A stretch of 37,657 nt of DNA, from the IMG/VR virus record IMGVR_UViG_2516143071_000007. One strand, written 5' to 3'. This document shows, in pieces, positions 1 to 37,657 of this stretch. Origin of the DNA: a virus. Taxonomy: Duplodnaviria > Heunggongvirae > Uroviricota > Caudoviricetes. Below the pieces are notes generated by a model. It was not told where the DNA came from and made no database searches. It worked only from the letters and a program-made list of their open reading frames with translations. Position 1 is the stretch's first letter. Each line of letters opens with the position of its first letter. Both the position numbers and the translations under genes were made by a program.

Positions 1-60
1 GGTATCCGTTCTGCTGAAGTGTCATGGCGTTGATTTTACGGTGACTCTTCGACAGTGAAA

Positions 61-84
61 AGAAAAAAGGCCGCAGAGCGGCCA
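61..84 (-). terminator. Rho-independent terminator candidate downstream of the 138-aa minus-strand ORF
   Basis: GGCCGC-AGAG-GCGGCC hairpin at 69-83 followed on the minus strand by a T-run (plus-strand AAAAAA 62-68). Confidence 0.55.
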
Positions 85-189
85 TAAACACAAACAAAAA
101 TCAATAAGTTAGATAATTATCAAAGACTTACAGACACACAAAAACACAGCCAACCACAACAAATAACAGGGATGTGGTCACTTTGTGGA

Positions 190-606
190 TCATTCACTCC
201 CCTCTTTTTCCTTATTTCGTTGAACGCCAATTGCAACACACGTACTAAGCAAATCTTTACATTTCTCTACGTCTTCAGACTTACGCAATTTGATGCTTTT
301 TACAGACTGCGGGCTACTGTCCGTAGCACGATACATCGTTATTTCAATATCATTTCGGTCTAAGAGTCCCATAATGGCTTTTGCAACCTCCACACCCTTC
401 TTCGCGAAATCAAAGAATAGAGCAAGTTTATATGGATTTTCGACGGAAAAAACTTCAATTTTGCTAAAACCAACATCGTGTAGAGAAAAATATTGCCCAA
501 CCTCATCTCGAAGTTCTGGATCGCATACAATGTCTATTCTCCAGTACTGACCTAAATGCAAATCGCTATTAACTGTTTTTTCCACAACATCCTCCTTACC
601 CAGCAA
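190..606 (-). CDS. Hypothetical protein, 138 aa, AT-rich cargo gene downstream of int
   Basis: Clean ORF; its ATG (606-604) overlaps the int stop (596-598) by 11 nt, suggesting co-transcription; visibly AT-rich; no motif recognised. Confidence 0.55.
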   Translation of the reverse strand: MLGKEDVVEKTVNSDLHLGQYWRIDIVCDPELRDEVGQYFSLHDVGFSKIEVFSVENPYKLALFFDFAKKGVEVAKAIMGLLDRNDIEITMYRATDSSPQSVKSIKLRKSEDVEKCKDLLSTCVAIGVQRNKEKEGSE

Positions 607-1570
607 TAGGATTAAATCTCACCGCATCCTGCAAGTAATCCGGCGCAAGATGGGCATAAATCATCGTTGTCTGAATCTTTGCGTGCCCCAGAATTTTCTG
701 GAGCGTCAGAATATTGCCGCCGTTCATCATGAAATGACTGGCGAAGGTGTGGCGCAGCGCATGAACAGCCTGACCGTCAGGAACATCAGATGCGACCGTT
801 TTGATGACATCGCGAACCAATGGATAATCCAGCGTCGGAAACACCAGTTTCCCGCCCCGTTTTTTGATCTTTTCAAACAGGCTTTCAGAAATAGGAACGG
901 TACGGTTTTTGCTGTTCTTCGTTTTTGAAAAAGTGATTCGACAATGAAGAACACGGCGCTGCTCCAGTACCGCTACCTCGCCCCATCGCGCCCCGGTCGA
1001 CAGAAGGATTTCGACAGCCAGCCGTTCATCGGGATTTTCAGCCAGTGCATCCAGCAACTGAACACATTCAGACTTACTCAGATATCCCATTTCGCGCTCG
1101 TTAACCTTCATTCCTTTAAGGCCTTGAACGGGGTTATCGTTAAGAAAATGGCCGGATGAGATGAGTGCGGTAAACATCGCGCTTAACGCCCCAATCTCTC
1201 GATTTATGGTGCTGGGCTGTATCCCCTGCTCTATCCTGGACACACGTAGCTCGGTGAGCATTGTTGTATTAAGTTTATGCACGCACGGGTCATCCATTGC
1301 CTCACTCAAGCGCAGCAATTTAAGGCGCGTGTTATGCCCTGACTTCATTAGCTGGCCGTGGTATTTCCACCACAAGTCAATAAGCACTGACAGAGGACGG
1401 CGATCAATAGAGTTTCCTTTCCACTCATTGTTATGCTGTTGCGCCAGCACCCACCGCTCATATAAAACTGCATCCGATTTCGTTTTAAATTTTTTGCGGA
1501 TGCGTTTGCCTTTACGCCCCTCAGGGCGCATGTCAAGAAGATACCCTCCCGGAATTGATTTTATGCTCAT
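596..1570 (-). CDS. int: Tyrosine recombinase, P2-type phage integrase
   Basis: C-terminal HALRHTFASH...IQTTMIYAHL catalytic region; start chosen at internal ATG (MSIKSIPGG, 1570), the ORF-track start at 1720 would overlap the repressor gene; position next to repressor. Confidence 0.9.
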   Translation of the reverse strand: MSIKSIPGGYLLDMRPEGRKGKRIRKKFKTKSDAVLYERWVLAQQHNNEWKGNSIDRRPLSVLIDLWWKYHGQLMKSGHNTRLKLLRLSEAMDDPCVHKLNTTMLTELRVSRIEQGIQPSTINREIGALSAMFTALISSGHFLNDNPVQGLKGMKVNEREMGYLSKSECVQLLDALAENPDERLAVEILLSTGARWGEVAVLEQRRVLHCRITFSKTKNSKNRTVPISESLFEKIKKRGGKLVFPTLDYPLVRDVIKTVASDVPDGQAVHALRHTFASHFMMNGGNILTLQKILGHAKIQTTMIYAHLAPDYLQDAVRFNPIAG

Positions 1571-1619
1571 TCGTGAAACCCCAGCGTTACAAGACCACCA
1601 TGCCCCCAGCGTTCCATGA

Positions 1620-1931
1620 TTAGCCGGGCTGTGTACCAGTCTTGCGGGATTTTTGAGAAGACGATGTGTTTTCTGGCCCATCAGGGGAGAGAGAGGGACT
1701 GATCTGCCCAGCAGCCTCATTTGTTTTTCCCGTCATAAGCCATATAGTGTATTTTTCGAAATCCTTAGAATTAATTACGCGATCAACAACGCTTAAACCA
1801 ACCTCTCTTTTACCGCTCTCATAATTCTTTATAGTTCCGAGATTTATCCCAGTAACATCAGCAAACTCAGCTTGAGTTAACCCTTCACTTTTCCGTATCT
1901 CTTTCAGTTTTTTTTCGTACCCACTTGACAT
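1620..1931 (-). CDS. Immunity repressor, HTH_XRE type (P2 C / 186 CI position)
   Basis: HTH segment LTQAEFADVTGINLGTIKNYESGKR; about 100 aa; upstream of int and divergent from early operon. Confidence 0.8.
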   Translation of the reverse strand: MSSGYEKKLKEIRKSEGLTQAEFADVTGINLGTIKNYESGKREVGLSVVDRVINSKDFEKYTIWLMTGKTNEAAGQISPSLSPDGPENTSSSQKSRKTGTQPG

Positions 1932-1941
1932 GGTGGTCTCC

Positions 1942-1986
1942 AGACGACTAAATTAACCCTAAAAGTCGCCTATAGACGACTTTTAG
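1942..1986. promoter_or_regulatory. Early-switch operator: direct AGACGACT repeats and a 10-bp inverted repeat
   Basis: AGACGACT at 1942-1949 and 1974-1981; CTAAAAGTCG (1959-1968) N8 CGACTTTTAG (1977-1986); lies between divergent repressor and cox-position genes. Confidence 0.55.
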
Positions 1987-2022
1987 CAACAAATAACCAC
2001 AGACTGAACAGGTTATCACATC

Positions 2023-2301
2023 ATGACAAAGCTCTTGAACACATACGAGCAAGCGGATTTTGAGCGTTTGGCGGCGTTCTACCCATACCGCGATGAGCAT
2101 GGATTACCGGTACTCGAAGAAAGCCTGAAAGATTACGCGAAGCGTACCAATCAAACTGTTAATGCAGTGAAAAGGCAGGCTGACAGAGCAGCCCTTCCCA
2201 TCAACCAAGAAGAAAAAAACTCAAAACGTACAGTAAATCTCTTCGCAATTTTCCTGAAAACCATCAGAAACGCAGAGAAATACGTGCAGATGACAAAATA
2301 A
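2023..2301 (+). CDS. Cox/Apl-position early protein (putative excision/switch regulator), 92 aa
   Basis: First gene of rightward early operon divergent from repressor; assignment by position only, no sequence similarity to P2 Cox recognised. Confidence 0.45.
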   Translation: MTKLLNTYEQADFERLAAFYPYRDEHGLPVLEESLKDYAKRTNQTVNAVKRQADRAALPINQEEKNSKRTVNLFAIFLKTIRNAEKYVQMTK

Positions 2302-2315
2302 CGAGGTGTCATTTT

Positions 2316-2654
2316 ATGCTGAAGCAACGCCGTAATTTTCGTACCGGAACAGAACGCCACGCTAACCATTTCGCTACCAACGCATCACGCAGCAACATCC
2401 GCTACAGCCTGAGCGAGACGCACGCAACACCTGATGGCCACACAGTAAAACAAATTGGCGAACACACCTGGCTAATTGAAAAAGCTGGAATCGTGGTTCA
2501 CAGATGCCCACGCAATCCGTTTACCGGAAATCGCATTTTTGCACTAAGCAGCGGCGACAATCAGTTCGGGCAGGATTTCACATTATACGAAGCACTACGC
2601 ACGGTTGATCGTCTGCTTCGCGGACAAAGTTTTATTAAACAGGCTGATTTATAA
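2316..2654 (+). CDS. Hypothetical early protein, 112 aa
   Basis: ORF with GAGGTG Shine-Dalgarno upstream of ATG. Confidence 0.5.
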   Translation: MLKQRRNFRTGTERHANHFATNASRSNIRYSLSETHATPDGHTVKQIGEHTWLIEKAGIVVHRCPRNPFTGNRIFALSSGDNQFGQDFTLYEALRTVDRLLRGQSFIKQADL

Positions 2655-2664
2655 CAGGTGCTTT

Positions 2665-2952
2665 ATGACCAAAGAGCATGCACAAGGTGTATTTATCCGT
2701 TTTATTGATTTTCGCGGTGAACTGTTATTACGCGCATCCGCTATTGATGGAGTGGCTCCGGCGGGTAAAAACGGAGTCGACGAAGCCACTTACGTTTATC
2801 TGAACGGCACGCGACTGCTTGTGGAACTTCCGTACCAGACCGTACGAGAAATCATTAGCGAAGCTGAAAAGGCACGCCAGGTTAATGGCGATAAACCCTA
2901 TATCGAAATTATCTGCATAGATTCAGAAGCTGAAATTCAGAAAGCAGATTAA
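2665..2952 (+). CDS. Hypothetical early protein, 95 aa
   Basis: ATG at 2665 preceded by AGGTG; the ORF-track 5' extension overlaps the previous gene. Confidence 0.5.
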   Translation: MTKEHAQGVFIRFIDFRGELLLRASAIDGVAPAGKNGVDEATYVYLNGTRLLVELPYQTVREIISEAEKARQVNGDKPYIEIICIDSEAEIQKAD

Positions 2953-2963
2953 AGGGCGTTGCG

Positions 2964-3206
2964 ATGGGCAAAGAATATAAAACTCTCATTAACAAAGCAC
3001 TTGAGCGTTTTTATTTTCGCTTAAGTGCATCAGGCGCTCATGCTGAACGTGCAGCCCGTGACTCATTGACCAGGGCAATCCGGAGTCTGTATGACGTGGC
3101 TTTTTACGCTGATGATCTGGATGCACTTAACGAACTTTCCGAGCTGATCTGTGCCGCAGAATGCGGGGAACATATTGAACCGTATAAGCTGGGGAATATC
3201 GCATGA
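2964..3206 (+). CDS. Hypothetical early protein, 80 aa
   Basis: ORF in early operon, compact spacing. Confidence 0.5.
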   Translation: MGKEYKTLINKALERFYFRLSASGAHAERAARDSLTRAIRSLYDVAFYADDLDALNELSELICAAECGEHIEPYKLGNIA

Positions 3207-3316
3207 GTATATTTATCTCATGGCTTGTTCTGATTATTTCGGTGGCCTGCGCCATTGGGATTATGCGAATTATTCATTCAGTGAAAAAGATTGAACGTTA
3301 TTTCCCTGACGAATAA
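3203..3316 (+). CDS. Small hydrophobic peptide, 37 aa (MSIFISWLVLIISVACAIGIM...)
   Basis: ATG overlaps the upstream stop (ATGA); one predicted TM helix; below the ORF-track size cutoff. Confidence 0.35.
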   Translation: MSIFISWLVLIISVACAIGIMRIIHSVKKIERYFPDE

Positions 3317-3404
3317 CAGCACAAACAAAACACCAGATTAAATAAGAAAACGTGAAAACATCTGCATTAGCGGAGGGATTCACACATTTAAAGAAGGGGT
3401 GACA

Positions 3405-3725
3405 ATGAATAAGAATGCAAAAATCATCAAAATTCACGAAAGAATATTAATAATTCTCAAGCACCTCCACGATGATGAACTGGATGAGGCACTACTCGTC
3501 GCTATTGAACTCACCAAAAACCTTGTTGACGGAACCTGCCCGGAACATAAACCAGGCCTGTTTATGGTACTGCTGACAGCGAAAGCTCTGTTAGAGGAGC
3601 TCTCATCGACCATCAACTCGCTTCTCACCGAAATAGACGAACTACACGACCACATTGAAGGACTGGAAATTCAGCTATCTCGCGTTCGTCGTCAGAAACA
3701 GAGCGGTGAGCGCAATGGCAATTAA
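3405..3725 (+). CDS. Hypothetical early protein, about 106 aa
   Basis: ATG at 3405 preceded by AAGAAGGGG; acidic and coiled-coil-like. Confidence 0.5.
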   Translation: MNKNAKIIKIHERILIILKHLHDDELDEALLVAIELTKNLVDGTCPEHKPGLFMVLLTAKALLEELSSTINSLLTEIDELHDHIEGLEIQLSRVRRQKQSGERNGN

Positions 3726-3918
3726 GCGTTTTTCCGTCATTCGTTTCACCTCCAGAGGGCGTGAATACGAAATTGACGAACGGCTGATTAAAACGCTCGA
3801 CCGTCACCGTTCGCAACCTGACGCGCATCACATTTATCTCACTGACGACACTTACTTCTGCGCCACCAACGTGGTGCAGGTAAATCTTATCAGACAGGTA
3901 CAGGAGTCACGCAAATGA
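3715..3918 (+). CDS. Hypothetical early protein, about 67 aa
   Basis: Start at internal ATG (MAIKRFSV) overlapping the upstream gene end; GGTGAG upstream. Confidence 0.4.
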   Translation: MAIKRFSVIRFTSRGREYEIDERLIKTLDRHRSQPDAHHIYLTDDTYFCATNVVQVNLIRQVQESRK

Positions 3919-4160
3919 CCATTCTGGACTACATCGCCGCCAATCCGGGTTGTAGCGGTAGCGAAATCGCCACAGCACTGAATACCCCAACCACAGCCAT
4001 TAATTCGGAGTTACGCCGACTCTGGCGCGACGGCTTAGTCATCAGAGAAGAACGCAAAACAGGCGGTCGGTTCTCTTACCTGGTAAACCCGATGCCGTTC
4101 GGGTGTGGCAACCCACTTACTCACATGTTTAACCAGCTACTGAAGGAAGCCAGAGCATGA
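3915..4160 (+). CDS. Small winged-helix-like DNA-binding protein, 81 aa
   Basis: Pattern GSEIATALNTPTTAINSELRRLWRDGLV resembles MarR/wHTH recognition helix-wing; CAGGAG Shine-Dalgarno; ATGA coupling. Confidence 0.5.
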   Translation: MTILDYIAANPGCSGSEIATALNTPTTAINSELRRLWRDGLVIREERKTGGRFSYLVNPMPFGCGNPLTHMFNQLLKEARA

Positions 4161-4456
4161 GCACCATCAACCACCAGAAGCTACGCGAACTGGCATTTGC
4201 CCTGCAACGAATGGCAACGCCTCAAAAATTACTGGCATTTCGCGCAATGCTCTCGCCGTCTGCCGTGCTGGCACTGCTGGATGAGCTGGAGCACGCCAGA
4301 ACCACGGCTCCTGCCATTCGCCTGACGCTCCATCATGAAATCGCTGATTTCTGCGCGACGTTGAAGGCGCCAGGCGAACCGGAAACACCGGAAGCAATAC
4401 AGCAAGAGCTGCTGCAACGCATTGACAAGGTTTTTGATTTTTTTCTGAACCAGTAA
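4157..4456 (+). CDS. Hypothetical early protein, 99 aa
   Basis: ORF coupled to the upstream gene (ATGA overlap). Confidence 0.5.
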   Translation: MSTINHQKLRELAFALQRMATPQKLLAFRAMLSPSAVLALLDELEHARTTAPAIRLTLHHEIADFCATLKAPGEPETPEAIQQELLQRIDKVFDFFLNQ

Positions 4457-4559
4457 GAAACCAGAACATGCACACACAAAAAAACCGCTTGCCATGCCGC
4501 AATCAGTCAGGTTACATTTCCGCTGCACCTCATAAAACGGGTGCCGGGATTTCCACCCC

Positions 4560-4770
4560 GCTGACTATACACGCGCACAACCGCGCCAGCGGTTTTTTTG
4601 TGCGTACCGCATCGCCACGTCTTTTTCGCACACGAATTATGGTGGGGCGTATGGGGCCGACTTTGGTCGGGCCGGGTTCGTGTATAGCCGGTTGTGGAAA
4701 CCCTGTACGTCTCACCACCCCGAGTTTTCCACCTCTGGATGGTGAGTTTTCAAAACTTACTATACACGAG
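4560..4770. promoter_or_regulatory. Three copies of CTATACACG in a 320-bp noncoding gap upstream of the replication operon
   Basis: ACTATACACG at 4564-4573 and 4759-4768 (plus), CTATACACG inverted at 4679-4687; no plausible ORF with a ribosome-binding site in the gap. Confidence 0.4.
4579..4600 (+). terminator. Rho-independent terminator candidate
   Basis: AACCGC-GCCA-GCGGTT stem-loop followed by TTTTTTT. Confidence 0.5.
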
Positions 4771-4778
4771 GCCACACC

Positions 4779-5009
4779 ATGGCAAACCGCAAACAACAGC
4801 GCGCATACGCTGCGCGTCGTCACATCCAGACTGAAATCAACCGCAGACTTTACCGCGCATCACGCGTCGCGCAAATCATGCACATCAATATGCTGCATGA
4901 GCGCAGCCACGCACTATCAAACATTTATTCCGCCTCTGTTTTCAGCTATCTGGCGGATGATCTGCACGAGCTTCAACAGCTCATCCAGCAGCAAAACAAA
5001 CTCCATTAA
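4779..5009 (+). CDS. Hypothetical protein, 76 aa
   Basis: ORF immediately after the third CTATACACG site; weak GAGG upstream. Confidence 0.4.
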   Translation: MANRKQQRAYAARRHIQTEINRRLYRASRVAQIMHINMLHERSHALSNIYSASVFSYLADDLHELQQLIQQQNKLH

Positions 5010-5081
5010 TTCCTGTTCCGGGCCTTTCCTGCACCTTGCGGCGGGAGGCCTTCGCACATCTGTAGTAAAGAGAATTGCAGC

Positions 5082-5471
5082 ATGATTGACGCTCATGACT
5101 TCACAAGATGGGTGCGCACACAGGACACCCGTCTGGCTCCCGTTCTTCAGGGGTTATTTGATCTCTACATCCGTGGTCGTGACAACAGAGCACGCACCAC
5201 AAAACCGGAGAATGCAGACACCCTTTATTTCACAGTAGACGACTGCTACCGCGTGGACTTCACACCACACGGACTGGCGTTGCACTGCCTGACACCGCAC
5301 GGCGAATCACTGCTGGCGTATTACGACTCCCCGGCCTCCGTATTTGCAGCAATGCTGGCGCATCGCACTGCTGGCGGGTGTGCCTCGCTGAGTGAATACA
5401 CCGCTGAATTTAACCGCCTTTCCGCCCTCTTCTCGCAGGAGTGGCAGCGCGTGACGGGATACCAGCCATGA
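5082..5471 (+). CDS. Hypothetical protein, 129 aa, coupled to replication gene A (P2 B position)
   Basis: Stop overlaps A start in ATGA; no motif recognised. Confidence 0.5.
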   Translation: MIDAHDFTRWVRTQDTRLAPVLQGLFDLYIRGRDNRARTTKPENADTLYFTVDDCYRVDFTPHGLALHCLTPHGESLLAYYDSPASVFAAMLAHRTAGGCASLSEYTAEFNRLSALFSQEWQRVTGYQP

Positions 5472-8308
5472 GTGCGTTTGCATGGAGCTGGAATGAACCA
5501 CGACCAGCTATTGATCCGGCCAGATTTACGGAGCACAGGCAGGAAACTGAAACCGACCTGCAACGCGCCATCCGTTACTACCTTGAGGCGGACAAAAGGG
5601 CACAGGAAGAACAGGAAGCGAAGAAAGAAGCCTTTTTCGCACAATCCGCCATGGGTAAAAAACTCATGGCATCCCTTGAGGAAGCCGGACAGCGTGAGAA
5701 GCTGGCACAGAGCATCATCAGTAAGCGCCGGGCAACAGAACAAGACCCGGTAGCCCGTGCCTTTGCCACACTGAAGGCGCTTCCCGTTTATCTGCGAGAA
5801 CCTCTGAGCCGCCACCTCTCTTTCCTGCGCAAGAAGCAGGAAGCCGATCGTCAGAAAGGCAAAAAGAGCTGGCAGGCGGAACGCTATGCACGCGGAACCC
5901 TGCGCAAAATATTCGAACGTCTGGATCGCACTGACGGGCGCTGGCTGACACCTGGTTATCGCTCCCTTGCCGGACGCGAACGCCTGGACGATTTGCTTTA
6001 CCTGCCGCAGCTCAACAAACACCAGATACAGACGCTGGCCACCATGACGGCGGCGATGTTCAGCAGCACCTTCGAAAAACTCTGCGATGGCTTTGGCGCG
6101 ACCGATGGCGAGCTGACCATGGATGTAACGCTGAAGACGTATCAGATGCTGGCCCGCATGGCGTTACACCTGCACGCCATGCCTCCACATTATGACGCAC
6201 TGACAACAGACAAAGACCGGAGGAACGAACCAGACACGGAGCTGCTGCCGGGCGCAATCCTTCGCCTGACCTGTGCGGAATGGTGGAAACGCAAACTGTG
6301 GCTGTTACGTTGCGAGTGGAGAGAAGAACAACTCCGCGCCGCCTGTCTGGTTTCCAGAAAAACATCACCCTATCTGAGCCAGGACGCGTTAAGCGAGTTT
6401 CGCGCACAGCGCGAGAAAACACGCGATTTCCTGAAAAGTTTCATGCTGGAAAACGAAGACGGGTTCACGATTGATCTCGAGACAGTGTATTACGCGGGAG
6501 TAAGTAACCCGGTTCACCGTAAGGCAGAAATGATGGCCACCATGAAGGGACTGGAACTTCTGGCCGAAGCCCGTGGCGACAGAGCGGTGTTTCTGACTGT
6601 CACCTGCCCGTCAAAATACCACGCAACAACGGAGAACGGTCATCCGAACCCTAAATGGAACGGGGCCACCATGCGCGACTCCAGCGATTACCTGGTTAAC
6701 ACGTTTTTTGCGGCGGTCCGCAAAAAACTGAACCGCGACGGTCTGCGCTGGTATGGCATCCGCACGGTGGAGCCTCACCATGACGGCACTGTGCACTGGC
6801 ATATGATGGTCTTTGCTCATCCGGAAGAAATCGACAGCATCGTGGCCATCACCCGCGATATTGCCATTCAGGAAGACCGCCACGAGCTGGGCAATGATAT
6901 TACTCCGCGCTTTAAGGTGGAGTATGTCGACGGCTCAAAAGGCACACCAACCAGCTACATCGCCACCTACATCGGAAAGAACCTGGACAGCCGCGCCGTG
7001 GATGGCATCGACCCGAAAACGGGCAAGCCACGCGTTGACCACGAAACCGGAAAATCAATGGCCGAGAGCGTGGAACGCGCCATCGGCTGGGCGCGCCTTC
7101 ACCGGGTCCGCCAGTTCCAGTTCTTTGGTATCCCCTCCCGTCAGGTGTGGCGTGAACTGCGCCGCCTTGCCAGCCAGATGGCACGCAACCCGGAAGGCCC
7201 GCAACGGCTGAAGGATGACGCAATGGACGCGGTACTCGCTGCCGCTGATGCCGGATGTTTTGCCACCTACATTGAGAAACAGGGTGGCGTACTTGTTCCA
7301 CGCAAAGACTACCTGATTCGCACCGCCTACGACCTCGCAGATGAGCTGAACGATTACGGTGAACAGAGCGTACAGATTTACGGGATCTGGTCGCCGCTCA
7401 TTGGGGAGTCTTCCCGCGTATGCACGCATCCGGATAACTGGAAGCTGGTAAGACGCAAACCGGAAGCGGAAGACAGCGCCCGCGAAAATGGTTTTGACCT
7501 TCAGGGCGGCCCTGCCGCCCCTTGGACTCGTGGCAATAACTGTCCCCGTGTACAGGAAACGGACAACAACGGGACAGAACAGCCGGAAGAACGGCCAGCA
7601 CCGTGGCCGCAGCTCCCTGACGGCGTTGATGTGGATGAATGGATGCGCTCACTGAAACGGCACGAACGCCGGGCGCTGATGCGTTCGCTTCGTGACAAAC
7701 AGGCAAAAAACAGCAGTGATGAAATGCAGAGCTGGACACAGAGCCGCAAACAGCAGCGGCCTTTGCCTGATAACCACGAATTACTCGCTAAAGAATGGCG
7801 GGAGTCTGCTGAATCTCTCGGCCTGCATATCGGTGAACAACAGATGCAGCACCTGTTACGGGGCGGCAGTCTGTACGTTGACGGCAGCATCATTGCACCG
7901 CAGGGATTTGAAATTGTACGCAAACCGGATACCCGCCCGGACAGCCGAATCACGCAGCTCTGGCAGCGCCTGAGCCGTAATCATGGCGTAAGCAGCACGG
8001 AGATCCGCCATAACCCGGTCGCCAGCTATCTGACACAGCTGGGGGCATCAGACCCTGAAGCCGCCGCACGCCTGGCATCCACACTTCAGCAGGACCAGAA
8101 CACCATGAAAACACCCGTTACCGTGCTTTCTGACATGCTGCGCGCCATCCGCGACGCAGAGCACGCACAGAGAATCAGTGAAACCACTGAACGCGCCCGC
8201 CGCAAAGCAGACCTGCTGCGGGGTGGCCTGACCAGTGGAAACAAAAAACAGACAGAAACGGGACTCACGAATCCCGTAAATGAGCAAAAAACGCGCAGCG
8301 ATATATGA
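5468..8308 (+). CDS. A: Rolling-circle replication initiator/endonuclease, P2 gpA family
   Basis: HUH motif HWHMMVF and paired tyrosines YIATYIGKN; start at ATG overlapping upstream stop; long C-terminal extension relative to P2 A as I recall it. Confidence 0.85.
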   Translation: MSAFAWSWNEPRPAIDPARFTEHRQETETDLQRAIRYYLEADKRAQEEQEAKKEAFFAQSAMGKKLMASLEEAGQREKLAQSIISKRRATEQDPVARAFATLKALPVYLREPLSRHLSFLRKKQEADRQKGKKSWQAERYARGTLRKIFERLDRTDGRWLTPGYRSLAGRERLDDLLYLPQLNKHQIQTLATMTAAMFSSTFEKLCDGFGATDGELTMDVTLKTYQMLARMALHLHAMPPHYDALTTDKDRRNEPDTELLPGAILRLTCAEWWKRKLWLLRCEWREEQLRAACLVSRKTSPYLSQDALSEFRAQREKTRDFLKSFMLENEDGFTIDLETVYYAGVSNPVHRKAEMMATMKGLELLAEARGDRAVFLTVTCPSKYHATTENGHPNPKWNGATMRDSSDYLVNTFFAAVRKKLNRDGLRWYGIRTVEPHHDGTVHWHMMVFAHPEEIDSIVAITRDIAIQEDRHELGNDITPRFKVEYVDGSKGTPTSYIATYIGKNLDSRAVDGIDPKTGKPRVDHETGKSMAESVERAIGWARLHRVRQFQFFGIPSRQVWRELRRLASQMARNPEGPQRLKDDAMDAVLAAADAGCFATYIEKQGGVLVPRKDYLIRTAYDLADELNDYGEQSVQIYGIWSPLIGESSRVCTHPDNWKLVRRKPEAEDSARENGFDLQGGPAAPWTRGNNCPRVQETDNNGTEQPEERPAPWPQLPDGVDVDEWMRSLKRHERRALMRSLRDKQAKNSSDEMQSWTQSRKQQRPLPDNHELLAKEWRESAESLGLHIGEQQMQHLLRGGSLYVDGSIIAPQGFEIVRKPDTRPDSRITQLWQRLSRNHGVSSTEIRHNPVASYLTQLGASDPEAAARLASTLQQDQNTMKTPVTVLSDMLRAIRDAEHAQRISETTERARRKADLLRGGLTSGNKKQTETGLTNPVNEQKTRSDI

Positions 8309-8353
8309 AGCGCGCACAAAACAGGCAAAAACGGGATTTCAGAATCCCGTAAA
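8257..8353. repeat. Two 24-bp palindrome-containing direct repeats flanking the parM upstream region
   Basis: AAACGGGACTCACGAATCCCGTAAA (8257-8280, inside the 3' end of A) and AAACGGGATTTCAGAATCCCGTAAA (8329-8353); each carries ACGGGA-N7-TCCCGT. Confidence 0.6.
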
Positions 8354-8384
8354 CGATTAATTAATCAACATAAGGAAAAGCGAC

Positions 8385-9344
8385 ATGAAAATTTGTATCG
8401 ACGACGGCTCCACCAACATCAAGCTGGCATGGACTGAGAACGGCGAACGCCGCAACGCCATCAGCCCGAACAGCTTCAAGTCGGAATGGTCTGCGCCGTT
8501 CGGTGGCACGCAGCCCGCGAACTACATGCTTGATGGCGTGCGCTATGGTTTTGATCCGGTCAGCGATCGCTTTGTCCAGACGACCGACACGCAATACCAA
8601 TACAGCGATGTGAATGTCATTGCCATTCATCACGCGCTGGTCAAATCAGGCATCACACCACAGGAGGTGGATGTGGTTGTCACCCTGCCACTGAGCGAGT
8701 ATTTCGACACAAACGCACAGCCGGACATGACCAATATCAACCGCAAAAAAGCGAACGTTATGCGCCCGGTGGAGTACCAGAACGGCGAAGCATTCACTAT
8801 CCGTAACGTACGGGTTATGCCTGAATCCATTCCGGCTGGCTTTAAGGCACTGGCTGACATGAGTCCGTTTGAATCCCTGCTGATTGTGGATTTGGGCGGA
8901 ACCACGCTGGATGTGGCAAAGGTTCAGGGGCAACTGGCAGGTATCAGCCAGGTGTTTTGCGATCCACACGTAGGCGTTTCTCTGATGGCCGATGCCGTAC
9001 TGTCGGTGATGGCCACTAACGGTATGCGCACCAGTCACCACATCGCCAATACCATTATCGAACATCGCCATGATGAAGCCTGGCTGCGCCAGCACATCCA
9101 CAATGACGCGCATTACGCCAGCCTGATGGCGGTTATTCGTGAAAAGGAAGAAACACTGAAACAACGCGTGATCCGCGCGCTGGCGGGTTTTTCGGGTTAC
9201 GGGCGGGTGATGGTTGTCGGTGGTGGGACGGAGATTGTGGCACCCGCTATCCGCGAAGCCTGCGGAGTTAATGCGACTTTCATCGCGGACGGGGTGCCAC
9301 AGTTTGCTCTGGTTAATGGGCTGTACGCAATGGACAAGGAGTAA
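8385..9344 (+). CDS. parM: Actin-like segregation ATPase, ParM/StbA family
   Basis: N-terminal IDDGSTNIKL, SPNSF, YSDVNV, VMPESIPAG, DLGGTTLD, SGY..VMV(V/I)GGG blocks match my recollection of plasmid R1 ParM along the whole length. Confidence 0.8.
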   Translation: MKICIDDGSTNIKLAWTENGERRNAISPNSFKSEWSAPFGGTQPANYMLDGVRYGFDPVSDRFVQTTDTQYQYSDVNVIAIHHALVKSGITPQEVDVVVTLPLSEYFDTNAQPDMTNINRKKANVMRPVEYQNGEAFTIRNVRVMPESIPAGFKALADMSPFESLLIVDLGGTTLDVAKVQGQLAGISQVFCDPHVGVSLMADAVLSVMATNGMRTSHHIANTIIEHRHDEAWLRQHIHNDAHYASLMAVIREKEETLKQRVIRALAGFSGYGRVMVVGGGTEIVAPAIREACGVNATFIADGVPQFALVNGLYAMDKE

Positions 9345-9348
9345 ACCA

Positions 9349-9663
9349 ATGACGACACCAACCAGACGGATAAGTTTCTATCTGAAGCCAGTCGCCGTCA
9401 ATAGTGAACGGGAGGCGTGTAATTACCTCGACAGCCTGCCAGCCTCTGAACGCAGCCGCGCGCAACGCGCGGCCTTTCTGGCCGGGCTGGCACTCATAAA
9501 ACGCGATCCTGCATTTGCCTATTGGTTGGCCGAATGGCCGGAAGAAGGAGCTGCGCCAGCCAAGAATAATATTCAGAGTAAATATGCCAGCGCACCTGCC
9601 ACCGGAAGCAATCACAGCACTAGCGAGATAAGAAAGAACATTCAGTCATTTTTCCCAGAGTGA
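9349..9663 (+). CDS. parR: ParR/StbB-like centromere-binding adaptor, about 104 aa
   Basis: Directly downstream of parM with AGGAG; N-terminal RRISFYLKP...LDSLP..ERSR..RAAFLAGLAL resembles R1 ParR ribbon-helix-helix N-terminus from memory. Confidence 0.6.
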   Translation: MTTPTRRISFYLKPVAVNSEREACNYLDSLPASERSRAQRAAFLAGLALIKRDPAFAYWLAEWPEEGAAPAKNNIQSKYASAPATGSNHSTSEIRKNIQSFFPE

Positions 9664-9682
9664 AAACAGGAGAGGAGCATCT

Positions 9683-10114
9683 ATGGCAACTATCCCCAAA
9701 AAATGGTTACAACGCAAAATTGCAGACCTTGAATCGTGTCGTGAAGACATCCCGTTTGGCCTTGATGAAAACGATCACAATATGTTAATCGCACTGAAAA
9801 TCGCACTCACATCGCTGGAAGCGAAACCTGTTGCATGGACTGATGATGAGGAACTGCGTGATGTCAAGCAGTATGGTTTCGGTGAGATATTTCAGTGTCC
9901 GCCAGATAAATACGCGGACCCGCGACGTGTTATCCCTATGTATCGAGAGCCGCCAGCGCCAGCAGTACCAGATGGACTGGTTAGAGCGGTGCGTTTCTAT
10001 GAACAGGTAAAGCGTGAGAATCCGCCAGTCGAAACTGGAGTATGGAAAGACGCTATTGACTGGGTGACCAAAGAGGCTTGCCAAGCTGTAGACATTGGCA
10101 TCAAAGGAGAGTGA
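9683..10114 (+). CDS. Hypothetical protein, 143 aa, in parMR operon
   Basis: AGGAGAGGAG Shine-Dalgarno; no motif recognised. Confidence 0.55.
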   Translation: MATIPKKWLQRKIADLESCREDIPFGLDENDHNMLIALKIALTSLEAKPVAWTDDEELRDVKQYGFGEIFQCPPDKYADPRRVIPMYREPPAPAVPDGLVRAVRFYEQVKRENPPVETGVWKDAIDWVTKEACQAVDIGIKGE

Positions 10115-10115
10115 T

Positions 10116-10379
10116 ATGGCAACTTTGACAAAAAAAGAACAAGCATGGTTGAGCGAATTACAGGACGTTCTTGATCGCTGTCCATCACCGAAAAAAATTG
10201 GTTTTTACACCATTGGCGATAAAAGCATTTACCTGTATGACCTACGCCGCATGGATGAAATCATGGAGGCTCTTGATAATCGTTCGTCAATGGATTGGTG
10301 TGTTGCTGTCCATGATATGAATGCAGGGTTTGATGAAAAGATTTTGTTCCCCTCATCACTTGAAAGCACAGCAGGATAA
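10116..10379 (+). CDS. Hypothetical protein, about 87 aa, last gene of parMR operon
   Basis: AAAGGAGAG Shine-Dalgarno then ATG at 10116 directly after the upstream stop. Confidence 0.5.
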   Translation: MATLTKKEQAWLSELQDVLDRCPSPKKIGFYTIGDKSIYLYDLRRMDEIMEALDNRSSMDWCVAVHDMNAGFDEKILFPSSLESTAG

Positions 10380-10414
10380 GGACCCAGCCAATATACACAA
10401 CCTATAAAACACTA

Positions 10415-10440
10415 AAGCGCCTCAGGGGCGCTTTTTGTTT
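10415..10440 (+). terminator. Rho-independent terminator after the parMR operon
   Basis: AGCGCC-TCAGG-GGCGCT hairpin followed by TTTTTGTTT. Confidence 0.65.
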
Positions 10441-10466
10441 GCACAAAAGTGCACAAATTTGCACAA
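10441..10466. repeat. Three GCACAA motifs phased at 10-bp intervals
   Basis: GCACAA at 10441, 10451, 10461 in TTTGCACAAAAGTGCACAAATTTGCACAATTTTTTT. Confidence 0.6.
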
Positions 10467-10840
10467 TTTTTTTGAACGACTTTTTACCCTTCCGGCCCGC
10501 ATGGCGGCTGGATCCGTCAAGGATCCGTGCGTGCACAAAAAAACGCGCTTTTTCTACGCGCAGGTGACGGGGGAACAGCCCGCGCTTCAGGGGGTAAATA
10601 GCATCCCCTGAACGGTGTCGCAGAGATACAACAGAATGGCTGTATTTCTCACGCTGAGCGTGAAAAAGACGTGAGGGCTTTTGCTTTGATGGGGTGGCAG
10701 ATAAGGCCGTCAAAATCGCACTGAGGCGGCGAGAACATGCAGTCAGCGCAGTGGGATTGCGTAAGAGTCTGACCGTCGATGATGGCAATAAGCAGGAAAG
10801 CGTCGTGAAATTATCTGATTGATACAGGAGCTGGAGAGTC

Positions 10841-10863
10841 GGGGCATAAATTTTTTATGCCCC
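10841..10863 (-). terminator. Stem-loop downstream of Q
   Basis: GGGGCATAAA-TTT-TTTATGCCCC 10-bp stem 27 nt after the Q stop; A/T-rich centre, no external T-run. Confidence 0.4.
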
Positions 10864-10890
10864 GGCGAAGCAGCAGACAAGCGAAGCGCG

Positions 10891-11937
10891 TCAGGATGTG
10901 GGCTGGGTATCTAACAGTGCGTAAGGGTTAAAGCGGATCACCTCTTCGCCAAGCCAGTCATTGATGTGCTTCATGGCCTCCATGACGGGCATCAGCTCGT
11001 TAATTGCGTAAACCCGCGCGGCCTTCTCCACATCACCAAACGCACTTTTTTCGCCCGGCATCGCCCCCATCAGTTGCGGCGGAACGCGGTGCGCAGCCAG
11101 CACATCATCACGGGATGCCGCCTTAACATTCATAAACTCATCTTTTGCGGTGATCTGCTGGAACGGCAAAATTTGCACCCCCTCTTTGCCACCGTTGGGC
11201 GCATGAATGAGCACGTTTTTAAACGCACCACCACCACGTGCACCCTGTAGCGTTTCTTTCAGGGAGTCCATGCTTTCGCGGTTTACCTGCGCTGCACCGA
11301 TGTAGATGATGCACCCGGCGTGGGATCCGTTGTCGTAATACAGTTTTCTGAACATGTCCGCCGAATGAGACAGGCTGGCCGAGAGTAATGCGCCGAGATA
11401 TTCCGGCATGCCGTAGATTTCCTGGTTAATGTCAGGATTCATCAGGTGGCACACTTTGCCAGGGCGAAACTGAAACGCGTCCTTGCCATCCTGCACATAC
11501 CACCATGATTCAAGATCGCTTCCGCGTCGCATGTATTTCGCCAGGGCGTGCCGTAATTTAAGCGGTTCGCCGAGCATATTGCTTCGAAGCTCAAGGAATG
11601 CGTTACCGAACACAAACCAGTCCAGCGCCAGCGCCGAGAAATCCTGCCGGGAAAGCAGCGGGTGCGGGATGTAGCAACCGAGTAATACATTGCGCTTAAA
11701 GTAAAGCGCAGACTGATGCCAGGACGTTTGCCGGGCTGCTCTTGCCAGACCGTACCAGTCCACCGGGGTTTCATACCACCGCCCGTTATCAGCACAGTAC
11801 ATATTGTCCAGCAGGTCATGCCCGGTCAGGCGATAAGGACCATCAAATGTGAATGCACTGAGCGATGATTCTTTCCTGAGCGCATCAGCGAGATCAATGC
11901 GTGAACTCATGCGCACTTTTTTATTTTTTCTGCTCAT
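10891..11937 (-). CDS. Q: Portal protein, P2 gpQ family
   Basis: About 348 aa; start overlaps P stop as TGATG on the minus strand; P2 capsid-gene synteny. Confidence 0.85.
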   Translation of the reverse strand: MSRKNKKVRMSSRIDLADALRKESSLSAFTFDGPYRLTGHDLLDNMYCADNGRWYETPVDWYGLARAARQTSWHQSALYFKRNVLLGCYIPHPLLSRQDFSALALDWFVFGNAFLELRSNMLGEPLKLRHALAKYMRRGSDLESWWYVQDGKDAFQFRPGKVCHLMNPDINQEIYGMPEYLGALLSASLSHSADMFRKLYYDNGSHAGCIIYIGAAQVNRESMDSLKETLQGARGGGAFKNVLIHAPNGGKEGVQILPFQQITAKDEFMNVKAASRDDVLAAHRVPPQLMGAMPGEKSAFGDVEKAARVYAINELMPVMEAMKHINDWLGEEVIRFNPYALLDTQPTS

Positions 11938-13688
11938 CAGAACTCCATAACCGTGAAACGCTCGTTTTCTCCTTCGCCGCCAATCGGTTCGTTAATGACA
12001 GCAAGCATGGTTGCCCACGCAAGGTCGCCGTGGCTGATCCCCCTCGCGCGGTCCGTTTCGTAAGTGATAAAGCCGCCCGGTGTTTTCACCTTACGCACGG
12101 CGTTAAAGGCCGCGACCAGCTCACGTTCGGCGCGATCGTATTCCCACCGCCCGGCACGCATTATTTGCAGCATTTTCAGTACCAGCGACCGTTTTGATGA
12201 CAGCGTGAAGGTGTACGGAATAGCAGCAGGGAAAAACCGCTTCACTATCTGATAAACAGCCTCCCCGTTCCCGCCCGTCACATCAATGCCGATGTGTTCC
12301 ACGTTGTAGCGATACGTGAACTCTTCAATGACTCTGGCCTGTTCTTCAAACTCCAGCCCCTGAACGCGTCGCGTCTCCACCGTTCGAAAACGGCCACCAG
12401 GAACAGCCGGAGGAACCACCACGGACACAGCGCCGCTGTCGCCGTTGCCACTACTGCCGTTTGCGTCATACCCAATCCATACCGGACGATTCCCCATCGG
12501 TCGGGGAGCAAAAGGTTTCCAGTCTTTCCAGTCGTCGTATCCGTCAACACCGCAGCCAATCAGGATATTCAGGTTAAATGCCGATTCCCCTTCGCGGACA
12601 AACTCACACATATAGAGATTGAGGAACTCGTCTTCGGTGTTTTCATCACGAATTTCGTCGATATCGGTGTGTTTCCAGCCGTGATTAACCACATCTTCCA
12701 GCGTGACAATTTGCCGCCACGTCCGGTCAGGGCAGATAAGCCCGTTATGCAGCGTTTTCCAGTCCACAGAAAAACGCTGGCGTTTATGCGAGGCCTTTTT
12801 CTCGTTCCAGCGGTCGCCGTTCCAGTAGGCGTATGCCTCGTGCGTTTCGGTGGATGGCGTGGAGAAGTAGGTGCGCCGCAGTCCGCTGAGGGTTGCCATA
12901 GCGCCAGCCACCTTGCGCAGTTCAGCAAAGCGACTGACCCAGAAAAATTCATCAAAATAAAAATTGCCCGTATAGGACTGTGCCGACGCAGCAGAAGTGC
13001 CGAGAAAATGCAGCTCTGCGCCGTTGGAGAGGATGATTTTATCGCCCCCTTTCAGCTCCACATCAACTTCAGCCGCGGCCTTCTGAATAATGCTTTTAAA
13101 CTGGAACGCCTGACGACGCGACGCAGACAAAAAAATCTGGTTACGCTGGTAAGGTTGCGCCACATCGTCACGCAGCGCCATCAGCAGAGCTTCCTGTGCA
13201 AAATACCAGGTCGCCCCAATCTGTCGGGATTTCAGGATCATCCTGTTACGTATCCCGGCTTCCCTGCAAAGGGTCAGGGAGTCAAACCAGCCCCGCTGAT
13301 GCCACTCCAGCCTGCTGATGATTTTTTCCCGCAGTGCGGAAATCTGTTCCGGCGTGAAATGATTTTTGAGTTTTTTCGCCCGGCCTTTCTTTCCTGCGGC
13401 CATCACATCCGGCTGGCCATCATGCAGCTTTTTAAGCTGCCGGGTCAGCAGGTCTATTTCCTTAAAGTCACCGCCTGTTTTATTCTGTTTTTCAGTAAGC
13501 TGGATGAGGCGCGCATCGATGGACTGCGTGACACGCTGCACGGGTGGCGTTTCATCCCACTGGTCGCGTTTTTTCCACGCATAAATCGTGTTCGGGTTTA
13601 TTCCCATCAGACGTGATATTTCTGCGGGCGGATAACCCTGCCAGTAAAGTTGCCGCGCACGCTGGCGCACAAAAGCGTCCTGAATCAT
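11937..13688 (-). CDS. P: Terminase large (ATPase) subunit, P2 gpP family
   Basis: 583 aa; GGGGGAG Shine-Dalgarno; transcribed divergently from O as in P2. Confidence 0.85.
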   Translation of the reverse strand: MIQDAFVRQRARQLYWQGYPPAEISRLMGINPNTIYAWKKRDQWDETPPVQRVTQSIDARLIQLTEKQNKTGGDFKEIDLLTRQLKKLHDGQPDVMAAGKKGRAKKLKNHFTPEQISALREKIISRLEWHQRGWFDSLTLCREAGIRNRMILKSRQIGATWYFAQEALLMALRDDVAQPYQRNQIFLSASRRQAFQFKSIIQKAAAEVDVELKGGDKIILSNGAELHFLGTSAASAQSYTGNFYFDEFFWVSRFAELRKVAGAMATLSGLRRTYFSTPSTETHEAYAYWNGDRWNEKKASHKRQRFSVDWKTLHNGLICPDRTWRQIVTLEDVVNHGWKHTDIDEIRDENTEDEFLNLYMCEFVREGESAFNLNILIGCGVDGYDDWKDWKPFAPRPMGNRPVWIGYDANGSSGNGDSGAVSVVVPPAVPGGRFRTVETRRVQGLEFEEQARVIEEFTYRYNVEHIGIDVTGGNGEAVYQIVKRFFPAAIPYTFTLSSKRSLVLKMLQIMRAGRWEYDRAERELVAAFNAVRKVKTPGGFITYETDRARGISHGDLAWATMLAVINEPIGGEGENERFTVMEF

Positions 13689-13842
13689 TGCTCCCCCTGA
13701 GTAATTACAGGAAGATTACCCGCGCGCGAAACCGTTCTCCTTAACCCCCTGTTCTGGCCGTTTTCTTACAACAAAAGCCCTTTGTATCAGCCTGTTACGC
13801 TTTGCCATCATGACTGAAGAACCAGTCAGAGGGGCAAAAACT
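13689..13842. promoter_or_regulatory. Divergent late promoter region (P/Q leftward, O-operon rightward)
   Basis: Intergenic region between divergently transcribed P and O; Ogr-type activator site expected but not resolved by eye. Confidence 0.45.
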
Positions 13843-14679
13843 ATGGCTAATGAAAAAAAGACATCCCGCAAAAAGTTTCGCGTGGCTGTCTCCGGATCAA
13901 CTGTTGATGGCCGTGAAATCAGTCCGGTGCATCTGCGTGAAGCCGCCGAGAACTTCAACCCGGATGTTTACGCTGCCCGCGTGAACGTTGAGCACTATCT
14001 CTCGCCATGCCCGTCAAGCGAATTTTCCGCAATGGGCGATGTCACCGCACTGAGTACGGAAGACATTACGGAAGGTCCGCTGGCCGGACGTACTGCGCTG
14101 TATGCAGAAATCGAACCGACCGAGCGCATGAAGCAGCTTGTCGCGGACGGCAAGAAAATCTATTCCAGTATCGAACTGCACCCGCAGTTCTCCGTTAACG
14201 GGCGCGCCTATCTGGTCGGGCTGGCGATGACCGACACCCCGGCAAGCCTGGGCACTGAGCGCCTGAAATTCACGGCACAGCAACGTCAGGCGGTAATGAC
14301 GTTCAACAGTGTCCAGGGTGAAGCGCCGCTTATCTCCGAAGCCATCGAGTCTGAAATCATCGAAATGGCAGAACAACGCCAGGAAGAAGGCACCCAGTGG
14401 TTTAACCACGTAATGGGGATTATTGGCCGTGGCCGCAAAGCGGATGACGCCAGTTTTTCCCGTATTCAGGAAGCGGTGGAAGGCGTCGCAACGTCACAGG
14501 CCGACATTATCGACCGTTTTAATGTGCTGGAAACCCGCCATCAGCAGGACCGCCAGAAAATTACGTCACTGACCACAGAGCTGGCAGCACTGAAGGAAAA
14601 ACTGCGCACGCAGGACGGCGATCCGCAGAACCGGTTCACCGCAACAGGTGCAGCCTCCGACCAGCTGGCTGACTTCTGA
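13843..14679 (+). CDS. O: Capsid scaffolding protein, P2 gpO family
   Basis: MANEKKTSRKKFRVAVSG... resembles recalled P2 gpO N-terminus and YLVGLAMTD.PASLGTE block; AGAGGGG upstream. Confidence 0.8.
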   Translation: MANEKKTSRKKFRVAVSGSTVDGREISPVHLREAAENFNPDVYAARVNVEHYLSPCPSSEFSAMGDVTALSTEDITEGPLAGRTALYAEIEPTERMKQLVADGKKIYSSIELHPQFSVNGRAYLVGLAMTDTPASLGTERLKFTAQQRQAVMTFNSVQGEAPLISEAIESEIIEMAEQRQEEGTQWFNHVMGIIGRGRKADDASFSRIQEAVEGVATSQADIIDRFNVLETRHQQDRQKITSLTTELAALKEKLRTQDGDPQNRFTATGAASDQLADF

Positions 14680-14702
14680 TAAGACAAAGGAGCAAATTTT
14701 TT

Positions 14703-15755
14703 ATGAATCTGGTGATGTCAGATATTACCCGCAACAAGCTGGGTTGCTATATGGCGCAGCAGGCGTCGCTTAACAATATCCCGGTATCTGCACTGGTATC
14801 GCGATTTACCGTGGAACCCGCGGTGCAGCAGCGTTTTGAAAACGCCTCAAAGGAAAGTACCGAATTTACGAAAAGAATTAACGTGATCGGCGTGACCGAC
14901 CAGAAAGGCGAAAAAATCCTCCCGGACACCACCGGGCCAATTGCGCGCACGAATAGCAGTTATGACGGCATCAAACGCCGTAACCCGAATAACGTGATCG
15001 ATATGAAGTCTCGTCAGTACCAGTGCGAACAGGTGAACTACGATACCTTTATTTCGTACCCACAGCTTGATACCTGGGCGGCCCACAGCGATTTTCAGTC
15101 CCGTATCAGTACACAGATCGCCCGGCAGGTAGCGCTTGATCGCATCATGATTGGCTTTAACGGCACATCCCACGCCTACGAGTCTGATTTTCACACCAAC
15201 AAGCTGCTTCAGGACGTTAACGTGGGCTGGCTGGAGCACATCAGAACCGATGCCAGCGAGCGCGTAATGAATGACGTGACGCTGACCTCCCGCAACATGG
15301 ACAACACTGTGGCGCACGCGGGTAAGTATGCGAATGCCGATGCTCTGGTACAGGATGCGCGCTCATCCCTGCTGGACGAATGGCACAAGGAAGCTGACGA
15401 CCTCGTGGTGATTATGGGGCGCAACCTGTTTAACTCGCTGCGTCTGCCCGTGCTGAACAGCATCAGCGGCCAGAATCCCAATGCGGAATTACTTGCCGGG
15501 CAGCTCATCCTGTCATCGCGCACCATTGGCGGGCTGGGCGTGTTCCTTGCGCCGTTCTTCCCGGATGCAACGATGCTGATCACCTCGTTCAACAACCTGT
15601 CGATTTACTGGCAGAAAGGTTCAATGCGTCGCCTGATGAAAGACGAGCCGGAATACAACCGCATCGCCACCTACCAGTCCATCAATGACGCTTATGTCGT
15701 TGAAGACTATGGCAAGTGCGCGATGGTCACTGGCCTGAAGTTCGCCGACAGCTAA
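14703..15755 (+). CDS. N: Major capsid protein, P2 gpN family
   Basis: Blocks FTVEP, GEKI, DYVVEDY, LSIY match recalled P2 gpN; AGGAG Shine-Dalgarno. Confidence 0.9.
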   Translation: MNLVMSDITRNKLGCYMAQQASLNNIPVSALVSRFTVEPAVQQRFENASKESTEFTKRINVIGVTDQKGEKILPDTTGPIARTNSSYDGIKRRNPNNVIDMKSRQYQCEQVNYDTFISYPQLDTWAAHSDFQSRISTQIARQVALDRIMIGFNGTSHAYESDFHTNKLLQDVNVGWLEHIRTDASERVMNDVTLTSRNMDNTVAHAGKYANADALVQDARSSLLDEWHKEADDLVVIMGRNLFNSLRLPVLNSISGQNPNAELLAGQLILSSRTIGGLGVFLAPFFPDATMLITSFNNLSIYWQKGSMRRLMKDEPEYNRIATYQSINDAYVVEDYGKCAMVTGLKFADS

Positions 15756-15765
15756 TCAACTCACG

Positions 15766-15784
15766 GCGGGCATCATGCCCGCCT
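15766..15784 (+). other. GC-rich stem-loop between capsid and small-terminase genes
   Basis: GGCGGGCATCATGCCCGCC palindrome; no T-run, so more likely an mRNA processing/stability element than a terminator. Confidence 0.35.
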
Positions 15785-15800
15785 GTAACGGAGAGAAAAA

Positions 15801-16601
15801 ATGATTACTCCTGCACAACAACACTGGCAGAACGTGATGGCACAGCGCGCAGGCCGGGCGAATGAAGGTGTGGACCACGCCGCGCGTACCGCGCATGAAG
15901 AGGTGCTGTATCGTCTGCGTCTGGCACAGGCCAGACTAAAGGGCGTACAGGCCAGAAGCGCGAAAGCCGCCATCAAAAAAGAGTTGTTGCCGGATTTTTC
16001 CGGCTGGATTGAGGGAACGCTGGAAGCTGACGGCGGGCAGCAGGATGAAGTGATTGCCACGCTGATGGTGTGGGCGATTGACTGTGGCGATCTTCCGCTT
16101 GCGCTGCGTATCGGCGCGTATGTGGTCCATCACAACCTCATCATGCCGGATAACTTTGGCCGTACTGCTGCCACGGTACTGACCGAAGAAATCTGTAATC
16201 CGGTACTGACACAGGCCGGGACGGATGCCGACGCGGATTTGTCCGCCTTTATCGAACCACTGGACACCCTCCGGGAGATTGTCGCCAACCAGGACATGCC
16301 GGACGAAGTGCGCGCCAAATTATGCAAAGCGTGCGCCTTTGCCCGCCGTGGCCTGACCGATGCGGACAGCATGGCCTCATCACTGAAGCTGCTGCGCGAA
16401 GCAATGCACCTGAACCCGAACGCAGGTGTGAAACGCGAGATTGCAACCCTTTCCCGCGCCCTGAAAAAAGCCGATTCCGCAGCCGCACCAGAAGATGCCA
16501 GCACACCGCAGGCGCAGGACGAAAGCAGCAAAAGTAAAAAGACAACGCGGAAGCCTGCAACACGAAAAACCACCGCGACGCAGAAGGCGAAGCGCGGTTA
16601 A
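15801..16601 (+). CDS. M: Terminase small/endonuclease subunit, P2 gpM family
   Basis: Blocks PAQ.H, KKELLP, MPDEVRAKL, GVKKEI match recalled P2 gpM; basic C-terminus. Confidence 0.85.
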   Translation: MITPAQQHWQNVMAQRAGRANEGVDHAARTAHEEVLYRLRLAQARLKGVQARSAKAAIKKELLPDFSGWIEGTLEADGGQQDEVIATLMVWAIDCGDLPLALRIGAYVVHHNLIMPDNFGRTAATVLTEEICNPVLTQAGTDADADLSAFIEPLDTLREIVANQDMPDEVRAKLCKACAFARRGLTDADSMASSLKLLREAMHLNPNAGVKREIATLSRALKKADSAAAPEDASTPQAQDESSKSKKTTRKPATRKTTATQKAKRG

Positions 16602-16617
16602 CGACTGACCCCGTCAG

Positions 16618-16689
16618 CGGGCGGCGTGCGCGGTGTTCCGGTTTGACTCCGTGACCGTTTACACCGCGCACCCACCGCCCGATTTTTTC
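16618..16689 (+). terminator. Long imperfect hairpin plus T-run between M and L (terminator/attenuator candidate)
   Basis: GGCGGCGTGCGCGGTG...CACCGCGCACCCACCGCC followed by GATTTTTTC. Confidence 0.5.
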
Positions 16690-16702
16690 AGGAGTGAACC
16701 CC

Positions 16703-17197
16703 ATGAGTATGGTTGCCAGAACCAACCCCGGACCCGCAGAGGACGACATAACCGATACCGATGATGGTGATACCCGTATTTCAGCGGGTGCATTCTGGCC
16801 GGATATTGTGCTGCGTGAGCTGCGTCTGGCGGTACGACTGCCGGGCCGCGTGACCACCTCCCGCCTGCTGCATACTGCCACCGGGGCTGTGGCTCACGTT
16901 ACCCGCGAACTGGAAGCGTGGCAGCAGGAACAGCAGGCGGCTGGCCATCAGACGCTGGCCGATGTTCCGGCACCCGTAATTAACGGAGAAAGCGTCAATC
17001 TCTGGCACTGGCGCAATGCTGTTTATACCGCCACACGTGCCCTGATTCTGGAGCGTTACCGCGATGCGGACACAACGGACAAGGGCGATCGCCGGGCGGA
17101 CGCACTGGATATACAGACATCGGATTTGTGGCGCGATGTGAGCTGGGCCATCTCTGACATTCTGTGCCGCCCGCGAATCTTTGCGGAGTTGTGCTGA
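16703..17197 (+). CDS. L: Head completion/stabilisation protein, P2 gpL family
   Basis: Synteny after M; GGAG 8 nt upstream of ATG 16703 (ORF track begins at an in-frame GTG at 16694). Confidence 0.75.
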   Translation: MSMVARTNPGPAEDDITDTDDGDTRISAGAFWPDIVLRELRLAVRLPGRVTTSRLLHTATGAVAHVTRELEAWQQEQQAAGHQTLADVPAPVINGESVNLWHWRNAVYTATRALILERYRDADTTDKGDRRADALDIQTSDLWRDVSWAISDILCRPRIFAELC

Positions 17198-17397
17198 TGA
17201 AAGTGAAGGCACTGGAAGGCGACACCGTGGATTCGCTCTGTTTCCGGTACTACGGCACGACGCAGGGCGTCACCGAAAAGGTGCTGGATGCCAACCCCGG
17301 ACTCTGTCAGCAGGTATTTCTGGACGCCGGGCAGGACGTGGAGATGCCGGAGCCGGAGAAGAAGAAACGAGAAATGATTCAGTTGTGGGGGGAGTAG
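17197..17397 (+). CDS. X: Tail protein X, P2 gpX family
   Basis: MKVKALEGDTVDSLCFRYYGTTQGV..VLDANPGL resembles recalled P2 gpX; ATG overlaps L stop. Confidence 0.8.
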   Translation: MKVKALEGDTVDSLCFRYYGTTQGVTEKVLDANPGLCQQVFLDAGQDVEMPEPEKKKREMIQLWGE

Positions 17398-17399
17398 CA

Positions 17400-17723
17400 G
17401 TGAGCACCATTCAAACAGGGATCACAGAGCAGGTTATTGCGTGGCTCTTTGACCACCTGCCAACGGTGTATGCAGTAGGCGCGGCGGTCAGCATTTCCGC
17501 GCTGATGAGTCTTTATGACGGACGAACACTGGTTCAGACCGTAACGGGATCGCTGGCGTGCGGCGTTCTTGCCATGGCCGTGGCCGGGTCGTTGCGCTTC
17601 TTCGGTTTTCCTGAAGATGCCGTGACGTTTATCGGCGCATCAATCGGTTTTATGGGCGCAGAGAAAGCACGCGACAAGGTTATTGCGGCCTTTAATCGCA
17701 GGGTGAAGGAGAAGGACGAATGA
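17400..17723 (+). CDS. Putative holin, about 107 aa, GTG start
   Basis: Two to three hydrophobic helices; immediately precedes the endolysin with ATGA coupling; GGGGGGAG upstream; not obviously P2 Y-like. Confidence 0.5.
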   Translation: MSTIQTGITEQVIAWLFDHLPTVYAVGAAVSISALMSLYDGRTLVQTVTGSLACGVLAMAVAGSLRFFGFPEDAVTFIGASIGFMGAEKARDKVIAAFNRRVKEKDE

Positions 17724-18112
17724 GCAACACATTTAAATTCAGCAGCCGGAGCGAAAAGAATTTGCAGGGCGTAAATCCTGATCTGGTGAAAGTGACCCGA
17801 CGGGCGCTGGAAATCTCGGAAGTGGATTTTGGTATCACCGAAGGATTGCGCGGTCGTTATCGTCAGAAGCAGCTCGTGACCACAGGCAAGAGCCAGACCA
17901 TGAACAGTCGCCATCTCACAGGGCATGCCGTGGATGTTGTGGCTTATGTTGGCAGCCAGGTGTCATGGGAATGGCCGCTGTACGAAAAAATCGCAGCAGC
18001 ATTCAGACAGGCCAGCCGGGAACTGAATATTCCGGTGGAATGGGGCGGCGACTGGAAGACCCTGAAAGACGGACCACATTTTCAGTTACCACACGGAGCC
18101 TATCCGGCATGA
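17720..18112 (+). CDS. Endolysin, M15-family zinc peptidase type (L-alanyl-D-glutamate peptidase-like)
   Basis: H-x-x-G-x-A-x-D (SRHLTGHAVDV) and WGGDW....DGPHFQL motifs; position between holin and spanins. Confidence 0.7.
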   Translation: MSNTFKFSSRSEKNLQGVNPDLVKVTRRALEISEVDFGITEGLRGRYRQKQLVTTGKSQTMNSRHLTGHAVDVVAYVGSQVSWEWPLYEKIAAAFRQASRELNIPVEWGGDWKTLKDGPHFQLPHGAYPA

Positions 18113-18516
18113 AGCTCTGGCCCACGCTGGGTGTCGCTTTCCTTCTGATTGCCGCATGGGGAACATCCATGCGTCTGTCATGGTCGCTTGGCCGGGAGAA
18201 CGCCAGAAACGAAGCACAGGCCAGCACCCTGAAAAGTACCGTCGACACACTGAATATCATCAGTGCCGGGGTACAGGATATGCAGCAGGTGCTGGCGCAA
18301 CTCCGCGTGGAAAATCAACAGCGAAATCAGGACGGAGAGGCCAGACGTGAACAGCTACGCAACGATATTGCAAAAGATGAATGCGCCCACGCTTTGCCTG
18401 ACGCTCGTTTTACTGACAGGTTGCGCAGGCACGCAGAACGCGCCAGGGCCAGCGCCGTCAGTCCGGCTTATACCGCAGACGCTGACCATGCCGGTAACGC
18501 CTCCCCCCTTCCCTGA
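18109..18516 (+). CDS. i-spanin, Rz / P2 LysB-like
   Basis: N-terminal TM (LWPTLGVAFLLIAAW) then charged coiled-coil; ATGA coupled to the endolysin. Confidence 0.65.
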   Translation: MKLWPTLGVAFLLIAAWGTSMRLSWSLGRENARNEAQASTLKSTVDTLNIISAGVQDMQQVLAQLRVENQQRNQDGEARREQLRNDIAKDECAHALPDARFTDRLRRHAERARASAVSPAYTADADHAGNASPLP

Positions 18517-18658
18517 CCCACCCACATGGGGAAACCTCGGAATATGGGGCGACCGCCTTCTGGATGCACTGGAAACCTGTAACGCGGATAAACGGGCCAT
18601 TGCTGAACTGGATAAGAGAATAGCCGAACTGACACACCAGACGGGAGTAACACAATGA
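18377..18658 (+). CDS. o-spanin, Rz1 / P2 LysC-like lipoprotein
   Basis: Starts in the +1 frame inside Rz; signal MNAPTLCLTLVLLTGCAG with LTGC lipobox; Pro-rich; extends past the Rz stop. Confidence 0.65.
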   Translation: MNAPTLCLTLVLLTGCAGTQNAPGPAPSVRLIPQTLTMPVTPPPFPDPPTWGNLGIWGDRLLDALETCNADKRAIAELDKRIAELTHQTGVTQ

Positions 18659-20535
18659 CCAGTAAGAACTTTGCACTGATTACAGCCATGACACAGGCTG
18701 AACTGACTCAAAAGGTGAATGAACATCTTGCGAAAGGGTGGCATCTTCAGGGGGAGACGCGGGTTGCCTACGAACCCGGCACCCCGTGGTATCTAATGCA
18801 GGCAATGGTGGCCGATGGCACTACAGACATCTCACCTGATTCCCCCCAGCACGGCAGCGTGCCGGAGTGGTATTACGTGGTGGTACTTGCTGGTCAATCC
18901 AATGCCATGTCATATGGTGATGGAATGCCGCTGCCGGATTCTTACGATGCGCCCCACCCACGCATTAAGCAACTGGCCCGTCGCAACACAGTGACTCCCG
19001 GTGGTAAAGCATGCGCATTTAACGACATCATTCCGGCAGACCACTGCCTGCATGATGTTCAGGATATGAGCGCACTGAATCATCCGAAGGCAGACCTGAG
19101 CAAAGGGCAGTACGGCTGTGTCGGCCAGGGCTTACATATTGCCAAAAAACTGCTTCCGTATATCCCGAATAACGCGGGGATCCTGCTGGTACCATGCTGT
19201 CGTGGTGGTTCGGCATTCACCCAGGGCGCGGAGGGGACATTCAGTGCGGACACGGGGGCCAGCCAGGATTCGGCACGCTGGGGTGTGGGTAAACCGTTAT
19301 ATCAGGACCTGATCGCACGCACCAAAGCGGCATTACAGAAGAACCCGAAAAATGTGTTGCTGGCGGTGTGCTGGATGCAGGGCGAATTTGACATGAGCGC
19401 TGCCACCTACGCACAGCAACCGGACCTGTTCACGGCCATGCTGAAGCAGTTCCGTACTGACCTTTCCGGATTTAACGCGCAGTGCCATGGCGGCAGTGCT
19501 GCAGTTGTACCGTGGATTTGTGGCGACACGACATATTACTGGAAAAACACATACGGCACACAGTATGACTCCGTCTACGGCGCGTACAAAAACAGGGAGA
19601 GCGACAACGTTTTCTTTGTGCCGTTCATGACCGACGGTAACGGCAACAACACGCCCACCAACTTACCGGCAGAAGACCCGGATATTGCTGATGCAGGTTA
19701 TTACGGCGCGCAATCCCGTAGTAATGGTAATTGGGTATCGTCAAATCGTCCGACACATTTCAGTTCATGGGCGCGCAGGGGCATTATTTCGGATCGCCTG
19801 GCAACCGCTATTCTGAACGCAGTTGGTCGAACCAGCGCCTTCATCAGCGGTACCGCACCGGAGATTAAACCCTCGCCCGGCGGCGACACTCCATCGGGGC
19901 CGTCTGATGGTGACACATCCGTTCGTACAGTCTCCCTGCTGCCGACAGCCGGAGAGGCTGCTGCGCAGGGCTGGACCATCACCGGCGGCAGTGTTGCGCT
20001 GGAAGATGGTGTGTTTAAGGTTACCAAGCAGAGCAATAAAACCTGGTCCCTGATGCATCCGGTGGATGACGCAGTCTCCCTGCTGACACGGGGTGGCAGA
20101 CTGAGCTGTAAGTTTCGACTGTCAGGCGCACTGACCAACAACCAGTTCGGTCTGGGAATTTATCTGTATACCGATGTAGCGTTACCTGACGTCGTGGCGA
20201 TGACCGGGACTGGTAACCCGTTCCTGATGTCGTTCTTCACCCAGACCACAGACGGCAAACTGAATCTGATGCATCACAAGAAAGCCGGAAACACAAAGTT
20301 GGGCGAGTTCGGGAATTACAGTAACGACTGGCAGACGCTGGAGCTGGTGTTCACCGCCGGCAGTGCCACGGTTACTCCGAAACTGAATGGAGTGGCTGGC
20401 CCGGCATTCCAGGTCATAAAAGACAGTCTGACACTGGGGCTGAATGCGCTGACGTTAACTGATATCACTAAAAATGCCGCGTACGGCGTCGATATCGGCA
20501 GCCTGGTGCTGGAAATCAATAATCCCGCAGCATAA
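18655..20535 (+). CDS. NanS-p-like sialate O-acetylesterase (DUF1737 N-domain, SGNH/SASA esterase core, C-terminal lectin-like domain)
   Basis: AGQSNAMSYG matches the GQSNM catalytic-serine motif of the sialate O-acetylesterase family; N-terminus resembles DUF1737; ATGA coupling to Rz1 stop. Confidence 0.65.
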   Translation: MTSKNFALITAMTQAELTQKVNEHLAKGWHLQGETRVAYEPGTPWYLMQAMVADGTTDISPDSPQHGSVPEWYYVVVLAGQSNAMSYGDGMPLPDSYDAPHPRIKQLARRNTVTPGGKACAFNDIIPADHCLHDVQDMSALNHPKADLSKGQYGCVGQGLHIAKKLLPYIPNNAGILLVPCCRGGSAFTQGAEGTFSADTGASQDSARWGVGKPLYQDLIARTKAALQKNPKNVLLAVCWMQGEFDMSAATYAQQPDLFTAMLKQFRTDLSGFNAQCHGGSAAVVPWICGDTTYYWKNTYGTQYDSVYGAYKNRESDNVFFVPFMTDGNGNNTPTNLPAEDPDIADAGYYGAQSRSNGNWVSSNRPTHFSSWARRGIISDRLATAILNAVGRTSAFISGTAPEIKPSPGGDTPSGPSDGDTSVRTVSLLPTAGEAAAQGWTITGGSVALEDGVFKVTKQSNKTWSLMHPVDDAVSLLTRGGRLSCKFRLSGALTNNQFGLGIYLYTDVALPDVVAMTGTGNPFLMSFFTQTTDGKLNLMHHKKAGNTKLGEFGNYSNDWQTLELVFTAGSATVTPKLNGVAGPAFQVIKDSLTLGLNALTLTDITKNAAYGVDIGSLVLEINNPAA

Positions 20536-20558
20536 GGAAGAGCAGGAGAGCAAAACAG

Positions 20559-21026
20559 ATGCTTAAGACAAACAGTCTGCGAGAGTCCATGCTTCATGGG
20601 TGTCGGTGGTGCCAGGCTAATCCCGAGAAATTCACCATTTTCGTGGAGAGCGGCAACATTGAAACGACCGGAGAAGCGCCCTCGTTTGTTTACCGCTATC
20701 AGATGGTGATGTTTGTCATGGATTACGCCGGAGAGCTGGACGACCTCACGCTGCCGCTGCTGGCGTGGTTATCCGAAAATCAGCCACAGTTGTTGCTCAA
20801 TCCGGAGCGTAATCAGGACATCAAATTTTCTGCCGTTATCAATGACGATGACAGCGCCGATCTCCTGTTTACGCTCCCCCTGCGGGAACGCGTTCGCATC
20901 ACGCGCAGCAGTCAGGGCACACCGCAGGCAGAACACCTGCCGGAGCCAAAACCCCGCCTGCCATCTTCCGAAGGCGACTGGTCGCATGTATTCCAGGATG
21001 TGACGTGGGGTGAAAGCGATGGATAA
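20559..21026 (+). CDS. R: Tail completion protein, P2 gpR family
   Basis: 155 aa, synteny, CAGGAGAG Shine-Dalgarno. Confidence 0.75.
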   Translation: MLKTNSLRESMLHGCRWCQANPEKFTIFVESGNIETTGEAPSFVYRYQMVMFVMDYAGELDDLTLPLLAWLSENQPQLLLNPERNQDIKFSAVINDDDSADLLFTLPLRERVRITRSSQGTPQAEHLPEPKPRLPSSEGDWSHVFQDVTWGESDG

Positions 21027-21654
21027 GGCATTCACCCGCGTGGATGAAACCTTTGAGGACATCCGCGACAGCCTGAATCAGCAGGCCATCAATAACATCG
21101 CCAGAAAGCTGGCACAGGATTTACGCCGCGCCCAGCAGGCGCGTATCCGGTCACAGAAAGCGCCGGACGGGACCGCGTGGACACCACGCAGACGCCGCGT
21201 AACCCGGATACAGGAGCGCATTCGCTTTATCTGGAATAACGAAGCACGCACGCTGAAAAACTGGCATCACGACACGGGGAAATACGGGCGAACCATTACC
21301 GGGTGGGATGAGGATAAAAACAATATCCGCACGTTTTACCGGGATGACATCGACCGCTTTCTGGAAATACGCACCCGGCGCATCAACCAGGACAGCACAA
21401 AGCGCGTCCCCATGTTCGTAAAACTGCGCACCGCCCGCTACCTGAAAGCCCGTGCAGATGCTTCCGGTGTGACGGTGGGTTACAGCGGCGTGGCCGCACG
21501 TATTGCCCGCGTTCATCAGTTCGGTGAGCGCGATCAGGTTGCGCCGGGCATTTTCACCGATTACCCGGTACGTGAGCTGTTGGGCATCAGTCAGGCAGAT
21601 GAACGCCTGATTTATAACACGGTGCTGGGCCGGATTGCGGAGGCTGTACGGTGA
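21010..21654 (+). CDS. S: Tail completion/virion morphogenesis protein, P2 gpS-like
   Basis: Synteny between R and V; overlaps both neighbours; start could be GTG 21010 or ATG 21019. Confidence 0.7.
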   Translation: MKAMDKAFTRVDETFEDIRDSLNQQAINNIARKLAQDLRRAQQARIRSQKAPDGTAWTPRRRRVTRIQERIRFIWNNEARTLKNWHHDTGKYGRTITGWDEDKNNIRTFYRDDIDRFLEIRTRRINQDSTKRVPMFVKLRTARYLKARADASGVTVGYSGVAARIARVHQFGERDQVAPGIFTDYPVRELLGISQADERLIYNTVLGRIAEAVR

Positions 21655-22232
21655 GCGCAGAACTCATGCGACTGCTGAGCAACATCATCCGCACTGGGAT
21701 CATCTCTGAAGTTGATGAGAAGTCCTGGTGCGTGCGCGTTCGCAGCGGCGAACTGGAAACAGGCTGGTTGCGCTGGAACACCACGCGCGCGGGAGCCTTC
21801 AATGTGTGGCTGCCGCCATCACCCGGCGAACAGGTGGTAATTGCCTGCATTGGCGGCAACCCGGAAACCGCCATGATAATTGGCAGCCTGTGGAGTGATG
21901 CCAATCCGGCCCCCGGCAAAAGCCTGAAAGAAATCGTGGTCAGCGCGCCGGATGGCGCGGTGTTCCGCTACGACGCGGACGCAGGCGCACTGAGCGCCAG
22001 CGGCATGAAAACGGCCACCCTGCAGGCATCCGTCAGTGTGACACTGGACACGCCCGTCGTGGAATGCACAGACCTTCTGAGAACGGCGACGCTTGACGTC
22101 ACAAAAGGGGGAAAGATGAGCGGCAATATCACGCACAGCGGCGGCAATTTCACCTCAAACGGCATCACAGTGCATACGCATAAACACGGTGGCGTTAAAG
22201 GTGGCAGCGATTCGACAGGAGGCCCGCAGTGA
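21651..22232 (+). CDS. V: Baseplate spike protein, P2 gpV family
   Basis: IRTGIIS, LDTPVVECT, GNITHSGG..SNGI.VHTHKH blocks match recalled P2 gpV; GTG start overlapping S stop. Confidence 0.85.
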   Translation: MSAELMRLLSNIIRTGIISEVDEKSWCVRVRSGELETGWLRWNTTRAGAFNVWLPPSPGEQVVIACIGGNPETAMIIGSLWSDANPAPGKSLKEIVVSAPDGAVFRYDADAGALSASGMKTATLQASVSVTLDTPVVECTDLLRTATLDVTKGGKMSGNITHSGGNFTSNGITVHTHKHGGVKGGSDSTGGPQ

Positions 22233-22579
22233 CAACCCGCTACACAGGAATGAACCCGGACGGAACGGGAAACCTGAACGATATGGAGCATCTGAAACAG
22301 TCAGTCAGGGACATCCTGACCACCCCGCTGGCAAGCCGGGTTATGCGACGGGAATATGGCAGCCTTGTGCCCGATTTAATTGACGAACCCATGAATAACA
22401 CCACTCGTCTGCAATGCATGAGTGCTGCCGTGATTGCGCTGACACGATGGGAACCCCGCATTGCCCTGGACGCCATCGACGTTGTCTGGAAGGCAGGAGG
22501 CCGCGCCGGGGTGACGCTGTCGGGCACTGTCATGCAGACCATGCAGAATGTTGAATTAACCATCACGCTGAGGGAGTAA
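22229..22579 (+). CDS. W: Baseplate wedge protein, P2 gpW family (gp25-like)
   Basis: RYTGMN, ILTTPL.SRVMRREYGS match recalled P2 gpW; GTG start overlapping V stop. Confidence 0.85.
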   Translation: MTTRYTGMNPDGTGNLNDMEHLKQSVRDILTTPLASRVMRREYGSLVPDLIDEPMNNTTRLQCMSAAVIALTRWEPRIALDAIDVVWKAGGRAGVTLSGTVMQTMQNVELTITLRE

Positions 22580-22582
22580 ATC

Positions 22583-23479
22583 ATGCCTGCCGTTGACCTT
22601 TCCCAGTTACCGGAACCCGCCATCATCGCGGAGCCTGACTTTGAGGCAATTCTGGCTGACACAAAGGCCATGATGATTGCGTCCTATCCTGCCGAACAGC
22701 GTGAAGCCGTCTCCGCCGCGCTGGAGCTGGAATCGGAACCCCTGAACGTTATCGCCCAGACAACAGCGTTTCGTGAAATGCTGTTACGCCAGCGGGTCAA
22801 TGAGGGGGCACGCGCCTGCATGTTAAGCCACAGCGCCGGGACAGACCTGGACAACCTCGCGGGCAATATGAACACAAAGCGCCTGACCATCACTCCGGCA
22901 ACGGATACCGCCGACGCAGTGATGGAAAGTGACACCTCGCTGAGACTGCGGGCGCAGCGGGCGTACGATGGCCTGAGTGTTGCTGGCCCGTCAGGTGCAT
23001 ACGAGTATTTTGCCCGCAGCGCCAGCGGTCTGGTGCGTGATGCGCGGGCTATCAGTCCGTCTCCGGCAAATGTGACGGTTTCCATCCTGTCCACTGAAGG
23101 CGACGGCACAGCAACGGAGGCGTTGCTTAATACCGTTCGCGCCGTTCTGAATGCAGAGGATACCCGCCCGGTGGCCGACCGCCTTACTGTACAGAGCGCC
23201 AGAATCGTGACATGGCGGCTGAATGCAAAACTGTACTTTTACCCCGGCCCGGAATCCGAACCTATTCTGGCGGCGGCTGAATCGTCGTTCAGGAAGTGGC
23301 TGGCTGAGCAGGGGCTTATCGGTCAGGACGTGGCGTTGTCCGCCATTGCTGCCGCACTGCATGTGCACGGTGTGCAACGCGTGGAGATAATCGAACCCAC
23401 ACAGAATATGGCCATCAGCGACATACAGGCGGCGCGCTGTGAGTCGTTCACCATCAGCGAAGGTGGGCGCAATGAGTAA
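22583..23479 (+). CDS. J: Baseplate assembly protein, P2 gpJ family
   Basis: 298 aa, AGGGAG Shine-Dalgarno, synteny. Confidence 0.85.
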   Translation: MPAVDLSQLPEPAIIAEPDFEAILADTKAMMIASYPAEQREAVSAALELESEPLNVIAQTTAFREMLLRQRVNEGARACMLSHSAGTDLDNLAGNMNTKRLTITPATDTADAVMESDTSLRLRAQRAYDGLSVAGPSGAYEYFARSASGLVRDARAISPSPANVTVSILSTEGDGTATEALLNTVRAVLNAEDTRPVADRLTVQSARIVTWRLNAKLYFYPGPESEPILAAAESSFRKWLAEQGLIGQDVALSAIAAALHVHGVQRVEIIEPTQNMAISDIQAARCESFTISEGGRNE

Positions 23480-24002
23480 TTCACTGTTACCACCATCAGC
23501 CAGCAGTTTCATGCGTTGTGCCGAAGCTGTCGGAACGCGCATTACAGACATCCCGGTAGACCTCAACACGCTGTGGTCGCCGGACACCTGCCCGGTGCAC
23601 CTGCTGCCTTATCTCGCCTGGGCATTTTCCGTTGACCGCTGGGATCGCAACTGGCCGGAAGAGACAAAACGACAGGTGATTCGTGATGCATGGCTGATAC
23701 ACCGACACAAAGGGACCATCAGCGCACTGCGCAGGGCCATTGAGCCGCTGGGATACCTCATTCGCGTGTCTGAGTGGTGGGAGTTCGGCGGAGAACCGGG
23801 AACATTTACCGTTGAAGTCGGCACACTGGACAGTGGCGTGACGGAGGAAATGTATCTGGAAATGGAGCGGTTGATTGCTGATGCCCGTCCGGTCAGCCGC
23901 CACATGACAGGGCTGAATATCATTCAGGAAATTCCGGGGGATATTTTTGCAGCGGCGGCAACTTATGACGGTGAAGTTATTACCATTTATCCGGACGATT
24001 AA
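23472..24002 (+). CDS. I: Baseplate protein, P2 gpI family
   Basis: Start MSNSLLPP overlapping J end; synteny. Confidence 0.8.
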
Positions 24003-24004
24003 GC

Positions 24005-26137
24005 ATGAGTACCACAACACGAAAATTTAAAACCGTTATCACCGATACAGGTGCCCAAAAATTAGCTCAGGCAGCCGCGCCAGATGGTAAGCCTGTCCGC
24101 CTGACTCATATGGCCGTGGGCGACGGTGGCGGCGCGTTGCCCACACCAGACAGTAAGCAGACCCGTCTGGTGCATGAGGTGTGGCGACACACTGTTAATC
24201 GCGTCATCCTGGACGCAACACATCAGAACCGCATTATTGCGGAGCTGGTTATTCCTCCAGAAACGGGCGGATTCTGGATCCGGGAAATTGGTGTGTTTGA
24301 TGAGCACGGCGATTTAATCGCGGTGGGCAATACTGCCGAAAGTTACAAGCCAGCCGTTGCCGAAGGGTCCGGACGTGCACAAACATTTCGCACCATTCTG
24401 ACCGTATCCAGCACTGCCACTGTGGCGCTTACCGTGGATAACACCATGGTTATGGCCACAGTGGATTACGTGAATGACAAACTGAAAGAACATGAACAGT
24501 CACGACATCACCCGGACGCCTCGCTGACCGCAAAAGGCTTTGTTCAACTCAGTAGCGCCACTAACAGCGATTCTGAAACGCTGGCTGCAACGCCGAAAGC
24601 GGTTAAGGCAGCGTATGACATGGCTAACGGAAAATATACCGCTCAGGACGCCACTACGGCACAAAAAGGGATAGTCCAGCTCAGCAGTGCAACCAACAGT
24701 ACATCTGAAACGCTGGCGGCAACATCAAATGCAGTAAAAGCTGCCTATGACAATGCTGAAAAACGTCTGCAGAAAGCTAAGAATGGTGAGGATATCTCTG
24801 ATAAAGACACCTTTACGAAAAATATCGGTGCCTGCCGTGCATATAGTGCAGAGCTGAATATTGGTGGAGATAGTGAAGCATGGACAACTGCGCAGTTGAT
24901 TTTTTGGCTAGAGAGTCAGGGGGCATTTAACCATCCTTACTGGATGTGCAAAGGCTCATGGGCTTATGCAAATAATAAGGTCATTACAGATACAGGTTGC
25001 GGAAGTATTTGTCTTGCAGGTGCTGTTGTGGAAGTTATTGGCACCCGCGGCGCAATGACCATACGCATTACCACACCGAGTACATCCAGCGGTGAAGGCA
25101 TCCCTAATGCTCAATTTACTTATATTAATCATGGTGATGCTTATGCTCCTGGCTGGCGAAGGGACTATAACTCCAGGAATAAGCCAACAGCATCAGAGAT
25201 CGGGGCGTTACCGTCAGATGGGACAGCAGTATCGTCAGTTAATCTGGCTTCAAAAGGTCGGCTGACCGCCCTGACAGATAATATGCAGGGGGCCACAGGT
25301 CTGGAGTTATACGAGGCGTATAACAACGGATATCCAACAACGTATGGAAATATCATTCACCTGAAAGGGATGACAGCCGTTGGCGAAGGCGAATTACTCA
25401 TCGGCTGGAGTGGTATAAGCGGTGCTCATGCTCCGGCATTTATTCGTTCACGACGGGATACGACCGACGCAAACTGGTCGCCGTGGGCGCAGCTTTACAC
25501 CTCGGCTCATCCTCCTGAAGAGTTTTATCCAGTCGGTGCACCGATTCCGTGGCCATCAGATACCGTTCCGTCTGGTTATGCCCTGATGCAGGGGCAGACT
25601 TTTGACAAATCTGCATACCCGAAACTTGCAGTCGCTTATCCGTCAGGCGTGATCCCTGATATGCGTGGCTGGACTATCAAGGGCAAACCTGCCAGTGGTC
25701 GTGCCGTATTGTCTCAGGAACAGGACGGCATTAAATCGCACACCCACAGCGCCAGCGCATCCAGTACTGATTTGGGGACGAAAACCACATCGTCGTTTGA
25801 TTACGGTACTAAAACGACCAGTTCATTTGATTACGGCACAAAAACTACGAATAGCGCTGGAAATCATTCACACAATATACCTGTTGGTCACACTGGCGCG
25901 GGGAATGGTGTATCAGCCGGTTTTAACGCTGCGTTAGGTACTGGTACCACGTCGAGCGCAGGCGGGCATGCTCACAATGTATATATCGGTGCCCATAACC
26001 ACACTATCGGCATTGGTGCTCATGCCCATTCTGTCATTATTGGTCCCCACGGACACACCATCACCGTTAACGCTACGGGTAACGAAGAAAACACCGTAAA
26101 AAACATCGCATTTAACTATATTGTGAGGCTTGCATAA
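24005..26137 (+). CDS. H: Tail fibre protein, P2 gpH family with divergent C-terminal receptor-binding region
   Basis: Two copies of the phage-fibre repeat [23 protein letters not shown]; His-rich C-terminal repeats ([34 protein letters not shown]). Confidence 0.85.
25775..25852 (+). repeat. In-frame 30-bp tandem repeat inside H encoding [10 protein letters not shown] about 2.6 times
   Basis: Units at 25775-25804 and 25805-25834 plus a partial third; the units differ at several synonymous positions. Confidence 0.7.
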
Positions 26138-26715
26138 TGACATTCAGAATGAGTGAACAATCACGGACCATAAAAATTTATAATCTACTGGCTGGAACCA
26201 ATGAGTTTATTGGTGAAGGTGATGCATACATTCCACCTCATACAGGTCTGCCTGCAAACAGTACCGATATTGCCCCGCCAGATATTCCGGCTGGCTTCGT
26301 GGCCGTTTTCAACAGTGATGAGGCATCGTGGAATCTCGTTGAAGACCATCGGGGAAAAACCGTCTATGACGTGGCTTCCGGCGACGCGTTATTTATTTCT
26401 GAACTTGGCCCATTACCGGAAAATGTCACCTGGTTATCCCCGGAAGGGGAGTTTCAGAAGTGGAACGGCACAGCCTGGGTGAAAGATGCAGAAGCAGAAA
26501 AACTGTTCCGGATCCGGAAGGCGGAAGAAACAAAAAACAGCCTGATGCAGATGGCCAGTGAGCATATTGCGCCACTTCAGGATGCCGTAGATTTGGATAT
26601 TGCGACGGAGGAAGAGGCATCGTTACTGACTGCATGGAAGACATATCGGGTATTGTTGAATCGTGTTGATACAACAGTAGCATCGGATGTTGAGTGGCCA
26701 GTCGCCCCGCAATAA
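26137..26715 (+). CDS. G: Tail fibre assembly chaperone, P2 gpG / Tfa family
   Basis: Follows H with TAATG overlap; 192 aa; Tfa-like N-terminus ([30 protein letters not shown]). Confidence 0.8.
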
Positions 26716-26758
26716 AAGGATAAAGCCATCGATAGAAATATTGATGGCTTCATGTACT

Positions 26759-27364
26759 CTATTTATACAATACAACACCGCTCTTTTTTGTTATATATGT
26801 GCAGTTCGATGGTATATCTTTATTTATAAAAGACATTGCACCTATTTTTACATTATCCCCAATTTTACGTGATAATCCAATGATGCAACAATTGGCTCCG
26901 ATATCAACGTTATTACCAATTTTTACTCTTGAACCAGGCATGTCACCATCTATCTGTCCAATGGTAGTATTCTGTCGTAACACCAGATTTTCACCAGCAT
27001 CAACAGCAAAATGAACAACAATTCCAGCATGATGGGGAATTGTTAACCCTTTTCCAATATTTGCGCCCAATCCAATTTCACAACCAAATTTGTTAATTAT
27101 TTTACCGTTTAACTTTTTGGCTGCTTTCTTATGTAATTTATTACCATTAATATACATTTCGTTAGCCAACCGCCACCAGAAAAGGAAATTCCGGTTACGC
27201 TGTTTTTTCTCTCTTAAAAGCCTCCAGATATCCATACGTTTCCGCCGAATTACTTCATATTTCCAGAAGTTTTTTAAATTAGTAGAGTCCCCAAATAAAA
27301 CAAAGTGAATTGCCATTAAGTAAGACAGCACGATAATCTCCTTAATTATTATTTCAGACCACAC
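26759..27364 (-). CDS. Hexapeptide-repeat (left-handed beta-helix) O-acetyltransferase, CysE/WcaB-like; AT-rich cargo
   Basis: IGxxxxIG hexapeptide repeats (IGLGANIGKGLTIPHHAGIVV..., IGNNVDIGANCCIIG, IGDNVKIGAMS); start uncertain (27364 or internal ATG 27316); strongly AT-rich. Confidence 0.65.
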   Translation of the reverse strand: MWSEIIIKEIIVLSYLMAIHFVLFGDSTNLKNFWKYEVIRRKRMDIWRLLREKKQRNRNFLFWWRLANEMYINGNKLHKKAAKKLNGKIINKFGCEIGLGANIGKGLTIPHHAGIVVHFAVDAGENLVLRQNTTIGQIDGDMPGSRVKIGNNVDIGANCCIIGLSRKIGDNVKIGAMSFINKDIPSNCTYITKKSGVVLYK

Positions 27365-27487
27365 ATATTATAAGGTTAAGAGATTATAAAATCCTGTTGT
27401 TTATTATTCAAAAACAATTTTCTGAGAAGGACATACAACAGCAAGTCGCCAGTCACCTTCATCAGGAAATTGGCGACATACGTTAAA

Positions 27488-37657: not shown

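Follow-up and report, generated by a model that had tools for sequence, protein, structure and literature searches.

A single-gene cassette in the int-att interval of a P2-like prophage of Escherichia coli

The tin, old and fun(Z) genes of phage P2 are exclusion genes that are expressed in the lysogen. The accessory hotspots of P2 hold old/tin and Z/fun (PMC9122126; bioRxiv 10.1101/2024.10.15.618418). A survey of P2-like prophages (PMC13586616, NAR 2026) counts their int-att interval among the minor defence hotspots, to which 3% of the P2 systems belong, and remarks that cargo at this position is unusual.

We analysed a stretch of 37,657 nucleotides (the window), an E. coli chromosomal segment with a complete P2-like prophage, and in it a small gene, here called X, at the int-att position (Table 1). 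Like the cargo described for this hotspot, X is placed between int and att within the att-delimited prophage, has conserved flanks around swapped content, is AT-rich, and is found on the strand of the lysogenic operon. Unlike the defence cargo of the hotspot it is not a recognised defence gene (PADLOC); it consists of one small gene, against two in each of the other cassettes seen in this slot, and its relatives also occur across attP, beside hok/ogr. With Tin, Old and Fun(Z) gene X would share the class of non-essential, AT-rich, prophage-expressed genes in P2 hotspots, and this analogy is behind the guess that it serves in defence. Those three are found in the A-Q and tail-fibre hotspots, however, whereas X is found at int-att, and no similarity between X and any of them was detected via the PHROG or PADLOC libraries.

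Table 1. Coordinates of the features at the int end of the prophage, and the other gene pairs seen in the same slot
Feature	Position	Strand	Basis
Host chromosome: btuC upstream region and ihfA-btuC intergenic sequence	1..83	.	genome matches
Intrinsic-terminator-like hairpin (stem 83-69) with T-run; ihfA terminator/att core	57..83	-	terminator scan, MFE fold
attL core AAAGAAAAAAGGCCGCAGAGCGGCC, 25 nt	59..83	.	repeat at attR of HUSEC2011
Phage att arm spacer, core to arm-type repeats	84..171	.	conserved arm
Tandem direct repeats ATGTGGTCA / TTGTGGATCA, putative arm-type Int-binding sites	172..192	+	repeat comparison
Gene X, 131-aa protein of unknown function (WP_000416308.1; phrog_14142)	190..585	-	RefSeq, PHROG, homologues
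Exchangeable cassette	194..608 (also ~194-601/608)	.	BLASTN vs sister prophages
Shine-Dalgarno AAGGAGG of X	591..597	-	sequence read directly
int, tyrosine integrase	596..1570	-	Pfam Int_N 1.5e-28, Phage_integrase 5.3e-20; phrog_1
P2 C-type immunity repressor (HTH_3), presumed first gene of a C-int-X operon	1620..1931	-	Pfam HTH_3 2e-10; phrog_147
Cox-like gene	2023-2301		PHROG match
Slot occupant: 120-aa + 145-aa pair	strains 165, RM9088, E-1246, STEC384	int strand	
Slot occupant: 166-aa + 145-aa "DUF1640" pair	RM9872-C1, SCU-176	int strand	
Slot occupant: 127-aa + 99-aa pair	K_EC180	int strand	
Slot occupant: 257-aa + 125-aa pair	23CRST011 (L027 2588-3728)	int strand	

The prophage and its attachment site

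The window aligns to HUSEC2011 (O104:H4), positions 2056610-2094223, at 99.87% identity with 44 gap openings. Across the 37.6 kb these gap openings compare with a single mismatch (locus L002), and so gap-heavy a difference suggests homopolymer or indel errors in either assembly. Window 1-700, gene X included, is 100% identical to many complete genomes. The P2-like type is confirmed by the RefSeq annotation of the HUSEC2011 prophage, which lists portal, terminase, P2-family capsid, replication endonuclease and tail genes, ogr and a Cox-like gene. The end of btuC lies directly to the left of window position 1, and the final 141 nt of the window belong to the prophage hok gene. The phage, a temperate one of P2-like type, has inserted upstream of btuC, in the terminator of ihfA.

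Every complete E. coli genome searched (5426/5426) matches window 1-83. In the prophage-free genomes the match is confined to these positions and none extends past 83, which places the host-phage junction at 83/84. The original prediction had put the left attachment site to the left of the gene and had named the empty integration site as a test for a host origin. Both points are answered: the att core lies at 59-83, window 1-83 is the one part that all these E. coli genomes share, and the gene is absent from the prophage-free genomes.

The core recurs at attR of HUSEC2011 (L002 39874-39898), with two mismatches in the hairpin loop, and there adjoins the ihfA stop codon; the att core is thus the intrinsic terminator hairpin of ihfA. 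A search for attR, or any second copy of the core, within the window found none, the window stopping ~260 nt before attR. On the minus strand, the terminator scan returned GGCCGCTCTGCGGCC followed by the tail TTTTTTCTTT, with six G-C pairs and a 3-nt loop, and the hairpin also appears in the MFE fold of window 50-200. A strong terminator had been predicted to follow the gene. The hairpin and T-run are there, but 106 nt downstream of the X stop codon, and they constitute the attL core/ihfA terminator rather than a terminator dedicated to X. This hairpin would probably end the phage C-int-X transcript as well.

The host integration sites of these P2-like phages are intrinsic terminator hairpins, that of ihfA here and those of raiA and dsbB for a Salmonella relative (L008, L009 ~4605-4630). 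As the phage core brings its own hairpin and T-run, both the host terminator and the terminator of the phage int operon are restored upon integration.

The att arm (window 84-192) was found in 306 E. coli genomes, independent of the cargo behind it. At its inner end, the direct repeats ATGTGGTCA / TTGTGGATCA, which by analogy with the P2 attP are putative arm-type Int-binding sites, overlap the stop codon of gene X (190-192). Paired TGTGG(A/T) repeats recur in HUSEC2011, in its attR arm, and the distant Type B loci described below have them in their att arms.

A gene cassette between int and the att arm

The longest mechanical ORF at this position, 190-606, starts with TTG and would encode 138 aa, which is the gene as it had been predicted. 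The profile of phrog_14142 (PHROGs v4, function unknown) matches it over the full profile length with an E-value of 5.6e-70, residues 8-135 of the 138-aa ORF aligning with positions 1-128 of 128; the match shows no difference and brings no functional information. All homologues start at a Met or Val equivalent to GTG-585, and the RefSeq annotation of the gene is 190-585. Because the beginning of the PHROG profile, the homologue starts and the RefSeq annotation agree, the start is most likely the GTG at 585-583, for a protein of 131 aa, and not the TTG at 606. The predicted minus-strand ORF ending at 190 is therefore a real gene, as the PHROG match, the homologues and the dN/dS values (see below) show, whereas its start has probably to be moved. 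Counted from GTG-585, the 11-nt overlap with the int stop codon that had been predicted gives way to a gap of 10 nt between the end of int and the start of X. The Shine-Dalgarno motif AAGGAGG lies 5 nt upstream of this GTG and overlaps the int stop codon TAA (598-596), and in strain GF60 the annotated X homologue overlaps int by 17 nt. A close coupling of X to the translation of int is plausible.

As had been predicted, the gene is found at the edge of the prophage; it comes after C and int and shares their strand. In the lysogen, X would be transcribed as the last cistron of a C-int-X message that finishes at the att-core hairpin, and would be translated from the strong Shine-Dalgarno sequence overlapping the int stop codon. 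That X is lysogen-expressed hotspot cargo is well supported; its co-transcription with C and int we infer from the gene order, from a scan of the minus strand from C to the att core that brought up neither promoter-like nor terminator-like sites, and from P2 as the paradigm, on which the C-int operon structure assumed here partly leans.

The GC content of X is 39% against 49% in int, in agreement with the AT-richness that had been noted. When compared with the homologues of Salmonella and GF60, X has a dN/dS of 0.14-0.25 at a dS of ~1.2-1.3, and the dS of int between those genomes is equal. The low dN/dS indicates that X is under purifying selection, and the equal dS indicates that it has long travelled together with int in this lineage. 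The exact X sequence was found on at least 1000 contigs. Gene X occurs in 159 of the 5426 complete E. coli genomes (~3%), and major pathogenic and outbreak lineages such as O104:H4, O111 and O26 carry it. In every one of the matches listed, each of 415 nt, an annotated phage integrase lies beneath that match as well. Gene X is prophage DNA rather than host DNA.

The borders of the exchanged unit follow from a comparison with three sister prophages at the same site (L003, L004 and L005). BLASTN of window 1-2000 aligned positions 1-191/193, and again everything from 602/609 onward, at 98.4-99.4% identity; nothing aligned between 191/193 and 602/609, where the sister prophages carry unrelated inserts. 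As the alignment breaks at 191-193 and 602-609, the exchanged unit consists of X and its ribosome-binding site, bordered by the last int codons on one side and by the att-arm repeats on the other. Gene X occupies the slot in 159 of the 306 arm-bearing E. coli genomes. Nine of the genomes sampled had alternative occupants, and at least five cassette types can be distinguished. The proteins of the alternative cassettes gave no significant Pfam or PADLOC match. Three of the pairs, 120+145, 166+145 and 127+99, have a common architecture, in which the first protein is cytoplasmic, with a Zn-ribbon-like CxxC...CxxC pattern, and the second is a coiled-coil protein that has a hydrophobic anchor at its C-terminus; this two-gene architecture exists in at least three divergent alleles (4193-5231 in L003, 3609-4284 in L004, 3626-4422 in L005; also L024, L025, L026 and L029). 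The anchors of the coiled-coil proteins score 1.6-2.7 on the Kyte-Doolittle scale and may be membrane anchors. A relationship of X to the Zn-ribbon proteins was considered and rejected (hhalign probability 0.1%). The 125-aa protein of the 257+125 pair contains an R-N-D-A-D-Y motif which, by eye, is reminiscent of some HEPN-like families.

The C repressor allele WP_000094527.1 occurs both with X and with another cassette, so X is not bound to an immunity type. In the window X is the single gene between int and the att arm, and the Type B relatives of X are likewise separate single-gene units, unlike a type II toxin-antitoxin or two-gene abortive-infection system. Together, the data firmly support the view that X is carried by the phage, is under selection, and by itself forms a cassette in a slot beside attP that is prone to recombination.

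The protein family and its two genomic contexts

A direct homologue search returned 12 clusters, from E. coli or Salmonella only. Among 1.84 billion representatives, HMMER found a few further relatives, at 30-39% identity; its other matches (P0020-P0023), long repetitive proteins with E-values of 3e-7 to 4e-4 and 3 to 12 matching stretches each, were set aside as repeat artefacts. In profile searches the family closes at ~60-70 clusters, all from Enterobacterales and all at the ends of P2-like prophages, and within these clusters the source databases supplied no functional name. A third homologue search, with a profile of 45 sequences, yielded no extension of the family and no informative fusions, and none of 50,697 deposited phage genomes was matched by tblastn with X or with a Type B homologue.

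The family members could be sub-divided by identity to X and by position. In Type A (at least 46% identity) the order is C, int, X, att, as in the window; such loci lie at btuC in Salmonella and beside greA in a metagenome contig. In Type B (~28-39% identity), found in Salmonella, Yersinia, Klebsiella, Citrobacter, Pectobacterium and E. coli, the gene lies at the other end of the prophage, where the host gene is followed by the att core, the arm repeats and X, and then by hok/ogr/D, which have the opposite orientation. One and the same phage end of Type B was found at two host terminators, raiA and dsbB, with sequences that are identical from the hairpin on, which implies that X is a part of the phage. 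When the phage map is drawn as a circle, X invariably has the orientation of int and falls between int and hok/ogr, just outside one or the other att arm.

Intact Type B loci contain, between the arm and X, a divergent Com-family Zn-ribbon regulator and an orphan N6/N4 DNA methyltransferase (L020 3092-4579; L022 2590-4024). In the Salmonella locus L008 (~4730-4890) the methyltransferase is reduced to a 3' fragment, and elsewhere the position of X in Type B is filled by a Zn-ribbon/TM2 protein. The DNA upstream of X in Type B is AT-rich, with promoter-like hexamers and inverted repeats, and X itself lies outside the int operon there. Transcription of these genes by read-through from int across attP was considered and dropped, since the core is a terminator on that strand and the com-methyltransferase unit intervenes. 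Expression specific to the lysogen is therefore not a conserved property of the family, and a strict dependence on lysogenic C-int transcription is not supported, as the ~30%-identical relatives lie across attP, apart from int. Truncated or frameshifted copies of X occur in some genomes (P0002, P0004, P0006, P0007). In the raiA-pheA interval of Pectobacterium (L031, L032 4001-7067), a heavily decayed prophage has been reduced to X, which is intact, an ogr-like gene and two ORFs.

The X protein (131 aa, 14.9 kDa, pI 5.3, GRAVY -0.37) is predicted to be soluble and mildly acidic. No membrane helix was found, the maximum 19-residue Kyte-Doolittle mean being 0.99; X thus has neither the transmembrane segment nor the signal peptide of the membrane superinfection-exclusion proteins. 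Homologues are 126-133 aa long with motifs that are invariant across genera. The conserved core comprises A-x-x-I-M-G-L-L-x-R-x-D-x-E-I, K-L-R, D105 and C109; H10, C21 and C45 are near-invariant in the family, position 45 being V in the X of the window. AlphaFold2 gave a model with a pLDDT of 70.5 from 8 sequences, and with a pLDDT of 81 and a pTM of 0.74 from 45 sequences. The predicted topology is that of an α/β protein, with a β-α-β-β-α-β core and a β-α-β extension.

The original prediction recognised no domain, and none emerged from the libraries: X has no match in Pfam or NCBIfam, and PADLOC-DB v2.0.0 returned 0 families at E-values up to 10 for X and 0 families at E-values up to 0.01 for the Type B homologues. 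Pfam searches with 45 family members gave only scattered sub-threshold matches (LytR_C, ACT_9, EACC1 and others), which we take to be due to chance. Sequence-profile searches of the PDB with two alignments returned nothing at an E-value below 0.4, structural searches with the X model gave no informative fold match, and a literature search on the X accession found no paper. No catalytic motif could be recognised. Since X has neither a transmembrane segment nor a catalytic motif, it would most likely act by binding a protein or a small ligand, and not as an enzyme.

Possible functions of gene X

We lean towards the explanation that X is accessory cargo, carried by a temperate phage of P2-like type and with a role in conflict. 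The structural and genomic part of this explanation we hold with high confidence. The functional part is tentative: X may act in phage-phage or phage-host conflict and shield the lysogen from other phages, as other P2 hotspot cargo does. This leaning comes from the hotspot context, the AT-richness and the analogy with other P2 cargo, by which a defence role is plausible; the co-divergence with int and the fixed place beside the att arms could equally fit a role in the phage life cycle. By itself, X is an ordinary uncharacterised accessory gene in an already described hotspot, and mainly a well-delimited candidate for tests, whose borders in the last codons of int and at the arm repeats lend themselves readily to swap experiments.

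A bolder extension of the conflict role, which we consider possible though speculative, would make X the founder of a new family of single-protein conflict effectors, for defence or anti-defence, that has no close structural relative and is limited to the attP-flanking regions of P2-like phages of the Enterobacterales. The int-att slot and its hok/ogr mirror would then be one hotspot centred on attP, and its other occupants, the Zn-ribbon/coiled-coil pairs and the 257+125-aa pair, would be unrecognised systems too. If X or the other slot cassettes are indeed conflict genes, the int-att interval and the hok/ogr mirror would constitute a compact and sharply bounded place to mine for small defence and anti-defence proteins.

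A more specific role in anti-defence, in which X would bind and neutralise an immune protein of the host or of a rival element at infection or induction, seems rather unlikely. It agrees with a small, soluble and mildly acidic protein (pI 5.3) that lacks an enzymatic motif, and with the divergent Com-regulated orphan methyltransferase next to intact Type B X genes, as such an enzyme is typical of self-protection against restriction; anti-RM and anti-CRISPR genes have been reported in some P2-like phages (PMC13586616). However, the methyltransferase link is guilt by association, the gene being absent or degraded in several Type B loci, and no similarity to known anti-defence proteins was detectable with the libraries used. 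The place of Type A X at the end of the lysogenic C-int unit would also be odd for a factor that is needed at the onset of infection.

Alternatively, X could be an accessory of the integration module that modulates Int activity, the assembly of the att complex or the stability of the prophage. Gene X always abuts an att arm, and in Type A its stop codon overlaps the putative arm-type repeats. It has diverged together with int (dS ~1.2 for both), the order int-X-att is kept at both btuC and greA, and in GF60 the annotated gene overlaps int. Against such a role, int genes and arms of 98-99% identity at the same site are combined with unrelated cassettes, so that X is dispensable for integration here, and in Type B attP lies between int and the relatives of X, joined in some loci by further genes. 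Moreover, the acidic character of X does not point to DNA binding, and P2-type phages already have a directionality factor in Cox; a Cox-like gene is present in the prophage. We therefore regard this function as quite improbable.

Two database names would imply a ligand-sensing regulatory (ACT-like) protein or a fragment of an enzyme. The exact X sequence is named "Aspartate kinase" in UniRef (A0AB33I0D7_ECOLX), and a Type B homologue is named "RuvC family protein" in RefSeq (WP_133252896.1; L021 2510-2896). The first six elements of the predicted fold, βαββαβ, are ordered as in ACT and ferredoxin-like domains, and one of the 45 relatives matches Pfam ACT_9, with an E-value of 0.027 that falls short of the cut-off. 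A likeness of this degree is generic to the fold class. In comparison with stand-alone ACT/ferredoxin-like βαββαβ proteins (CutA, PII-like), X has neither a profile match nor an identifiable ligand-binding motif, and carries an extra C-terminal βαβ. Neither name found support. X has no ACT or AA_kinase match in Pfam or NCBIfam, and the PDB profile search brought up no aspartate kinase. WP_133252896.1 has no Pfam or NCBIfam match at E-values up to 10, the PDB profile search was without RuvC, and the element order differs from the βββαβαβ of the RNase H-like core. As no significant Pfam or NCBIfam family was found in the 45 members either, an ACT-like or enzymatic nature is very doubtful.

That X is a chance ORF or a decaying remnant at the prophage edge, as the many mechanical ORFs of similar length in the window and the truncated or frameshifted copies might suggest, has in effect been refuted by the evidence for selection and conservation (a dN/dS of 0.14-0.25 at a dS of ~1.2, the conserved length and motifs, and the exact sequence on at least 1000 contigs), to which the strong Shine-Dalgarno sequence and the confident AF2 model add.

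Besides the int-att slot, the prophage has cargo at other positions. The gpA-portal hotspot, which in P2 is the place of old and tin, contains ParM-like and ParR-like plasmid partition genes and small hypothetical ORFs (window 8385-10114). In the early region two Rfam models match at gathering score, isrK (4525-4599, 63.5 bits) and C4 antisense RNA (4635-4722, 76.5 bits), close to a gene annotated as "derepression protein". A non-core gene for a 626-aa DUF6645 protein lies between the lysis and tail genes (18655-20535). At the classical Z/fun accessory position a serine O-acetyltransferase gene (~26759-27331, minus strand) was found; just upstream of it is an Rfam IS009 match of 192 bits (26480-26678), which overlaps the tail-fibre-assembly gene (26137-26715) in its 3' part. 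Finally, a DUF3800 protein gene (34422-35591, minus strand) and an IS5-like element (~35849-36830) lie between gene D, which is annotated as truncated in HUSEC2011, and ogr; the transposase reading frame of the IS5-like element seems to be broken in the window.

Follow-up and report, generated by a model that had tools for sequence, protein, structure and literature searches.

The 322-bp noncoding gap ahead of the replication genes of this P2-family prophage very probably represents an RNA immunity cassette of the P4/P1 type, in which, by analogy with characterized phages, a C4 antisense RNA would gate an epsilon-like anti-repressor gene together with the replication genes. The three copies of CTATACACG in the gap most likely correspond to the loop of the antisense RNA and to the two RNA segments that it targets, rather than to protein-binding sites. 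Membership in RNA families, the geometry of six pairing sites and pairing that is kept by covariation in at least 14 specificity types are observed directly in the sequences. Cassettes of this kind are already known; this one is carried by a P88-like prophage (Xuanwuvirus) from the O104:H4 lineage of E. coli. The cassette is found in ~25% of complete E. coli genomes, and the specificity type of the window (the whole 37.6-kb stretch of DNA that was analyzed) is present as a single occurrence per O104:H4 genome.

RNAs and pairing sites of the gap

The gap (positions 4457-4778) matches two curated Rfam families, isrK and the C4 antisense RNA (Table 1). It had been described in the initial annotation as a 320-bp gap with a terminator and three copies of a motif, one of them inverted, and each of these elements was recovered: the measured length is 322 bp, a hairpin is followed by seven T residues, and CTATACACG has exactly three exact copies in the window (4565-4573 and 4760-4768 on the plus strand, 4679-4687 on the minus strand), against a chance expectation of 0.10 and with three copies reached in none of 100 shuffles. 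The gap probably holds its own promoter, based on a promoter-like element that is kept in all relatives, even where the sequence farther upstream is replaced, and whose predicted transcription start (~4525) is position 1 of the isrK model. We regard this candidate PisrK as the counterpart of P4 PLE and P1 P51, and the IsrK-like RNA as the counterpart of the P4 seqA region and the P1 a1-b1 leader. No match to the Rfam family c4-a1b1 was found in the gap at E<=1, although isrK matches. The stem of the terminator is invariant in 33 relatives.

The C4 RNA has a 17-bp closing stem, two hairpins and a 3' end reading ...ACCACC. Alone it folds to the consensus structure (-44.1 kcal/mol), and its helices are 100% paired and almost invariant in the 33 relatives, with three compensatory pairs. 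Overlooked in the initial annotation were a second motif triple, TTTCCAC at 4550 and 4726 with its complement GTGGAAA at 4694, and an ORF that spans the gap (4468-5085). The two triples together give the layout of P1, P7 and P4, namely a1-b1, C4 (b', a') and a2-b2, such that b' and a' of C4 can pair either with a1 and b1 of the IsrK-like RNA or with a2 and b2 of the leader; the predicted duplex energies of the two are alike (-34.0 vs. -32.7 kcal/mol, respectively). The third copy of CTATACACG ends 10 nt ahead of the ATG at 4779, and the b2 site pairs with C4 positions 4677-4687 in an 11-bp helix that covers three of the four Shine-Dalgarno bases of the gene at 4779-5009, an overlap present in every relative.

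Table 1. Features of the early region and of the RNA cassette in the window.
Feature	Position	Strand	Evidence
P2 C-type immunity repressor, 103 aa	1620-1931	-	37% identity to P2 C over 99 aa, no gaps, E 5e-25; Pfam HTH_3
Small early ORF, DUF4761 family	2316-2654	+	Pfam PF15958, 234.6 bits; phrog_2492
Small early ORF	2665-2952	+	phrog_3800
Small early ORF, DUF4754 family	2964-3206	+	Pfam PF15946, 181.7 bits
37-aa hydrophobic peptide, ATGA-coupled to ORF 2964-3206	3203-3316	+	RefSeq; P88 annotation 'membrane protein'
Small early ORF	3405-3725	+	phrog_26764
Small early ORF	3715-3918	+	phrog_3459
MarR-like winged-helix protein, 81 aa	3915-4160	+	Pfam MarR_2 33.4 bits, HTH_24 30.9 bits; phrog_1687
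Small early ORF, weak Ead/Ea22-like match	4157-4456	+	phrog_4144; Pfam 22.7 bits, below cut-off 27
Eta-like read-through ORF, 205 codons	4468-5085	+	Open frame kept in relatives; weak Phage_ASH match
Promoter-like element TTGCCA-18-TACATT, candidate PisrK	4489-4518	+	9-of-12 consensus match
IsrK-like RNA	4525-4599	+	Rfam RF01394, 63.5 bits vs. gathering score 50, full-length
a1 target TTTCCAC, loop of IsrK hairpin 2	4550-4556	+	Complementary to a' (4694-4700)
b1 target CTATACACG (first copy), single-stranded linker of IsrK-like RNA	4565-4573	+	Complementary to C4 loop
Intrinsic terminator of IsrK-like RNA, 6-bp GC-rich stem + T7	4579-4601	+	Hairpin 4579-4594, then T7
C4/CI-type antisense RNA	4635-4722	+	Rfam RF01695, 76.5 bits vs. 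gathering score 45, full length
b' antisense element, 12-nt loop of C4 hairpin 2, contains inverted CTATACACG (4679-4687)	4677-4687	+	Rfam C4 match; pairing across relatives
a' antisense element GTGGAAA, C4 internal loop	4694-4700	+	Rfam C4 match; motif triple; pairing across relatives
a2 target TTTCCAC, 4 nt past C4 3' end	4726-4732	+	Same position as P1 a2
b2 target, third CTATACACG copy plus AG, overlaps Shine-Dalgarno GAGG (4768-4771) of epsilon-like gene	4760-4771	+	
Epsilon-like 'derepression protein', 76 aa, putative first cistron under C4 control	4779-5009	+	Pfam PF25738 (Derepression), 32.4 bits vs. cut-off 27
ORF129; start overlaps Eta-like stop, stop overlaps gene A start (both ATGA)	5082-5471	+	phrog_3237
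Replication gene A, P2/186 type, distal gene of the putative gated unit	5468-8308	+	Pfam Phage_GPA, 434 bits

Covariation was assessed in 33 distinct islands (mean column identity 88%), in which the six sites are hypervariable between conserved flanks, yet complementary; since these sequences are closely related, the counts of changed pairs are not independent events. In the upstream pairing 99.8% of cells are paired and 11 of 16 pairs have changed on both sides, with a covariation of 0.693 vs. 0.126 in shuffles and with 29-57% paired when the partner is slid. The downstream pairing has 96.8% of cells paired, 10 of 18 pairs changed on both sides and a covariation of 0.603 vs. 0.128 in shuffles. 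For the individual targets, the proportions of paired cells and the pairs changed on both sides are 99.6% and four of seven (a1), 100% and seven of nine (b1), 100% and four of seven (a2), and 94.8% and six (b2). The 12 variants of b' and five of a' are reassorted into 14 specificity types, and three further types were found in Salmonella, E. albertii and a third assembly.

Genes flanking the gap

The plus strand from the cox-position gene (2023-2301) to gene A contains ten tightly packed ORFs, as the initial annotation had reported, and the same ten genes are annotated in RefSeq for E. coli O104:H4. The ATGA couplings that it described are present (at 3203, 3915, 4157, and 5468), as are its winged-helix (wHTH) protein and its 37-aa membrane peptide, the latter having an N-terminal stretch that is hydrophobic by eye. 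The description of the ORFs as novel does not hold, however, since Pfam or PHROG families could be assigned to eight of the ten, and RefSeq gives one (4779-5009) the name 'derepression protein'. The statement that they include no recognizable proteins was likewise too strong, given a member of the P4 epsilon family at 4779-5009, a P2 C-like repressor, and DUF or PHROG matches for others. By sequence, the small ORFs upstream of the gap are members of known families to which no function has been assigned; the 37-aa peptide is without a family match, and ORF 2665-2952 had none in Pfam, NCBIfam or PADLOC.

The epsilon-like protein is 33% identical to P4 epsilon across 51 aa (E 4e-9), and no similarity was found to P1 Icd or P4 Kil. 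Its target is presumed, by analogy with P4, to be the P2 C-type repressor of the prophage, in which W64 and T67 of P2 C are conserved. P2 C is bound by P4 E, and T67 is the site of a sos mutation that confers insensitivity to P4 E (PMC2995052). Across 4700-5000 the C/G ratio is 1.5-2.1, the regional median being 1.09.

The Eta-like ORF starts 12 nt past the stop of ORF 4157-4456 and encloses the candidate promoter, the two RNAs and every target site. It then runs into the epsilon-like gene in a different frame, and its stop codon overlaps the start of the ORF at 5082 (ATGA). Among 84 loci examined, a downstream ATGA was found in 82, and 80 of these have an open frame of 202-207 codons from ATG to TGA; the exceptions are one locus with 246 codons, one in which the frame is broken (L037) and one without a located ATGA (L040). 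The frame is stop-free from isrK to b2 in 83 of the 84 loci, and none of 56 variants of the hypervariable segments contains a stop in it, stops being common in the other two frames. An open frame across the epsilon gene would be expected by chance ~35% of the time. Its match to Pfam Phage_ASH (23.2 bits) is below the cut-off of 26, compared with 59.7 bits for the P4 equivalent, and the similarity to the P4 Eta protein is not significant (E 0.25). ORF129 had no match to P4 orf151 or in PDB or PADLOC. Gene A is 36% identical to its counterpart in 186 and 31% identical to that in P2, and the order epsilon, ~129-aa ORF, gene A is kept in Salmonella and E. albertii.

Related cassettes and alternative explanations

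The immunity region of P4 matches the same Rfam families at scores similar to those of the gap (isrK 60.8 bits, C4 74.9 bits), and IsrK/C4 have been considered equivalent to P4 seqA/CI (PMC3632133). The geometry of the six sites is equal: the loop of hairpin 2 contains an a-type site, the linker a b-type site, and the downstream b site adjoins the Shine-Dalgarno sequence. The eta frame of P4 is likewise ~200 codons long. It begins at, or close to, the stop codon of the preceding gene and has the same phase with respect to both RNAs across the whole module; an epsilon-family gene is next, and the replication gene is distal. Specificity types are combinatorially shuffled in both, with 13 types in 81 P4-like loci; the P88-like and P4-like loci compared, 81 of each, have no type in common. 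Whereas P4 is a satellite with the alpha primase, the cassette here is carried by a complete phage of the P2 family, which has gene A. Its putative first gated cistron is the epsilon-like gene (19 aa shorter than P4 epsilon), without kil; its Eta-like frame overlaps epsilon out of frame, whereas P4 eta contains kil in frame; and ORF129 is unrelated to P4 orf151.

In the immI region of P1 and P7 (P51 promoters, a1 b1, c4, a2 b2, icd, ant), the RNA is of the C4 family, with a1 (7 nt) and b1 upstream, a2 located 4 nt past the C4 3' end, and b2 ending 10 nt before the ATG in a ribosome-binding context of 'GAGGCC'; in the P1 record, a1, b1, c4, a2, b2, and icd are annotated at spacings identical to those of the prophage. 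The output is an anti-repressor, as is presumed for the prophage. The difference in specificity between P1 and P7 is set by a' and b', with compensating changes in the targets. In contrast to P1 and P7, the first cistron of the prophage is epsilon-like without similarity to Icd, its anti-repressor family is unrelated to Ant, its a1b1 leader ends at an intrinsic terminator, which would give a discrete IsrK-like RNA, and its cassette lies within the early lytic operon, 5' of a rolling-circle replication gene.

An activator role for IsrK has been described in the isrK-orf45(STnc1160)-anrP region of Salmonella Gifsy-1 (Hershko-Shalev et al., 2016; PMC4825925). There, an IsrK RNA has its own promoter and a leaky terminator, the processed stable RNA STnc1160, likened by the authors to P4 CI, is downstream, and the anti-repressor gene is not translated from the read-through transcript unless short IsrK activates it in trans. 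Gifsy-1 differs in being a lambdoid prophage with an anti-repressor of another family, in its published model (alternative mRNA structures and an upstream ORF, not C4 antisense) and in that no link to replication genes is described (PMC4825925). Other lambdoid isrK-C4 modules (mEp460, 1720a-02, Stx2a phages, Ss-VASD) have ~68-75% nucleotide identity to window positions 4526-4772, isrK and C4 at gathering scores, and an early operon position ahead of anti-repressor-like and replication genes; mEp460 and 1720a-02 also have matched a1/b1 and a2/b2 sites, with b2 adjoining the Shine-Dalgarno sequence. These modules differ in having a kil-like first cistron and Rha/Ant-type anti-repressors, and in belonging to another phage family.

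The initial annotation had proposed an internal regulated promoter for the replication operon, with the CTATACACG copies as implied DNA operators bound by either the wHTH protein or the C repressor. The evidence supports the gap as a regulatory node directly ahead of the replication genes, with a probable promoter, but the copies are almost certainly not operators. While repeats in both orientations are typical of operators, a wHTH gene is immediately upstream and a promoter-like element is present, the sites are 50-250 nt downstream of that element with none over the promoter, and the inverted copy coincides exactly with the loop of a high-scoring C4 RNA. The sites differ among near-identical relatives yet stay complementary, including through G-U wobbles in the target helices, which keep RNA pairing and break DNA site identity. 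Moreover, the wHTH protein does not co-vary with the sites, a single variant occurring with two or three site types, and the second co-varying triple shares the geometry of P1 and P4. Since the conserved open frame at 4468-5085 crosses all three copies, as eta does in P4, these formally lie within conserved coding sequence, a finding that the initial annotation had held would count against its proposal; the operator reading is not rescued. It is also highly improbable that this ORF is the functional product of the gap and the repeats a by-product. It is annotated as a CDS in phage PhiR44_2 and as 'Ash family' elsewhere, matches Phage_ASH weakly, and keeps its frame open in ~98% of relatives, with no stop in any variant of the hypervariable segments. 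Nevertheless, a coding function cannot account for covariation between an inverted copy and two direct ones, the encoded sequence shifts with every specificity type without significant similarity to P4 Eta, the ORF overlaps the well-supported epsilon gene in another frame, and the RNA models score far above thresholds. The frame can be translated without precluding the RNA function, a situation reported for P4 eta.

If the repeats are RNA sites, the output of the cassette could be chiefly replication, with C4 on nascent a1b1/a2b2 causing premature termination that keeps gene A off, epsilon as a passenger and control of its ribosome-binding site incidental. We consider this unlikely. Several observations favor it: the cassette is directly 5' of the ATGA-coupled ORF129 and A, the layout is that of P4 with epsilon, orf151, and alpha (replication) downstream, the epsilon region resembles a rut site in being rich in C and poor in G, and record notes for 186 state that expression of A needs translation of the ORF upstream of it and that a terminator acts when A is untranslated. 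However, b2 covers the Shine-Dalgarno sequence in every relative, like P1 icd and P4 kil, in which translation is blocked first and termination follows as a consequence, and no terminator-like structure was found on the plus strand of 4779-5468. Because of this overlap, as in P1 and P4, the translational and termination views differ in emphasis and are not mutually exclusive. A main role in conflict between helper and satellite, whether helper C4 acts against P4-like satellites or a satellite CI RNA silences the epsilon and A genes of the helper, is very doubtful. P4-like satellites do carry a homologous cassette, types have diversified combinatorially in both element classes, and defense against satellites was proposed for prophage IsrK-C4 systems by Barquist et al. 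(PMC3632133). Yet 81 P88-like and 81 P4-like loci have no b' loop, a' or combination in common, so cross-repression by perfect pairing is not expected, and the single occurrence of the window's type per O104:H4 genome also speaks against such a role.

Proposed mechanism of the cassette

Phage P88 is inducible by mitomycin C (PMC5285337); no LexA box was found near the cassette, and no DNA-damage trigger connecting to it was identified. For the cassette of internal promoter, IsrK-like RNA with terminator, C4 and leader of the putative epsilon-like anti-repressor gene, we propose the following steps based on P1 c4-icd-ant, P4 seqA-CI-seqC-kil-epsilon-alpha and Gifsy-1 isrK-anrP. In the lysogen the internal promoter would be on, giving the short IsrK-like RNA, and read-through would give a precursor processed to C4, possibly by RNase P as in other phages. 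Early transcripts from Pe would carry the ATG at 4468, so that the Eta-like frame could be translated through the cassette, and its ribosomes may override the RNA block and reach ORF129 and A via ATGA coupling, the same role as that of eta on PLL transcripts of P4 (summarized in PMC10111431). As the IsrK-like RNA would compete for the same C4 nucleotides, it may be an anti-antisense decoy that relieves the block, and the epsilon-like protein, once made, would bind the P2 C-type repressor of its own phage, or that of related prophages, leading to derepression. C4 bound to a2/b2 would block translation of the epsilon-like gene, and the untranslated C-rich transcript would be subject to Rho termination before ORF129 and gene A. 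With these two effects, C4 would constitute a second, type-specific layer of immunity over the anti-repressor and replication genes of the prophage.

Two RNAs in the early-region gap

The noncoding gap that the initial annotation had described among the packed early genes is 322 bp long, with a terminator-like hairpin followed by seven T residues, and it holds three exact copies of CTATACACG, one of them inverted, as had been claimed; 0.10 copies would be expected by chance and none of 100 shuffles reached three. An Rfam scan at curated thresholds identified two RNAs in the gap, both full-length, both on the + strand and both confirmed when the sub-region was scanned alone. These are isrK (the Hfq-binding RNA family RF01394; 63.5 bits vs. 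a gathering threshold of 50) and the C4 antisense RNA (RF01695; 76.5 bits vs. 45, model positions 1-87 of 87, E 2e-13). RefSeq has no annotation over the two RNAs.

The minimum free energy (MFE) fold of the C4 RNA (-44.1 kcal/mol) is the consensus fold, in which a long closing stem carries two hairpins. Of the features expected of a C4 RNA matured from a longer transcript (with RNase P acting at the 5' end), the sequence shows only the tRNA-acceptor-like closing stem and the 3' ACCACC. The inverted copy of CTATACACG forms the 12-nt loop in hairpin 2 of C4 (GUUCGUGUAUAG), here b'. The first copy (b1) lies in a single-stranded linker of the IsrK-like RNA, and the third (b2) is immediately 5' of the Shine-Dalgarno sequence GAGG of the ORF that starts at 4779. 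A second motif triple, absent from the initial annotation, is formed by the C4 internal loop GUGGAAA (a') and two complementary TTTCCAC sequences, one in the loop of IsrK hairpin 2 (a1) and the other starting 4 nt after C4 (a2). With names as in the P1 GenBank record, the sites run a1-b1, C4(b', a'), a2-b2, ATG. The same C4 nucleotides take part in two mutually exclusive pairings, with predicted duplexes of -34.0 (a1b1) and -32.7 (a2b2) kcal/mol, and the b2 helix covers G4768, A4769, and G4770, three of the four Shine-Dalgarno bases. In the MFE fold of the unprocessed RNA (4525-4800), C4 is paired with a2/b2. The c4-a1b1 motif (RF03163) gave no match at E<=1 within 4400-5100, and P4 itself scores 44.1 bits against this model, under the gathering threshold of 46.7; despite the miss, the a1/b1 function is carried here inside the isrK match. 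The promoter-like match ahead of isrK is conserved among relatives.

Features of the prophage and its early region, with positions in the window
Feature	Position	Strand	Remarks
138-aa ORF	190-606	-	prophage edge, beyond integrase
Integrase	596-1720	-	P2-family prophage gene order
Repressor	1620-1931	-	103 aa
Early-promoter-like site	1925-1954	+	
cox-position gene	2023-2301		followed by ten small + strand ORFs
Eight upstream small ORFs	2316-4456	+	DUF4761, phrog_3800, DUF4754, phrog_26764, phrog_3459, MarR-like wHTH, phrog_4144
Winged-helix (wHTH) protein	3915-4160	+	
Gap	4457-4778		
Eta-like frame (ORF205)	4468-5085	+	
Promoter-like match	4489-4518		
isrK	4525-4599	+	
a1 (TTTCCAC)	4550-4556		
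b1, CTATACACG copy	4565	+	
Terminator-like hairpin and T7	4579-4601		
C4 antisense RNA	4635-4722	+	
b' loop	4676-4687		CTATACACG copy at 4679 (-)
a' (GUGGAAA)	4694-4700		
a2 (TTTCCAC)	4726-4732		
b2, CTATACACG copy	4760	+	
Shine-Dalgarno GAGG	4768-4771		
Epsilon-like gene	4779-5009	+	76 aa
Spacer	5010-5081		72 nt
ORF129	5082-5471	+	phrog_3237
Replication gene A	5468-8308		Pfam Phage_GPA 434 bits
ParM-type gene	8385-9344	+	
Rfam IS009	26480-26678	+	

Across 2316-5471 the prophage shares 90-93% identity with Escherichia phages P88, Xuanwuvirus P884B11, PhiR44_2 and relatives. The identity is 100% with a prophage from the outbreak lineage E. coli O104:H4, for which the RefSeq annotation has the same ten small genes. 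The packing of ten small ORFs was recovered as initially described, with four ATGA overlaps, and so were the winged-helix protein, which is MarR-like (Pfam), and the small membrane peptide, a 37-aa hydrophobic peptide with no family match in Pfam, NCBIfam, and PHROG searches. All eight small ORFs upstream of the gap are kept in P88-like phages and seven of them are assigned to families without known function (see table), the phrog_4144 ORF having an additional weak Ead/Ea22 match. An NCBIfam search of the small ORFs gave no match above cut-offs, and PADLOC matched no defence model to any of the ten, with only weak HTH-domain noise for the wHTH protein. For the eight upstream ORFs, the searches gave no evidence either way on anti-defence or host-takeover roles. 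When all ORFs were compared by tblastn (E<=0.01) with the P2, 186, and P4 regions, matches were limited to the repressor (P2 C), gene A (P2 or 186), and the epsilon-like gene (P4), and the other small ORFs had no detectable homologue; only the repressor and gene A matched P2 or 186. No Tum-like unit was seen in the prophage.

Three further features of the prophage were recorded. Directly after gene A of this integrated P2-family prophage is a ParM-type plasmid segregation (actin-like) gene (Pfam StbA_N 274.8 bits, ParM C-terminal domain 228.4 bits), which is annotated also in PhiR44_2 and O104:H4. The 138-aa ORF beyond the integrase has no Pfam match and could be cargo at the attachment-site end, and in the late region, around ORF 26137-26715, there is a full-length match to Rfam IS009 (192.4 bits vs. 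gathering 117).

Co-variation of the pairing sites

We retrieved 80 IMG/VR loci that encode proteins closely related to the 76-aa one, and the stretch 4520-4790 was aligned in its 33 distinct versions. Mean column identity was 88%, with the differences concentrated in six sites. Twelve b' loops and five a' elements are reassorted into 14 combinations among these 33 sequences (each combination is termed a type), and the C4 of each sequence is matched by both its upstream and its downstream targets. For a1b1 with a'b', 99.8% of cells were paired, 11 of 16 pairs had changed on both sides, and covariation was 0.693 observed vs. 0.126 shuffled; the corresponding values for a'b' with a2b2 were 96.8%, 10 of 18, and 0.603 vs. 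0.128. When the partner column was slid by 1-3 positions as a control, only 29-57% of cells paired. The 27 pairs of the C4 internal helices were 100% paired and almost invariant, with three compensatory pairs, and isrK hairpins 1 and 2 were 85-88% paired, with an invariant terminator stem. A single-protein scan of genome contigs yielded three species-level loci, from Salmonella enterica, E. albertii, and a "Vagococcus"-labelled assembly, which represent three additional types with all four targets matched in each.

These results bear on the reading of the three CTATACACG copies as protein operators, which was implied when they were first noted. That reading is strongly disfavoured because the sites co-vary as paired RNA. 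Some target helices (e.g., in L009, the locus of a relative) contain G-U pairs, by which RNA pairing is kept and DNA identity is lost, and identical variants of the wHTH protein, one candidate for such binding, are found with two or three RNA types. As judged by sequence comparison, the co-variation establishes that what selection has kept in the motif is RNA-RNA pairing.

Two of the relatives' loci are unusual in themselves. In L024 (IMGVR_UViG_2582580934_000004, ~265-310), a 17-nt insertion gives the C4 a further loop whose specificity type differs from that of the first (GCCGG-ATTCTTTGCTCT-CCGGT-GTTCTTGTGTAG-CCGGT). This C4 looks like an intermediate in the recombination of two types, with the conserved CCGG stem as the point of exchange. 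The contig NZ_JBQPOM010000071.1 (L172), 226 kb long and listed under the Gram-positive Vagococcus sp., has a 95%-identical enterobacterial P88-like cassette (gap plus epsilon-like gene) and gene A, probably through contamination of the assembly.

The Eta-like frame and the epsilon-like gene

An ORF of 205 codons, which we call the Eta-like frame, spans the gap. Its ATG is 12 nt past the stop of the preceding ORF and its TGA lies inside the ATG-A of ORF129; it encloses the promoter-like element and both RNAs, and overlaps the epsilon-like gene in another frame. The ATGA with which ORF129 begins was located in 82 of the 84 loci studied, and in 80 of these the frame has 202-207 codons and ends at the TGA of that ATGA. 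Its start ATG is 57-60 nt upstream of the IsrK +1 (31 nt in L024). The exceptions are L172, with 246 codons from a more distant ATG, L037, in which the frame is broken, and L040, in which no ATGA was found. The frame is stop-free from IsrK to b2 in 83 of the 84 loci, remains open through the L024 insertion, and is jointly restored by +1 and +2 indels in locus L060. None of the 56 variants of the six hypervariable segments carries a stop in this frame, whereas stops are frequent in the remaining two.

The ORF205 protein is not significantly similar to P4 Eta, its score against Pfam Phage_ASH is 23.2 bits, below the cut-off of 26 (59.7 for the P4 equivalent), and the openness of the frame across the epsilon-like gene alone is not significant (p ~0.35, synonymous-codon shuffling). 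For these reasons we hold translation through the RNA module via the Eta-like frame to be probable at about an even chance. According to the summary in PMC10111431 of Forti et al. (1999), translation of eta from the upstream promoter prevents immunity-specific termination in P4, and by analogy we infer that the Eta-like frame would override the RNA block. The same scores describe the match of PF10554 ("Ash protein family") to the isrK-C4 region when this is translated conceptually (23.2 bits for the window; 59.7 for the old P4 "cI protein"), and since the matches fall on this translated region, the family may largely represent conserved RNA sequence plus the eta frame. Some phage records carry spurious or uninterpreted CDSs across the RNA module. 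In public records, a 205-aa CDS is annotated in PhiR44_2 and a minus-strand CDS in P88; the positions concerned are 4468-5085 (+) and 4530-4823 (-) in the window, 4313-4930 in L002, and 5033-5221 (-) in L001.

The 76-aa protein encoded after the module matches PF25738 ("Derepression protein family", 32.4 bits vs. gathering 27) and aligns with P4 epsilon at 33% identity over 51 residues (E 4e-9), and many of its E. coli homologues carry the name "derepression protein." It gave no alignment with P1 Icd or P4 Kil. P4 epsilon (E) is an anti-repressor that binds P2 C, and the T67I (sos) substitution in P2 C abolishes binding (PMC2995052). In an ungapped alignment the resident repressor shares 37% identity with P2 C (E 5e-25) and keeps W64 and T67. 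The epsilon-like gene is rich in C and poor in G (C/G 1.5-2.1 in 78-nt windows vs. a regional median of 1.09), a composition as expected of a Rho utilisation region, which we regard as suggestive only. It is followed, after the spacer, by ORF129, to which no function is assigned, which gave no alignment with P4 orf151, and whose stop overlaps the gene A start (ATGA). A PDB sequence search with ORF129 and the epsilon-like protein gave no meaningful match. The order epsilon-like gene, ~129-aa ORF, gene A is retained in Salmonella and E. albertii. In the spacer, and so inside the Eta-like frame, is an inverted repeat of high GC content (GGCCTTTCC...GGGAGGCC) that lacks a T-run.

Among the closest parallels is the P4 immunity region, which has a C4 match at 74.9 bits (CI RNA) and an isrK match at 60.8 bits (seqA region), with GTGAGAA in the hairpin 2 loop, TTCACAGG in the linker, and their complements in CI. 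Both target sites are repeated downstream in P4, the second adjoining the AGGAGG-ATG of kil. The P4 eta frame (8767-8168), which contains kil, has a start that shares an ATGA with the end of the gene before it. It runs through seqA, CI, and seqC in the register that the Eta-like frame has here with respect to both RNAs, and overlaps the epsilon start. In P1, a2 likewise starts 4 nt after c4, b2 is 10 nt from the start codon, and the "GAGGCC" context is found in both phages, such that the geometry of b2 and icd is that of b2 and the epsilon-like gene. In lambdoid phages, isrK and C4 reach their gathering scores and lie in early operons, where replication genes and anti-repressor-like genes follow them; matched targets are present too in mEp460 and 1720a-02, and the module of Stx2a phages is ~74% identical to that of the window. 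The P2 and 186 early regions, in contrast, have neither isrK nor C4 (Rfam). As a separate observation, Shigella phage Ss-VASD (L166) has a match to Rfam sRNA-Xcc1 at 2824-2907 (79.6 bits vs. gathering 53), between the regulator gene that follows isrK-C4 and an annotated anti-repressor gene.

IsrK/C4 has already been equated with P4 seqA/CI, and such systems have been noted in P1, P7, N15, and lambdoid prophages (PMC3632133; PMC4825925). The cassette is of a known kind: antisense immunity of the C4/CI type, partnered by IsrK/seqA and with an anti-repressor as its output. Our literature search found no description of an IsrK/C4 system in P2-family phages, and the cassette has apparently not been described before in this phage group. 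On the sequence comparisons, the first gene that would be gated is an epsilon homologue and the specificity types are strikingly diversified and recombining.

Proposed control and distribution

The control steps proposed here are drawn from P1, P4, and Gifsy-1. The promoter-like element ahead of isrK would be active in the lysogen, most transcripts would end at the IsrK terminator, and read-through would give a precursor that is processed to C4. C4 would block translation of the epsilon-like gene in trans and possibly also in cis, and the block would extend to ORF129 and A via Rho-dependent polarity, with the short IsrK-like RNA titrating C4. Transcripts derived from Pe, the early promoter, would escape by translation of the Eta-like frame, and the epsilon-like protein would inactivate the C-type repressor. 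P2 is not known to be inducible by mitomycin C. P88 is inducible by mitomycin C (PMC5285337). A LexA-box scan of the window (CTGT-N8-ACAG, <=1 mismatch) gave 18 matches vs. 11.5 expected, none of them near the gap or any regulatory region, and it revealed no link from DNA damage (SOS) to the cassette.

Of 5,426 complete E. coli genomes, 1,344 (about a quarter) carry the cassette, in up to four copies each, and those of the O104:H4 outbreak lineage are among them. The P4-like satellites (L086-L165) display the same reshuffling, with 13 combinations in 81 loci. Cross-talk with satellites through a common type was considered and rejected, as no type is shared between P88-like and P4-like loci. 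One common P4-like a' (TTTCCAC) is the window's target sequence and is therefore complementary to the window's a' (GTGGAAA), so that the two C4 RNAs could pair with each other over 7 nt; this complementarity may be due to chance. For heteroimmunity of co-resident copies, only five same-genome pairs of one class were available, of which three differ in type; of the identical pairs, one represents overlapping contig ends and one is a P4-like pair.

We put forward one broader proposal tentatively, and consider it unlikely as it stands: that P88-like phages make an otherwise non-inducible P2 C-type switch inducible by means of an RNA-gated, self-encoded epsilon anti-repressor, that the P4 block (eta, seqA, CI, seqC, epsilon) was in evolution borrowed directly from the P88-like lineage or lent to it, and that the hypervariable, recombining a/b sites would act as a combinatorial RNA "immunity barcode" by which it is settled, among P2-family prophages and satellites residing together, which can derepress or silence which.

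The types found here (at least 17), along with the 13 in P4-like elements, make up a large natural collection of antisense/target pairs that are orthogonal and share a scaffold that hardly varies, which could serve the study or engineering of RNA-RNA specificity. For the phages themselves, a homologue of the anti-repressor that satellite P4 uses against its helper is found under the same RNA control inside helper-type phages, and the cassette offers a concrete candidate mechanism for the induction of P88-type P2-family prophages and for their mutual exclusion.

Follow-up and report, generated by a model that had tools for sequence, protein, structure and literature searches.

Analysis of the gene A-parM region in a 37,657-nucleotide stretch of viral DNA (the window) revealed two 42-nt repeat units, which likely act as a parC-like centromere/operator for a type II (ParMRC) partition cassette carried by the phage and contain putative ParR sites. 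The repeats are probably bound by ParR, as predicted from their position and distribution, and may function as centromere, operator, or both. They are positioned directly 5' of a bona fide parM-parR pair, which is where all characterised type II centromeres are found (PMC5016525, PMC9426499).

Repeat units and the left junction of the parMR cassette

The window represents a P88-like (Xuanwuvirus, P2-like) prophage, and its 1.3-kb segment covering the 3' part of gene A and parM (8100-9400) is 100% identical to an E. coli O104:H4 chromosome. Repeat and pattern scans together with shuffles confirmed that two near-identical palindromic elements exist around positions 8257-8353, as stated in the preliminary description. 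The two direct copies of the 42-nt unit are 81% identical, and their starts are 73 bp apart, close to the 72 bp reported earlier. The repeats themselves stood, whereas their earlier geometry (N7, 24 bp, start at 8257) had to be corrected: the exact element, AAACGGGA-N8-TCCCGTAAA, comprises 25 nt and is located at 8256-8280 and 8329-8353 with a gap of 48 bp. Each unit contains a palindrome, ACGGGAyT-N4-AATCCCGT, whose length is 20 bp because the outer AAA...AAA of both elements do not pair. The self-complementary part is limited to ACGGGA/TCCCGT and is longer in copy 2 (ACGGGATT/AATCCCGT). In the 37.6 kb of the window, ACGGGA-N8-TCCCGT was matched twice, compared to 0.05 expected occurrences, and none of 100 shuffles reached two. 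Each core is an inverted pair, GGG-N10-CCC, so that the array consists of two direct copies of a unit built around an inverted pair.

Table 1. Features of the gene A-parMR region (window coordinates)
Feature	Position	Strand	Remarks
gene A	5486..8308		TGA at 8306-8308
cassette-derived tail of gene A, ~34 final codons	8206..8308	+	left parMRC cassette junction ~8206-8212
repeat unit 1, 42 nt	8242..8283	.	A-rich flank, dyad 1 and TAAATGA, in gene A 3' end
dyad 1, ACGGGACTCACGAATCCCGT	8258..8277	.	core GGG-N10-CCC 8260-8275
spacer between units	8284..8314	.	holds gene A stop 8306-8308 and GATATAT; no credible promoter
repeat unit 2, 42 nt	8315..8356	.	intergenic direct-repeat copy
dyad 2, ACGGGATTTCAGAATCCCGT	8331..8350	.	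core GGG-N10-CCC 8333-8348; 53 nt before parM ATG
parM leader	8357..8384	+	ATTAATCAA 8360-8368, Shine-Dalgarno AAGGA 8372-8376
parM, actin-like segregation ATPase, 319 aa	8385..9344	+	PF06406 E=3e-82, PF21523 E=6e-68
parR, ribbon-helix-helix adaptor, 104 aa	9349..9663	+	PF10784 88 bits (cut-off 25); presumed dyad binder

The first copy had been assigned to the last codons of gene A, and it was indeed found within the final ~17 codons, inside the coding sequence because gene A ends only at its TGA downstream of the copy; the second copy occupies the 76-nt gap between A and parM. Relative to the parM ATG, the dyads are at -126 and -53. Neither the cassette nor the region 3' of it contains a further repeat array. 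In 8241-8390, A/T tracts recur with a 10-11-bp periodicity that reached the 99.7th percentile of the window's 150-nt windows, a value that serves only as a proxy for curvature. The deduced ParR matched a single solved structure, that of pB171 ParR (Protein Data Bank entry 2JD3; E=0.005, residues 6-61).

Comparison with P88-like prophages carrying other cargo localized the left end of the cassette. The preliminary description had called for a comparison with related P2-like genomes lacking the cassette; in the two prophages examined (L135 and L136), the alignment extends to ~8205 and then diverges into other gene A C-termini, and neither carries the dyads. Since similarity to the other-cargo prophages ends at ~8206-8212, the cassette junction overlaps the C-terminus of gene A, as had been suggested. 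In IMG/VR viral contigs, all exact motif matches (120/120) were in the A-parM context, which agrees with the earlier view of the repeats as cis-elements of the parM-parR cassette. REP-like dispersed palindromes were rejected, as the window holds two copies and the viral matches share this one context. The cassette occupies the position of orf91-tin-old, the P2 cargo slot between gene A and Q/cos; in other P88-like prophages, this slot is filled by a Dam methylase plus an AAA ATPase, or by other genes. Unlike other P2-like hot-spot cargo, the cassette comes with cis-acting DNA sites of its own that partly lie within the end of gene A. PADLOC defence models gave no match to the parMR proteins or two downstream ORFs, and a defence-system reading of the cargo was dropped.

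Measured from the left junction of this cargo hot-spot, the dyads are located ~35-50 bp inward, and in a decayed prophage (L037), an IS66-linked deletion ends immediately beside dyad 2. Both observations would fit binding by a protein other than ParR (a host factor, a phage regulator, or a recombination protein) that marks the edge of exchangeable cargo. Dyad haplotypes and the two classes of ParR N-terminal domain did not co-vary in 94 distinct loci (mutual information of <=0.03 bit), which would fit such a protein as well and is a point against ParR as the binder; linkage decays within parM, which limits the weight of this comparison. We consider this explanation unlikely, because the dyads co-occur with parMR only and not with the alternative cargo found at that junction, and because the genes 3' of parR differ among phages that retain the dyads. 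The relation of dyad type to ParR type across genera and the resemblance of the arms to R1 ParR iterons in two lineages, both described below, also argue against it.

Expression of the cassette

The preliminary description had proposed GATATAT as a possible -10 element of a parM promoter bracketed by the repeats. This proposal had to be given up: GATATAT overlaps the stop codon of gene A, varies among relatives, and has no usable -35 partner. The tool scan of 8200-8376 revealed no sigma-70 promoter, and the best score obtained there with our own -35/-10 matrix was ~1 bit (1.2). The matrix recovers the R1 promoter at 13.0 bits; with it, the median best score in the window was 5.1 bits per 200 nt, and five plasmid parM promoters scored 9.2-13.8. 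A promoter between the repeats was therefore rejected by both approaches. All plasmid parMR loci checked have a sigma-70 promoter, unlike the window, and only the Hafnia relative has a promoter candidate (9.0 bits), which overlaps dyad 2. The spacer between the units is variable among relatives and is not conserved in the loci L301 and L303. The parM leader is almost invariant among 118 relatives, and its ATTAATCAA motif and Shine-Dalgarno sequence are also present in L301 and L303.

The parM-parR operon is probably transcribed by read-through from gene A. As the operon has no promoter of its own, the system may be switched on with phage replication and not in the lysogen. A counterpoint to the centromere reading is that no promoter is present for ParR to autoregulate.

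ParR might act on the dyads only as a regulator, as a roadblock or in translational control between A and parM, with the segregation function lost in integrated prophages. The presence of only two sites, the missing promoter, the distance of 21 nt between dyad 2 and the Shine-Dalgarno sequence, and the almost exclusively chromosomal location of the copies (1531 of 1533 in E. coli) are consistent with such a role; the same location makes the need for a centromere not obvious. A purely regulatory function nevertheless appears quite improbable in view of the conservation of the proteins. Nucleotide diversity in parM was 0.014 at codon positions 1 and 2 compared to 0.064 at position 3, which indicates strong purifying selection, and the protein remains 99% identical at loci with 15-25% divergence in the upstream DNA. 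In ParR, which otherwise varies, the C-terminal tail NIxxFPE is conserved; in known systems, this end contacts ParM. At least five genera have retained the parMR pair between A and Q.

Conservation of the dyads and their form in distant relatives

Analysis of 118 distinct relatives revealed that the GGG and CCC of the dyads are nearly invariant and that the centres (8264 and 8269 in dyad 1) are polymorphic; the most frequent form of dyad 1 is ACGGGATTCACAAATCCCGT. Within E. coli, the dyads are not more conserved than their flanks (pi of 0.055 versus 0.03-0.07). In the 3' part of gene A lying in unit 1, diversity was 0.048 at codon position 3 and 0.045 at positions 1 and 2. This equality indicates that the constraint on the gene A 3' end is not coding. 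Lineages with 8-9% divergence in parM DNA differ by just 3-5% in the 150 nt upstream. The ParR N-terminal strand TRRISFYLKP is invariant over otherwise hypervariable alleles.

Both dyads pass a scan for minus-strand terminators (8-bp stem, 4-nt loop, and T-rich tails UUUUGCC and UUCUGUCUGUUUUUU), and the window hairpins are stable (-8.7 to -10.7 kcal/mol, z of -2.8 to -3.9). The polymorphisms 8331 A>G and 8348 C>T retain plus-strand G-U pairing. These properties would be expected of nucleic-acid hairpins, either tandem minus-strand intrinsic terminators or elements for processing, stability, or translation of the A-parM mRNA. We regard this alternative as unlikely, as several results speak against it. 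Compensatory arm changes were not seen among the 118 close relatives, in which only one-sided changes and centre polymorphism occurred. No minus-strand promoter was found in 8350-8800 (best score of 4.6 bits, below the window median given above), so that an antisense RNA terminated by the minus-strand hairpins was rejected, and no minus-strand gene is present from parM to a bidirectional terminator at 10414-10434. The plus-strand hairpins are not followed by a U-tract. Rfam 15 revealed no family match; its covariance models applied to 7900-8700 gave only a chance miRNA match (E=6).

The repeats could also be part of the phage replication origin, either as sites for the gene A protein or as a nick-site hairpin. 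Hairpins are frequent at rolling-circle origins, the P2 ori is inside gene A, and the repeats lie in and just past the gene A 3' end. This possibility is very remote and was rejected: by alignment, the window counterpart of the P2 nick site GCGCC^TCGGAGTCCTGTCAA (annotated at 29892) is at ~7514-7543, ~735 bp upstream of the repeats, and the repeats are not inherited with gene A, being missing from P88-like prophages with the same gene A and other cargo.

With a single ParM query against genome contigs and a ParM alignment against viral contigs, the best 80 matches were all near-identical P88-like loci. Informative relatives with 54-62% ParM identity were obtained by protein search and contig look-ups. 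The P2-like prophages of Hafnia and Plesiomonas (ParM 62% identical) have exactly two GGG-N10-CCC dyads each, at -129/-56 and -132/-60 from the ATG, with spacings of 73 and 72 bp, respectively. Two such dyads were obtained in a fraction of <=0.001 of shuffles and the observed spacing in <=1e-5. In these lineages the inner arms are unpaired, and only GGG and CCC pair across 10-nt loops; the folding energies (-4.2 to -5.1 kcal/mol, compared to the values for the window above) mostly do not stand apart from those of shuffles, and a T-run is present on neither strand. An intrinsic terminator is not supported, as hairpin strength and T-run are lost in L301 and L303.

The three lineages with dyad-type sites (window, Hafnia, and Plesiomonas) have the ParR strand TRR(I/V)SFYL in common. 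The Serratia and Enterobacter lineages carry NRKISFYL and show a different upstream architecture, and over the five lineages the site type tracks the type of the ParR beta-strand. In Serratia and Enterobacter, homologous GGGAAC arms form the ends of a ~70-nt inverted repeat upstream of parM; its centre shows compensatory changes, which makes a structure-forming element possible in that branch and is a point in favour of hairpins. The right arm of Hafnia dyad 1, AAACCCAAAAAC, equals a stretch of the R1 parC iterons. With an R1-iteron matrix applied to ~18,000 positions, the Hafnia arm ranked 2nd and the Plesiomonas arm 3rd; in the window, the best match in 8230-8384 ranked 67th and its own arms were not at the top, this matrix being informative only in L301 and L303. 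Taken together, the evidence favours double-stranded ParR-binding sites, a predicted dyad-type parC, over RNA hairpins, terminators, or a replication origin, because the distant dyads keep their geometry and lose the hairpin, the ParR strand is common to these lineages, and some arms are R1-like.

Comparison with known partition sites and proposed function

The R1 parC layout had been named as a model for the region. The analogy holds for the position directly upstream of parM-parR and for the two-block layout, whereas it fails for a promoter between the blocks and for repeat orientation. R1 parC comprises 159 bp, with two times five direct 11-bp iterons around a 39-bp promoter core, and is strongly curved (PMC2241845). 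The region studied here shares with it the A-rich, probably curved DNA, the parM leader motif CATAAGGA, and right arms (AAwCCCrnAAA) resembling the R1 iteron AAACCCAAAA; its ParR belongs to the same Pfam family as R1/R100-type ParR, with 43-45% identity over residues 1-63. In contrast to R1, the window has two dyads, i.e., four half-sites in inverted pairs, its upstream block is inside a coding sequence, the promoter score between the dyads is far below that of R1, and ParM is only 46% identical. A block spacing of 72-73 bp is also found in R1-type and IncL/M parC repeat families, a match that is possibly coincidental because the R1 blocks start 93-94 bp apart.

A second counterpoint to the centromere reading is that there are just two sites and that these are inverted. 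Arc and Mnt of P22 have dyad or mixed-orientation ribbon-helix-helix operators, with two dimers per ~20-bp dyad. Characterised ParRs all bind direct repeats, and none of type II has been shown on inverted sites; the number of repeat units is 4 to 10 in R1, pSK41, and pCW3 and 2 in pB171 (PMC9426499). The small site number has a precedent in pB171 par1, where binding of ParR to only two 10-bp repeats 5' of parM has been reported (PMC9426499); these repeats are direct, and the sites were compared by published description. Ribbon-helix-helix dimers accept both inverted and direct repeats because the dimer is pseudo-symmetric, e.g., omega of pSM19035 and ParG of TP228 (PMC5016525). Omega, ParG, Arc, and Mnt differ from type II ParR in being type Ib partition proteins or pure repressors.

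In the proposed mechanism, each 20-bp dyad (core GGG-N10-CCC, right arm AAwCCCrnAAA) would be bound by ParR, with ribbon-helix-helix dimers on both half-sites. As the dyads are 73 bp, i.e., seven helical turns, apart on A-tract-phased and probably curved DNA, about four ParR dimers could be gathered into a small partition complex, whose conserved ParR C-terminal tails would capture the ends of ParM filaments. Expression would occur by read-through from gene A as part of the early (lytic) operon; because of this presumed read-through, the most that ParR on dyad 2 could provide would be a roadblock or weak operator function, rather than classical repression from sites flanking a promoter.

If the dyads are ParR sites, the grammar of type II centromeres would be widened from direct iterons to inverted half-sites, and a very small defined parC of about 115 bp with four half-sites would be available for structural and in vitro work. 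The biological question would be directly testable with deletion phages. We tentatively suggest that temperate P2-like phages from five or more enterobacterial genera might carry a promoter-less ParMRC at the end of the early operon, with a minimal two-dyad centromere, the first of type II with inverted sites, and plasmid-type actin filaments acting on the phage's own circular genome after infection or induction. If so, such filaments might serve to separate or position replicating circles or to retain an unintegrated genome through cell divisions. In the literature, no paper was found on the partition site of this prophage or on why an integrating phage has plasmid segregation machinery. About one in four complete E. 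coli genomes, O104:H4, O157:H7, and ST131 strains among them, contains the prophage segment with this element.

The palindromic pair upstream of parM

Sequence reading of positions 7900-8700 with a repeat finder revealed an exact 25-nt element, AAACGGGA-N8-TCCCGTAAA, at 8256-8280 and 8329-8353. The near-identical palindromes of the preliminary description are real, and its reading of them (N7, 24 bp, start at 8257) was off by one base; its placement of the first copy within the last codons of gene A was correct. Only two ACGGGA-N8-TCCCGT sites occur in the whole window, both of them these elements, against 0.05 expected. Helically phased A/T tracts placed 8241-8390 at the 99.7th percentile. 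The two dyads lie seven helical turns apart, immediately upstream of parM-parR, and have no promoter of their own.

Features of the window and of related upstream regions
Feature	Position	Sequence	Remarks
Gene A	5486..8308		dyad 1 inside last ~17 codons
P2 ori nick-site homologue	~7514-7543	GCCGCCCCTTGGACTCGTGGCAATAACTGT	
42-nt direct repeat units holding the palindromes	8242-8283, 8315-8356		81% identical, start-to-start 73 bp
Dyad 1, self-complementary part (20 bp)	8258-8277	ACGGGACTCACGAATCCCGT	-126 from parM ATG
Dyad 2, self-complementary part (20 bp)	8331-8350	ACGGGATTTCAGAATCCCGT	-53 from parM ATG; in 76-nt gap between gene A and parM
parM	8385..9344		
parR	9349..9663		directly after parM
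Two cargo ORFs after parR	9683-10114, 10116-10379		143 and 87 aa
Strong bidirectional terminator	10414-10434		closes early/cargo transcription unit
Hafnia dyads (L301)	-129, -56 from ATG	GGGATTGAGGAAACCC, GGGTTCATTAAATCCC	73 bp apart
Plesiomonas dyads (L303)	-132, -60 from ATG	GGGACAACAAAAACCC, GGGACAACACTAACCC	72 bp apart
~70-nt inverted repeat upstream of parM	L304 3880-3946, L314, L305 3883-3950, L313		P2-like prophages, NRK-type ParR

Across 118 distinct P88-like sequences, GGG and CCC hardly vary in either dyad, apart from 8348 (C>T in 16%). Polymorphism is found in the dyad centres, with variation in 20-32% at positions 8264, 8269, 8340 and 8342, and no compensatory pairs were seen. Overall dyad pi (~0.055) is about equal to that of the flanks and synonymous sites. 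Two lineages with 8-9% divergence in parM DNA differ by only 3-5% in the upstream 150 nt, and both dyads are intact.

ParR is strikingly variable among the P88-like relatives (50-98% amino acid identity, two helix 1-2 classes, a variable linker), with the N-terminal strand TRRISFYLKP and the C-terminal tail NIxxFPE as constants. This variability is set against 95-99% identity of parM and the upstream DNA (L002-L011, L141-L220), and DNA similarity between phages stops inside parR, at ~9401, 9494 or 9540. No association between dyad haplotype and ParR class was detected. This result fits, and does not prove, a reading of the same sites by both ParR classes.

Linkage of the repeats to the parMR cassette

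As a prophage, the window is P88-like and P2-like (genus Xuanwuvirus, Peduoviridae). Its segment spanning the gene A 3' end and parM is 95-99% identical to phage P88 and relatives. Query 8100-9400 is 100% identical to an E. coli O104:H4 chromosome; of 5426 complete E. coli genomes, 1370 carry the segment, at 1531 chromosomal and 2 plasmid places. ParM matched PF06406 and PF21523; ParR matched PF10784 (88 bits against a cut-off of 25) and 2JD3, the solved structure of ParR from pB171. The closest plasmid ParMs are only ~52% identical, and the closest plasmid ParRs (R1/R100 type) 43-45% over the N-terminal 63 residues.

After gene A, two P88-like prophages have cargo of another kind, namely a Dam methylase and an AAA ATPase (L135) or unrelated minus-strand genes (L136). 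Both align to the window up to ~8205 and then diverge, and the C-termini of their A proteins differ from that of the window. This places the left junction of the parMR cassette at ~8206-8212 and makes the last ~34 gene A codons cassette DNA, in agreement with the earlier proposal that the junction overlaps the gene A C-terminus. Occurrence of the same repeats downstream of gene A without parMR had been named as one observation that would count against the centromere or operator reading; neither L135 nor L136 contains a GGGAyT...AATCCC element. An exact-pattern scan of IMG/VR returned at least 120 contigs, and every listed match lies in an A-parM context, five of them truncated by contig ends. 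In the gene A tail of the 118 distinct relatives, diversity was 0.048 at codon position 3 versus 0.045 at positions 1 and 2, compared with 0.101 versus 0.054 in the A backbone and 0.064 versus 0.014 in parM. This equal diversity at all codon positions indicates that the constraint on dyad 1 does not come from a coding role. The repeats belong to the parMR cassette rather than to gene A.

The gene A product (940 aa) has a C-terminus ~140 aa longer than that of P2 A (761 aa), and this extension has no Pfam match. A decayed P88-like prophage (L037, 560-3270) has lost dyad 1 and carries a frameshift in parM; IS66-family genes are inserted there between dyad 2 and a truncated gene A. Neither cargo ORF of the window had a Pfam or PADLOC match. 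Genes at this position vary among P88-like phages; parR is followed by HicAB in the Serratia prophages and by a KAP NTPase in one Enterobacter prophage. After the terminator, three TGCACAA repeats form overlapping palindromes (10445-10470); they lie in the region that separates the cargo from the portal gene, the expected location of cos. One full P88-like genome (L311, NZ_CP148288.1), with integrase, cox, gene A, parM-parR, terminase, capsid and tail genes, has been entered in the databases as a circular, non-mobilizable E. coli "plasmid" of 34.5 kb; its gene table has gaps and no portal row, and pseudogenes and certain other genes are left out of PLSDB tables. The record could represent a phage, excised or replicating, that was caught in assembly, or an episomal state.

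Promoter, origin and hairpin readings

The repeats had been described as bracketing the parM promoter, with GATATAT as the -10. A plus-strand promoter scan of 7900-10900 was empty, and a -35/-10 matrix yielded no score above 1.2 bits in the DNA preceding the Shine-Dalgarno sequence (window median best per 200 nt, 5.1). GATATAT overlaps the gene A stop codon and is variable among relatives. The bracketed promoter was thus abandoned. At all five plasmid parMR loci compared with window 8200-8384 (L012, L138, L139, L140 and L310), parM is preceded by a good sigma-70 promoter; with the same matrix the true R1 promoter scored 13.0 bits and the other four loci 9.2-13.8. In contrast, four of five phage-borne parM loci scored 1.2-5.2 bits, the exception being Hafnia (9.0), whose candidate overlaps dyad 2. 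This difference suggests that parMR in phages depends on the early operon for its expression. No plus-strand terminator was found between gene A and parM, the first downstream being that at 10414-10434. Most simply, parMR would be read through from gene A within the early operon.

A replication origin was also considered and rejected; the annotated P2 nick site (GCGCC^TCGGAGTCCTGTCAA) aligns ~735 bp upstream of the repeats. Both window palindromes form good hairpins (-8.7 to -10.7 kcal/mol) and are each followed by a T-rich run on the minus strand, and they may serve as minus-strand terminators as well. This hairpin reading is weakened because no minus-strand promoter or gene feeding the palindromes was found, the repeat region has no Rfam match, and the hairpin is lost in distant relatives.

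Distant relatives and putative ParR binding

A protein search revealed ParM relatives at 54-62% identity. All those with retrieved upstream DNA on a long-enough contig lie in P2-like prophages of Hafnia (L301), Plesiomonas (L303), Serratia (L304 and L314) and Enterobacter (L305), with a homologue of gene A on one side and the portal gene on the other. A 52% relative (L310) comes from a conjugative plasmid, where the direct iterons are T-rich and of the ordinary kind. When each 170-nt upstream region was shuffled, two GGG-N10-CCC dyads arose in ≤0.1% of shuffles and the observed spacing in ≤0.001%. In Hafnia and Plesiomonas the inner arms are unpaired (-4.2 to -5.1 kcal/mol, mostly shuffle-like), and no T-run follows the dyads on either strand. 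What is conserved is a GC-rich dyad of fixed geometry and a fixed inter-dyad distance. Since geometry is kept and pairing is lost, the element looks like a double-stranded protein-binding site, unlike a hairpin. As in the window, the upstream dyad of both the Hafnia and the Plesiomonas locus falls within the 3' end of the ORF before it. In Hafnia (L301 3453-3956) a separate 167-aa ORF between gene A and parM overlaps both dyads; it has no similarity to the window A extension (E=0.5).

The dyads were inherited with the cassette, and their position is conserved across genera along with the ParR strand. This strand reads TRRISFYL, TRRVSFYL and TRRISFYL in the three dyad-type lineages, NRKISFYL in the Serratia and Enterobacter lineages, and RRTIAFKL in R1, which has direct iterons; the correlation covers three dyad-type and two other lineages only. 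Of the dyad arms, the right ones (AAwCCCrnAAA) are better conserved and are similar to R1 iterons (AAACCCAAAA). When a matrix of the ten R1 iterons was used for scoring (~18,000 positions per locus), the Hafnia arm AAACCCAAAAAC ranked second and the Plesiomonas arm third in their own loci; the window arms did not rank high. The Hafnia arm is identical to a stretch of R1 parC across an iteron boundary.

Serratia and Enterobacter have another design, a ~70-nt inverted repeat that begins and ends in GGGAAC half-sites (GGGAAC-rATATAGAAAAAT-[26-28 nt]-ATTTTTCTrTTTC-GTTCCC). At its center is a small GC hairpin with compensatory changes between lineages (GCCGC/GCGGC, GCCAC/GTGGC, AGCCG/CGGCT, CTAGC/GCTAG). 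This repeat looks like a real structure, and the compensatory changes suggest that structure-forming DNA or RNA has a role upstream of parM in this branch. Such an element could act in the window too.

For the window, we propose that ParR dimers would occupy both half-sites of each dyad; ribbon-helix-helix dimers take inverted and direct sites alike (PMC5016525). The probably curved spacer would draw the two ParR-bound dyads together, and the conserved ParR tails would form a cluster capping ParM filaments. R1 parC is strongly curved (PMC2241845). Expression would go with that of the early operon once the phage has infected a cell or been induced and its genome is present as a free circle, and ParR at dyad 2 may dampen read-through into parM.

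The mode of action would resemble R1 parC/ParR/ParM by analogy, the window proteins being of the same families. Of the R1-like layout suggested earlier, the blocks directly upstream of parM-parR were retained; unlike in classical parC, no promoter lies between them. The window sites are inverted, whereas R1 iterons are direct, and every characterized ParR binds direct repeats (PMC9426499). The small site number has a precedent in pB171, which has two 10-bp repeats (PMC9426499). No published description of this putative phage-borne partition site was found in the literature. In an IncI-gamma/K plasmid (L140, 1049-1153), palindromic ATGTACAT and ATACATTGCATGTAT flank a TATAAT promoter upstream of parM, so type II loci with inverted sites may occur outside phages as well.

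Follow-up and report, generated by a model that had tools for sequence, protein, structure and literature searches.

An intact ParM/ParR cassette behind the replication gene of a P88-like prophage and its likely role in partition of phage DNA outside the chromosome

Roughly every fourth complete E. coli genome, strains of O104:H4 and O157:H7 among them, contains a prophage from an integrating lineage that keeps a machine for plasmid segregation, and purifying selection on this machine is strong. Why does the lineage keep it? The puzzle is posed by four open reading frames, all on the plus strand, spanning positions 8385-10379 of the window, that is, the whole stretch of viral DNA of 37,657 nucleotides which was analysed. 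The host element is P88-like (Xuanwuvirus), a P2-like integrating prophage with btuC and ihfA flanking it on the chromosome and with its integrase gene retained. The stretch carrying the cassette recurs, letter for letter, in E. coli O104:H4. The features of the locus are as follows.

5' of parM, plus strand: replication gene A, a 955-aa ORF with a Pfam Phage_GPA domain
8242-8283: repeat copy 1, 42 nt, within the last codons of gene A; palindrome ACGGGACTCACGAATCCCGT at 8258-8277
8315-8356: repeat copy 2, 42 nt, in the gap between gene A and parM; palindrome ACGGGATTTCAGAATCCCGT at 8331-8350
8385-9344, plus strand: parM, 319 aa, actin-fold segregation ATPase (Pfam, alignment with R1 ParM, phrog_691)
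9349-9663, plus strand: parR/stbB, 104 aa from the ATG, ParR-family adaptor (PF10784)
9683-10114, plus strand: gene 3, 143 aa, modular helical phage accessory protein (phrog_660)
10116-10379, plus strand: gene 4, 87 aa, small alpha/beta phage protein (phrog_1714)
10414-10434: intrinsic terminator, 9-bp stem and T-run, closing the four-gene unit

The first-pass annotation had described a four-gene, plus-strand unit closed by a terminator and lying between gene A and cos/portal Q, and this layout was borne out. The Phage_GPA ORF is upstream and the minus-strand portal and terminase genes lie 3' of the cassette, with the cos cohesive-end region placed at ~10562-10581 by alignment with the right end of P2. 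The stem-loop and T-run at 10414-10434 score as a terminator on the minus strand too.

Gene 1 had been called ParM-like over its full length, and homology searches confirmed the 319-aa protein as a member of the ParM family. It matches the Pfam domains StbA_N (2.9e-82) and ParM C-terminal domain (5.6e-68), and residues 2-316 align with residues 2-318 of the R1 ParM structure 1mwk at 46% identity (E 3e-92). In R1 ParM, DDGSTNIK forms phosphate motif 1, a glutamate is catalytic, DLGGTTLD forms phosphate motif 2 and GGG contacts the adenosine. The corresponding IDDGSTNIK, PESIPAG (E147), DLGGTTLD (D169) and GGG of the phage protein align identically or conservatively with these. The parM product is a full-length homologue of R1 ParM and, as read from the alignment, its nucleotide-binding motifs are intact. 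Strong purifying selection acts on the gene (dN/dS 0.054, 71 distinct alleles).

The start of parR is 4 bp past the parM stop codon; the mechanical ORF begins at a TTG at 9214, and the length of 104 aa is counted from the ATG. The resemblance to ParR that had been noted at the N-terminus of gene 2 was upheld by a match to Pfam Plasmid_stab_B (PF10784, 8.7e-25) and by a weak alignment of residues 6-61 with the N-terminus of pB171 ParR (2jd3, E 0.005). Across the compared sequences the DNA-reading N-terminal strand, RRISFYLKP, and the helices are invariant, residues 66-95 form a hypervariable linker, and after this linker a C-terminal tail, (K)xNIxxxFPE, is conserved in 25 diverged ParR sequences. 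A conserved tail following a variable linker is the pattern expected of a ParM-binding C-terminal peptide, and the tail may be one; it presumably resembles the tail of R1 ParR. Like parM, parR is under purifying selection. A homologue search for plasmid relatives sharing the DNA-reading strand returned only the Escherichia/Shigella/Salmonella lineage, at 50-98% identity.

The cassette is already known in that RefSeq names the ParM and ParR proteins and the literature mentions a partition system: Rousset et al. 2022 state that such a putative plasmid partitioning system occurs in some one in four P2-like phages, and their table includes exactly these four protein accessions (PMC9122126). With these records, and with the experimental precedents of srpMRC and of AlpAC in prophage CGP3, a segregation machine in such a phage can no longer be called unexpected, as it had been at first. 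No experiments on this cassette were found in the literature searched, and the EHEC transcriptome and proteome papers with their supplements contained nothing on the cassette genes.

The closest well-described relative is the parMRC (parA/stbAB) system of plasmids R1 and R100. The two share the order of parM then parR, the same protein families with ParM identity extending over the full length, the Plasmid_stab_B N-terminal domain, a short conserved ParR tail and a cis site, here a candidate one, directly upstream of parM. What sets the present cassette apart from the plasmid system is its host, a P2-like phage that integrates, its fusion to the 3' end of gene A, and its upstream region, which has a pair of 20-bp palindromes at a spacing of 73 bp and in which the scan found no promoter-like site. 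The parC of R1 consists of ten 11-bp direct repeats arrayed around the promoter.

We put a probability of roughly 0.55 on the reading that the locus is a genuine and intact type II (ParM/ParR) partition cassette which segregates circular phage DNA while this is outside the chromosome. ParR would bind the upstream palindromes, and ParM filaments capped by ParR would push copies of the circular phage genome apart. A simple consensus scan found no promoter-like sites on the plus strand between 8000 and 10900, and a scan for plus-strand terminators found none in the 76 bp that separate gene A from parM; thus the cassette looks like an extension of the early replication operon, and would be transcribed as its tail (cox...A-parM-parR). 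If the early-operon reading is right, production of ParM and ParR would be confined to times at which the phage is derepressed and has its DNA outside the chromosome. The cassette would then act either after infection and before integration or after excision, and would lower the loss of the non-integrated genome at cell division, much as srpMRC does in the SXT/R391 ICEs. It would not maintain a permanent plasmid prophage, and genes 3 and 4 would be unrelated, exchangeable cargo of the early operon.

The srpMRC locus is an actin-type partition system in a normally integrated element; its centromere, which precedes the M gene, is made up of four short repeats, direct and inverted, the system is expressed only upon activation of the element, and it stabilises the excised circle as well as a test plasmid kept at single copy (Carraro et al. 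2015, PMC4489591). It differs from the present case in its proteins, SrpM being only a distant relative of ParM and SrpR showing no homology to any known ParR, whereas the phage proteins are clear members of both families, and in its host, which is an ICE while the host here is a phage, for which the partition function is a prediction. Should the cassette stabilise the non-integrated genome, then the ICE precedent would be extended to tailed phages, and there would be consequences for how efficiently lysogens form, how often the prophage is lost and how the adjacent cargo genes spread. A broader proposal, which we hold only tentatively and at clearly less than even odds, is that ParMRC gives an integrating rolling-circle phage a short-lived heritable extrachromosomal state, or organises its replicating DNA, by means of a minimal two-palindrome centromere in the end of the replication gene. 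If this were true, P88-like phages would be a natural bridge from integrating prophages to phage-plasmids, and the near-invariance of ParM set against the high diversity of ParR could reflect selection against cross-talk between co-resident prophages.

The same proximity to gene A is also what would be expected if ParM and ParR served the lytic cycle, positioning or spreading replicating genomes and so raising the efficiency of replication or packaging. With parM 76 bp after gene A and neither a plus-strand terminator nor a promoter-like site between them, co-expression with the replication genes is likely. A precedent exists in prophage CGP3 of Corynebacterium glutamicum, where the actin-like protein AlpC and the DNA-binding adaptor AlpA, with alpS, act on phage DNA and are needed for efficient viral DNA replication and transport rather than for inheritance (PMC4446434, PMC5539076). 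However, AlpC belongs, by its description, to another actin-like family in another host phylum, and the phage ParM is a close structural homologue of the plasmid-segregating ParM proteins of R1 and D6, not of AlpC. Furthermore, this prophage also has a Hok/Gef gene, which is homologous to plasmid R1's other stability locus and suggests a theme of stability, and the cassette is absent from P2 and from some P88-type phages, so it is not essential. We regard a lytic role as unlikely, though of the alternatives it is the most probable.

The palindrome pair is the best candidate for a centromere or operator (parC-like), at which ParR would bind. The two 42-nt repeat copies are 81% identical and 73 bp apart, and their 20-bp palindromes together provide four half-sites of the type wwwACGGGAyT. 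The palindrome pattern occurs at these two sites and at no others in the window, with 0.10 matches expected by chance, and the palindromes are kept in nearly all related loci examined (52 distinct upstream sequences). In strain JNE181771 the P88-type phage has neither the palindromes nor parMR, and its homology ends at about window position 8196: the palindromes are gained and lost together with parMR. The candidate cis site holds only two operator-like sites, which counts against the main explanation. No array of 10-11-bp repeats was found upstream of parM, and several copies of 10-16-nt motifs precede parM in the IncL/M plasmid pKPC-edb7 and in phage D6, unlike the present palindromes. No correlation was found between the allelic type of ParR and the palindrome variant.

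On the minus strand each palindrome reads as an 8-bp stem followed by a T-rich run, both are terminator-like in the scan, and the T-rich tail is taken into the 42-nt repeat. The palindromes might thus be tandem leftward (minus-strand) terminators or an RNA element, with the real site of ParR lying elsewhere or lost. No compensatory changes were seen in the 16 pairs among the 52 distinct sequences, though, and the substitutions seen commonly (A>G at the first position, C>T in palindrome 2's right arm) would yield A-C mismatches on the minus strand. A hairpin or terminator is therefore without positive support from covariation. Because the terminator at 10414-10434 scores on both strands, nothing obvious needs termination upstream of parM, and no other repeat family was found near the cassette genes. 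We regard this explanation as improbable.

A second set of repeats was considered as the centromere and rejected. The 10-bp TGCACAA repeats (10439-10470 and 10531-10540) belong to the cos-proximal block of all P88-like phages, and they occur also in Enterobacter phage phiT5282H, which lacks ParM, and loosely in the right end of P2.

The distribution of the cassette bears on whether phage DNA is kept outside the chromosome for good. It is present in 1303 of the 5426 complete E. coli genomes, with 1441 chromosomal placements against 2 on plasmids, one of these being a 438-kb replicon. The parMR genes are nearly fixed in the P88-like lineage. The idea that they are fixed phage backbone and not hotspot cargo had to be softened, as there is a P88-type phage that has, in place of parMR, genes for an AAA ATPase and an S8 peptidase behind gene A. 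A single circular record, pZ1323PEC0009-2 (34,461 bp), is a P88-like genome in its entirety, int, parMR and hok included. In a phage collection of 50,697 records, the sole phage outside the Xuanwuvirus group with this ParM family is D6, a P1-like plasmid prophage of 91 kb; its StbA-type ParM is 47.5% identical and is followed by a Plasmid_stab_B ParR, but TCTCA-containing repeats precede its parM and such palindromes are missing. The Hok/Gef gene, the related ParM of D6 and the circular record are cited in favour of a segregation role, and the nearly constant integration of the element and the fact that P2 and some P88-type phages do without the cassette are cited against it.

Episomal persistence had been suggested at the outset, and a stable low-copy plasmid prophage, or phage-plasmid, is an idea raised in passing by Rousset et al. 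2022 (PMC9122126) with which the circular record and the related ParM of D6 agree. The chromosomal excess given above leaves that suggestion poorly supported. The integrase is kept, the prophage sits integrated between btuC and ihfA, and the integrase type of the circular record itself is chromosomal in all 308 genomes that bear it. The replication protein, moreover, is a P2-type gene A endonuclease, a rolling-circle initiator that is not known to support plasmid maintenance. Type II partition systems are expected on low-copy plasmids, and the present cassette is overwhelmingly chromosomal. A plasmid life style is thus very unlikely, and transient partition of the circular phage DNA is the form of the segregation reading that we prefer.

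The two remaining genes appear to be separate from the partition machine. They had been said to have no recognisable motifs, which stands in so far as neither has a Pfam, NCBIfam or PADLOC match, but not entirely, since gene 3 belongs to phrog_660 and gene 4 to phrog_1714, both phage families without assigned function. Nor are they plasmid genes; both are mosaic accessory genes common to lambdoid phages. The gene 3 family, found in 15 of 38 complete loci, is mosaic with the Ead/Ea22-like and DUF551 proteins of lambdoid prophages. Some homologues sharing its modules carry PF13935 or PF04448; gene 3 itself fails the Pfam test for both and is thus a mosaic relative and not a member. Its AlphaFold model is helical and weak (pLDDT 67). 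The gene 4 model is alpha/beta with a pLDDT of 86.7; a structure search with it gave no analogue of known function, and its relatives occur in prophages across Enterobacterales. In lambdoid phages the annotated neighbours of relatives of genes 3 and 4 are Ead/Ea22, EaA and DUF551 proteins. In lambda, the Ea22/EaA region belongs to the early lytic genes. We read genes 3 and 4 as exchangeable accessory cargo.

The slot from gene A to cos/portal Q is the one that holds old and tin in P2 and hosts many proven defence systems in P2-like phages (arrangement and table in PMC9122126), and the first-pass annotation had accordingly raised co-option for defence or exclusion. That the cassette or the whole four-gene unit is a lysogen-expressed defence, exclusion or plasmid-incompatibility module is nevertheless the least probable reading, and no support for it was found, defence-like gene pairs behind parR in sister loci notwithstanding. 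None of the four proteins matches PADLOC-DB (E up to 1), the scan detected no promoter-like site, and conservation of ParM, of the ParR tail and of the palindromes is as expected for an ordinary segregation function. Genes 3 and 4 are common to lambdoid phages with Ea22, Ead/Ea22-like and EaA neighbours. In P2, old and tin act in the lysogen, lie on the opposite strand and are transcribed from mapped starts of their own, whereas the present genes run in the direction of gene A and look like a continuation of the early operon.

The variable cargo slot begins within parR. In sister loci the cargo after parR includes pairs that by eye are defence-like, one a Fic/Doc-like protein with an antitoxin and another an ATPase with a small partner.

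A complete P2-like prophage makes up the window; among named phages it is closest to P88, Citrobacter rodentium PhiSM and further members of Xuanwuvirus (family Peduoviridae). Positions 8200-10500 are 100% identical to a chromosomal region in many E. coli O104:H4 genomes, where btuC and ihfA flank the prophage and its annotation runs from integrase to ogr. As the first-pass annotation had set out, the interval from replication gene A to the cos/portal region is occupied by four plus-strand ORFs (8385-10379) followed by a terminator. The features discussed are as follows.

5441-8308, plus strand: ORF, replication gene A (Pfam Phage_GPA, 3e-130)
8242-8283: 42-nt repeat, copy 1, within the last codons of gene A
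8315-8356: 42-nt repeat, copy 2, directly 5' of parM
8385-9344, plus strand: ORF, gene 1, parM
9349-9663, plus strand: ORF, gene 2, parR
9683-10114, plus strand: ORF, gene 3
10116-10379, plus strand: ORF, gene 4
10414-10434: terminator, stem-loop with T-run, closing the four-ORF unit
37517-37657, plus strand: Hok/Gef gene, 46 aa (Pfam HOK_GEF, 4e-7)

Gene 1 matches Pfam along its full length (StbA_N, 2.9e-82; ParM C-terminal domain, 5.6e-68) and falls in phrog_691, 'partition protein'. In a search against solved structures its residues 2-316 aligned on residues 2-318 of ParM from plasmid R1 (E 3e-92), with 46% identity, two single-residue gaps and the IDDGSTNIK, PESIPAG, DLGGTTLD and GGG motifs all kept. 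The ParM identity proposed in the first-pass annotation is thus borne out. The resemblance of the gene 2 N-terminus to ParR was also confirmed, by Pfam Plasmid_stab_B (8.7e-25; phrog_2515) and by alignment of residues 6-61 with the N-terminus of pB171 ParR (structure 2jd3, E 0.005). RefSeq names the two products 'plasmid segregation protein ParM' and 'plasmid partitioning/stability family protein'.

Across 83 loci with 71 distinct alleles, parM gave a mean dN of 0.0045 and a mean dS of 0.083, a ratio of 0.054, and the protein is 98-100% identical in 80 IMG/VR loci. ParR is much more varied, being 50-98% identical among loci with at least three allelic types. Little or nothing varies in its N-terminal strand RRISFYLKP, the next helices or the C-terminal tail (K)xNIxxxFPE, and residues 66-95 are hypervariable. 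In R1 ParR an N-terminal domain binds DNA and a flexible linker connects it to a tail that binds ParM, so the pattern of conservation matches the layout expected of a working ParR. The pair is intact and under selection, inside an integrating phage, and palindromic sites are inherited along with it. The contrast in diversity between ParM and ParR may reflect selection against cross-talk among co-resident prophages. Some genomes hold up to three copies of the cassette, and recombination break points are found inside parR (9349-9663 in the window; loci L002-L086 in the comparison).

The two 42-nt repeats upstream of parM are spaced by 73 bp and each contains a 20-bp palindrome, ACGGGAyT-N4-rAATCCCGT. 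The pattern has no further site in the window, where chance alone would give 0.10 matches, and almost every related locus keeps it, the most diverged one included. No variation of the palindromes with ParR allelic type was found, and this constancy fits the invariant N-terminal strand of ParR. E. coli JNE181771, in which homology to the window ends at ∼8196, lacks both palindromes as well as parMR. This joint absence, taken with the conservation elsewhere, places the palindromes in the cassette and puts its left edge within the 3' part of gene A. They are the best candidate for the centromere/operator. The IncL/M plasmid pKPC-edb7 and phage D6 differ in carrying several copies of repeated 10-16-nt motifs 5' of parM rather than two palindromes. 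Alternatively the palindromes could be minus-strand terminators, and the terminator scan does list both of them on that strand; a pair count over 52 distinct sequences found no compensatory change in the arms, and the common variants would disrupt minus-strand pairing.

One IMG/VR locus (L085, 3851-3975, corresponding to 8242-8356 in the window) retains only one 42-nt repeat, a hybrid of the two. Recombination between them seems to have removed the intervening 73 bp, with a change to the C-terminal tail of gene A. Three tandem 10-bp repeats, TGCACAAwww, at 10439-10470 and a fourth copy at 10531-10540 flank the cos region. They were considered as a centromere and rejected as part of the cos region: they are kept in P88-like phages and in phiT5282H, which lacks ParMR, and partly or loosely in P2. 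A role in packaging is probable for them.

A promoter scan of the plus strand over 8000-10900 gave no sigma-70-like site, and the terminator scan found no plus-strand terminator between gene A and parM. Thus the four genes are most simply read as the last genes of the early replication operon. All four run with gene A, unlike old and tin of P2, which lie on the other strand and have mapped transcript starts of their own.

The best-supported role for the cassette, on the analysis presented here, would be to lower the loss of the non-integrated phage genome at cell division. ParR would bind the palindromes and ParM filaments would drive circular copies of the phage genome apart. Expression from the early operon would confine partition to periods when the genome is outside the chromosome, and the outcome would be fewer losses of the genome at division, either after infection and before integration or after excision. 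A proven analogue for such stabilisation is srpMRC of the SXT/R391 ICEs (PMC4489591). The main rival is a role in lytic replication like that of AlpAC from prophage CGP3 of Corynebacterium glutamicum (PMC4446434, PMC5539076), which does not exclude one in inheritance.

Of 5426 complete E. coli genomes searched at a threshold of at least 90% DNA identity, 1303 had parM-parR, at 1441 chromosomal places but only 2 plasmid places. These counts make a permanent plasmid life style, one form of the episome suggested at first, unlikely. The companion suggestion that the cassette serves in defence or exclusion found no support. P88-type gene A occurs in 1442 genomes, so that gene A and parMR are tightly, though not absolutely, linked. 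In the phage collection this ParM family was confined to Xuanwuvirus phages and D6, a P1-like plasmid prophage (47.5% identity), and the nearest plasmid parM genes have ∼66% DNA identity. This is consistent with the cassette having been in the phage lineage for a long time and not captured recently. In PLSDB, the 34,461-bp circular 'plasmid' pZ1323PEC0009-2 (NZ_CP148288.1, locus L005), from E. coli isolated from a cat, amounts to an entire P88-like genome: int, cox, A, parMR, the structural genes, hok and genes for a Com-type regulator and a DNA methyltransferase are all present. The 308 genomes that have its integrase type all have it in the chromosome. Several very large 'plasmid' records of 227 kb to 1.4 Mb also hold the cassette.

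The A-to-Q locus was defined as a hotspot by Rousset et al. 2022 (PMC9122126), whose supplementary table lists the window's four proteins (WP_000686540, WP_000211292, WP_000201251 and WP_000224219) with one small hypothetical protein. The cassette and the main speculation of the first-pass annotation are therefore already published, and the annotation is already in RefSeq. No experimental test of the cassette was found in the literature searched. New here are its prevalence and chromosomal bias, the parM selection figures and the ParM/ParR contrast, the palindromes as a cassette-linked candidate centromere, the cargo boundary inside parR and the early-operon reading.

This boundary is seen where homology among relatives is lost, at positions 1017-1161 of a 1279-bp parMR query in which parR starts at 965; homology is regained at ∼10415-10440. 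Given these break points, the variable slot lies downstream of the ParR N-terminal domain. In 38 complete loci the cargo is 544-1945 bp, on either strand and in 52 ORF clusters, some resembling defence or toxin-antitoxin pairs when judged by eye. Gene 3 belongs to the commonest family (15 of the 38 loci). Its 821 homologues are all unnamed or 'hypothetical', and they form a mosaic family that has modules in common with Ead/Ea22-like and DUF551 proteins, a conserved LASLEAEPVAW segment marking the join; AlphaFold predicts a helical protein, but with low confidence (pLDDT 67). For gene 4, 139 homologues were found in prophages across many Enterobacterales, and a CPSP motif is conserved among them; lambdoid phages have the gene at 93-97% DNA identity, adjoining Ea22-like genes. 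Its model is confident (pLDDT 86.7), and a structure search with it found no analogue of known function. Neither gene matched Pfam, NCBIfam or PADLOC, in agreement with the earlier view that they have no recognisable motifs. Genes 3 and 4 are phage accessory genes and not plasmid genes, and nothing points to a tie with partition.

In the P88-type phage of JNE181771 (L092, 5633-8897) an AAA ATPase with a C-terminal HTH and an S8 peptidase replace parMR in the A-to-cos slot, and Enterobacter phage phiT5282H (L089) has the same pair in the same slot. This is a recurrent two-gene cargo and possibly a defence system.

The Hok/Gef gene adjoins ogr at the right prophage end, and the window stops at its last codon. 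No Sok-type RNA was found at the Rfam gathering score. The other stability locus of plasmid R1 is hok/sok; the phage thus holds homologues of both R1 stability loci, which fits the stability theme.

At 4525-4722 (plus strand) adjacent Rfam matches to isrK (63.5 bits) and C4 antisense RNA (76.5 bits) lie just 5' of a gene that RefSeq names 'derepression protein'. Together these form an antirepressor module of P1/P7 style, under antisense control, within a P2-like phage. An IS5-like (ISKpn26 family) transposase at 35851-36830 is split over several frames, whereas the RefSeq O104:H4 record has an intact 981-bp gene and coordinates shifted by 43 bp relative to the window; the split gene could be a decayed copy or the result of uncorrected assembly errors in a repeat. 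Two low-GC cargo islands were seen, one at 34422-35591 (minus strand), where gene D and the IS5 copy flank a DUF3800 gene (Pfam 3.5e-10), and the other at 26480-27364, 3' of the tail-fibre assembly gene, with a gene named serine O-acetyltransferase by RefSeq that adjoins an Rfam IS009 RNA match (192 bits). Finally, a 626-aa ORF at 18655-20535 (plus strand), a DUF6645 protein in RefSeq, lies between the lysis and tail genes, where P2-like late operons do not usually have a large gene.

Follow-up and report, generated by a model that had tools for sequence, protein, structure and literature searches.

A nanS-p allele at the lysC/R junction of a P88-like prophage and its P2-type DUF1737 domain

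Prophage-encoded NanS-p esterases let pathogenic Escherichia coli use the O-acetylated sialic acids of mucus, and carrying more copies of them may bring an advantage in competition. The lambdoid members (L0105/Z1466 of 933W, vb_24B_21 or gp84 of phi24B, and 'yjhS' of an Stx1a phage) combine a DUF1737 domain, a SASA domain and a lectin-like C-terminus, and their gene lies in the late phage operon beside the lysis genes, between Q/stx and holin S. NanS (YjhS), encoded in the nanCMS operon of the E. coli chromosome, consists of a single domain and lacks both DUF1737 and a lectin domain. In O104:H4 C227-11 phi-cu each of the five NanS-p is reported to yield an active esterase and to allow growth on Neu5,9Ac2 (PMC8065619, a review summarising Saile 2018). 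The phi24B esterase gp84 is docked on the capsid by its DUF1737 and is cleaved after about residue 57, beside an S-S-P motif (10.64898/2026.04.10.717836). P2-like phages also carry accessory cargo (morons) in genomes that are otherwise conserved and P2-type. One phage may have such cargo while its close relative lacks it, an example being the cdt-V operon of P2-like prophages in E. coli O157 (cited in PMC8065619).

The stretch of DNA considered here (the window, 37,657 nucleotides) is a P88-like (Xuanwuvirus, P2-type) prophage inserted between btuC and ihfA, and it matches chromosomes of the E. coli O104:H4 outbreak at 100% identity. It carries a gene with the same three domains as the lambdoid NanS-p and, like them, in a late operon beside lysis genes; its place, however, is after lysC and ahead of tail gene R, and the operon is that of a P2-type myovirus, presumably Ogr-controlled.

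The lysC/R junction and the late operon

The window prophage is collinear with the inducible phage P88 and all its late genes, including D, are intact. A defective prophage with a truncated D, as the 266-aa RefSeq call would imply, was rejected because tblastn gives a full-length D at 33221-34324, 97% identical to that of P88; an inverted tail operon was rejected too, the orientation being the same in P88. A hexapeptide-repeat O-acetyltransferase is encoded beside the tail-fibre genes. The P2-type genes L, X, holin, endolysin, lysB and lysC are found upstream of nanS-p, and R and S downstream, as follows.

17400..17723, + strand: holin
17720..18112, + strand: M15 peptidase endolysin
18109..18516, + strand: lysB (Rz-like i-spanin, DUF2570)
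18377..18658, + strand: lysC (Rz1-like o-spanin lipoprotein, MNAPTLCLTLVLLTGC...); Pfam LysC PF23793, E 2.5e-13; RefSeq start 18398
18603..20600, + strand: cassette with a new lysC 3' end, nanS-p and a new R 5' end, replacing 93 bp of P88 (local blastn against P88)
18643..18647, + strand: Shine-Dalgarno sequence GGGAG, 7 nt upstream of the nanS-p ATG (read from the raw sequence)
18655..20535, + strand: nanS-p allele, ORF (with its stop) for a sialate O-acetylesterase of 626 aa and three domains; full-length phrog_143 match, 1081 bits
20559..21026, + strand: tail completion gene R; PF06891 P2_Phage_GpR, E 2e-38
21019..21654, + strand: gene S (tail completion / virion morphogenesis), which by synteny closes the O operon of P2

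The ORF listing of the window gives a single + strand ORF with an ATG start at 18655..20535, exactly the 626-aa gene described in the initial annotation. Its proposed coupling to the Rz1 stop agrees with the sequence, in which the nanS-p ATG (18655-18657) overlaps the TGA (18656-18658) of the Rz1-like lysC in an ATGA. Tail gene R begins 23 nt past the nanS-p stop, at 20559, so that the predicted position ahead of R is correct, and the location between lysC and R, collinear with O-N-M-L-X-lysis-R-S, supports the suggested wiring into a P2-type late/lysis operon.

The same position had been called empty in P2. Indeed, P2 lysC (8202-8492) overlaps R (8455-8922) with nothing in between, and P88, the closest sequenced phage, likewise has no gene there. 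By local blastn, the homology between the window and P88 stops at 18602 and restarts at 20601; the lysC/R junction thus holds a 1,998-bp cassette in place of 93 bp, with a gene absent from both P2 and P88. No compositional anomaly of the cassette was detected (55% GC against 57% in the flanking late genes). Unlike other P2-like morons, nanS-p does not occupy one of the usual intergenic hot spots but interrupts the O operon where lysC and R overlap, and it brings a Shine-Dalgarno sequence of its own and a stop-start overlap.

In the P2 reference these genes form the O operon, whose terminator comes only beyond S. Scanning positions 18000 to 21000 of the window revealed no terminator-like site on the + strand, and promoter-like sites, as candidates for an own promoter of nanS-p, occurred at chance level only. 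The strict Ogr dyad TGT-N12-ACA is absent from 13680-13850, upstream of gene O, so that late-promoter control of nanS-p is a prediction from synteny. The ogr gene itself is present at 37066-37326, and a 2.7-kb DUF3800 + IS5 insertion between gene D and ogr could weaken late activation in this prophage.

Domains and catalytic residues

The protein can be divided into three domains and two linkers.

18655..18822, + strand: N-terminal DUF1737 domain, P2-type variant, aa 1-56, with remodelled loop RVAYEPGTPWY; Pfam E 3e-7
18823..18858, + strand: linker 1, aa 57-68, TDISPDSPQHGS, Ser/Pro-rich, hypervariable
18859..19839, + strand: SASA / SGNH type II esterase domain, aa 69-395; match to NanS 3PT5, E 3e-123 over aa 69-388
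18898-18900, + strand: catalytic Ser82 (next to the oxyanion residue Gln81)
19756-19758, + strand: catalytic His368
19840..19929, + strand: linker 2, aa 396-425, Pro/Ser/Gly-rich, between the two PDB-matched regions (alignment A2)
19930..20532, + strand: C-terminal lectin-like jelly-roll domain (DUF6645); 6YP6 E 4e-30, Pfam DUF6645 E 2e-19

In Pfam, DUF1737 (PF08410) matches aa 4-53 at E 3e-7, its 30.5 bits exceeding the gathering cut-off of 24, SASA (PF03629) matches aa 75-271 at E 7e-13, and DUF6645 spans aa 477-587 at E 2e-19. The GQSN motif corresponds to aa 80-83 (codons 18892-18903). Judged by these matches, the predicted DUF1737, SASA, DUF6645 and GQSN assignments are far beyond chance; those of the esterase and lectin domains are settled because the protein matches both 3PT5 and the structure of a NanS-p C-terminal domain, 6YP6 (E 4e-30). 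The NanS-p architecture claimed earlier (a DUF1737-like N-terminus, GQSN and a lectin-like C-terminus) is accordingly the one found.

The roles of the SGNH catalytic residues were taken from PMC9063846 and transferred to the nanS-p protein via the alignment with NanS 3PT5. Ser82, Gln81 and His368 are invariant in alignment A2. By these alignments, the esterase core of the protein is a homologue of NanS and belongs to SGNH type II, with Ser82 as nucleophile, His368, and Gln81 in the oxyanion position. Its catalytic residues are identical to those of chromosomal NanS, over the whole aligned core (aa 69-388, E 3e-123); unlike NanS, it is a three-domain protein encoded in a prophage late operon. 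The catalytic Ser, His and Gln and the block IV motif RPTH of the prophage 86 allele are present as well. In the C-terminal domain, the aromatic residues proposed for the sugar site (Y510/Y515/Y540/F611) have F498/Y503/F528/L594 as their counterparts.

The profile search against NanS and NanS-p that had been suggested as a check recovered the SASA/SGNH domain with its catalytic Ser and His. The closest homologues are NanS and NanS-p, not tail-associated depolymerases, and a tailspike esterase or other tail-associated depolymerase was rejected after searching Pfam and PHROG, where no tail-fibre, tailspike or baseplate-attachment match appeared. Compared with the Stx1a-phage allele Stx1_14040, the window protein is 89% identical in the esterase domain and 84% in the C-terminal domain; for phi24B gp84 the corresponding values are 70% and 36%. 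The gene is confirmed as a real, intact copy of the already described prophage enzyme NanS-p.

Linker 1 shares only 1 of 12 residues with the P2-type allele of OkiPb, against 93-95% identity in the flanking domains. The equivalent linker of gp84 is its proposed cleavage site (10.64898/2026.04.10.717836).

Distribution, selection and mosaicism

The novelty implied by the initial annotation was overestimated. The exact protein is already public (WP_000202135.1, E. coli O104:H4; O3K_RS11555 in 2011C-3493). Among 5,426 complete E. coli genomes the lysC/R junction is occupied in 373, and 689 have an empty P88-type junction; three phage records show the occupied form too. P88-like phages with nanS-p include vB_EcoM-569R5/705R2, and NanS-p of any type was counted in 352 phage records. 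The cassette is seen in many serotypes, including O104:H4, ST131 O25b:H4, O103:H2 and O111:H21. The arrangement is common and ordinary, its unusual N-terminal domain aside.

This DUF1737 domain is the under-described part of the allele. It is 22-38% identical to the lambdoid versions, with a different loop, and it occurs in 3 of 50,697 phage records, all P88-like. Among E. coli genomes the P2-type module was counted in 376, against 373 with the lysC-R context; the variant is essentially confined to P2-type surroundings. The N-terminal part is conserved at 99% or more in 367 genomes, and a second lineage, 57% identical in DUF1737, has the same lysC-adjacent layout. When the N-terminal 72 aa were used as a query, a word-indexed protein search matched only near-identical fragments, and exhaustive phmmer gave 10 matches in 1.84 billion representatives. 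The nearest standalone DUF1737 relatives are encoded in early regions of unrelated phages, and their genomic contexts were uninformative. No deposited structure of DUF1737 or of the phi24B capsid was found in the PDB.

Between diverged alleles, dN/dS ranges from 0.08 to 0.23 over all three domains (0.08 for DUF1737 and 0.10-0.16 for SASA), values that indicate purifying selection on every domain of the protein. Identity along the gene is uneven. Against the ST131 P2-type allele it is 98-100% over 18400-19099 and 76-91% over 19100-20099; against an Stx1a phage it is 94-99% over 19100-19399 and 75-89% elsewhere. The esterase/lectin body is thus a recombination mosaic with Stx-phage nanS-p alleles. 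The body exchanges segments by recombination with the nanS-p alleles of co-resident lambdoid (Stx) prophages, and the N-terminal module remains with the P2-type phage.

Proposed function and alternative explanations

The explanation that we favour, and hold to be probable from sequence and synteny, is that the window carries a NanS-p allele on a cassette of accessory cargo (a moron) set into the lysC/R junction of a P88-like prophage, made in the late operon, freed at lysis and deacetylating mucin sialic acid. With no promoter or terminator of its own, nanS-p would be made only with the Ogr-dependent late transcription of the O operon (O-N-M-L-X-holin-endolysin-lysB/lysC-nanS-p-R-S). The N-terminus is the DUF1737 domain and should include no signal peptide; the enzyme would build up in the cytoplasm and exit at holin/endolysin/spanin lysis. 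Outside the cell it would take 9-O-acetyl groups off Neu5,9Ac2 on mucin glycans, and the deacetylated sialic acid could then be cleaved and fed into the Nan pathway of sibling lysogens that survive. Release at lysis and a benefit to siblings would be in line with the hypothesis published for NanS-p (PMC8065619). In chromosomes of the outbreak lineage the esterase region has homology to 5 places, so that the window allele is needed to reach the five O104:H4 NanS-p; it is very probably one of the five active enzymes of PMC8065619.

Simple release as a soluble enzyme may be an incomplete picture, because the phi24B homologue gp84 is a virion protein. A rival explanation, which we regard as unlikely, is that the P2-type DUF1737 docks NanS-p hexamers on the gpN capsid of the P88-like myovirus. 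The esterase/lectin body would then be carried on the head and later shed, helping the virion to bind or traverse O-acetylated sialomucin; lysis release would still occur, with the phage particle as primary beneficiary. In favour of docking, the capsid-bound part of gp84 is its DUF1737 (10.64898/2026.04.10.717836), and in both proteins a Ser/Pro linker (DISPDSP here) directly follows a conserved Gly (Gly54 in gp84, Gly55 here). The anchor loop has been remodelled, the variant of the N-terminal module is a distinct one seen only with P2-type phages, the second lineage shares the lysC-adjacent layout, and DUF1737 is under purifying selection (dN/dS 0.08) while the body recombines freely. However, this exclusivity and invariance are also explained neutrally, by a module too diverged from lambdoid copies to recombine, and the nearest standalone relatives belong to early regions of unrelated phages. 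The loop itself differs from that of gp84, whose 'tooth' Tyr42 is not conserved in the alignment and falls on Thr43 of the window protein; Tyr39, Trp45 and Tyr46 lie within the remodelled loop. To our knowledge, the T=7 P2-type shell has no flat three-fold-axis hexon, and we know of no decoration protein on P2-like heads; both points count against docking. Capsid association has been seen in a T=9 podovirus, where gp84 binds only the flat three-fold-axis hexon (10.64898/2026.04.10.717836), whereas the host of the window gene is a T=7 P2-type myovirus.

A co-variation test bears on the same question. The P2-type and the Traversvirus-type DUF1737 variant each go with a single capsid type of their own, but one lambdoid type is shared by head modules that are unrelated to each other, one with lambda gpE and one with an HK97-like protease-MCP fusion. 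A strict one-to-one pairing of DUF1737 type with capsid type was therefore not upheld. Docking on P2-type heads is possible, with partial support from this test. The wider model, of similarly low probability in our estimate, is that NanS-p is a modular 'anchor plus cargo', in which a DUF1737 head-docking anchor would have been swapped according to the type of phage, with the P2-type variant serving gpN capsids, and the esterase/lectin cargo would be shuffled among co-resident prophages.

Still less probable is an enzyme that modifies the phage receptor, acting on O-acetylated bacterial surface polysaccharide (O antigen, a K capsule such as O-acetylated polysialic acid, or colanic acid) rather than on host mucin, and so aiding adsorption or release of progeny phage. 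The possibility was raised in PMC8065619, the enzyme is co-produced with virion and lysis proteins, and the prophage's O-acetyltransferase gene adjoins the tail-fibre genes. On the other hand, nanS-p has no tail-fibre, tailspike or baseplate-attachment domain, its catalytic domain shares 70-89% identity with alleles for which activity on Neu5,9Ac2 and mucin glycans has been reported, and the spread of the cassette over many serotypes argues against one specific bacterial polysaccharide as target. A functionless passenger, a recombination remnant hitch-hiking in the P2-type operon and merely tolerated, is very improbable: the 689 empty junctions indicate that the cassette is dispensable and several further nanS-p copies lie on the same chromosome, but the 626-aa ORF and its catalytic residues are intact, 367 genomes conserve the N-terminal part at 99% or above, dN/dS is 0.08-0.23 in each domain, and the GC content is near that of the flanking late genes.

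Returning to the favoured reading, that of a moron-borne NanS-p freed at lysis, the window allele extends NanS-p beyond Stx/lambdoid phages, to a common P2-type prophage. About 7% of complete E. coli genomes carry this prophage, those of ST131 and further non-STEC lineages among them. The mosaic of domains also shows that pieces of nanS-p pass between prophages of different families within one cell. If the anchor-plus-cargo model were true, the heads of P88-like myoviruses would bear, and shed, an esterase for mucin sialates, which would be the first P2-type capsid decoration protein and a second, independent virion-borne NanS-p. Should the P2-specific N-terminal module be a capsid anchor, the picture of a public-good enzyme released at lysis would shift towards a virion-borne device for interaction with mucus.

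Context of nanS-p in the P2-type late operon

The window holds a complete P88-like (Xuanwuvirus, Peduoviridae) prophage with all late genes intact; its sequence is found, at 100% identity, between btuC and ihfA in chromosomes of the 2011 outbreak lineage of E. coli O104:H4. It is collinear with P88, its closest sequenced phage, at 91-97% identity outside a few segments. At the lysC/R junction P88 homology ends at 18602, in the 3' end of lysC, and restarts at 20601, 42 nt into R, so that 93 bp of P88 give way to 1,998 bp; the swapped cassette supplies ~18 codons at the end of lysC and 14 at the start of R, both unlike P88. The ORF listing of the window gives nanS-p as a single open reading frame:

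18655-20535, + strand, nanS-p, ATG start, 626 aa

Start and stop codons overlap at its 5' end, the nanS-p ATG occupying 18655-18657 and the TGA of lysC, the upstream Rz1-like o-spanin gene, 18656-18658. A Shine-Dalgarno sequence GGGAG (18643-18647) lies 7 nt 5' of the ATG. Upstream, the order is P2-type (head completion L, tail X, holin, M15 endolysin, lysB, lysC), and tail completion genes R and S follow downstream. The initial annotation had described a 626-aa gene coupled to the Rz1 stop and preceding tail gene R, a position empty in P2, and all these details were borne out: in P2, lysC overlaps R, both belonging to the O operon with its terminator after S. Around nanS-p no terminator-like sites were found on the + strand and promoter-like sites occurred at chance frequency only; from synteny we infer that nanS-p is co-transcribed with the late operon. 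A search for the strict Ogr dyad (TGT-N12-ACA) over 13680-13850, upstream of gene O, gave no match.

Some gene starts deserve comment. RefSeq starts lysC at 18398, while the ATG at 18377 gives the full lipoprotein signal (MNAPTLCLTLVLLTGC; window 18377-18658). Gene D (33221-34330) is full length by tblastn, 365 aa being aligned at 97% identity to P88; the RefSeq version (266 aa from 33530, with a small pseudogene fragment adjoining) probably starts too late.

Other segments also depart from P88. A 2.7-kb insertion (34331-37024) runs from directly after the gene D stop (34330) to 41 bp upstream of ogr, and may uncouple ogr from tail-operon read-through and so affect late-gene activation. In the integrase/immunity region (1-2351) no similarity to P88 DNA could be detected, which indicates a different integration and immunity module.

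596-1570, - strand, integrase
1620-1931, - strand, HTH repressor
34422-35591, - strand, DUF3800 gene in the 2.7-kb insertion
35849-36829, IS5-family ISKpn26 transposase in the 2.7-kb insertion
37066-37326, ogr

The prophage carries, as P88 does, ParM-type segregation/partition genes (8385-9663) and a hok/gef toxin gene (37474-37614), plasmid-like maintenance functions in an integrated P2-type prophage. At the place where P88 carries a DNA invertase and an invertible fibre segment, next to the tail-fibre genes, lies a 189-aa hexapeptide-repeat O-acetyltransferase (26759-27331, - strand), annotated 'serine O-acetyltransferase' and matching CysE in the beta-helix part only; acetyltransferase and de-O-acetylase in one prophage make a curious pairing.

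Identity and proposed action of the esterase

Three Pfam domains score over their gathering scores:

aa 4-53, DUF1737 (E 3e-7)
aa 75-271, SASA (E 7e-13)
aa 477-587, DUF6645 (E 2e-19)

PHROG 143 covers the protein end to end (1081 bits). Searching PDB sequences, NanS/YjhS (3PT5) matched aa 69-388 (E 3e-123) and 6YP6, the crystallised C-terminal lectin-like domain of NanS-p, aa 431-623 (E 4e-30). NanS catalysis uses Ser19 and His301, with an oxyanion hole of Gln18 and a Gly and without a catalytic Asp (PMC9063846). Mapped through the 3PT5 alignment (chain index offset by 11), these residues correspond to Ser82 (GQSN), His368 (RPTH) and Gln81, none of which varies when three lambdoid NanS-p proteins are aligned with the window protein. 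Of the four aromatics proposed to bind sugar in vb_24B_21, the NanS-p (gp84) of lambdoid phage phi24B, three are conservatively kept as F498, Y503 and F528, and the fourth, F611, is replaced by L594. The architecture proposed at first, with a DUF1737 N-terminus, GQSN motif and long lectin-like C-terminus, is thus found in the protein; the SASA fold is present and the closest homologues are NanS and NanS-p, not tail depolymerases. These comparisons show the product to be a NanS-type enzyme.

Of the readings considered, the published NanS-p model moved to a P2-type phage has the best support and agrees with the interpretation in the initial annotation; timing, release and benefit are inferred. 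NanS-p would be made in the cytoplasm from the late operon and set free at lysis, and would then de-O-acetylate mucin sialic acids, with a gain for sibling lysogens.

Mosaic gene body and P2-type N-terminal module

Identity to the window protein by domain

Stx1a phage Stx1_14040: N-terminal 38%, esterase 89%, C-terminal 84%
phi24B gp84: N-terminal 22%, esterase 70%, C-terminal 36%

DNA similarity of Stx phages to the window starts only at 18861. The ST131 P2-type allele is 98-100% identical over 18400-19099 and 76-91% over the remainder. Identity to the Stx1a phage rises to 94-99% over 19100-19399 and is 75-89% around this patch; the pattern indicates that P2-type and lambdoid alleles have recombined in the gene body. 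The dN/dS ratio is 0.10-0.16 in the esterase domain, 0.23-0.34 in the C-terminal domain (full-length comparisons) and 0.08 in the N-terminal domain (dS 0.41, 56 codons).

Lambdoid NanS-p N-termini are nearly identical among themselves over the first ~34 residues. The N-terminal 72 aa of the window protein match three P88-like records only among 50,697 phage records, and exhaustive phmmer returned 10 proteins only among 1.84 billion representatives. The N-terminal DNA occurs in 376 complete E. coli genomes, against 373 with full P2-type context; the one divergent copy examined has P2-type context too. The nearest relative, at 57% identity, is encoded on a metagenomic contig ordered lysozyme-type endolysin, lysB, lysC, DUF1737-SASA, a second, diverged P2-type lineage of identical layout. 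On this contig (ENA ERZ1309100, 1625 bp), covered 1.6x, DUF1737 and SASA are read in different frames, which reflects a true frameshift or a sequence error. Linker 1, which joins DUF1737 to the esterase domain, is hypervariable: between the window (18823-18858) and another P2-type allele, OkiPb (4665-4700), it is almost wholly different at equal length (TTDISPDSPQHGSV vs ATETPSEPLPNNKT), and the flanking domains are 93-95% identical.

A preprint (bioRxiv 10.64898/2026.04.10.717836) describes gp84 as a virion protein whose DUF1737 binds as a hexamer in the hexon at the centre of every T=9 facet, anchored by a loop with Tyr42, the esterase being cleaved off after about residue 57. By analogy, the P2-type module might dock to the head, which we consider unlikely. 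Its P2-specific occurrence, its selective constraint and its remodelled loop (RVAYEPGTPWY) with a Ser/Pro linker after it would fit such a role. Docking would predict that anchor type follows capsid type. The Traversvirus and P2 forms of DUF1737 each go with a single capsid type of their own, but one form is shared by PhiR5_1, with a lambda gpE/gpD head, and Stx1_14040, with an HK97-like protease-MCP fusion, whose capsid proteins have no sequence relationship. N-terminal exclusivity also has a neutral account, divergence from lambdoid copies too great to recombine. The T=7 shell of P2 is not known to have a flat hexon on the three-fold axis of the kind bound by gp84.

Occurrence and prior knowledge

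The novelty first suggested for nanS-p in a P2-type operon did not hold. The protein is public (RefSeq WP_000202135.1, 'DUF6645 domain-containing protein'; YjhS in UniRef), occurs on 269 contigs and falls in a cluster that has 1,558 members at 90% identity. With both junctions required to be covered, the lysC-nanS-p-R arrangement was counted in 373 of 5,426 complete E. coli genomes, including O104:H4, ST131, O103:H2, O111:H21 and bovine isolates; the empty P88-type junction is found in 689. Three phage records have the arrangement (PV468777, ON470599 and ON470623) and each ends inside nanS-p. A multi-copy gene of this kind probably interrupts assemblies or prophage predictions, which would leave the arrangement under-represented in phage databases.

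According to a review (PMC8065619, citing Saile 2018), five NanS-p of O104:H4 C227-11 phi-cu were analysed, and each was an active esterase that allowed growth on Neu5,9Ac2. Since homology to the esterase region is found at five places in outbreak-lineage chromosomes, the window allele is very probably one of these five and already characterised. Our literature search found no paper linking NanS-p with P2-like phages. The enzyme family and its function are therefore known and the arrangement is common, the phage-type context alone being under-described; what remains of interest is the mosaic make-up of the gene, domain by domain, and its P2-type DUF1737 module.

What the first reader, a model, noticed from the sequence alone, without database searches (positions are those of the whole stretch)
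26716..27487. AT-rich hexapeptide O-acetyltransferase at the G/F junction (Z/fun-equivalent hotspot)
A strongly AT-rich gene encodes a left-handed beta-helix acetyltransferase of the CysE/WcaB type, with its own hairpin terminators on both sides. It sits where P2 carries the exclusion gene Z/fun. Such enzymes typically O-acetylate surface polysaccharides, so the likely role is lysogenic conversion or receptor masking. The same phage also carries an O-acetyl esterase, giving an acetylation/deacetylation pair in one element.
Basis: partly seen in the sequence, partly recalled or inferred. Interest (0 to 1): 0.6.

Follow-up and report, generated by a model that had tools for sequence, protein, structure and literature searches.

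The report
Prophage acetyltransferase beside tail-fibre genes
A P2-like prophage of outbreak E. coli O104:H4 carries a small acquired gene for an acetyl-transferring enzyme that databases call a "serine acetyltransferase"; its residues and its neighbours in other genomes suggest it instead modifies the cell-surface lipopolysaccharide that phage tail fibres bind, but this is untested.

Summary
Bases 26716-27487 are a 772-bp AT-rich cassette (GC 0.34 against 0.52) lying exactly between the stop codons of tail-fibre-assembly gene G and tail gene U. It holds one minus-strand gene (26759-27331, 190 aa) with a strong ribosome-binding site, a sigma-70-like promoter and a hairpin on each side.

The protein has a serine-acetyltransferase fold (confident AlphaFold model; every top PDB match is a serine acetyltransferase). 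It keeps the catalytic His/acid pair but lacks the serine-binding residues and the CysK-binding tail. It scores far below the curated CysE, WcaB and EpsC cut-offs. dN/dS is 0.13-0.20, so it is a working gene.

The family is compact and lives on mobile elements. In P2-, P1- and Mu-like prophages and in baseplate-wedge (Phage_Wedge1) myovirus prophages it sits directly beside the tail-fibre or fibre-assembly genes, usually tail-to-tail. In one P1-like phage it lies inside the invertible fibre segment. Elsewhere it is paired with LPS-core enzymes (waa locus, WaaZ, GT25, GT9, HtrL).

Best reading, at about 0.4: a lysogenic-conversion acetyltransferase acting on LPS core. It is a new member of a known kind and of moderate interest.

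The "G/F junction" label is inexact. The esterase elsewhere in the prophage is NanS-p, with no evidence that it is a partner.

The parts
26759..27331 (-). Coding sequence of the SAT-fold hexapeptide acetyltransferase (190 aa, GTG start, TAA stop; WP_000954195.1). Residues 1-82 form a helical domain and about 84-185 a left-handed beta-helix. The putative catalytic residues are H100 and E85.
   Evidence: ORF. RefSeq annotation. PHROG 2154, 1.7e-87. Family alignments. Profile against PDB serine acetyltransferases. AlphaFold pLDDT 93.9 with Foldseek matches. dN/dS 0.13-0.20.
27338..27343 (-). Ribosome-binding site AAGGAG, 6 nt before the GTG start.
   Evidence: Sequence. Conserved in alleles of 71-92% protein identity.
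27383..27411 (-). Sigma-70-like promoter: TTGAAT, 17 nt, TATAAT (10 of 12 matches). A second TATAAT lies at about 27366-27371.
   Evidence: Consensus scan (the number of sites in the region is not above chance). Nearly identical in the 71%-identity allele of L106. Function not shown.
26723..26750 (.). 12-bp-stem hairpin in the 43-nt spacer between the converging stop codons of G and the acetyltransferase gene. Likely a bidirectional terminator.
   Evidence: Folds on both strands, about -16 kcal/mol, z -4.6. The same roughly 44-nt tail-to-tail spacing occurs in JL22 and Ro157c2YLVW.
27436..27485 (-). Hairpin directly after the U stop codon. Likely the terminator of the tail operon, insulating the acetyltransferase promoter.
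   Evidence: -20.8 kcal/mol, z -4.7. Similarity to P88 starts only at 27482.
26137..26715 (+). Tail-fibre assembly gene G (Tfa), convergent partner of the acetyltransferase gene.
   Evidence: Caudo_TAP 8e-43. Annotation.
25524..27323 (.). 1.8-kb block shared at 95.9% with P1-like phages. It covers the fibre tip (roughly from the Collar domain onward), G, and the acetyltransferase ORF up to 8 nt before its start.
   Evidence: blastn against JL22, Ro157c2YLVW and L167. Collar domain at H residues 511-558.
27488..27982 (-). Tail gene U, the right-hand neighbour. It is the last gene of the inverted FI-FII-E-T-U block.
   Evidence: Phage_P2_GpU 5.5e-39. Annotation.

Best explanation
The gene is a prophage 'moron', meaning a self-contained acquired gene that the phage does not need. 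It is transcribed from its own promoter in the lysogen. It encodes a soluble, acetyl-CoA-dependent O-acetyltransferase with a serine-acetyltransferase fold, but it is not a serine acetyltransferase.

The most likely substrate is a sugar of the lipopolysaccharide core, or a closely related envelope glycan intermediate, acetylated at the cytoplasmic face of the inner membrane. The result would be an altered LPS surface (lysogenic conversion).

The gene travels with the receptor-binding end of tail-fibre modules. The likely pay-off is therefore masking of the LPS receptor used by such fibres. That would exclude superinfecting relatives and stop progeny phage being wasted on lysogens and cell debris.

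Shown:
- gene anatomy
- fold
- retained catalytic His and acidic residue
- loss of the serine-binding residues
- purifying selection
- residence on mobile elements
- recurrent position next to fibre and fibre-assembly genes
- recurrent pairing with LPS-core enzymes

Inferred:
- expression in the lysogen
- the substrate
- the effect on adsorption
For: Enzyme:
- The profile of 25 family members matches solved serine acetyltransferases at 6.5e-24.
- The model has pLDDT 93.9, and its top 50 PDB matches are all serine acetyltransferases, TM 0.65-0.73.
- H100 aligns with CysE H158 and is present in at least 90% of 97 members. E85 aligns with D143.

Not a serine acetyltransferase:
- CysE D157 aligns with P99. 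R192 and H193 align with S134 and R135, in a loop that is variable and rich in indels across the family.
- There is no C-terminal tail.
- Scores are far under the curated cut-offs: TIGR01172 61.5 against 210.65, WcaB 55.5 against 194.65, EpsC 75.5 against 150.

Functional gene: dN/dS 0.13-0.20 in seven pairwise comparisons.

Link to fibres:
- The 3' ends of the acetyltransferase gene and of tfa converge within 70 nt in 12 of 41 clusters (90% identity) of family loci. These span 37-100% protein identity.
- The gene is also next to fibre genes in Buttiauxella, Xenorhabdus, Morganella, Proteus and a Mu-like Salmonella prophage, and in L192 and L200.
- It lies inside the 602-nt inverted repeats of the invertible C segment of P1-like JL22.

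Link to LPS core:
- Leminorella: waaP-waaB-waaI-waaY-waaZ-[homologue, 48% identity], then convergent waaL.
- Halomonas: a WaaZ homologue (E 3e-50) directly upstream of a homologue.
- Xenorhabdus prophage: homologue followed by Glyco_transf_25 on the same strand.
- Morganella prophage: homologue plus Glyco_transf_9.
- L192: an HtrL/YibB gene lies between the homologue and tfa.
- Rosenbergiella: next to an Acyl_transf_3+SGNH glycan acetyltransferase.

Own signals: promoter, ribosome-binding site and hairpins.
Against: - There is no experimental evidence of any kind. The papers that mention the gene call its role unknown or simply 'fitness'.
- The LPS-core link rests on about six loci. Most chromosomal homologues are orphans among unrelated genes.
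- The end of the fibre operon is a generally permissive place for cargo, as P2 fun(Z) shows. Position alone therefore does not prove a functional link.
- Acetyltransferase and Tfa alleles reassort. Against JL22, dS is 0.31 for the acetyltransferase and 0.008 for tfa; against L183 it is 0.34 and 2.39. There is thus no allele-for-allele pairing.
- Other family members sit at prophage ends after hok or int, or on plasmids that are not known to use LPS-binding adhesins, such as an IncFIB EHEC plasmid.
- The promoter match is no better than chance for so AT-rich a region.
- From background knowledge, O-acetyl groups have not been reported on E. coli core types, though standard deacylating work-ups would remove them.
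Confidence: 0.4

Rival explanations
1. The same kind of enzyme, but acting on another envelope polysaccharide (O-antigen unit, colanic acid, enterobacterial common antigen or capsule) rather than the LPS core. It would still give lysogenic conversion.
For: The best curated-model similarities are to polysaccharide acetyltransferases EpsC and WcaB. A Pseudomonas homologue lies between a GT2 glycosyltransferase and a UDP-glucose dehydrogenase-type gene. A Rosenbergiella homologue lies next to an OafA-type acetyltransferase. NeuO is a precedent.
Against: All scores are far under the cut-offs. The cassette is nearly identical in O104:H4, O157:H7 and O111:H8, which from background knowledge have different O-antigens, so an O-unit-specific enzyme is unlikely. 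Of the neighbouring carbohydrate genes, WaaZ/waa, GT9 and HtrL are families linked to the LPS core, and Pfam describes GT25 as an LPS biosynthesis family.
Confidence: 0.15
2. An anti-phage defence or counter-defence factor that acetylates a non-glycan target, such as a protein, a nucleotide signal or a phage component.
For: It is a standalone, AT-rich gene carried by phages, phage-plasmids and conjugative plasmids, sometimes next to toxin-antitoxin or abortive-infection genes. P2-like phages are rich in defence cargo.
Against: No PADLOC model matches. The gene is not in the P2 old/tin hotspot. The main text of two P2 hotspot papers does not mention an acetyltransferase. Chromosomal members sit inside LPS-core loci.
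Confidence: 0.12
3. A small-molecule acetyltransferase, for example sugar or xenobiotic detoxification like maltose or galactoside acetyltransferases, giving the host a metabolic benefit.
For: There are weaker matches to maltose and galactoside O-acetyltransferases. Many homologues are orphans without partner genes.
Against: The N-terminal helical domain and the best structural matches are of the serine-acetyltransferase type, not the Maa/LacA type. This reading gives no explanation for the recurring position beside fibre genes or LPS-core enzymes.
Confidence: 0.1
4. A genuine serine O-acetyltransferase, as annotated, acting as an auxiliary metabolic gene that boosts O-acetylserine and cysteine synthesis.
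For: RefSeq name. The nearest solved structures are all CysE enzymes, and the catalytic His and acid are kept.
Against: The serine-binding residues D157, R192 and H193 are not conserved. TIGR01172 scores 61.5 against 210.65 and PRK11132 36.6 against 397. Only about 82 N-terminal residues precede the beta-helix, and the profile match starts at about residue 110-139 of the CysE chains. There is no CysK-binding tail.
Confidence: 0.05
5. A decaying hitch-hiker with no function.
For: AT-rich foreign DNA. Truncated copies exist, for example 141-aa and 120-aa fragments, and copies cut by IS1 on plasmids.
Against: dN/dS is 0.13-0.20. The ORF is intact in 495 of 5426 complete E. coli genomes in this exact arrangement. 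The ribosome-binding site and promoter are conserved.
Confidence: 0.03

Closest known systems
NeuO, the polysialic-acid O-acetyltransferase of E. coli K1 prophage CUS-3 (PMC3046976, PMC13001214)
   Same: A prophage-borne, soluble hexapeptide-repeat O-acetyltransferase that modifies a surface glycan serving as a phage receptor. A 2026 paper reports that this acetylation raises resistance to phage.
   Different: NeuO is not among the 59 PDB sequences matched at E up to 1, so the relationship is at superfamily level only. NeuO is phase-variable through 5' heptanucleotide repeats (background knowledge); no repeats are found here. The substrate here is unknown and probably LPS core, not capsule.
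CysE serine O-acetyltransferase (for example PDB 1t3d, 6wye)
   Same: Same fold, including part of the helical N-domain. The catalytic His and acidic residue are conserved.
   Different: Serine-binding residues are lost. The N-domain is shortened. There is no CysK-binding tail. Scores are far below the curated cut-offs. The gene is mobile-element cargo and not part of the cys regulon.
WcaB (colanic acid) and EpsC polysaccharide acetyltransferases
   Same: Short SAT-like enzymes of polysaccharide pathways. They are the best NCBIfam similarities.
   Different: Scores are 55 against 195 and 75 against 150. The gene is not in a wca or eps cluster. Neighbours are fibre genes or LPS-core genes.
P2 fun(Z)
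   Same: A non-essential cargo gene directly downstream of G and convergent with it. P2's record describes it as lysogenic conversion that blocks T5.
   Different: Fun(Z) spans 15675-17261 in the P2 record (about 528 codons) and is flanked by the FI promoter. Here the flank is U. Sequence relationship was not tested.
Membrane O-antigen modifiers of temperate phages (Sf6 Oac, P22/SfV GtrABC) and receptor blockers placed next to receptor-binding genes (T5 Llp, Cor); from background knowledge
   Same: The same logic: a prophage changes or hides the receptor so that related phages, and its own progeny, do not adsorb to the lysogen.
   Different: Those are membrane or lipoproteins acting in the periplasm or at the outer membrane. 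This is a cytoplasmic acetyl-CoA enzyme, and its effect on adsorption is untested.

Membership tests
Hexapeptide-repeat (left-handed beta-helix) acyltransferase superfamily | Hexapeptide repeats detectable by profile | tested here: met
   This protein is sub-threshold on Pfam (23.7 and 17.8 bits against 27). Most homologues carry precomputed PF00132/PF14602 hits, and the family profile matches many hexapeptide enzymes.
Hexapeptide-repeat (left-handed beta-helix) acyltransferase superfamily | Beta-helix fold with a catalytic histidine | tested here: met
   AlphaFold pLDDT 93.9. All top Foldseek matches are beta-helix acetyltransferases. H100 aligns with CysE H158 and is at least 90% conserved.
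CysE serine O-acetyltransferase | Score above the curated equivalog cut-off | tested here: not met
   TIGR01172 61.5 against 210.65; PRK11132 36.6 against 397.
CysE serine O-acetyltransferase | Catalytic Asp143/His158 pair | tested here: met
   E85 and H100 align with them. An acidic residue occupies position 85 in all 25 sequences of alignment A1.
CysE serine O-acetyltransferase | Serine-binding residues Asp157, Arg192, His193 (roles from background knowledge of CysE structures) | tested here: not met
   They align with P99, S134 and R135. These columns are variable or gapped across the family.
CysE serine O-acetyltransferase | Full N-terminal helical domain and a C-terminal CysK-binding tail | tested here: not met
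   Only about 82 residues precede the beta-helix, and matches start at about residue 110-139 of the CysE chains. The protein ends about 10 residues after the last coil.
CysE serine O-acetyltransferase | Acetylates L-serine; complements cysE | not testable with these tools
   Needs an enzyme assay or genetics.
WcaB / EpsC polysaccharide acetyltransferases | Score above the curated cut-off and location in the cognate gene cluster | tested here: not met
   WcaB 55.5 against 194.65; EpsC 75.5 against 150. Neighbours are phage genes.
NeuO-type phase-variable prophage O-acetyltransferase | Tandem short repeats in the 5' coding region | tested here: not met
   No tandem repeats in 26650-27550 at minimum score 30.
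NeuO-type phase-variable prophage O-acetyltransferase | Close sequence relationship to NeuO | tested here: not met
   No NeuO or polysialate entry among the 59 PDB sequences at E up to 1 or the 60 best profile hits.
P2 fun(Z)-position cargo | Directly downstream of G, on the opposite strand | tested here: met
   P2 record compared with the window.
P2 fun(Z)-position cargo | Lies between G and the FI promoter | tested here: not met
   The right flank is U. FI-FII-E-T-U is inverted. In P88 the site holds an invertible fibre segment plus an invertase.
Known anti-phage defence systems (PADLOC 2.0) | Match to any defence protein model | tested here: not met
   0 families at E up to 0.01.
PHROG 2154 (phage protein family of unknown function) | Full-length profile match | tested here: met
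   1.7e-87, residues 13-190 against profile positions 3-181 of 185.
LPS-core modification enzyme (proposed) | Encoded in or next to LPS-core biosynthesis genes | tested here: inconclusive
   True for homologues in Leminorella, Halomonas, Xenorhabdus, Morganella and L192. Not true for the window copy or for most orphan homologues.
LPS-core modification enzyme (proposed) | Adds O-acetyl to core oligosaccharide | not testable with these tools
   Needs LPS chemistry.

The most novel reading that the evidence does not exclude
The family is a general 'edit your own receptor' device of mobile elements that dock on the LPS core. Carriers would include myovirus tail fibres (P2-, P1-, Mu-like and baseplate-wedge types) and possibly the thin pili of I-complex conjugative plasmids. 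The gene is carried next to, or even inside, the recombination-shuffled adhesin cassettes. Host-range determinants and the matching self-exclusion by LPS-core O-acetylation would then be inherited together. This would be a previously unrecognised and common LPS-core modification in E. coli, including EHEC.
Probability: 0.2. Interest if true: 0.7.

Novelty: new member of a known kind. Interest (0 to 1): 0.45.

Why it matters
The exact G / acetyltransferase / U arrangement is in 495 of 5426 complete E. coli genomes, including O104:H4, O157:H7 and O111:H8. Relatives are on 376 plasmids in PLSDB. Everywhere the gene is named "serine acetyltransferase", a name that the residue and score tests here do not support.

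If it acetylates LPS core, three things follow. It would be an unrecognised, widespread lysogenic-conversion trait that changes phage susceptibility, which matters for phage therapy and phage typing. It could also change recognition of LPS by antibodies or the host. And it would add a cytoplasmic SAT-fold enzyme to the list of phage receptor-masking tools.

The conserved placement beside fibre cassettes also makes the gene a handy marker for the boundaries of host-range modules.

Tried and rejected
- **Defence-system libraries.** PADLOC gave no match for this gene, for the DUF3800 gene or for NanS-p.
- **Literature.** Ten searches were attempted; two reading calls failed on a term format and were repeated. 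They turned up only annotation-level mentions: JL22 "reason unknown", Citrobacter phiNP "fitness" and a figure legend for S. thermophilus 987-group phages. The two P2 hotspot papers do not mention an acetyltransferase in their main text.
- **Relics of an invertible segment in the window.** There is no AAACCNNGGTTT-type crossover core with up to one mismatch, and no long inverted repeats. The arrangement here is fixed.
- **Phase-variation repeats.** None found.
- **Acetyltransferase/esterase pair.** Rejected as a functional pair. The esterase is NanS-p, in a different operon. Nothing in any locus examined links the two genes. Co-occurrence of NanS-p was not scored.
- **Sialic-acid O-acetylation.** From background knowledge the O104 antigen carries O-acetylated sialic acid, so this was considered. 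It is unlikely, because the same cassette is in O157:H7 and O111:H8 and similarity to NeuD-type enzymes is marginal (1.1e-07, 31.6 bits against a cut-off of 160.8, C-terminal region only).
- **Strict co-evolution of acetyltransferase and Tfa alleles.** Not seen; dS values are discordant.
- **First AlphaFold run.** A 25-sequence alignment gave a poor beta-helix (pLDDT 74). It was replaced by a 97-sequence run.
- **Most chromosomal contexts.** Citrobacter, Erwinia, Pantoea and several Pseudomonas loci were uninformative.
- **The upstream 261-aa ORF in Pseudomonas L016.** It is not WaaZ-like.

Full report
**Where the window comes from.** The window is 100% identical to a P2-like prophage of E. 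coli O104:H4 outbreak-lineage genomes. RefSeq places it between btuC and ihfA. Its nearest named relatives are P88-like phages, genus Xuanwuvirus.

Gene order follows P2 up to H (tail fibre, 24005-26137) and G (fibre assembly, 26137-26715). After that the FI-FII-E-T-U block lies on the opposite strand. G therefore converges on U (27488-27982), not on FI.

**The observation.** Bases 26716-27487 are exactly the interval between the G and U stop codons. GC is 0.342 against 0.523 for the window. This is the second lowest 772-nt stretch, after another cargo gene.

One minus-strand gene fills the interval. RefSeq starts it at GTG 27331 (190 aa). AAGGAG lies 6 nt upstream, and this motif and start are conserved in alleles of 71-92% identity, so this start is preferred over the longer ORF from 27364.

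A TTGAAT-17-TATAAT promoter-like site lies at 27411-27383. It is nearly identical in the 71%-identity allele, although such matches are not rarer than chance in this AT-rich stretch.

Two hairpins are present, each with z about -4.6 to -4.7:
- 26723-26750, between the converging stop codons; it folds on both strands.
- 27436-27485, just after U.

There are no tandem repeats.

**What the protein is.**
- Pfam hexapeptide hits are just under threshold.
- The best curated NCBIfam models are all far below their cut-offs: EpsC 75.5 against 150, CysE 61.5 against 210.65, WcaB 55.5 against 194.65.
- A profile of 25 family members matches solved serine acetyltransferases at 6.5e-24.
- A 97-sequence AlphaFold model is confident (pLDDT 93.9, pTM 0.88). 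Its 50 best PDB matches are all serine acetyltransferases (TM 0.65-0.73), and the alignments include part of the N-terminal helical domain.
- H100 aligns with the catalytic His158 of CysE and is at least 90% conserved. E85 aligns with Asp143.
- The residues that hold serine in CysE (their roles are background knowledge) are not kept. Asp157 aligns with Pro99. Arg192 and His193 align with Ser134 and Arg135, in a loop that is variable and full of indels across the family.
- The N-domain is shortened and there is no C-terminal tail.

The protein therefore works like an acetyl-CoA-dependent O-acetyltransferase but fails the membership tests for CysE, WcaB and EpsC. It does belong to PHROG 2154, a phage family of unknown function (1.7e-87).

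The family is compact. Only 18 of 1.84 billion cluster representatives match at E up to 1e-30, and 371 at up to 1e-10. dN/dS is 0.13-0.20 in seven comparisons, so the gene is under purifying selection.

**Where the family lives.** Almost all contexts examined are mobile elements.

| Context | Arrangement |
|---|---|
| P88-like prophages | Same G / gene / U site for a 71%-identity allele, sometimes with an extra SAM-methyltransferase and a tfa fragment |
| P1-like JL22 and Ro157c2YLVW | tfa and the gene tail-to-tail, same roughly 44-nt spacer |
| Citrobacter phiNP (44% identity), Hafnia yong2 (37%), E. coli 613R2 (37%) | Same convergent tfa arrangement |
| Buttiauxella; Proteus (baseplate-wedge type); Salmonella (Mu-like) prophages | Convergent with the fibre or tfa gene |

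Among all family loci collected, 12 of 41 clusters (90% identity) have tfa converging within 70 nt. Several more have fibre genes as the next neighbour.

The block 25524-27323 covers the fibre tip (roughly from the Collar domain onward), G, and the acetyltransferase ORF up to 8 nt before its start. It is shared at 95.9% with P1-like phages.

In JL22 the gene lies inside the 602-nt inverted repeats of the invertible C segment. P88 itself has an invertible fibre segment plus an invertase at the G/U site.

Linkage is positional, not allelic: acetyltransferase and tfa show discordant dS.

Other members sit at prophage ends after hok or int. Others are on virulence plasmids among IS elements. In all, 376 PLSDB plasmids carry a relative, 247 of them conjugative. 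The three I-complex (IncK2/Z, MPF_I) plasmids sampled share a repA - toxin-antitoxin - gene - ProQ/FinO arrangement.

**Clues to the substrate.**
- In Leminorella grimontii a 48%-identity homologue lies in the LPS-core locus: waaP, waaB, waaI, waaY, waaZ, the homologue, then convergent waaL.
- In a Halomonas genome a WaaZ homologue (E 3e-50) lies directly upstream of a homologue.
- In Xenorhabdus prophages the gene is followed on the same strand by a family-25 LPS glycosyltransferase, and the pair converges on the tail fibre.
- In a Morganella prophage it is followed by a family-9 (heptosyltransferase-type) gene.
- In L192 an HtrL/YibB gene lies between it and tfa.
- In Rosenbergiella it neighbours an OafA-type acetyltransferase.
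- Most other chromosomal homologues are uninformative orphans.

**Interpretation.** The best-supported model is a lysogenic-conversion enzyme that O-acetylates the LPS core, or a closely related envelope glycan, from the cytoplasmic side. Its pay-off would be changing the receptor surface seen by LPS-binding tail fibres.

The enzyme class, the loss of serine specificity, selection, mobility and the two recurring neighbourhoods are shown. Expression, substrate and effect on adsorption are inferred. I put this model at about 0.4. The rivals are:
- another polysaccharide as substrate
- defence or counter-defence through a non-glycan target
- small-molecule acetylation
- true serine acetyltransferase activity
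- decay

The closest precedent is NeuO of prophage CUS-3. It is a hexapeptide O-acetyltransferase that modifies the K1 capsule and is reported to raise phage resistance. NeuO is only a distant relative and is phase-variable, which this gene is not.

- P2 fun(Z) is indeed a minus-strand gene convergent with G, so the positional analogy holds on the G side only.
- The 626-aa ORF at 18655-20535 is NanS-p, a sialate 9-O-acetylesterase (3pt5 2.8e-123; 6yp6; SASA domain). It lies in another operon, and nothing ties it to the acetyltransferase.

**Verdict.** This is a real, functional and widespread cargo gene that is misnamed in databases. It is a new, uncharacterised member of the known class of prophage surface-glycan acetyltransferases, with an unusually consistent link to tail-fibre cassettes and suggestive links to LPS-core genes. 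Interest is moderate (0.45).

Noticed in passing
window 18655-20535 (+): A 626-aa ORF between the lysis genes and the tail genes is a NanS-p-type sialate 9-O-acetylesterase. It has DUF1737, SASA and DUF6645 domains, and matches PDB 3pt5 (NanS) at 2.8e-123 and 6yp6 (NanS-p) at 3.9e-30. RefSeq labels it only 'DUF6645 domain-containing protein'.
   Followed up: partly
window 34422-35591 (-): A DUF3800 gene (389 aa, phrog_12991) lies between gene D and ogr. It is the most AT-rich stretch of the window (GC 0.31). This is a second cargo gene, with no PADLOC match and unknown function.
   Followed up: partly
window about 35849-36829: RefSeq annotates an IS5-like ISKpn26 transposase inserted between the DUF3800 gene and ogr.
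   Followed up: no
window 8385-9663 (+): ParM and a partition-family protein occupy the variable locus between replication gene A and portal gene Q, which corresponds to the P2 old/tin hotspot. Rousset et al. 2022 report a putative plasmid partitioning system in about a quarter of P2-like phages.
   Followed up: partly
window 27488-34330: The FI-FII-E-T-U block is inverted relative to P2, while D (33089-34330) stays on the plus strand. RefSeq starts D only at 33530 (266 aa) and adds a small pseudogene fragment, whereas an ORF of 413 aa with a Phage_GPD match runs from 33089. This may be an annotation error.
   Followed up: partly
L002 (phage JL22) 2402-7865: In this P1-like phage-plasmid, 602-nt inverted repeats (99% complementary) enclose S, U, the acetyltransferase gene and tfa. 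The gene would flip together with the host-range switch. In one orientation it would be co-directional with the expressed S-U fibre genes.
   Followed up: partly
L120 (phage P88) 1767-4471; L121 (Shae_phiSM): At the site where the window has the acetyltransferase, P88-like phages carry a second, inverted fibre-tip/tfa set plus a DNA invertase. This resembles the invertible host-range segments of Mu (G) and P1 (C).
   Followed up: partly
L106-L111, about 4117-5105: Some P88-like prophages have an 87-aa tfa fragment and a 222-aa SAM-dependent methyltransferase gene between the full tfa and the acetyltransferase gene. This is further cargo at the same spot and a scar of recombination within tfa.
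   Followed up: no
L206, L207, L209 (IncK2/Z MPF_I plasmids); Homologues of 52-56% identity sit in a conserved repA - toxin-antitoxin - gene - ProQ/FinO arrangement on I-complex conjugative plasmids. Papers on related IncI2 thin pili report that their PilV adhesins recognise recipient surface receptors including LPS. A role in donor surface exclusion is conceivable but untested.
   Followed up: partly
L098-L105: A 50%-identity homologue lies on E. coli plasmids among IS66 and other IS elements, near genes with IpaB_EvcA and EspF family hits. These are virulence-plasmid-like contexts.
   Followed up: no
L009 (S. thermophilus phage 9871) 4920-5447: A distant relative (32% identity over the beta-helix) follows the last tail or receptor-binding structural gene on the same strand, before the holin genes, in 987-group dairy phages. 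This echoes the 'next to the receptor-binding gene' placement in a Gram-positive system.
   Followed up: no
L090-L097; window 37474-37614: A 57%-identity paralogue sits at the far end of other P2-like prophages, just after hok/gef and next to a copper-ATPase-type host gene. The window has hok/gef at that end but no second copy.
   Followed up: no
window 24514-24757: Two 112-nt direct repeats (71% identity) lie inside H. They correspond to the two Phage_fiber_2 repeat matches.
   Followed up: no
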